This document shows, one piece after another, positions 1 to 28,481 of a stretch of DNA of 28,481 nucleotides. The DNA lies in the IMG/VR virus record IMGVR_UViG_3300017785_006837, positions 1 through 28,481 of that record. The stretch is one strand, 5' to 3'. The notes below the pieces were generated by a model. It was not told where the DNA came from and searched no databases. It saw only the letters and a program-made list of their open reading frames with translations. How positions within the stretch are numbered: the stretch's first letter is position 1; each line of letters opens with the position of its first letter. The stretch comes from a virus (taxonomy: Duplodnaviria > Caudoviricetes). The translations under genes and the position numbers were made by a program.

Positions 1-182
1 ACATCTCCTACTATTTTAAAAGCTTCTAGCAATTTAATATAGTATTTCATCAATCTTAATTTCTTAAGAGTCTGTTCACATTTTTGCCCAACAGCTAACT
101 TAGCATAATACTTAACAGTTTGTTTAGCTAGTCTAAATTTAGCAGATTGAATAAGCTGATCTAATTCTTCTCTAATTATCAT
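1..182 (-). CDS. Virion-module protein, partial (runs off window start); MIIREELDQLIQSAKFRLAKQ...
   Basis: ATG at 182 overlaps the end of the upstream gene; open frame to the window edge; not in the ORF track. Confidence 0.7.
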   Translation of the reverse strand, partial: MIIREELDQLIQSAKFRLAKQTVKYYAKLAVGQKCEQTLKKLRLMKYYIKLLEAFKIVGD

Positions 183-1023
183 AAGGTGTAAATTTAACAT
201 TTAAAAATCCTGCTGTACCAGCAAGACCTGCGCCAATATCAATTAAACAAGCTATAGATAAGTTTTCTACAGAAGATCCTATAACAGCTTGTCCAGTAAT
301 AATTAATTGTCTAGTATTTAAATCTTTAACATCAACAGATCCAGAGGTAACATCTGTAGAAAATACCATTTCTGATTTATACAAAAACGTATTTTCATTA
401 CTTCCTCTAATGATTTTTACAGTATTCCATAAATTTCTAAATCCATTGGCAGGACTACCTAAATCAGTTATTTCTTGCAAAGTTGTTCCTCCAACAATTA
501 TTCTCAATCCAATAGCATTATCTCCAGGTAATGCAGAAGTAAATGCTTGATAATCAAATTCTAAACAATCTCCTTCAGATGTTAAATAGTTTGCAATATT
601 TCCTGAAAACAATGTTTGATAAGCAGAACTACTTACTACATTAAAAGTAAATCCTGATGTATCGCACATAACACTTCTTCTAGGAAGAGTTATTGGGGGT
701 CCTTGAATACCTGCTGTTATTACTAAACTATTACTAGGAACTACAGAACCAGGAGCTTGATTACCTACATAATTAGTAGCTGTAGTAGGGTTGGTTACAG
801 TAATAGTATTTTCTGTAGCACTAACTACTAATAGATAATTACCATTTACAAAAATATAACTTCCTACTGCTGCCCAAACACCTGTTGAAGGACGTACATT
901 AGAAACATTAATTGTTACTGGGGTAGCATTATTAATAGCTGGTATTACAAAAGTAGCTGTGGTATAAGTATAACTATTATAACCATTCAGCCCTTCATTG
1001 ATTTCTGTTGAATTACAGTCCAT
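172..1023 (-). CDS. Putative virion/fibre-like structural protein
   Basis: Thr/Val/Asn-rich beta-type sequence with a short GIQGP segment; lies in the structural operon. Start moved from 1074 to ATG 1023 (MDCNST) to avoid overlap with the upstream gene. Confidence 0.55.
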   Translation of the reverse strand: MDCNSTEINEGLNGYNSYTYTTATFVIPAINNATPVTINVSNVRPSTGVWAAVGSYIFVNGNYLLVVSATENTITVTNPTTATNYVGNQAPGSVVPSNSLVITAGIQGPPITLPRRSVMCDTSGFTFNVVSSSAYQTLFSGNIANYLTSEGDCLEFDYQAFTSALPGDNAIGLRIIVGGTTLQEITDLGSPANGFRNLWNTVKIIRGSNENTFLYKSEMVFSTDVTSGSVDVKDLNTRQLIITGQAVIGSSVENLSIACLIDIGAGLAGTAGFLNVKFTPYDN

Positions 1024-1037
1024 GATTTTATATATTT

Positions 1038-1586
1038 TTAAGAGCAGCCACAACCACAATCTGTAGATGAGCATATTTTTTGTAGTCTTTTTAAATTTTT
1101 ATTGTAAGCATCTTCCCCTAGATTTTTAGCAATGTATGGGAGAGTTGATAGTAATAGTTCAGCTTCTTCAAAGTTTTCTTTTGGGAGATCTGAACATCCA
1201 CCACTTAATGCTTTTACAGCTAATTTAGCTACGCAACAAGTTACGTCACATTCATTAGTTATTTTAATTTGAGTTTTGTAAGTTACATTGTTAACAGTAT
1301 CTACTAAAGTCAAAGAGATGGTAATAATTCCATCTACTAAACTAGTAATTTCTTGTAGAAGATATATAGGGAAAACTGAATTCTCTATAATTGATTTAAC
1401 ATTATACTGAGTAACTACACCTCCAATTTTAACTTCTAAAGTAGCATTTCCTACAAAATCTCTTGCTAAATTAGGAGTACCCCATCCTGTAGGATTGGTT
1501 GTAACATTATAAAATCCTGTAACATCTTTAATTTCTAAAGTGGAACAATCTTTTACACAAGCTTCTATTTTTGGAATTAGTGCCAT
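1038..1586 (-). CDS. Structural protein with Cys-rich C-terminus (possibly tail hub-like)
   Basis: 182-aa ORF downstream of the auxiliary capsid gene; ends ...KICSSTDCGCGCS; function inferred from position only. Confidence 0.5.
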   Translation of the reverse strand: MALIPKIEACVKDCSTLEIKDVTGFYNVTTNPTGWGTPNLARDFVGNATLEVKIGGVVTQYNVKSIIENSVFPIYLLQEITSLVDGIITISLTLVDTVNNVTYKTQIKITNECDVTCCVAKLAVKALSGGCSDLPKENFEEAELLLSTLPYIAKNLGEDAYNKNLKRLQKICSSTDCGCGCS

Positions 1587-1600
1587 ATTTATGTATGAAT

Positions 1601-1636
1601 AAAAAAGGGGGTTGATCTATTGACCAACTCCCCTTT
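1601..1636 (-). terminator. Rho-independent terminator
   Basis: Minus strand AAAGGGGAGTTG-loop-CAACCCCC followed by a T-run, just after the 1655..2974 gene. Confidence 0.85.
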
Positions 1637-1654
1637 ATATTGTTAACCTAGAGA

Positions 1655-2974
1655 TTAAAGGTTACCTATTTGAGCAGTAAACCCAGCTCTTTGAGCTACA
1701 AAAGCATCTAGTACAGTTACAAGGGAAGTTACAGCACCTGTAATATTAGTACCAAAAGTTCCAGAAGTTTTATTCAAATAAAGAATAATATTACCTTTTA
1801 GCTTACCTGTAGCTACCATAGTATCTTCTACTGAATTCATCCAACCAATATTCAATACAGAGTAGTTGTTATTGATTTCAGCATCTTGCTCTCTTGGTAG
1901 GAAAGGAATTTGCATTGGGTTAATTTGACCTGCATCACCCCAGTAAATGTATTCATCATTCATTGTTTGTTGCCAAGTACCATTACCATCAAATGCTCCA
2001 ACACCATTAGTTACAGCAGTAGTAGTATAACCATTTACCAAAGAAATAGTAAATCTCATTCTATCATACTGTCTCCAACGATTAACATCATATCTCATAG
2101 GAACTCCAGAAATCTTAACACCTACATCACCTGCTACAGCAGCTTTGTTAGTTAAAGCAGCAGCTAAAATAAGTGCAGAATCTCCTTGGTAAGCCCATTC
2201 AAGTTCAATAACTCCAGTAGAGTTTGCACTTAAAGCAACTCCAGTTTTTACTTTGTAAATAGGAGCAGTAGTAGCACCAACAGTTCCACTAATTCTAATA
2301 TAAGAACCAGCAGCAATAGCTAATCCAGTACTTCCTTGAACTACAGTTACTTGTTTAGAGTATTTAGTAAATCTCATAGAAGTAATTGTGTTAGCACCAT
2401 AAGCTACAAATGTATCACTTCCTACAAGTTCAAATTTAGGGTTAAAGTCAATTTCTCTATTTGGTCTAAAAGAAATAATTAAATTCTTTAGGATACCTTC
2501 AGCATTTAACAAAGATGAAGTAGACACAGGAGAAACAAACAATGAATCTTTTAAGTTAAAAGGTACAGCTCCAAAAGTCATTGAATTTGGAAGTGGAGTA
2601 GTTTTAGTAATAAATCTTTTTTCAGCAGTAGATCCAGTTGCTTCTACAGTACCTGAAGTACCATTGTAACCAATGTATGTAACTTGATCAACAGCAGCAG
2701 CAAAAGCGTCACCTGAATACAAGTTAATTGAATTTAGATCAAGATCAAAGATTTTCAATGGTGGAGTTTTGATACCTCTAGCTTGTACAATTCTAATTTT
2801 AGTCTGTCCTAGAACAGTAGTTGAATTTAGAATTCTACCAGCAGCATCAGTTACTACCATTTCACCATCAGCAAGGATGCTTGGTGTTGCAACAGTTCCA
2901 GCAGTAGCTCCAGCAGATCTAGAGATATTTTTAGCAATGGAAACCAGTTTAATATAATTTTTACTATCTAACAT
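1655..2974 (-). CDS. Auxiliary capsid / major structural protein (crAss-like)
   Basis: 439 aa, Ala/Gly/Thr-rich; follows the MCP and ring gene as in crAss-like gene order; followed by a strong terminator, suggesting high expression. Confidence 0.6.
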   Translation of the reverse strand: MLDSKNYIKLVSIAKNISRSAGATAGTVATPSILADGEMVVTDAAGRILNSTTVLGQTKIRIVQARGIKTPPLKIFDLDLNSINLYSGDAFAAAVDQVTYIGYNGTSGTVEATGSTAEKRFITKTTPLPNSMTFGAVPFNLKDSLFVSPVSTSSLLNAEGILKNLIISFRPNREIDFNPKFELVGSDTFVAYGANTITSMRFTKYSKQVTVVQGSTGLAIAAGSYIRISGTVGATTAPIYKVKTGVALSANSTGVIELEWAYQGDSALILAAALTNKAAVAGDVGVKISGVPMRYDVNRWRQYDRMRFTISLVNGYTTTAVTNGVGAFDGNGTWQQTMNDEYIYWGDAGQINPMQIPFLPREQDAEINNNYSVLNIGWMNSVEDTMVATGKLKGNIILYLNKTSGTFGTNITGAVTSLVTVLDAFVAQRAGFTAQIGNL

Positions 2975-3016
2975 TTTATTTTTGTTTTTGAGTTACTCTT
3001 ACGAGTATTTATTAAG

Positions 3017-3754
3017 CTAAATTAATTCATTTACATTCAAAGCACTAATAGGAACACTTTCCCTTATAGCTTTATCTAAAAGCATGATAGCTAAATCCCC
3101 TATAGCATAATGAAATATAGGATCTAGCACAGGATTTACTTGGTTGGCAGGGGTTGTTTCATCTACCACAATAGCAGGTGGATATTTCAAATATCTTAAG
3201 TAATATTCTGTTACTTCAAAAGTATTATCAGTTATCAACCCATGAATTTTTTTATTATCTAATACCCCATGATTAATTCTCCAAACTTTACCATACTCAC
3301 CATCACAATAAGGTTTTTGATAAGGGTTAGTAAAATTTAATTGATATTCATTATGTTGAATAGGGAATACTTGAATTCTTTTGTAAGTTGTTAAAGTAGG
3401 ATCTCCACAATAAGGGACATTGGTTTTAGCTGCTTCATAAATAGCAAACATAAAATCTGAAGGAAGGCTCCAGTATCTTTCTCCATCTAATGTACCAACA
3501 GTTGTTGACAAAATAGCTGGAGGATCTACAGCTTCTTTTCCATCTTTAATTAAAGCAGACAACCCTTGTTTTTTAATTTCAGTTTCTTCAAAAGTATCTC
3601 TACCCTGCCCAGGTTTTAAAGTACCTAATATATAAAGTATTTGAGCATTAGTAAATAAGATACTTAATTCTGAATCCTCATACCCAGGAGCAGAGCCTGA
3701 GTATAAGGAATCAAATTTAGTTAATACATATATTTTTAATTCATTTGCAGTCAT
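3017..3754 (-). CDS. crAss-like tail ring / head-tail connector protein
   Basis: N-terminal FDSLYSGSAPGYEDSELSILFTNAQ and C-terminal YYLRYLKYPPAI...LDPIFH match the conserved crAss ring-protein pattern; syntenic position. Confidence 0.7.
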   Translation of the reverse strand: MTANELKIYVLTKFDSLYSGSAPGYEDSELSILFTNAQILYILGTLKPGQGRDTFEETEIKKQGLSALIKDGKEAVDPPAILSTTVGTLDGERYWSLPSDFMFAIYEAAKTNVPYCGDPTLTTYKRIQVFPIQHNEYQLNFTNPYQKPYCDGEYGKVWRINHGVLDNKKIHGLITDNTFEVTEYYLRYLKYPPAIVVDETTPANQVNPVLDPIFHYAIGDLAIMLLDKAIRESVPISALNVNELI

Positions 3755-4716
3755 TAGCTGGCTAATTTAATTTGATCTTTAATTAGTTCTAGTCTATCAA
3801 AATTTTCAGGATCTTTCAACCATTTCAAAGCTATATCCATAGTTCCAATATCAAAACCATCTCTCAATCTATAAGACTGTTCTTTAGTTTTAGAAATTAC
3901 ACCTTTTTTAACAGCTCTTAGTAGTACAATCTTAACTTCTCTAAATGGAGATTTAATAATAGACACAAATAATTCAGGGGTGTTTTTAGCAATTTTATAG
4001 CATTCTGTAGTTACATATTCAATATTAGTTGACTCAGATACTCTTCCATCTTTCATCCAAATAACTTCAAGCATTTTGTTGATGTCATTTTTAATAAGAT
4101 TGAATTCATCTACAGCATTCATTTCTATTTTAAGCTTATGATTTTCAGCTTTCATAATCTGATCAATATCCATAATCACATATCTGTATGTAGATTTTTT
4201 GTTTTGTTCTTCAAAACTAGGAGCAATCAAAGATTTAAAATGTGAAGCTAAAATTTTAAAATTAAGCATATCATGAGGTCTACCCAAATCTAATTCAATA
4301 GCCTCATTTTTAAGAACTACAGGATTCTTCTTAAAGTAAGAATCTGGAATTCTATTACCATCAGGTAAAGTACGAGTTTTGTTAGCATCTAAATCTCCTT
4401 CTTGAAGACCTAATGTTTTTTCAAAAAACTCTTGTTCTGTAAGTTCAATTGATGGATATTCGATAGTTCTATGTTTAATAGTATTATCTAGGATGCTAAC
4501 AAGCAATCCTGTTCTTCTATCCAAAGGTACTGTAATCCAAGATTTTGCATTTGCAAACATAAATCCAGCATCATTAATTTCACTACCATTTTTTTCAACC
4601 TTAAATTTCTGTCTCCAAGAATTAGGTTTTTTAATTGGCATTAATTTTACTTTTCTGTTTTGAAGGTAACTAAATGTAATTACCTCTTTTTTGTCTTTTA
4701 ATTCTGTCTTTTCCAT
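3754..4716 (-). CDS. Conserved crAss-like protein immediately downstream of the MCP (gene 75-like)
   Basis: 320-aa ORF; synteny with the crAss capsid module; TAATG coupling to the next gene. Confidence 0.6.
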   Translation of the reverse strand: MEKTELKDKKEVITFSYLQNRKVKLMPIKKPNSWRQKFKVEKNGSEINDAGFMFANAKSWITVPLDRRTGLLVSILDNTIKHRTIEYPSIELTEQEFFEKTLGLQEGDLDANKTRTLPDGNRIPDSYFKKNPVVLKNEAIELDLGRPHDMLNFKILASHFKSLIAPSFEEQNKKSTYRYVIMDIDQIMKAENHKLKIEMNAVDEFNLIKNDINKMLEVIWMKDGRVSESTNIEYVTTECYKIAKNTPELFVSIIKSPFREVKIVLLRAVKKGVISKTKEQSYRLRDGFDIGTMDIALKWLKDPENFDRLELIKDQIKLAS

Positions 4717-4733
4717 TTTCTTTTAAGTTTATA

Positions 4734-4741
4734 CAAAGATA
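4734..4741 (-). promoter_or_regulatory. Bacteroidota -7 promoter element TATCTTTG
   Basis: TAnnTTTG consensus 17 nt upstream of the ATG at 4716, directly after the MCP terminator. Confidence 0.6.
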
Positions 4742-4745
4742 TAAT

Positions 4746-4770
4746 AAAAAGGGGAACTTAATCCCCTTTC
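4746..4770 (-). terminator. Rho-independent terminator after the MCP
   Basis: Minus strand AAAGGGGA-TTAAGT-TCCCCTTTTT. Confidence 0.85.
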
Positions 4771-4793
4771 TATTATTTATTTTATTCTTATGA

Positions 4794-6281
4794 TTATGCG
4801 AGAACGCACTTCATATCAATCATTTTAGTTGGGTCAGTAACCATTAGACCACCTTGCCACATACCATGAATCTCATAACCATCTACTTTAGATACAGCAG
4901 GGCTTGGGTTCATACCTTTACCACCTACGGAGAATGGATCTCTCATACCTGGGAAGTACTTAAATACTTCAGTAAATCCGCGAGGAACAACACGTTTAAC
5001 ACCTGCTTCTCCTCCAATGTCCATAGCTACAAATCTGCGTGATTCTACAGTACCACCTTTAGGGTGTTCTTCTGGGAACAATACTCTGTTATCAAACAAT
5101 GGGCAGTACATCAATTCAAAGATGATACCATTGTAAGCATAGTATGTAACATACTGATAACCATAACCAAGAGGATTTTTAATTCCACTCAATCCAGTTT
5201 TAGATTTCTCAATGTAGTCAAGAGTTCTTGATACAGTTGAATCTGAGTTTACTTTAGTTTGTACAGCTTTAGAGAAATCTCTCAAACCATATTCACCAGT
5301 ACAAAGAGTTACAACTCTTTTACCCATTTCAATTCTACCAATTGACAAATCCATTACTGCTTCTGACAAAAGATCAAGATCAAATTCACCATAAGAAAGT
5401 TGGTTAGATGGAGAAATTTGTTCAAACAAACCAGCACCTACTTCAATTGGGAAACCATTCTTCTTATCTTTATTCAAGAAAATATCATTGTCAGTAAAGT
5501 TATGTCTACCGTACATTGATAGAGATACTTTAGCCATATCAAATTGATATTTAGCAACCATATCTAGGTAGTTAATCCACACTGGAATTGTCTTACCTGT
5601 ATCTCTTGGATTAGGGAATTCAAATTTCAATGGGTAGTTTTTACCTTCACCAATCATGTTACCAGGAACTTCATATTCCATTCTTAGAGTTGAAGTAATA
5701 TTCTTCATTCTAAATGGAGATGTAAAGTTTGGTTTTTGACCTCTGTAAGATAGGGTGTTAGGTTGGTAGTTACCAAACTTAGCCCAACGAGTACCTGCTT
5801 CTAGTTCTTCAACATCAACATAGAAAGTTGGATCTGAAGTAATCAATTCTACTTCATAAACAAAGTTACTTCCTTTTTGAGTTTGGTTAGTAACATAAAG
5901 TTGGAATTCTTCTTTGTTACCTTTAAGTACGTTTCCTGGTTCAAAATAAGGTTCACCAAATTCTAGGAAGAAACTAGTTCCTGCTACACCAGGTTCTGCT
6001 ACTTTAGTTGCAGAATCATCAACATACCAATCTAACAAAGGTACGTTTTTCTCATGCTGACCAATCAAATCCCAATAGTAGAATTCTCCTTCTGGAGCTT
6101 CAACTACAGGAAATTGGTTATACCAGTCAAACATTGCAGTTCCAAGATTTACTCTGTAAATCTGGTGGATAACATTACTAATCATAATAGGGTCTTTCTG
6201 ATAAAGCGCACCAATATTACTTTTTGTTACTAGACCGTTAAAGTCTTTAGCAGCATACTGCTGCAAATTAAATTGCTTCAT
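4794..6281 (-). CDS. Major capsid protein (crAss-like)
   Basis: 495 aa; motifs GAGLFEQI, TGEYG, HPKGGTVESRR, PGMRDPF and DGYEIH typical of crAss-like MCPs; follows portal and scaffold genes. Confidence 0.9.
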   Translation of the reverse strand: MKQFNLQQYAAKDFNGLVTKSNIGALYQKDPIMISNVIHQIYRVNLGTAMFDWYNQFPVVEAPEGEFYYWDLIGQHEKNVPLLDWYVDDSATKVAEPGVAGTSFFLEFGEPYFEPGNVLKGNKEEFQLYVTNQTQKGSNFVYEVELITSDPTFYVDVEELEAGTRWAKFGNYQPNTLSYRGQKPNFTSPFRMKNITSTLRMEYEVPGNMIGEGKNYPLKFEFPNPRDTGKTIPVWINYLDMVAKYQFDMAKVSLSMYGRHNFTDNDIFLNKDKKNGFPIEVGAGLFEQISPSNQLSYGEFDLDLLSEAVMDLSIGRIEMGKRVVTLCTGEYGLRDFSKAVQTKVNSDSTVSRTLDYIEKSKTGLSGIKNPLGYGYQYVTYYAYNGIIFELMYCPLFDNRVLFPEEHPKGGTVESRRFVAMDIGGEAGVKRVVPRGFTEVFKYFPGMRDPFSVGGKGMNPSPAVSKVDGYEIHGMWQGGLMVTDPTKMIDMKCVLA

Positions 6282-6286
6282 TAATT

Positions 6287-7468
6287 TTAAGTATTAAATA
6301 TTTGAGTAAGGTCTGCAATAACATCATCGCTATCAGTATCAAGTCCAGACTTTCCTTTTGTTCCTACAGAACTAAATTTAGAGGAGATTTTATTAATATC
6401 ATCCCCTACTTTTTTAACAGCTTTTGATTGAGCTGATTTTGTAATTTTATCAAAATTTGGTTTTACACTTCCATTCTTATCTAAAGCAAAATAATCCATT
6501 GCTACTAGTAAGTGTAACGCATTTTGAAATCCTTCTGAATCTCTCTCTGCTAACATCCCCACTTTATTCAAAGGCTTATTGTCTTTATTTTTTCCTACTA
6601 TTTCTGTCCTAGATCTAAAGATTTCCTCTACAATTTTTTCATTTATAGGGAAACCTTCTTTATTTATTTTTTCTCTAAACGCACTGATTGAAGCTTTCAT
6701 ATTTTGCAACTGTTGTCTTTGAGCAGTTTCTCTTTTTTGAGCTTCAAGTTTTTCTGTTTCTTTTTTAGTTTCAACTTCTTTATTAGCTGAATCTAAAAGT
6801 TTAATCCTAGCTTTCTCTGCTTTATCTGCAATTTCTTCTAGGTCTACAGCTTTAGTTACAGCATCTTCAATTTCTTCTTCATCAAATCCTTTAGACTTAA
6901 GGTATTCTGTATAAACAGCTTTAGCTTTATCAACATCTTGCTCAAAAGCACTTTTAGATAAAGAAGCATACTTGTCAATTTTATCTCCAAGAGCATCTAC
7001 AGTTTCACCATCTAGTTCACTTTCAAACATCAACTCTACTTTCTTTTTAACAGAAGGTGGTAGTTGAGGTACAATCTCTTTAAACAAAATATCAATTGCA
7101 TCTTTCTCAGCTTTTCTTTCTAGAAGAATACTGAATGATTCTTCACTTCCATCAAACTTAAAATCATCATCTTCATATTCTGATAAATCAGACATAAATC
7201 CTTTTGATTGAAAGTGTGTTACAATATCTTGATAAGCTGTAGTATCATCATTAGATGATGTTTCTTTAGCAGTTTCTTTTACTTCTTCTTTTTTTACTTC
7301 AGAAGTTTTTGGCTCTGGAGTTTCTTCAGGAGTTTCTAAATCATCAATAATATCTTCAAGCCCTTCGAATACTTCTTCGTGGCTTAGTTCAGTTGTATCT
7401 GGATTTTCATTAATTAATCCATTATTGTCTGACATTAAATCTCCGTCTACTTTAAATTCATTTTCCAT
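6287..7468 (-). CDS. Putative scaffolding protein (crAss gene 77-like)
   Basis: Very acidic N-terminus and coiled-coil middle; located between portal and MCP. Confidence 0.65.
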   Translation of the reverse strand: MENEFKVDGDLMSDNNGLINENPDTTELSHEEVFEGLEDIIDDLETPEETPEPKTSEVKKEEVKETAKETSSNDDTTAYQDIVTHFQSKGFMSDLSEYEDDDFKFDGSEESFSILLERKAEKDAIDILFKEIVPQLPPSVKKKVELMFESELDGETVDALGDKIDKYASLSKSAFEQDVDKAKAVYTEYLKSKGFDEEEIEDAVTKAVDLEEIADKAEKARIKLLDSANKEVETKKETEKLEAQKRETAQRQQLQNMKASISAFREKINKEGFPINEKIVEEIFRSRTEIVGKNKDNKPLNKVGMLAERDSEGFQNALHLLVAMDYFALDKNGSVKPNFDKITKSAQSKAVKKVGDDINKISSKFSSVGTKGKSGLDTDSDDVIADLTQIFNT

Positions 7469-7476
7469 AGTTAATT

Positions 7477-7484
7477 CAAATTTA
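7477..7484 (-). promoter_or_regulatory. Bacteroidota -7 promoter element TAAATTTG
   Basis: TAnnTTTG 8 nt upstream of the ATG at 7468. Confidence 0.5.
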
Positions 7485-7530
7485 GTTCTTTATGTTTCTG
7501 TCTATTTTTTAGAGCAACCATCAGTATAGC

Positions 7531-10065
7531 TTATTTACTAGGTTTTTTTCTAGCAGCCATCTTCTTAACAGCAATTTCTTTCTCTTTCAGTTTAGCAGAT
7601 TGATTAGCTATTCTTTCCTGAGATTTGTTTTGAATTTCTGTTTGTTTAATTTTTAATTGCTCTAATCTTTCTTTTAGTTTTAACTCTTGTTCTTTAATCT
7701 TGAGTTCTTTATTTTTAGTACTAGCGTTCAAAGCTAATTCTTTTTCTTTAAATAATATATCAGTATACTGTTTATTTGTTTCTAATGCAAGCTTACCTTG
7801 TTCTATAACATCAGGAACAAGGTTGTCATTAACATCAGTATCTTCAGCAAACCCTAAAGCTCTTAGTGTTTCAACTTCAAGCTCATTAGCTCTATCAAGT
7901 TCTTTATTGATATTCTCATTTTCCATCTTATCATACTCAAGCTGTAGATACTTCTGTTCAGTTTCAGCAATTTGAGCAGCCATTTGAGCTTCATGTTCTC
8001 TTTCAGCTTTTGCAGACTCAGCTTGTTGTTGCATTGCTTCCTCTTCTACTTGTTCAAGGTATCTAGATAGAGCAGACACACTGTCTTTTTGGTAAATAGC
8101 TATAATATCTTTAAACTTCATAACACCATTTTGCATAGCAGCATGTGCAAGTTGTTTAATAGCTTGCATCATCTCAGCTACATTGGCATTATCTGTAGTT
8201 TCTAAGTCATATTCTGATTCATCAATATCATCAAACCATTTTACTAGTTCAGTACCCCCATCATCCAGTACATACTGTGCTTTTTTAGGGTTGTTCTTCC
8301 ATACATATTTAGATACAGACAGCATTCTAGCAAGTACATCTTTCTTAAACTCATTATGCAAACTAATATACTTTTCAGTTGCAGAATTAGAAGCTGACCA
8401 AGCCATTTGTGCATTCCCAACAGCTTGACTACTAGATAAGTCACCTTGTCTAGCATCATTAACCCCAGAAATAACGTCCATTTCTTGTCTCAAGAACTGA
8501 AGCATCTGTATTTGCTGACTAATATACTGACCCATTTGTTGATCAATAGTTTGTGCAGTCAATGTATTAAAATTACCAGCAGATTTACCTTGAGAAGGTC
8601 CTTTAAGGATCTCATTAGTTGGGTCCATTGGTAACCAACCAGTTGCTTCTCCAACACCAAACCATTTTTTAGGGTCCCAAGCTTCAGGAACCATTGACAC
8701 ATTGAATAATGTCATTGGACCTTTGTATTTAGCTGAGATTAAGTTCAATCTATGGTGATAAATGTCATATAAATAGCTTGTTGCCTTAGTAATATCCAAA
8801 AAGCTTCTAACTTTAGAGTTATTTGTGTTGCAATAGATACCTACATAAGAAGGTGATGCTTTAGCTAGGTTAGTTAGCTTTCTATCTTGATATGGGAGAG
8901 GTCTTAGCTTACAATAAATGTCATTTCCAATCTTAGTACCTTCCCACCACTCATTAATAATGATTATTTTAGAAGTTTCCCCTAAAGATTTATCTACTTT
9001 ATAGAATTCATCTTCAATTCTAACATCTTCAATCCCATAATCATCAAAGAAAGTGATTTCTTGGAGCTTTCTTTTACTTCTCCATTGAGTTCTAACAACT
9101 CTAATGTTACCTCTGATGTCAAAAGTAGAACTAAAGTAAGATAATGCTGTTTCATTAGGTTGAATAATGTCAGTATTACCATACCATTCCCCTAAAGTAA
9201 TGTCTCTATTGAATGCCATCCCCATAGGACCAACGCTAGAAGACATTCCTCTATACTTTTCTAGAGAAATTACATCTGCTGGAGTTAAATCATCGTAAAA
9301 TTGGTTCAATACTTCCCCTAAAGGCATCATAGTAAACTCAACAATCATTTCTGAATCTTGAATTTTATAGGCTTCTTGTGATTGAATAGCAAATACATAC
9401 AAAGGATTTACTTTTCTAACAGATAAATCATTACCTAGTTCTTCAATACACATAATTTCTTCCCCAGTAATTAGAAAATCTTCCCAACTTCTAAGAAATA
9501 ATTCAGCAACCCCTAATCTATTATATTCATATCTAAGTATTTTATTCATAGTGATTTCTTTTAAATCTTGCCATGAATATTTAAGATATTTTTGTTGTTT
9601 TAATAACTCTTGTTGTACTACTTCAGGATCTTGGATATTTTGTTCAATCATTTGAATCATTTTCTCCATCCACATACCCTTCATTTGCTCTTCTTTAGAG
9701 CTAATTCCCATTTCATCAGAAGATGAGATATTAACTCTGTAAGGAAATCTAGTTAATTTTTTAGCTTCTTCCCCAACAAGAATTCTAATTTTAGCATTAG
9801 CTAATTCCTGATGTTGTACATTTTTTGGGAAAGTTTTAAATTGTTCCCCATAAGGCTCTATAACTCTAGATACATCACTATCAGTGAGTTGTCCATTATA
9901 CAATCTATAGTTTACTCTTTTGTTATAGAAAGATTGTCTAATAACAGCTGAGTCAATTGTAATAACTGATTCCCCAGCATCTACACATCTTTTAGCCCAG
10001 TCTTTATTCTTGAGCCTGTCAGAGACTACTTGTTCAGGGAATATTAATACACTACTTCCTACCAT
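7531..10065 (-). CDS. Portal protein
   Basis: 844 aa after TerL; crAss-like portal motifs (NYRLYNG, NEWWEGTKIG, SGVNDARQG) and a long C-terminal coiled coil. Confidence 0.9.
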   Translation of the reverse strand: MVGSSVLIFPEQVVSDRLKNKDWAKRCVDAGESVITIDSAVIRQSFYNKRVNYRLYNGQLTDSDVSRVIEPYGEQFKTFPKNVQHQELANAKIRILVGEEAKKLTRFPYRVNISSSDEMGISSKEEQMKGMWMEKMIQMIEQNIQDPEVVQQELLKQQKYLKYSWQDLKEITMNKILRYEYNRLGVAELFLRSWEDFLITGEEIMCIEELGNDLSVRKVNPLYVFAIQSQEAYKIQDSEMIVEFTMMPLGEVLNQFYDDLTPADVISLEKYRGMSSSVGPMGMAFNRDITLGEWYGNTDIIQPNETALSYFSSTFDIRGNIRVVRTQWRSKRKLQEITFFDDYGIEDVRIEDEFYKVDKSLGETSKIIIINEWWEGTKIGNDIYCKLRPLPYQDRKLTNLAKASPSYVGIYCNTNNSKVRSFLDITKATSYLYDIYHHRLNLISAKYKGPMTLFNVSMVPEAWDPKKWFGVGEATGWLPMDPTNEILKGPSQGKSAGNFNTLTAQTIDQQMGQYISQQIQMLQFLRQEMDVISGVNDARQGDLSSSQAVGNAQMAWSASNSATEKYISLHNEFKKDVLARMLSVSKYVWKNNPKKAQYVLDDGGTELVKWFDDIDESEYDLETTDNANVAEMMQAIKQLAHAAMQNGVMKFKDIIAIYQKDSVSALSRYLEQVEEEAMQQQAESAKAEREHEAQMAAQIAETEQKYLQLEYDKMENENINKELDRANELEVETLRALGFAEDTDVNDNLVPDVIEQGKLALETNKQYTDILFKEKELALNASTKNKELKIKEQELKLKERLEQLKIKQTEIQNKSQERIANQSAKLKEKEIAVKKMAARKKPSK

Positions 10066-10070
10066 GTTTA

Positions 10071-10078
10071 CAAATTTA
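10071..10078 (-). promoter_or_regulatory. Bacteroidota -7 promoter element TAAATTTG
   Basis: TAnnTTTG in the 16-nt terL-portal gap, 5 nt before the ATG. Confidence 0.45.
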
Positions 10079-10081
10079 TTA

Positions 10082-12124
10082 TTATATTAATAAGGAATTC
10101 CATTTATCTCCTTGGTCAGTATAGCTTTTGTTTTCATCAAATACTCCCAGTTCCTTAAACCATTCATTTTCAGTAAATGACTTAGTTCTTTTTTCCTCTG
10201 TTTTAACAATTTGCTTTCTAATTGAAGTATCTAAAATCAAAACTGCCCTCATAGTTGATATTCTATCGAAGTTACCATCAGGATTATATTTAATTAATTC
10301 TTCAATCAATCCTGTACTTCTAAGTCTATGTAAATTTTTGAGTTCGCTTCCTGGTTCTAATTCTTCTAAAAGCCAATCATTAATAAGTTCATTACCCCAA
10401 TCATTAGTGTACTTTGTAGCTTTATAACCAAAGGATGTATTAAGTCCAGGTTTCCATTCAGTTCTATCTCTAATTGATAAAGGTGTTTCAGCAAGCATAT
10501 GCAAGCTGTTTTTGTTTTCAAAATAGTTTACAATCCCAATCTTATTAATCTCTGGGAAACCTAAACCATGTGCATTGTAATAAATAATAAGCTTTCTAAA
10601 GATTTCATATAACTCAGAAGCTCTTCTTCTACCTGTATATTCAGCTACTATTCTTCTAGTTAATCTATCAAACACTAGTACACACCCTAAAGAGTCTGAT
10701 TGTACTACTTGATCATCATCATAAGGGTCACAAGATACAATATACCTTCTAGCATATACTCTCCCAACATCATCTCTTTGAGGCTGTTCAAATATTTCTA
10801 AACAACCAGTTATATCTTCTTCTTTCCCAATAGGGTATCTTCTTAGAGGAGTTTTTTCTAAAGTAATCTTTTGTTCAATCTCCCCACTTTCTGTATTAAC
10901 CCCTAAATCACCAACCCAATTAGATAAAACAAACTTCTCAACATTAGATGTAATTTCCCCTAATCTTTCCTTTAAAAGGATAGTAGGGAATGTATTACCT
11001 GCTGTAATTAAGAAACCTTCTGATGGAATCAATGGATATTCTGTAATAGATGTTCTAGCAAACTTTTTAGATCTACGATAGTTAAGTACATCCTCTTTAC
11101 CAGCTAATTCATTAGAGTTACCTTCTTCATCAACTAGTTTAATTGGTTTACCTGTTGCATCTAGAATAATGTTTTTCTTATCATCTTTAAGGACACCAAA
11201 TCTTTGTTTAGAAGCTGGGAGAAACCATCCACACTTTTGATTAATTTTATCTTCTTCCCATATATTATCAAATGCTAGTAATCCATATTTCTCTGGATCA
11301 TAAAACATTTGAGAGAATGCAATAGCCCCTTTCCCCATATCACCACCAGTACCAAATAGAATTGGGGTTCCAACCATCTCATTACCATCCATCCATGTAG
11401 GTTCTGTAAGAGCAAATGATTCTAGAACATTATCAAACTGACCACACTCTTCAAAAAAGAATAATGATGTTGATTTACCTGCTGATGCCCCAGGATTATC
11501 TTTAAAAGTCAATCTCCATATTTCAGACATATAACCTTTCCAAACTTTTCTACCATCAGTTTCAGTAACTTGATGTTGAGCTTTACAATAGTCTTTGTTA
11601 AGCTGATCTGGGTTTCTAGGTTTATTCCAACAAGTGTGTTCAACTAAAAAGTTTAAGTTAGTCATTACTGCCCCAATAAAAGGACCACTCCATTTATTTT
11701 CATAAGCACCTACACAAGTTACAGAGTCTCTATAGAAATTATATTCATGAGTAGCTAATCCAGCATTTTTATAAGAGAAACCTGTTCTTCTAGGTTTTAG
11801 TAATATAATACCTCTTCTGTTTTCAGGATCTCTAGCCTTTTTAAAGATATTAAAGTACTCTAAATCCACATCTGTAAACAAAGGGAAACCCTCTATCTTT
11901 CTACCAGTAACAGGATTCCTAACCCTCATTCTAGTAAAGTTTAAATAGAAATAATACTCACCAGGAATAGTTACATTCCCAATGGTTACCCCATTTAAAC
12001 ATTTATTTGTTTCGTTATCCCAGAAATCATAGTATGCTCTAGTACCTCTAAGGGCTTTAGTGTATACACCATTTTTTTCAAAATAGTCTCTTGTTTCTAA
12101 GAATGCTTTTGTATTACTTAACAT
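10082..12124 (-). CDS. terL: Terminase large subunit
   Basis: Walker A-type LLKPRRTGFSYK, Walker B FFFEECG, motif III GTGG, RNase H-like nuclease motifs SCDPYDD and NFDRIS. Confidence 0.93.
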   Translation of the reverse strand: MLSNTKAFLETRDYFEKNGVYTKALRGTRAYYDFWDNETNKCLNGVTIGNVTIPGEYYFYLNFTRMRVRNPVTGRKIEGFPLFTDVDLEYFNIFKKARDPENRRGIILLKPRRTGFSYKNAGLATHEYNFYRDSVTCVGAYENKWSGPFIGAVMTNLNFLVEHTCWNKPRNPDQLNKDYCKAQHQVTETDGRKVWKGYMSEIWRLTFKDNPGASAGKSTSLFFFEECGQFDNVLESFALTEPTWMDGNEMVGTPILFGTGGDMGKGAIAFSQMFYDPEKYGLLAFDNIWEEDKINQKCGWFLPASKQRFGVLKDDKKNIILDATGKPIKLVDEEGNSNELAGKEDVLNYRRSKKFARTSITEYPLIPSEGFLITAGNTFPTILLKERLGEITSNVEKFVLSNWVGDLGVNTESGEIEQKITLEKTPLRRYPIGKEEDITGCLEIFEQPQRDDVGRVYARRYIVSCDPYDDDQVVQSDSLGCVLVFDRLTRRIVAEYTGRRRASELYEIFRKLIIYYNAHGLGFPEINKIGIVNYFENKNSLHMLAETPLSIRDRTEWKPGLNTSFGYKATKYTNDWGNELINDWLLEELEPGSELKNLHRLRSTGLIEELIKYNPDGNFDRISTMRAVLILDTSIRKQIVKTEEKRTKSFTENEWFKELGVFDENKSYTDQGDKWNSLLI

Positions 12125-12645
12125 TATGAATTATATCTATCTTCAATATCAACATCCCCTCTAACTCTACCTTTAGTAGCTTCTTTTTCTTTCTTAACAG
12201 TTTTCTCTAACCCTTGATACTCATTAATAAACTTACTGAACTTAGACATCATATCTAGTTTAGTTTTAAGTTCATCAGGATCAATAGTTTTTTCATTTAG
12301 ATAATCTGTAATATCCTGAATACTATTTTTAGTTGATTCTAATAATCTCTCTAAAGGGGATAACACTAATCTTTTATAAATAGATCTAGCTTCATCAATC
12401 TCTTTAGTTACTTTAAACTTCTTATCTACAAGTACTTCCTCAATAACCCTAGCATCCTTTTCTTCTAAAGAATGATCTGCATAAGGACTATTGGAATCAG
12501 ATGTATGGTAAATAAAAGTAATAGCATCATTAGCATAAGTCTTGTCTTTGGATTTATCTTTTGTAAAGATATTCTTGAATATCTCAATAGATAAAGTTTC
12601 TGGGGTAATAAATACATTGTGATCTTTTATATCGAATACTTTCAT
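12124..12645 (-). CDS. Helical protein upstream of terL; candidate terminase small subunit
   Basis: 173 aa, helical, C-terminal RVRGD; translationally coupled to terL (TAATG). Confidence 0.5.
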   Translation of the reverse strand: MKVFDIKDHNVFITPETLSIEIFKNIFTKDKSKDKTYANDAITFIYHTSDSNSPYADHSLEEKDARVIEEVLVDKKFKVTKEIDEARSIYKRLVLSPLERLLESTKNSIQDITDYLNEKTIDPDELKTKLDMMSKFSKFINEYQGLEKTVKKEKEATKGRVRGDVDIEDRYNS

Positions 12646-13037
12646 TTTAAATTTTCTAGCTTATAAATTACATGGTAACATTCTTGAATAATAGCATCTA
12701 GTTGGTTTGTTAAAAAACCATCTTTAAAAAGATCATAACATCCTTCAAAGTAAACTACTCTATTTTTAATAAAAGTTAGAAAAGGAGAACCATCAGTTAC
12801 CCCTGTAATTTGAAATTCTTTTACTCCAGATTTACCAAAGTATGTTTCAATGAAAGTATCTAGTTGACCTTCAAAGCTTTCATAGAAACTTGCTAATGCC
12901 ATATGTTCAGCATTACTTTTATTCTTAGCTTGAAGGTGTGCTTTCTTAGCTGTATTTAAGACTTCAAACAAAGTAGTCATAAATGTTGGTACATTATTCT
13001 TCGCTAGTGTCTGTGTTATTTTTTTCAGGTCTGTCAT
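12642..13037 (-). CDS. Ferritin/Dps-like four-helix protein (DUF5856-like)
   Basis: H-x-Q...H-x-AL-xx-FY...D-x-F-x-E-x-Y-x-G pattern and C-terminal YKLENLK. Confidence 0.7.
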   Translation of the reverse strand: MTDLKKITQTLAKNNVPTFMTTLFEVLNTAKKAHLQAKNKSNAEHMALASFYESFEGQLDTFIETYFGKSGVKEFQITGVTDGSPFLTFIKNRVVYFEGCYDLFKDGFLTNQLDAIIQECYHVIYKLENLK

Positions 13038-13254
13038 AAATCTTTTTTGCTTTAATAGAATTTGTTACAAATTTACCAAATTTTGGGATAAGAAATACAT
13101 TGTGTGTTTCTGGGTTGGTATAATCAAATTCTTTAGTTTTTTGTACCATAGTTCTAAAATCTGATTCAAATACTTCTTTAACTTTATTAAAGGGGATATT
13201 TAGCTTTCTAGAAATTTTACTAATAAGCACTTCTTGTTCTAATGTTAATGTCAT
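12994..13254 (-). CDS. HU/IHF-like DNA-binding protein
   Basis: LISKISRKLNIPFNKVKEVF helix-turn-helix plus FLIPKFGKF beta-arm motif. Confidence 0.75.
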   Translation of the reverse strand: MTLTLEQEVLISKISRKLNIPFNKVKEVFESDFRTMVQKTKEFDYTNPETHNVFLIPKFGKFVTNSIKAKKIYDRPEKNNTDTSEE

Positions 13255-13550
13255 TTTTTAAATCCTTTTATCTCAATTTTTTTATGGAGAAGTTCTTTAA
13301 ATCTATGAAGTTCATCCATAGAATGCTTTACAACAATCCATCCATCATTGGTCCTTAAAAGGGCTTTTGATTTATAAGGTTTATTAGTTCTAGGGTTTAT
13401 AATTTCTCTAAAGGTGTAGATATCATCTACTTCCATTTTATAGATACTTTGCCCAATAACTTTATCAAAGGGGATCTCCTGCATAACACCATCAATCTCC
13501 TGTTTAATAATTATTGTTTTAACCCTATCTTCTAAACCCTTAACTATCAT
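13251..13550 (-). CDS. Hypothetical protein (weak LytTR/FlbD-like beta fold)
   Basis: 99 aa; MEVDDIYTF...LRTNDGWIVVKHSMDEL pattern; ATGA-coupled. Confidence 0.5.
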   Translation of the reverse strand: MIVKGLEDRVKTIIIKQEIDGVMQEIPFDKVIGQSIYKMEVDDIYTFREIINPRTNKPYKSKALLRTNDGWIVVKHSMDELHRFKELLHKKIEIKGFKK

Positions 13551-13819
13551 ATAGCTACATAACTATTAATGTATGTATTCCAATAAAGATTGGCAGATTC
13601 TTTATAAAATGCATCTTGTTCTTTTATTGTGTTATGACCCTTGGTAATTAATGCAAATACTAAACAATACCTACTATCTTCTAAACAGTATATTTTCCAA
13701 ATAGGTTGATACTTTCTATTCTTAGCAATGAACTTCCTAGCCATTGTTTGATATACGTTTAGCTTTTCAATTACTTCCCCTTCAGAGAAGCCAATGTACA
13801 TATTAGGTGCTGTTTTCAT
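13547..13819 (-). CDS. Hypothetical protein
   Basis: 90-aa ORF tightly packed in the operon. Confidence 0.65.
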   Translation of the reverse strand: MKTAPNMYIGFSEGEVIEKLNVYQTMARKFIAKNRKYQPIWKIYCLEDSRYCLVFALITKGHNTIKEQDAFYKESANLYWNTYINSYVAI

Positions 13820-13825
13820 AACTAC

Positions 13826-14047
13826 TTAATTTTTAGGATCATCATCATCTTTATAAATTACTTTAATACTAGTTTTAGGAATCCAAGCTCCTTTTCTCCC
13901 TAGCCTTTTATCAAAGATAAAGGTAATTAATTGTTTGTTGATTTCCAAAGATTGTTCATTACTTGTAGTAATATCTCCCTTTTTATATGCATGATTAACT
14001 GCTAGCAAGCAGCTATTAAGTTGGTCTTCTGTTAATATTGGAATCAT
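13826..14047 (-). CDS. Hypothetical protein
   Basis: 73-aa ORF, ATGA-coupled. Confidence 0.65.
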   Translation of the reverse strand: MIPILTEDQLNSCLLAVNHAYKKGDITTSNEQSLEINKQLITFIFDKRLGRKGAWIPKTSIKVIYKDDDDPKN

Positions 14048-14238
14048 TGTCTGTTTAATGTTTTGTTTTTACATCCTCTAACCTTAGTGTTATCAAATGT
14101 CCATATCTCATTATTGTCTAGAATCATTGTAAAGTACAAATGGCTTTCAGGACCATAATCAATAACTAAAAAAGCCCATCCCTCAATATCCAAATGAGGT
14201 ACATAAAAAGGGATGGGTGGATTTAGTTGTGTTATCAT
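14044..14238 (-). CDS. Small phage protein of unknown function
   Basis: 64 aa; QLNPPIP...IDYG.E...EIW...N..VR pattern; ATGA-coupled. Confidence 0.7.
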   Translation of the reverse strand: MITQLNPPIPFYVPHLDIEGWAFLVIDYGPESHLYFTMILDNNEIWTFDNTKVRGCKNKTLNRQ

Positions 14239-14612
14239 TTAGAGGTTACTTCAACCATCTTAGTTGATTGCCATGTATATTCTTCAACAACATTTACATC
14301 ATTCCTAATAGAGAAAATATCATACTCATTAATAGACACTAGAGTTACTTCTCTACCATCTGCTTTAATCATATAACCAATTGATTTCTCAATAGCATTA
14401 TTCTTAACTAATACTGTATCCCCAGGTTGAATTTGATCTACCATAGGTCCTACAGCTAATACAAGATAACCTTTAAAATCTTTTTCTACACCTTGAGGCA
14501 TACCATTAGGGAGGAACAATCCACCTTCTGTTTGATCCTTCTGTACAATTTCAATCAAGAATGATTTACCAATAGGGGTAAATGGAATTAAGTTTTTTCT
14601 TTTCTCTGTCAT
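14235..14612 (-). CDS. groES: Co-chaperonin GroES-like protein
   Basis: PIGKSFLI, mobile-loop TEGGLFLP, GYLVLAVGP and PGDTVLV motifs; start set at ATG 14612 (MTEKRK). Confidence 0.8.
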   Translation of the reverse strand: MTEKRKNLIPFTPIGKSFLIEIVQKDQTEGGLFLPNGMPQGVEKDFKGYLVLAVGPMVDQIQPGDTVLVKNNAIEKSIGYMIKADGREVTLVSINEYDIFSIRNDVNVVEEYTWQSTKMVEVTSK

Positions 14613-14616
14613 AATT

Positions 14617-14781
14617 TTAATTATTAATGTAACTATCAATAAGATCTTTCTCTTGTTTAGTAAGATCTTTTATAAGTTTACTCTGTTCTATTTCCCTAAT
14701 AATGTTCTTTAGTTGATAGAAATTTATCTTACCCTTTTGAAGGTAAATATTCAATTGTTGTCTAACTGTGTTTTCATTCAT
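14617..14781 (-). CDS. Small hypothetical protein, first gene of the late arm
   Basis: MNENTVRQQ...; ATG at 14781 lies just downstream of a consensus promoter. Confidence 0.6.
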   Translation of the reverse strand: MNENTVRQQLNIYLQKGKINFYQLKNIIREIEQSKLIKDLTKQEKDLIDSYINN

Positions 14782-14788
14782 CGTGAGA

Positions 14789-14819
14789 CAAATGTACAAC
14801 TATACTAACCTGTTGTCAA
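14789..14819 (-). promoter_or_regulatory. Bacteroidota housekeeping promoter (-33 TTG, -7 TACATTTG)
   Basis: Minus strand TTG-N20-TACATTTG, matching the TTG/TAnnTTTG consensus and spacing. Confidence 0.75.
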
Positions 14820-14841
14820 GAAAAAAATGATTGCTAATACT

Positions 14842-14854
14842 TAAGTGATTGATT
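14842..14854 (-). promoter_or_regulatory. IHF-type binding site
   Basis: Minus strand AATCAA-TCAC-TTA matches WATCAANNNNTTR. Confidence 0.45.
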
Positions 14855-14904
14855 TACAGAGTAATTAATTTTCCTTAAAGCAGTAATGCTATTGAAGAAT
14901 AAAC

Positions 14905-15160
14905 ATAAAAACCCCCTAGAGACTATCTCCTTTTTTAAAAATTCAAAAAGCTTCTCTTAACAGTTGGTGTTTAGCCCAGTTCTACTCTTTCCCTTACACT
15001 ATGGTGGTAGTCCTGTTAATTGAAGTTTTCTTTGTGTACCTATTGGAGAAACCTCAGCCCTATGTTTAGTCTTTATTTCAGACCTGGACCTACTATCCAA
15101 CTTCTAACCTGCTATTTATCTGTTGAGACCCTCACAGGTGGTTTGTATATAATACAAAGT
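14905..15160 (-). ncRNA. Putative structured ncRNA or cis element (family unassigned)
   Basis: No long ORF; more GC-rich than flanks; multiple stems (ACCUG/CAGGU, AGUUGG/CCAACU, GGUCCAG/CUGGGCU, GAGGUUUC/GAAAACUUC); upstream promoter. Confidence 0.55.
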
Positions 15161-15166
15161 ACTTGG

Positions 15167-15197
15167 CAAAGGTAAACTTAAATTTTTTATTTTCAAA
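15167..15197 (-). promoter_or_regulatory. Bacteroidota promoter (TTTG-N19-TACCTTTG) facing the non-coding element
   Basis: Consensus -33/-7 elements with correct spacing. Confidence 0.6.
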
Positions 15198-15301
15198 ATT
15201 TTTTTTAAAATTTTTTATAGTTGTGTTAGCGTGTAGTAACTCCCACCAACACCCTACCTTAGTTTTAGCGATGTTGCTACCTCACACATAAAATGTTAAA
15301 A

Positions 15302-15565
15302 ATGAAAACTGTTTCAATTTCTAAAAATTCTCCATTTGCAATTAGTAAATCAGGTAAAATTATGTTCATTGATGGTGACATCAATATTAGAACTAATTTG
15401 ACATCTTTACCTGATTATGTTGGTGGATTGCAGTACAATCCTGCTGATGTTCAGGATTATAATGGCGGTAAGTATGTTAATGGTCAATTGATCTTGGGCA
15501 TTAATCCAATCTACCAAGATAAAATCAATTTCTTAAAAGAGGCAGGCATTGCGCTTAGCATTTAA
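15302..15565 (+). CDS. First early-arm gene, hypothetical protein
   Basis: ORF (start 15293 or 15302) with its own terminator. Confidence 0.75.
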   Translation: MKTVSISKNSPFAISKSGKIMFIDGDINIRTNLTSLPDYVGGLQYNPADVQDYNGGKYVNGQLILGINPIYQDKINFLKEAGIALSI

Positions 15566-15566
15566 A

Positions 15567-15595
15567 GGATTGGGGCTTCGCCCCAACCTTTTTTT
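15567..15595 (+). terminator. Rho-independent terminator
   Basis: TTGGGGC-TTC-GCCCCAA stem followed by CCTTTTTTT. Confidence 0.9.
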
Positions 15596-15633
15596 ATATA
15601 TAATAACATATGTATAAAGCTAAATTAATCTTG

Positions 15634-15646
15634 TAACTAGTTGATA
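15634..15646 (-). promoter_or_regulatory. IHF-type binding site
   Basis: Minus strand TATCAA-CTAG-TTA matches WATCAANNNNTTR. Confidence 0.45.
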
Positions 15647-15676
15647 GTTAGTGTTGTAGGTGGATGATTATCAATC

Positions 15677-15698
15677 TACCCACATTTTACCCACATTT
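15677..15698. repeat. Perfect 11-bp tandem repeat (TACCCACATTT)x2
   Basis: Directly visible in an intergenic region. Confidence 0.85.
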
Positions 15699-15763
15699 GC
15701 AAACAATCAATAATTCCACTCATTGTAGAATTATATAGCTTTTCACCCTTTAAAACTTTTAAG

Positions 15764-15919
15764 ATGAAAGATCTTTTCAAATGCTCACTTGATGAACTTT
15801 TAACAGAACGTCAATCTGCTATTGAAGCAGGAAACATTGCAAGATACAGAGAATGTAATGAACTTATTAGTACTATGTACAACAATAAGGCTCAAACATC
15901 TTTAGGTTTAGCAAAATAA
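15764..15919 (+). CDS. Small hypothetical protein, 51 aa (MKDLFKCSLDELL...)
   Basis: Manually translated; preceded by the TTCAC-N17 leader motif. Confidence 0.7.
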   Translation: MKDLFKCSLDELLTERQSAIEAGNIARYRECNELISTMYNNKAQTSLGLAK

Positions 15920-15949
15920 CAAACGGTTGGTAAACCTTAAGCTTCCACT
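15916..15949 (+). repeat. GGTTGGTAAACC hairpin motif, copy 1
   Basis: ATAACAAACGGTTGGTAAACCTTAAGCTTCCACT; near-identical to 17249-17285. Confidence 0.75.
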
Positions 15950-16032
15950 CTGAAATGTTCCTTTGGACAGAGTATAAATAAATCCATAAATACAAGGAGT
16001 GCATGGTAGCTCAAACTCAAAAAACATTTGTA

Positions 16033-16191
16033 ATGAACTATTTAATAAAATACACAAGTGGACCTAACATTGGCAAATTTGCAACAATATCTAATGTAAC
16101 AAAAGATTGGACCAAATATATTGGTAAATCTACAAGTATATCATTAGGTAAAGATTTTTTTAAAGTTATTCAAGAAATTGAAATTCTCTAA
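16033..16191 (+). CDS. Small hypothetical protein
   Basis: ORF track 16003..16191; ATG 16033 preferred (A-rich leader). Confidence 0.6.
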   Translation: MNYLIKYTSGPNIGKFATISNVTKDWTKYIGKSTSISLGKDFFKVIQEIEIL

Positions 16192-16203
16192 AAACATTTG
16201 CAA

Positions 16204-16437
16204 ATGGGAAAAATTACATTTGAATCACACCCTGTTTCTTATATTCAATTACTTGAACAAGAAATAGAAGACAATCATCCTTCAAGATTAACAATTGAAG
16301 ATATTGAAGATATATCTGATAATTATCAAGCTAATCTTGAATATAAATGGTGGGAAAACGAACAACTTGAACTAATAGCAGATTTAAAATCAAAACTAAC
16401 TCCAAAACAGTTAGAATTGTACAATCAATTTAGTTAA
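16204..16437 (+). CDS. Small acidic hypothetical protein
   Basis: ORF track 16198..16437; ATG at 16204; Glu/Asp-rich. Confidence 0.7.
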   Translation: MGKITFESHPVSYIQLLEQEIEDNHPSRLTIEDIEDISDNYQANLEYKWWENEQLELIADLKSKLTPKQLELYNQFS

Positions 16438-16448
16438 TTAAAACTTTG

Positions 16449-16483
16449 AGTTCACCTGCGATAGCATCAATGGTGAACTTTTT
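16449..16483 (+). terminator. Hairpin plus U-tract (terminator or processing stem)
   Basis: AGTTCACC...GGTGAACT followed by TTTT. Confidence 0.6.
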
Positions 16484-16507
16484 CATTCACTTTTAAACTC
16501 AAACAAA

Positions 16508-16705
16508 ATGTCTGCAAAAACAACAAAAGGATTAAATATCCTGTTGATTACAATCTTTGTGATAATCCTAGTAGGATTCACACTAACCGCTTGTTTATTA
16601 GCGGTTAATGAACAAGAAATCGCATTACAATTTGTGACTGTAACAAGTTACATAGCATTACCATTGTTAATAGTGGCAATTATCATTGATTTAAAAACCA
16701 ACTAA
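16508..16705 (+). CDS. Small membrane protein (2 TM)
   Basis: Two hydrophobic segments. Confidence 0.75.
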   Translation: MSAKTTKGLNILLITIFVIILVGFTLTACLLAVNEQEIALQFVTVTSYIALPLLIVAIIIDLKTN

Positions 16706-16709
16706 ACAT

Positions 16710-16910
16710 ATGAAAATCTTTGCTAAAGGAGTAGCGATTTTTATCGCTAATGCAATGTTTACATTGCTGATAACAAGTCTGTTGAATTTCTTAATATCGC
16801 TAACCTTTATGGTAGACTTTATAGAAATTCAGCAAAGTGCAATATGGATATTTAGTGTTTTGTACTTCATAACAAGTACTATTTATCTGATCAGTATAGA
16901 ATGTGATTAA
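16710..16910 (+). CDS. Small membrane protein (2 TM)
   Basis: Two hydrophobic segments. Confidence 0.75.
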   Translation: MKIFAKGVAIFIANAMFTLLITSLLNFLISLTFMVDFIEIQQSAIWIFSVLYFITSTIYLISIECD

Positions 16911-16982
16911 TTGCTTTAAAAACTATTGCTCTGAAGTTCTCACATATTGTGAGTTTTATAGGATGCACAACACTCAAATAGA

Positions 16983-17252
16983 ATGAAGATTTTTGGAATT
17001 AAATCAATTATAATCAACGACTGCGTACTTCATACGTACAATGTTATGGTTAAAAACAGTAGCACCAATCTAGATATAATCAACCAAAGTGGATTAAAAT
17101 CTAGTGTAGCAGGTACACATGCAAATAGACTTAAACTGACTTATACAACATTAAATTTTGAAGAATTTAATGCTGAAACAAAAAAGTTAGGGAAAGTGCT
17201 AAAAGAAATTGCACAAGCTAAACTTGATACTAAATATCATTGGGTTAGATAA
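16983..17252 (+). CDS. Hypothetical protein
   Basis: 89-aa ORF. Confidence 0.65.
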   Translation: MKIFGIKSIIINDCVLHTYNVMVKNSSTNLDIINQSGLKSSVAGTHANRLKLTYTTLNFEEFNAETKKLGKVLKEIAQAKLDTKYHWVR

Positions 17253-17285
17253 CAAAAAGGTTGGTAAACCTTATAAGTTTCCATT
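17249..17285 (+). repeat. GGTTGGTAAACC hairpin motif, copy 2
   Basis: ATAACAAAAAGGTTGGTAAACCTTATAAGTTTCCATT. Confidence 0.75.
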
Positions 17286-17310
17286 TTTATTCACTTTAAT
17301 AACATTTGTT

Positions 17311-17568
17311 ATGCAAGATCTTTCACAATTGTCTAATATCCAATTAGAATTGGAATTAGTTAGGGTTAACAAATCAGTTGCCACTCATATAGCAGCTTTA
17401 GAAGACTTAAGTAAAATTTCTGAAGAGAAATATGGCTTAAGTCTTGATGCTTTATGGGAAGTAGATCAGAGTGAATGGGCAAAACGTCAAAGACTCATGG
17501 ATGAGTATCAATCAAGAATAAATGATCTTGGATTGAATGCTTTTGAATCAACACTTGGCGCAGAATGA
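17311..17568 (+). CDS. Helical hypothetical protein, 85 aa
   Basis: Start reassigned to ATG 17311 (MQDLSQLS), after the ATTCAC-N16 motif. Confidence 0.7.
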   Translation: MQDLSQLSNIQLELELVRVNKSVATHIAALEDLSKISEEKYGLSLDALWEVDQSEWAKRQRLMDEYQSRINDLGLNAFESTLGAE

Positions 17569-17610
17569 AATCAAAAGTAACATTTTTCTAACTTTTTAAA
17601 TCTTAAAACA

Positions 17611-17973
17611 ATGAGAAAAATCATTGGAAACGCGTTTAGCCTGCAAATGCTTATGGATAGCATTGCAGATGTACAAGTGTCTCCTATCAATAAAGAGGAG
17701 ATAGCATTCAATGAATGCGAATCTGCAATTGGTCATCAAGATCTTGCAGATCACTTAAATGTACCTATGAATAGGGTAAACACAAAGTTGTCTAATAATG
17801 ACATACTTTACGTTGCTCAGTTTATGGGTGGTAGATTGGCTGAAGGTACTACAATGCTTCAGGCTGAACAAATGGGTTTGTTGCAGTTTTTTCAAATAAC
17901 TGTAAGTTACCCAGCTATAGAATATATGGCACAAATGGTTTTGGATAATCCAGAAGATCATGGATTAATCTAA
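17611..17973 (+). CDS. acrIII-1: DUF1874 / STIV B116-like protein; putative AcrIII-1 cA4 ring nuclease (anti-CRISPR)
   Basis: GNAFSLQM, SAIGHQDLA (catalytic GH), NRVNTKL...DILYVAQ and GGRLAEG motifs; 120 aa. Confidence 0.82.
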   Translation: MRKIIGNAFSLQMLMDSIADVQVSPINKEEIAFNECESAIGHQDLADHLNVPMNRVNTKLSNNDILYVAQFMGGRLAEGTTMLQAEQMGLLQFFQITVSYPAIEYMAQMVLDNPEDHGLI

Positions 17974-18055
17974 AAAATCTCGCAGGTTGTAGAGCATCCA
18001 CTATTTAGTGGCTCTGCTCTCACCTATTTTCTATTCACATTCTAATTTAAAAACA

Positions 18056-18856
18056 ATGAAAAATCCTTTTAATTTACAAACAATGAAGAATATTGAAATT
18101 AATGTATCCGAACTGTTTTTATTGAATAACTTCTTTAATAATAAAGTACCTCAAAAAGTAATTGATGAGTATTTTACTAAAAAGAATTATCGTTCTAATG
18201 CAAAAGACTATAAAGAAGGTAGTGCAAAATACTTAGCTGAAATAGCTAAAGATGAAGAAATTGCTTTATTACCTACTCATAACATTGTAGAGAATTTTCA
18301 CGGACTTACTATTAAATTAGATTATAGTAACAAAGTAGAATTTAGCATATTAACTTATACATATACACGATCAGGGTATGATTATGATATGGAAGAGTCT
18401 TATGAAGTAGAGGTAACTGCAAAGTTTCTTTGTAAAAATGTGCATTGGGCTACAGATATAGTTACATCTATAGATGAATTACTGGTTCAAGATGATGTTA
18501 AAACTTTATTGTTTATGCATCAAAAAGAAGAGTTAAAACTCAATATTCGTAAAAACCTTGAAAGTTTAGGTAATTGTTTTAGTTTTCTACTGCAAGAGAT
18601 AGTATTAGAGGCTCATTTAGAATTTAAGCCTGTAAAATATTACTCAGAGTATGCAAGTATGGGTCAGTGTGTAGTAATAGGAGATAAAAATGAAGAAACT
18701 GTATATAGTGAAACAGAACTTGAAAAGGTTTATCAAGATTATCTAGATAAAGTAAAGTTTTACGATCATGAAGATAGAGTCATTGAATATAGAAGCTATT
18801 TAGGTAGTTATCTTAAATTTCATAGAGAACATTCTTCTAAAGCAGCGCAGTTATAA
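18056..18856 (+). CDS. Hypothetical protein
   Basis: ATG at 18056 (or 18083) preferred over GTG 18008; acidic and Tyr-rich. Confidence 0.75.
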   Translation: MKNPFNLQTMKNIEINVSELFLLNNFFNNKVPQKVIDEYFTKKNYRSNAKDYKEGSAKYLAEIAKDEEIALLPTHNIVENFHGLTIKLDYSNKVEFSILTYTYTRSGYDYDMEESYEVEVTAKFLCKNVHWATDIVTSIDELLVQDDVKTLLFMHQKEELKLNIRKNLESLGNCFSFLLQEIVLEAHLEFKPVKYYSEYASMGQCVVIGDKNEETVYSETELEKVYQDYLDKVKFYDHEDRVIEYRSYLGSYLKFHREHSSKAAQL

Positions 18857-18871
18857 CTAGAGTAGTAAATT

Positions 18872-19557
18872 AATACAATGTGTTGAGGTGGGAGGCTATA
18901 CAGCTATACTCAATGCATTGTATTTTGTTAATGCACCACAGCTCACGTAGATATAAAGACTTTTTATAATCTCTACCAAAATCGGTAGGCAATCTGGTAG
19001 AACTCATTAAAAGAGAAAGACAGATATAATAAAATGTAAAACTACTTAATTAACTAAAGATGGAGATATCAAATTCTCTTATTGCTTGTGAAAACTTGCA
19101 GTATCTTCTAAATCTAGGATATTAGTTAATTAATTCCAAAGGGTGAGCAGTTGTAATACAAATACCTCATCCAAGGTATAATTGCATAATATTCTGAATA
19201 GGCTGGGAAGCTGAATAGGGATTTATGAATTAGTATTACAACTGAGTGCAGAAACACTTAAAACTTTGATATAACCTAAAAAGCATCTGATTTGAGTTAA
19301 ACACTACAGCTATTGGATTAGCAATCAGTTAGGAAATTTGCCGAAAATGCTTATCAAAGTTTTATATCTAATGTATGGTGAGGGTAGTACAAGATGTACA
19401 AGCCTACCGTGAGGTTTTAACAGAGAACGAAAAACTCTCTTAAATGTGGTAAAAGTCCACACCCTTGCCTACATTATTCTCAATCTAATTGTTTTGTAAT
19501 GAAATAAAATCTTTAACTAATTTCAATTTAGAAAAGATGAATAAGGATTACAAAACA
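18872..19557 (+). ncRNA. Putative large structured ncRNA or array of structured RNAs
   Basis: No ORF of 60 aa or more; five consecutive domains each closed by a long or multi-helix stem, several with G-U pairs that work on the + strand. Confidence 0.65.
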
Positions 19558-19571
19558 TTATATAATACTAT

Positions 19572-19645
19572 CTTTCTGTAGCTCAGTTGGATAGAGCAAC
19601 GCACTTCTAATGCGTAGGTCAGGGGTTCGAATCCCTTCAGGAAGA
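19572..19645 (+). tRNA. trnR: tRNA-Arg (anticodon UCU), CCA not encoded
   Basis: Acceptor CTTTCTG/CAGGAAG, D arm GCTC/GAGC, anticodon arm ACGCA-CTTCTAA-TGCGT, T arm AGGGG-TTCGAAT-CCCTT. Confidence 0.95.
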
Positions 19646-19677
19646 CATTTTTTTATTCACACTTAATAACTAAAACA

Positions 19678-19818
19678 ATGCAGTACTCAAAAGAAAACAC
19701 TTTGGTAAATGCCTCTAAAAAAGGTAGAAGAAGACTGGGAAGCTCAGTATTTATGGGCAATAGATTCCTTGGATTGAATTACCTGTGCTATTTAAACAAT
19801 CGTCATTGGTATGTTTAA
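19678..19818 (+). CDS. Small basic protein, 46 aa (MQYSKENTLVNASKKGRRR...)
   Basis: Manual translation; ATTCAC-N17 leader; overlaps the next start. Confidence 0.6.
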   Translation: MQYSKENTLVNASKKGRRRLGSSVFMGNRFLGLNYLCYLNNRHWYV

Positions 19819-19996
19819 AATAGAAAAAATTATCTTGTGTATTACACTAGGATTGTGTAGTACACAAGATTTTTATTTGTTAGTTAAACAAGATAGTGAA
19901 TACTGTTTTGTAAAAACAAATGAAACTGAAGCAAATTACCTAAAACTACCTATTGATACACAATATGTAGCAATCAAACAATTCAAAACTAAATAA
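19811..19996 (+). CDS. Small hypothetical protein
   Basis: 61-aa ORF. Confidence 0.6.
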   Translation: MFKIEKIILCITLGLCSTQDFYLLVKQDSEYCFVKTNETEANYLKLPIDTQYVAIKQFKTK

Positions 19997-19998
19997 CA

Positions 19999-20118
19999 AT
20001 GAAAAAACTATTGAGTTTATTTGTTTTAATGATCTTAGTATCATTAATGACAACATCATGTTCTTCTACTAAACATAAATGTAGAGGACTTTCAGCACAC
20101 CCTAATTATGGAAGATAG
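19999..20118 (+). CDS. Small lipoprotein, 39 aa
   Basis: MKK + hydrophobic core + TTS-C lipobox; mature peptide CSSTKHKCRGLSAHPNYGR. Confidence 0.7.
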   Translation: MKKLLSLFVLMILVSLMTTSCSSTKHKCRGLSAHPNYGR

Positions 20119-20269
20119 AGAATTTATTACTTATTTAACAGGTCTATTAGAACTGTTAACTACTAGGAAGGAAGGTGATGGGATATTACCTTATGAACAA
20201 TCTTCTGAAGAAGAAAGTCTTGAAAACAATACCTTAAAACTCTTAAACAAACTTATAAGTAAACAGTAA
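20108..20269 (+). CDS. Small hypothetical protein, 53 aa
   Basis: Manual translation MEDREFITYL...; overlaps both neighbours. Confidence 0.6.
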   Translation: MEDREFITYLTGLLELLTTRKEGDGILPYEQSSEEESLENNTLKLLNKLISKQ

Positions 20270-20436
20270 TGGAAGTATTTGTAATGATATTACTTTCATT
20301 GTTTTTTATCTTACTAATGATATATGCAATATTTGATGTTAAATTAGATTTAACTGATGATGGTGATCTTATAGCTTGGTATGGTAGGAAAGAAAGAAAG
20401 TTTATTTATTTAATCAAAGATGATCATTTATGGTAA
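20269..20436 (+). CDS. Small membrane-anchored protein, 55 aa
   Basis: MEVFVMILLSLFFILLMIYAIF N-terminal TM; TAATG coupling. Confidence 0.65.
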   Translation: MEVFVMILLSLFFILLMIYAIFDVKLDLTDDGDLIAWYGRKERKFIYLIKDDHLW

Positions 20437-20744
20437 ACTATGATGTGGGAGATACTGTCTATTGTGTAGATGACAGTATTTCCCCTGATAAAATACAAGA
20501 AATATCTCAAGATATGCCTAATTGGGTTAGTAGAGATAAAAAATACATTGTTAGAGGTTTTAATGATAACAATGATATTGTTGTTGGTGTTTTATTAGAA
20601 GAAGTAAAAAATCCTTTAAAATACTTTAAGTTAGTAAATAGAATGCAGGAACCTGCATTTGCTACTTGGAGATTTAAAAAGTCTGTGTCAGATGTTGAAG
20701 AAGAATCTGAACAGTTGGTCAAAGAACTATTGTTAACAATTTAA
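20430..20744 (+). CDS. Hypothetical protein (SH3/KOW-like N-terminus)
   Basis: YDVGDTVYCV start; 104 aa. Confidence 0.7.
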   Translation: MVNYDVGDTVYCVDDSISPDKIQEISQDMPNWVSRDKKYIVRGFNDNNDIVVGVLLEEVKNPLKYFKLVNRMQEPAFATWRFKKSVSDVEEESEQLVKELLLTI

Positions 20745-20754
20745 AACAAATAAA

Positions 20755-20958
20755 ATGAATTTTACAGGAACTGTAATGAAACTTGATGATGACTTTTTTG
20801 TTGTTACTAAAGATGAAAGAGTAAAACAAAAGGTATATCCTTTATACAAAGGAATGTATTTTGATAATCAAGAATTAGAATTTGAATTAATTCCAAACAA
20901 TTTAGAATCAGATGAGCAAGTAGAATATACTGCTCGTCCAACACTTTTTAGCAAATGA
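20755..20958 (+). CDS. Small hypothetical protein
   Basis: 67-aa ORF. Confidence 0.65.
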   Translation: MNFTGTVMKLDDDFFVVTKDERVKQKVYPLYKGMYFDNQELEFELIPNNLESDEQVEYTARPTLFSK

Positions 20959-21179
20959 AATGGACTAAGAAAGAACTTGATGTTCTTAATCAAAGTATTA
21001 CTACATATGGGGTGGTAGAAGGTTCTAGAGTAGCTTCAATGAAGTTACCTAGAACCAGTGCCTCATGTATGGCAAAATATTATTATAAAAAGAGTACTAA
21101 CCAGAAACTAAAAACAGAGTTTCACAAATTTCAATTTAAAAATGGTCAAGCTTTTGCAATTTTCAAAATCAAAGAATAA
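20955..21179 (+). CDS. Myb/SANT-like HTH DNA-binding protein
   Basis: KWTKKELDVL...YG...LPRTSASCMAKYY fits the W-T-x-x-E...R-T-xxx-C pattern. Confidence 0.6.
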   Translation: MKWTKKELDVLNQSITTYGVVEGSRVASMKLPRTSASCMAKYYYKKSTNQKLKTEFHKFQFKNGQAFAIFKIKE

Positions 21180-21312
21180 ACCAAAAAGATGGCAAGATGA
21201 TTTACCTCCTCTTCCAACTAAGGTAGTTAAGGCTTTTGATAAGCCTTTAAGTTACAATGAAATAGCTCAGAATATTAAACAACAACAAAAACAATTAGGA
21301 GTATGTATTTGA
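21142..21312 (+). CDS. Small hypothetical protein, 56 aa
   Basis: Manual translation MVKLLQFSKSKNKPKRWQDDLPP...; fills the gap between neighbours. Confidence 0.55.
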   Translation: MVKLLQFSKSKNKPKRWQDDLPPLPTKVVKAFDKPLSYNEIAQNIKQQQKQLGVCI

Positions 21313-21620
21313 GAAAAGAAAGATACGGGAATATAGTACAGCATTTTAATTTTAATATGCCATTTTTTTGGAATAAGGATGAATATGCTTATATTGACAA
21401 AAAAACAGGTATTACTAAAATTGGATCTAAATGGAGCCATGTAGAATCTCTGCATAAAGAAATTGAAGTAGAATCCTCATGGAGAGATTATTTTGCTTCA
21501 ATTGGTGACAATAAACAATCAAATAAATCGTATCACAGAGCGCAAGCTTTAAAGAAAAAACTATTTGAAGTAATTCAGATAGAAAAAGAGAAACTTTCAC
21601 AACAATATATTAAAAAGTAA
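21303..21620 (+). CDS. Hypothetical protein
   Basis: 105-aa ORF. Confidence 0.7.
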   Translation: MYLRKERYGNIVQHFNFNMPFFWNKDEYAYIDKKTGITKIGSKWSHVESLHKEIEVESSWRDYFASIGDNKQSNKSYHRAQALKKKLFEVIQIEKEKLSQQYIKK

Positions 21621-21644
21621 CAAACAATTTAAAAACTAAACATT

Positions 21645-22019
21645 ATGAAAAAAGTATTTAACACAGTAACGAACAAAGTAAATTATCAAGTAGCAGCTAA
21701 ACTAATTTCGATTGGAACTAATGTACTTGAAAATGTTAATGGAACACAATACCGTTTGTGTACCATCGAATTTAAAGATGCAAGTGGTAAATCTCATAGA
21801 GCAACAGCTTCTATTTGGGAGAAGTCATTTGCATATGGAATGGAAGTAGGTAATTCTTACCTGACTACAATTAATCCAGAAAAAAACGCTGAAACTGGCA
21901 AAACTGATCTTTATTTCAGTGTGTCCCATTTGGAAGGCACACCAGAGCGTATTACTGCTGAGGACATTGATCTTGATTTTGCTGAAGTACCAGTAACATC
22001 AGATGTAACATCAGCATAA
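21645..22019 (+). CDS. Putative single-stranded DNA-binding (OB-fold-like) protein
   Basis: Beta-strand pattern, acidic C-terminal tail (EDIDLDFAE), own terminator, directly upstream of the DNA polymerase. Confidence 0.5.
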   Translation: MKKVFNTVTNKVNYQVAAKLISIGTNVLENVNGTQYRLCTIEFKDASGKSHRATASIWEKSFAYGMEVGNSYLTTINPEKNAETGKTDLYFSVSHLEGTPERITAEDIDLDFAEVPVTSDVTSA

Positions 22020-22040
22020 TTTTAATTGTTTGTGAAAGTC

Positions 22041-22070
22041 AAAAGGGGGCTATTTAGGTAGCTCCCTTTT
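22041..22070 (+). terminator. Rho-independent terminator (possibly bidirectional)
   Basis: AAAAGGGGGCTA-TTTAGG-TAGCTCCCTTTT. Confidence 0.85.
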
Positions 22071-22087
22071 ATTTTAATTAATTAATT

Positions 22088-23938
22088 ATGATTTATTTAG
22101 TTACAGAAAATCTTCAGTTATTTGATAATGAAGATTATTGTTTAATACCAAAAGAAAATGCTTATAACTTGTTAAATCAAGTTGAAGAAATAGAAGTAGA
22201 TACTGAAACTACTGGGTTGGACCCACATACATGTAAATTATTAACTCAACAATTTGGTATAGGGGAACATCAATTAGTAATAGATAATAAAACTATTGAT
22301 CCCTGTTACTATAAAAACATATTAATAGATAGAGATAGAAAATTTATTTTTCAGAATGCAAAATTTGATTTAAAATTCTTTTTAAAACTAGGTATTGATA
22401 TACAAAATATATATGATACTTTTTTAGCTGAATGTGTTTTAACTACAGGGTTATTTAAACCAGGGTTAGGTTTAGATAGATTAGCTGAAAGATATTGTGG
22501 AGTTAAATTAGATAAATCTATTAGAGGTAACATTCATAAAGAAGGGTTAACTAATAGGGTTGTTAAATATTGTGCAGATGATGTTACTTGGTTGACTAAA
22601 ATTATGAAAGGTCAACTTATTAAAATTGAAGAATACAAATTAAATAATGTATTAGCTTTAGAAAATAAAGTAACTGAAGTATTTGCTAAAATGGAGTTTA
22701 ATGGTGTATATCTTAATAAGGAAAAATGGCTAGAAGTTGCAAAAACAACAGAAGCTGAAACTTTAAGGCTGGAAAGTATATTAGATAATATACTATTAAA
22801 TGAATCTAAGTTAAAAAAATTTCACCCTAAATATACACAAATTAATCTATTTGATTATGAAGAAAGAAAAGTAAATATTAACTGGGCTAGTCCTCAACAA
22901 AAATTAGATATTATTAAAACTTTAGGGTTTGATACTAAAACTGTTGGTGATAGATTTATGCAAGCTAATAAACATAAACATATATTAATTAAAGAACTAA
23001 TTGGTTATAGTAAATATAACAAACTAGCTTCTTCTTTTGGGAGGGGATTTTTTAAACATATAAATAAGGCTACAGATAAATTACATTACAATGTATGGCA
23101 AATTTTAAAAACAGGTAGAATATCTGTTAGCGATCCTAATCTAAGCCAAATTCCCTCTAAAGGAGAATTAGGTAAAGAAATTAGAAGTTGTTTTATTCCA
23201 AAACAAGGAAATGTTATTGTTGGTGGTGACTATTCAGGTATGGAGCTTAGAATTATAGCTGAATTTAGTAAAGATCCTTTATGGGTTAATACATTTAAAG
23301 AAGGTAAAGATTTACATTCTGTATTATGTGCAGCAACTTTTGATATTCCAATAACTGATGTTAAATTACCTTTTCCTGGAAAACCTGATATTACATACAG
23401 AGATATTCAAAAGACAATTAATTTTGGATTGGCTTATGGAATGTCTAAATTTAAATTAGCTGACACTATGCAAATAACTGTAGAAGAAGCTAATGTTATT
23501 ATTAAAAAGTTTTTTAAAGTAGTACCTAATGTAGAAAAATTTTTAACCATGTTGGGAGAATTGTCTAAAAATAGAGGGTTTATTAGAACTCCTCAACCTT
23601 ATGGTAGAATTAGATGGTTTGAAGGCTATGAAAATAAAGATGATTTTCAAAATCTAGGTAAAATTGAAAGGGCTGGTAAAAATACACCCATTCAAGGATG
23701 TAATGGCGATATATTAAAACTAGCACTAATTAAAGTACAAGCATTTATAGATAAACACAATCTTCCTATACAGATATTATTATCAGTGTATGATGAAATT
23801 CAAACTGAATGTCCTTTAGAATTATCTGAAGAATGGAAATTAAATTTAGATAAACTTATGATAGAAGCAGCTCAACATGTAATAAAAGAAACTCCAGTAA
23901 TTGTAGATTGTAAAATATCTAACTATTGGCAAAAATAA
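22088..23938 (+). CDS. polA: DNA polymerase family A with 3'-5' exonuclease, no 5' nuclease domain
   Basis: Exo I DTETTG, Exo II QNAKFD, Exo III YCADD; TGRIS; motif A DYSGMELR; motif B KTINFGLAYG; NTPIQG; motif C VYDE. Confidence 0.95.
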   Translation: MIYLVTENLQLFDNEDYCLIPKENAYNLLNQVEEIEVDTETTGLDPHTCKLLTQQFGIGEHQLVIDNKTIDPCYYKNILIDRDRKFIFQNAKFDLKFFLKLGIDIQNIYDTFLAECVLTTGLFKPGLGLDRLAERYCGVKLDKSIRGNIHKEGLTNRVVKYCADDVTWLTKIMKGQLIKIEEYKLNNVLALENKVTEVFAKMEFNGVYLNKEKWLEVAKTTEAETLRLESILDNILLNESKLKKFHPKYTQINLFDYEERKVNINWASPQQKLDIIKTLGFDTKTVGDRFMQANKHKHILIKELIGYSKYNKLASSFGRGFFKHINKATDKLHYNVWQILKTGRISVSDPNLSQIPSKGELGKEIRSCFIPKQGNVIVGGDYSGMELRIIAEFSKDPLWVNTFKEGKDLHSVLCAATFDIPITDVKLPFPGKPDITYRDIQKTINFGLAYGMSKFKLADTMQITVEEANVIIKKFFKVVPNVEKFLTMLGELSKNRGFIRTPQPYGRIRWFEGYENKDDFQNLGKIERAGKNTPIQGCNGDILKLALIKVQAFIDKHNLPIQILLSVYDEIQTECPLELSEEWKLNLDKLMIEAAQHVIKETPVIVDCKISNYWQK

Positions 23939-23968
23939 CAAACAACATTATTTTAAAAACAAACAACT

Positions 23969-25702
23969 ATGGAATTTAAAATCGGAAATAAAGTAAAAAT
24001 TATTCAAAGAAAACCTGGTAATACTACTGGTGCTGAAAATTGTGGAAAACCTAATGGTGATGTTGGTAGTATTGGGTTTATTACAAGTATTCATGACACT
24101 GATTTTACATATTGTATAGAAAACGATAGAAAGTACTATGGTTTTTTTGATAAAGATGATTTAGAATTATTAATTGATAAACAAGAAGATCTAACTGGTA
24201 GATGGTTAAAAGCTCTAAAAGATAAACCTGAAAGTACTGATTATGAAAAAAATGATTATATTAAAATAAAATCAGGAAATTTTAACGATGCTTATTGTGA
24301 TGATGAATATACTTTTTGGGTTACTCCTTCTAAAAAAGATTTATATGAATTAATGCCTGAAGGTTTTGATCCTGATCAATCTATCCCTAAATATGTAAAA
24401 TGTACTACTTCTTTTATCAATCATACTAAAGGAACTATTTATTATGTATTTCCAGATGGTTATGTACAAAATGATCTTAAAGATAAATCTAATTTAACTT
24501 ATGATGGTGGTGGTTTTAAACCAACAACTGAAGAAGCTTATGATGCTCAATTTATAACTATGGACAAAAATAAATTCAAAAAAGGTGATTATGTAGTATT
24601 ACTGGCATCTTGCGATGGTGGAAACTGTTGGGAGAGTTCTTTACCTATAAACTATTGCTATAGACTTAGAGATAATTCAAATTCACATAATTTTAATGTG
24701 ATGTTGGATGTAACTGATTCTAGTACTAATGGTTGGGGTGCTAATGATAGCTATGATTCTAAATTAAATATTAGAGCTGCTACAATTAAAGAAATAGGTG
24801 AATATGATAGATTAGGTAGACCTTACAATGTTACTGTTCTAACTAAAACTGATATGGAAGCTATTCAAGAAGAATGTAAAAAAAGGTATCCTATTGGTTC
24901 TGAAATACAAAGTGTTGGTAATGATTACACTCATTATTTAAAAAAAGATGGTGGTCTTTATAGTATACATGGTAAAACAATATACTCTACTAGTGGTAAT
25001 GGACTTTTGTATGATGATGGTAAATGGGCTAAATTAGTTAGTTTACCATTTGAAGAAACAAAATCTCAGTATATTGAAATAAATGATTCATATGTTGGTA
25101 AATATGTTAGTTTAAACTATGGCAGTTTGTTTTATGATAAAGTTCTAGTAACTAAAGAACAAGATGAAATTTATTTACTAAATAATTGTTATTCTAATAA
25201 CGATGGACATTCTAATAATAGAAGTAAATTTCAATATTCTTTAATGTTTAGTAGTTTTTATCTATTGAATAGCAATTGTAAAAACATACAATTATTAGAT
25301 ATCCCTAAAACAACTGAACCATATGAGTATACTGCTAAAGAAGCATTAGCTGAACTGAAAAGAAGAGGTTTTAAAGAAGGTGTTGAGTATACTTATATGT
25401 ATCCTGATGGTAAATATGATGAAAGTGATATAAATACAGCTGATTATGATCCTAAAATACACTCTAGTGGTACTTACATTGATTGCGCTGCTGGTTATTT
25501 ATGGCATATTGAATATCCATCTAATTTACACAGAGGACCAATAGTTGAAATTACTAAAACAGAACCTGTACCAGAATTTAATGGATCTAAGTTTTATAAT
25601 TGGGATACTCCTACTGTTCAAACAGGAACTTACTATGAATCTCGTACACCTGATTATTCAAGACCAGAAACCTTATTACCAAAAACAACCCTTAATTATT
25701 AA
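23969..25702 (+). CDS. Large modular hypothetical protein
   Basis: 577 aa made of successive small beta-rich modules (FKIGNKV, FKKGDYV, KKRYPIG, KRRGFKEG). Confidence 0.75.
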   Translation: MEFKIGNKVKIIQRKPGNTTGAENCGKPNGDVGSIGFITSIHDTDFTYCIENDRKYYGFFDKDDLELLIDKQEDLTGRWLKALKDKPESTDYEKNDYIKIKSGNFNDAYCDDEYTFWVTPSKKDLYELMPEGFDPDQSIPKYVKCTTSFINHTKGTIYYVFPDGYVQNDLKDKSNLTYDGGGFKPTTEEAYDAQFITMDKNKFKKGDYVVLLASCDGGNCWESSLPINYCYRLRDNSNSHNFNVMLDVTDSSTNGWGANDSYDSKLNIRAATIKEIGEYDRLGRPYNVTVLTKTDMEAIQEECKKRYPIGSEIQSVGNDYTHYLKKDGGLYSIHGKTIYSTSGNGLLYDDGKWAKLVSLPFEETKSQYIEINDSYVGKYVSLNYGSLFYDKVLVTKEQDEIYLLNNCYSNNDGHSNNRSKFQYSLMFSSFYLLNSNCKNIQLLDIPKTTEPYEYTAKEALAELKRRGFKEGVEYTYMYPDGKYDESDINTADYDPKIHSSGTYIDCAAGYLWHIEYPSNLHRGPIVEITKTEPVPEFNGSKFYNWDTPTVQTGTYYESRTPDYSRPETLLPKTTLNY

Positions 25703-25762
25703 TTAACAAACAATTAAAAACAATTTATTGAGGCAACTCAAAAACTTAAAAAACTAAAAACT

Positions 25763-26221
25763 ATGTCAAGTAAAAACCAAACCCCAAAATCAATGTTCTC
25801 TAAAGTAGCTGCATTTCTTAAACTAGGTGATGAAGGCAAACTTCAATCATTTTACTCAAGATTGCAACGTACTGTTGAACAGGATATTAAAAAACTAACT
25901 ACAAGCAGAAGTCTCCTAGTTAGTAACTTTCAAGAAGTAATTGAACAATATCAATATGATATTCAAGATGCAGTAGAAGCTGTAGATTCAGCTTGGATGA
26001 ATGTAACTCCTGAGCAAGTATCTACTAATGAACTTCAATCTTCATTTATGGGTCAGTATCTTGATGGTGTTTCTAGAGCAGAAGCTAAAGTAACAGCATT
26101 GGAAGATTCACGTTCACGAGCTGAAAAATCTCATGCATCATCTTTAGAAAGTATTGATGAACAAATTGCTAGATTTAACACTTTACTAGTACGCATTACT
26201 GGTGAATCATCAGAAGCATAA
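25763..26221 (+). CDS. Coiled-coil hypothetical protein
   Basis: 152 aa, helical heptad pattern; followed by a terminator. Confidence 0.75.
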   Translation: MSSKNQTPKSMFSKVAAFLKLGDEGKLQSFYSRLQRTVEQDIKKLTTSRSLLVSNFQEVIEQYQYDIQDAVEAVDSAWMNVTPEQVSTNELQSSFMGQYLDGVSRAEAKVTALEDSRSRAEKSHASSLESIDEQIARFNTLLVRITGESSEA

Positions 26222-26248
26222 TATTAAACAATAGGGTTGTTTAATAAT

Positions 26249-26277
26249 AAAGGGGGTTGTGAAAGCAATCCTCTTTT
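26249..26277 (+). terminator. Rho-independent terminator, preceded by a second hairpin at 26222-26246
   Basis: AAAGGGGGTTG-TGAAAG-CAATCCTCTTTT; upstream TATTAAACAA-TAGGG-TTGTTTAATA. Confidence 0.8.
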
Positions 26278-26294
26278 ATTTTAATTTTACCATT

Positions 26295-27416
26295 ATGAAA
26301 TTAATAACTTTAGTTTACAGTATGTTGTTTACTGTAACCTTATTTTCTCAACAGCATAATATATGGTATTTTGGTAGTCAAGCTGGAGTTACATTTAACT
26401 CAGGTTCACCTGTAGCTTTAACTAATGGAGTATTAACTACTACAGAAGGTGTTGCTACAATCTCTGATAATTCTGGTAATTTATTGTTCTATACAGATGG
26501 AGTTACTGTTTATAACAGAAACCATGTAGTTATGACTAATGGGACTGGATTATTTGGTGATGCTTCATCTACACAATCAGCTATTATTGTTCAACAACCT
26601 GGAAATAGTGATATATATTATGTATTTACTTCAGATAATGATGTAGGGACTAATGGGATATGTTATTCTATAGTTAATATGAGTTTATCTGGAGGATTAG
26701 GTGCTGTAACTATTAAAAATTTTAATTTAGTAAGTCAATCATGTGAAAAATTATGTGCTATCAGACATTGTAATAATTTAGATATGTGGGTAGTTTCTCA
26801 TGATTGGAATTCTGTTACTTATAGAGCTTGGTGTGTTACATCAGGTGGAATAACTATTTATGCTTGGGCATTAGGGACTATTGTACCAACAGGTATAACT
26901 CAAAGTGCTTATGGACAAATGAAAGCTTCATTTAATGGAGAAAAAATAGCTACTTGTTACTATGGATTTGCTAATGGTACTGGAACTAATAGAATAGAAA
27001 TATGTGATTTTGATAGATCTACAGGTTTTGTATCTAATTGTCAAGTATTAGCAACAGAAATAGGAATTTATGGTTGTGAATTTTCTCCTGATGGAAATAT
27101 ATTATATGCTTCAACTAATGGGGGTATATTATTACAATGGAATTTAAGTTCTGGAGTATTAGCTACTATACAATCTACTAGAAGAATTGTAGCTAATACA
27201 GGACCTTTTATGGGGAGTTTACAATTAGCTCCTAATAATAAAATATATTTAGCTAGAAATCAAACCAGTCTATCTGTAATTAATAACCCTAATGTTTATG
27301 GAGTAGGTTGTGGATATTCTGATTTATCTGTTCCTTTATTAGGGAGAAGTAGTAGAATGGGTTTACCTAATTTTGCTCCTGAATACATTTATATCCCAAT
27401 ATTAAATTCAAACTAA
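26295..27416 (+). CDS. Secreted beta-propeller protein resembling the N-terminal domain of Bacteroidota T9SS cargo proteins
   Basis: Signal peptide ending LFS-Q; NIWYFG..AG, EG.ATISD..GNLLFYTDG, SSTQSAIIV, EFSPDG..LY, LQLAPNNKIY and GLPNF motifs; no C-terminal sorting domain. Confidence 0.75.
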   Translation: MKLITLVYSMLFTVTLFSQQHNIWYFGSQAGVTFNSGSPVALTNGVLTTTEGVATISDNSGNLLFYTDGVTVYNRNHVVMTNGTGLFGDASSTQSAIIVQQPGNSDIYYVFTSDNDVGTNGICYSIVNMSLSGGLGAVTIKNFNLVSQSCEKLCAIRHCNNLDMWVVSHDWNSVTYRAWCVTSGGITIYAWALGTIVPTGITQSAYGQMKASFNGEKIATCYYGFANGTGTNRIEICDFDRSTGFVSNCQVLATEIGIYGCEFSPDGNILYASTNGGILLQWNLSSGVLATIQSTRRIVANTGPFMGSLQLAPNNKIYLARNQTSLSVINNPNVYGVGCGYSDLSVPLLGRSSRMGLPNFAPEYIYIPILNSN

Positions 27417-27445
27417 TCCTTGTCCTGACTACTAATAATATAAAC

Positions 27446-27526
27446 ATGAAAATCTTATTAACAATCATAGTTTGGGAACTATCTAAATCTATAGTTCTCA
27501 AATTATGGTATAAACTTGTAAACTGA
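27446..27526 (+). CDS. Very small hydrophobic peptide, 26 aa
   Basis: MKILLTIIVWELSKSIVLKLWYKLVN; A-rich leader; ends 1 nt before the next ATG. Confidence 0.5.
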   Translation: MKILLTIIVWELSKSIVLKLWYKLVN

Positions 27527-27527
27527 T

Positions 27528-28361
27528 ATGATTAAAACACAAAAAACTAAAACTCTTGTTACAAAAGATAATGATAATAGTGCTAATTGTATAGCACCTA
27601 ATGTTATTTATGGTTGCTTTGGTGGTTGTGTCAACACATATTGTTATATGTCTAGATACAATGGCACTAGAGTATTTGTAAATACTAATATTGATGATGT
27701 ATTTAATTCTGTTGTAGAATGGGAGAAGTCATATACTAAAGTACCAGATCAACAAGATCCTGTTTATACAATGGTGGATATTGCTTGTAATAGTGATTTA
27801 GTACTAATGCAAAAGCATATGCCTGAACCATTAATAGACTATCTTAAAAGATATGATGATCATCCTAGATTAAATAGTACTATGGCTACTAAGTATTCAG
27901 GTTTATTAACTCTTGATGTTAATCATTTTAACAAGAAGCCTAGAGTAAGAGTTAGTTTGATGCCACAAAGATTCTCAGATATACTAGAGCCTAAGATGCA
28001 AAAGATAACTGATAGAGTAGAAGATATTAGTAGATTAAAACATCTAGGTTGGGAAGTACATATTAACTTTAGCCCATTAATCTTTTATCCAGGATGGCAA
28101 GAAGCTTACAGAGATTTATTTGCTTTAGTAAGAGTTGTAGCAGGTGAGAATAAGTGTGAAGTTATTGCTCTTACTAATCATAAGAATCAAATGGCTAAAA
28201 CTACTGATGAAGCTAGAGAGATTATGAAGTATAGTTCTGAAGTTAAGAATGCATCAGGAGTAATGAGATACCCATTAGTACACAAAACAGGATTACTAGA
28301 AGATTTTAAGAAAATCTATTCTGAATTCTTTGATTTACAAACAATTAGATACATATTTTAA
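27528..28361 (+). CDS. Spore photoproduct lyase-like radical SAM protein
   Basis: GCFGGCVNTYCY cluster motif, DIACNSD (SplB ASCTSD equivalent), ATKY, RVSLMP, NFSPLI and MRY motifs. Confidence 0.8.
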   Translation: MIKTQKTKTLVTKDNDNSANCIAPNVIYGCFGGCVNTYCYMSRYNGTRVFVNTNIDDVFNSVVEWEKSYTKVPDQQDPVYTMVDIACNSDLVLMQKHMPEPLIDYLKRYDDHPRLNSTMATKYSGLLTLDVNHFNKKPRVRVSLMPQRFSDILEPKMQKITDRVEDISRLKHLGWEVHINFSPLIFYPGWQEAYRDLFALVRVVAGENKCEVIALTNHKNQMAKTTDEAREIMKYSSEVKNASGVMRYPLVHKTGLLEDFKKIYSEFFDLQTIRYIF

Positions 28362-28362
28362 T

Positions 28363-28481
28363 ATGAAAAAGCAAACAGCAGTTGAGTGGTTATGTAGCCA
28401 AATTTATACTATTCAAGTAGAACTTGAAGCTGGTAACAATAACTTGAAAAATAAAATTGACCAAGCCAAAGCAATGGAGAA
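28363..28481 (+). CDS. Small phage protein, partial (MKKQTAVEWL...QAKAME)
   Basis: ATG at 28363, open to the window end. Confidence 0.7.
   Translation, partial: MKKQTAVEWLCSQIYTIQVELEAGNNNLKNKIDQAKAME

Follow-up and report, generated by a model that had tools for sequence, protein, structure and literature searches.

The stretch upstream of the tRNA-Arg gene in the analysed window, a 28,481-nt virus record, was a patchwork of separately inherited RNA modules, D1 to D5 (Table 1), most of them variants and relics of an already known ribozyme class, together with one uncatalogued tRNA-shaped phage RNA, D4. The anatomy of this island was resolved with high confidence. With modest confidence, D2, D3 and D5 are read as twister-derived and likely disabled, and D4 as a selected, independent tRNA-shaped RNA that likely acts in trans as a non-decoding decoy.

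Table 1. Positions of the RNA units and of their elements in the window.
Feature	Position	Strand	Description
D1	18872-18924	+	Plain long hairpin immediately upstream of the P1 strand of the twister, in a P0-like position
D1 stem	18872-18887/18909-18924	+	16-bp arms, two G-U pairs
D2 5' core	18924-18938	+	P1 strand 18924-18928; P2 18932-18935; T2 strand 18936-18937
D2 U|AA cleavage-site motif	18929-18931	+	Predicted cut 18929/18930
D2 P4	18942-18946 with 19143-19147	+	5/5 pairs
D2 L4 insertion	18947-19133	+	187 nt, two-armed; second arm 97% identical in L002
D2 loop L4	19134-19142	+	T1 strand 19136-19138; T2 strand 19141-19142
D2 P5 arm	19149-19243	+	Conserved closing stem; cargo unique to this phage
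D2 3' core	19244-19257	+	P2 partner 19247-19250 (4/4 pairs); catalytic-position GA 19251-19252 kept
D3	19259-19364	+	Cargo-bearing outer arm of a second, permuted twister-like family
D3 closing stem	19259-19271/19352-19364	+	Perfect 13 bp
D4	19369-19476	+	Class-II tRNA-shaped five-way junction; no Rfam family
D4 acceptor-like stem	19377-19384/19462-19469	+	Sealed by 7 further pairs
D4 T-like loop	19450-19456	+	7 nt
D5	19490-19557	+	Detached twister P5 arm, 8x8 internal loop
D5 closing stem	19490-19500/19547-19557	+	Perfect 11 bp
tRNA-Arg(UCU)	19572-19646	+	14 nt after D5; no encoded CCA

The phage was assigned to the crAss-like group because the 28.5-kb window encoded a match to the Crassvirus major capsid (E 4e-97), together with a portal, a terminase and a family A polymerase. 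The island belonged to an arm of small plus-strand genes, flanked on one side by a 266-aa ORF whose end is at 18856 and on the other by tRNA-Arg(UCU); AGA made up 184 of the 214 Arg codons in 15 window ORFs. The initial annotation had linked the island to a nearby Acr. The gene concerned (17611-17973, +) gave a weak match to STIV_B116-like PF08960 (E 5e-4; 20.5 bits vs a cut-off of 26), which we take to be the ring nuclease AcrIII-1, and its sole connection to the island was a proximity of 900 nt. The window's own contig (L288) was excluded from every count.

All stems that the initial annotation had described were recovered in place, and the inner D5 stem, the nesting of D2 and the five-way junction of D4 were seen in folds. 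The tRNA predicted 14 nt after D5 was found and identified as tRNA-Arg(UCU). The lack of long ORFs was confirmed, the longest ATG ORF in 18857-19571 being 22 aa on the plus strand and 45 aa on the minus strand; with no plus-strand ATG ORF above 22 aa, a reading of the stretch as small ORFs was rejected. The whole stretch (18872-19560, 689 nt) folded better than its shuffles (z -8.0; 0/20 as good), and three control stretches of the window of the same length gave z of -2.1, -2.5 and -4.0 (each also with 0/20 as good). The plus-strand fold of 18860-19660 had z -6.4, and the minus strand of 18860-19570 was weaker (z -4.6). Folded singly on the plus strand, D1 gave z -6.1, D2 z -5.6, D4 z -4.3 and D5 z -4.3; D3 alone folded weakly (z -2.0, 9/200 shuffles as good; minus strand -2.7). 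The weaker minus-strand folding and the G-U pairs in alignments argued for RNA, as the initial annotation had held, and countered a DNA cruciform.

Rfam searches of the window (E up to 1) and of 18850-19570 (E up to 10) returned tRNA-Arg and chance matches only; when the region, D4, a D4 homologue and a minimal twister copy were compared by BLASTN with 50,697 phage records, tRNA or chance matches alone appeared. GOLLD, ROOL and the ribozyme families were among the models searched, and tRNA-Arg alone was named. The initial annotation could not assign the stretch to a known family; the units indeed had no Rfam family, and the twister-type derivation of D2, D3 and D5 and the tRNA geometry of D4 had both been overlooked.

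Relatives of the island were sought in 6 loci fetched with the polymerase and 53 loci retrieved by a 15-mer of D4. D1 occurred with parts of D2 in L002 and L004, a minimal D2 of 116 nt in L005, and D4 in L007, L010/L044, L014, L041 and L054; the order of units changed between loci, and the full set was found in no relative. The two closest relatives (59% and 86% complete) were without D4, which is therefore dispensable at least in these two. Because relatives held the units apart and in other orders, the stretch was a patchwork and not a GOLLD- or ROOL-like RNA. The proposal of one large ornate ncRNA was accordingly abandoned, and its stated alternative, a processed set of small RNAs, survived as far as separate small modules beside a tRNA that recur apart in relatives. 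GOLLD gave no match in the window, though its model scored >300 bits at L294 and L299 as a positive control; ROOL likewise gave no Rfam match in the window, with no positive control for ROOL seen. What was retained of the suggested GOLLD-type link was the position of D4 homologues about 520-530 nt upstream of GOLLD matches in two other lineages (L294/L295/L304 and L299/L305/L229/L245).

D2 is assigned to an expanded family of type-P1 twisters. The layout of this family followed the Rfam twister-P1 consensus order and the twister features that PMC5408937 lists. The family shared P1, U|AA, P2, P4, L4, both pseudoknots, GA and an optional P5 with the type-P1 twister (RF03160; PMC5408937, PMC11662667). 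Unlike RF03160, it had an extra L4 base where large insertions enter, a T2 of C-G instead of G-C, and a sequence-constant P5 stem with variable cargo. Rfam twister models did not match in the window nor in the minimal relatives L005 and L041, and the Rfam model did match other twisters in L334 and L154 (49 bits).

The window copy differed from both its family and RF03160 in having no T1 partner: 19253-19255 formed 0/3 pairs, P1 kept 3/5 pairs, and the T2 pseudoknot (2 bp; 18936-18937 with 19141-19142) was retained. No substitute strand for T1 or P1 was found inside the island. The 3' junction of D2 was genuine, being carried by the DNA run X3 and the RNA runs X5 to X8. Because T1 was unpaired, D2 was classed as twister-derived and not as a working member. 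In the available text of PMC11662667, natural twisters with three defects in the T1 pseudoknot had a mean of 0.28 cleaved vs 0.76, and a damaged T1 lowered cleavage without always abolishing it. Given these figures and the 0/3 T1 pairs, self-cleavage of D2 is likely impaired in the window.

The D2 family was retrieved with a 16-mer from the 3' end of D2, which gave 121 loci from 31 of the 64 parts of the viral collection; the constancy of the P5 and P2 3' strands follows from this pattern, which fixes them by construction. All loci together contained 124 distinct family copies: 70 intact twister-type, 18 without the cleavage motif, 7 with the 5' core and a broken 3' end, 12 unclear and 17 outside the parsing rules. 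Among the 73 twister-type copies counted by a first-pass classification, T1 formed 3/3 pairs in 66, GA was present in 72, and P5 spanned 47-172 nt. Among the 70 intact copies, T1 was CCC/GGG in 60, CCA/TGG in 7 and CAC/GTG in 3, and 12 had an L4 insertion. In an alignment of 32 of the 41 short natural copies, 96.4% of cells paired, and both sides had changed in 4/4 pairs of P1, 5/5 of P4 and 2/3 of T1; this covariation score was reached by 0/500 shuffles. The count of further pair types was not above shuffles (113/500), and compensatory change was not found in P2, T2 or P5 in the 32 copies, T2 being 100% paired.

Defective twister copies adjoined D3 or D4 more often (6/19 vs 1/47; p = 0.002), an association that vanished without the D4-fetched loci (1/14 vs 0/46; p = 0.23), as expected of ascertainment. 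Intact copies lay within 80 nt of an ORF in 23/47 cases and defective copies in 4/19 (p = 0.053). In L071 (two copies), L136, L171, L286 (870-960) and L292, the cleavage loop was zipped into a continuous helix extension of 5-7 bp, which suggests that such copies are selected as non-cutting scaffolds. In L041 (2217-2750, -), a GIY-YIG gene (PF01541, E 1e-6) lay inside a twister-family copy directly upstream of D4, flanked on both sides by a repeated P4/L4 stretch. Similar islands contained hatchet ribozymes that passed the gathering score, along with matches to twister-P1 of the canonical type (L054 3091-3222, L286 1481-1615, L334 1362-1425, L154 726-789).

Near-identical copies of D1 were found only in the close relatives L002 and L004, and the D1 pattern gave no others. 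For D3, a flank pattern gave 50 loci, 36 of them with a matching left arm by the rule used, some of these false. The arm closed a permuted twister-like core in the 25 copies inspected. In 20 copies plus the window row, 94% of cells paired and both partners of T1 had changed, one of its pairs being U-A in 12 rows and C-G in 7; the window row was misaligned and contributed a few spurious cells. T1 covariation, P1, P2 and the cleavage motif were present in the relatives, and P4 was not visible. The window D3 had lost the L4 hairpin, the T1 partner and the cleavage-site motif of its family; set against the core looked for in a permuted twister (T1, P1, P2, cleavage motif and P4), it kept the outer arm alone. 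A hammerhead assignment of D3 was dropped on inspection because its core elements stand in an order that does not match. The junction between D2 and D3 looks like a fusion through the GA common to both families, of the kind seen in L138, and may have arisen in that way. The permuted twister-like copies, at L345 (90-212, +) and in about 20 of the loci L317-L366, lay in most cases immediately ahead of a gene start; the 5' strand of this permuted family could pair instead with the catalytic G region.

D5 aligned with the P5 arm of L292 (822-885, -) with a global score of 76, the next of 114 P5 arms scoring 38 and the best of 1000 shuffles 45. A D5 pattern gave 4 matches in viral contigs, all unrelated. 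D3 and D5 are assigned as fragments of twister-type families, and D2, D3 and D5 together derive from two such families and are likely disabled in the window.

Twenty-six D4 loci were examined and gave 17 distinct cores. All 17 had a 4-bp D stem, a 5-nt D loop, a 5-bp T stem and an identical 7-nt T-like loop; the anticodon-like loop had 6 nt in 15 and was shorter in 2, the acceptor-like stem varied freely, and U8 was kept in 9. The tRNA elbow (G18G19, psi55-C56) was absent from 17/17, which had a D loop with one G and an A-rich T-like loop. No core (0/17) encoded CCA, nor did the tRNA-Arg of the window; CCA can be added after processing. In 14 aligned rows with 30 pairs, a small set of related rows of which the search patterns fixed parts, 94.3% of cells paired and 16/30 pairs were compensatory, in four of the five helices, the anticodon-like stem being nearly invariant. 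This covariation was reached by 0/500 shuffles, and slid controls were 37-47% paired. A crossing covariation also linked positions 9 and 21 (A-U in 8 and U-A in 4 of 14 rows; 1/500 shuffles). Each half of D4 was recovered by a pattern that left the other half unconstrained.

By the usual tRNA features, D4 had a cloverleaf, 5-bp anticodon and T stems, a 7-nt T loop and a 2-nt acceptor-D link, and had no 7-nt anticodon loop. It fell below Rfam and default ARAGORN thresholds, and relaxed ARAGORN called its copies tRNAs with inconsistent anticodons. With class II tRNAs (Ser/Leu/Sec; RF00005; PMC7609411), D4 shared the acceptor-like stem, the 2-nt link, a 4-bp D stem with A14, a 5-bp anticodon-like stem, a long variable arm, and a 5-bp T stem containing G53-C61, its 7-nt loop having U54 and A58. 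Unlike these tRNAs, it lacked G18G19, T-psi-C and CCA, its anticodon-like loop had 6 nt or fewer, and its acceptor-like stem was often sealed by further pairs. D4 is predicted to be unable to read codons. Allo-tRNAs and irregular tRNA-like RNAs, as covered in the available text of PMC7609411, resemble D4 in having a long variable arm and a non-canonical cloverleaf, some being untranslating and in polycistrons; they differ in their acceptor/T domains, which are 8/4 or 9/3, and in an anticodon loop of 7 nt, compared with the 5-bp T stem and 6-nt loop of D4. An assignment of D4 to allo-tRNAs was rejected, as its 5-bp T stem does not give their 12-bp acceptor domain (8/4 or 9/3). The YrlA Y RNA was rejected likewise: RF02553 matched D4 neither in the window nor at the homologue loci.

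D4 was searched with patterns over viral, metagenome and genome collections and with a model, R1, over 275 of 313 sources. The model gave 38 matches at 81-122 bits, many of them from the same contig, and the next match had 25 bits. Of two exact patterns run against 185,579 prokaryote genomes, one gave 6 matches, none of them scored by R1, and the other gave 0; BLASTN against 50,697 cultured phage records gave nothing better than E 4. D4 followed a twister-family copy in L041, L010/L044, L286 and L292, preceded one in L007, lay inside a P5 arm in L054, and stood alone between ORFs in L187 and L302. It also occurred in the tRNA clusters of L291 and L300, among tRNAs in L044, and near a tmRNA in L187. 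The Crassvirus capsid was matched (E<0.001) in the D4 records L041, L044, L054, L014 and L010, with only L041, L054 and L014 above the cut-off; the D4 carriers L007, L187 and L229, all fragments, gave no such match. In L300, a promoter-like sequence, judged by what we take to be the Bacteroidota consensus, stood just before D4.

Further small RNA genes were noted at these loci. Upstream of GOLLD, L299 (320-395) and L294 had about 75 nt in common, lying between D4 and a promoter-like sequence; this shared stretch is possibly another small RNA. Related phages had tmRNA genes that default ARAGORN misses (L002 7146-7527, L005 8449-8852, L004 5120-5501, L187 576-965). In L044 (2031-2105), a tRNA-like gene with a degenerate anticodon arm (ARAGORN anticodon UUA) directly followed D4.

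Near-identical DNA was found in freshwater metagenome runs; X1 and X2, from which the window may itself derive, were left out. Five of the 24 runs listed were metatranscriptomes, which contained 0.39-0.88 of the sampled words; these were 2017 freshwater runs, maybe of one campaign. Metatranscriptome contigs covered D2 to D4 with <=1 difference, including single RNA contigs of X7 (18668-19449), X8 (18891-19437) and X9 (18811-19380). D5 was covered only by one low-depth X6 contig with 6 differences, though a gap in contig coverage carries no weight as evidence, and read depth over the tRNA, which comes from other organisms' tRNAs, was ignored. RNA contigs of X5 covered 29/30 bins of a 20-kb stretch unevenly, and the DNA run X3 was near flat; this difference fits transcription, in contigs that give no strand, level or ends and may include DNA. 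One X5 contig ended at 19469, where the acceptor-like stem of D4 has its final base, with no loose end listed, and X3 continued there. As the contigs of the other RNA runs stopped at 19380-19449, at no single place, this end is at most a weak hint of processing.

Small RNAs of obscure role, RNAC and RNAD, come from the tRNA region of phage T4 (PMC3014915), and D4 likewise occurred in tRNA regions; compared by sequence alone, D4 had no match to them (best E 4 in 50,697 phage records). GOLLD (RF02032) and ROOL are phage ncRNAs near tRNA genes, like the island (10.1101/2024.12.08.627333); unlike these RNAs of one conserved fold, the window units were modular and matched neither. Theta ribozymes are small, lie next to phage tRNA genes and have a proposed role in the processing of these, and the twister-derived units likewise adjoined a tRNA; theta ribozymes are HDV-like and cut tRNA 3' ends, and the units of the window lay upstream and are likely impaired (PMC10879173, available part). 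D4 belonged to no Rfam 15 family, and its description was not found in the literature searched, which did not extend to supplementary candidate lists. A set of 8,495 candidate RNAs from IMG/VR, some of them tRNA-like, has been reported (PMC10690425), and D4 or these twisters may already stand in the supplementary lists of PMC10690425, PMC11662667 or PMC5737381.

In the favoured explanation, the island would be read within a long plus-strand early transcript. The conserved twister stems would act as joints for recombination, by which cargo and neighbours are shuffled, and the twister-family stems of the window would likely be non-cutting scaffolds. Host or phage nucleases would release D4 and tRNA-Arg. 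D4 would be neither charged nor decoding, and its invariant core and loops would bind and blunt a tRNA-recognising host protein; an anti-phage tRNA nuclease or some other factor that binds tRNA would be the most plausible target. We infer the decoy role because the acceptor stem varies freely, the core and loops are invariant, and D4 occurs independently of context. Argued from shape and analogy, it is the best reading of D4; among the roles of D4, a decoy acting in trans was considered plausible, if somewhat short of probable. The lack of G18G19 and of the T-psi-C elbow, and U8 in 9/17 only, count against it, this elbow being a feature that many tRNA-binding proteins read. A further-reaching reading, doubtful though possible, is that D4 founds an undescribed, phage-only class of tRNA mimics, a cassette moved between crAss-like and GOLLD phages that would neutralise tRNA-targeting defence, with twisters recycled as cargo-shuffling scaffolds.

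D4 could instead be a cut-here signal in cis, at which tRNA-processing enzymes would split the early transcript in place of the disabled twister. Its exact tRNA spacing agrees with such a role, as do its positions before tRNAs (window, L044) and GOLLD, the mostly adjoining twister copies without cleavage motif, T1 or catalytic G in crAss-like phages, and the X5 RNA contig end at 19469, past which the X3 DNA continues. Bacterial RNase P, however, reads the canonical tRNA elbow, which other invariant loops replace in D4; in L300 D4 comes with a promoter-like sequence of its own, the ends of other RNA contigs are scattered (19380-19449), and the link with defective twisters is confounded by how the loci were fetched, so that this signal was judged unlikely. 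That D4 self-cleaves, as a ribozyme of a class not yet described that has tRNA-like topology, was judged improbable: its loci are rich in twister, hatchet and hammerhead-like RNAs, such loci gave new ribozyme classes earlier (PMC6765202), and D4 has invariant loop and junction bases with tertiary-type covariation, but its geometry is that of a tRNA arm by arm, it also occurs in tRNA clusters of other phages, and many motifs from such loci did not cleave (PMC6765202, available part). It is distinctly unlikely that D2 still self-cleaves through residual or alternative pairing and so sets the 5' end of a D3-D4-D5-tRNA RNA. In its favour, D2 retains an intact U|AA motif, P2, T2, P4 and catalytic-position G, and 3/5 pairs remain in P1, P1 being dispensable (PMC5408937) and T1 defects leaving partial mean activity (PMC11662667); against this, T1 has 0/3 pairs vs 3/3 in 66/73 twister-type copies, a substitute strand was not found in the island, and the 187-nt L4 insertion adds a folding burden. 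RNA contigs of X5-X9 crossed 18929/18930, from uncut molecules or DNA, which gives no rate.

The two remaining explanations concern the island as a whole. Gap-free tiling, a strong overall fold, tRNA adjacency and RNA contigs bridging D2, D3 and most of D4 would suit a single large ornate RNA like GOLLD or ROOL; the absence of conserved order or long-range pairing, the reshuffling, the separate homologues of the units, the full set found in no relative and the absence of an Rfam match make it extremely improbable. That the island is mostly neutral debris of duplication, recombination and homing-endonuclease traffic among repeated ribozyme genes is very improbable, as compensatory change in D4 is strong, its loops are invariant across distant phages, the closing stems of D3 and D5 are perfect, and the region is present in RNA libraries. 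On the side of debris are the fragmentary D3 and D5, the broken D2, the closest relatives without D4, and the GIY-YIG gene interrupting a family copy in L041.

That phage tRNA regions contain small RNAs of obscure role is long established, T4 RNAC and RNAD being examples, and since there are host defences that cut tRNAs, RNAs resembling a tRNA are obvious candidates for counter-defence. As a well-aligned, covarying motif of 100 nt, D4 is readily synthesised and cheap to assay. The locus also offers natural matched pairs of intact and broken twisters, which bear on whether a ribozyme cluster near phage genes needs cleavage or the fold alone.

Other features were observed along the window. A bulged hairpin upstream of the 266-aa ORF (17983-18026, +) was without an Rfam match; it was conserved in L002, L005, L007 and L054, where its outer stem had compensatory-looking changes. 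A 22-nt motif (15925-15946, +) was identical at 10 fetched loci, several of which represent the same contig; elsewhere it was often just 5' of a twister-family copy, and in the window it lay 3 kb from one. Scans for sigma-70-like promoters (31 sites vs 39 expected) and for Bacteroidota-type promoter boxes (40 vs 48 expected; 0 on the plus strand between 16222 and 23419) were uninformative. A terminator-like 16-bp hairpin followed by a U run (19832-19870, +; z -6.7) lay inside a 61-aa ORF, 190 nt past the tRNA, and its homologue was not found in the fetched loci. A spore photoproduct lyase-like gene (27528-28361, +; PF20903, E 3e-17) was present in the window and in L002 too.
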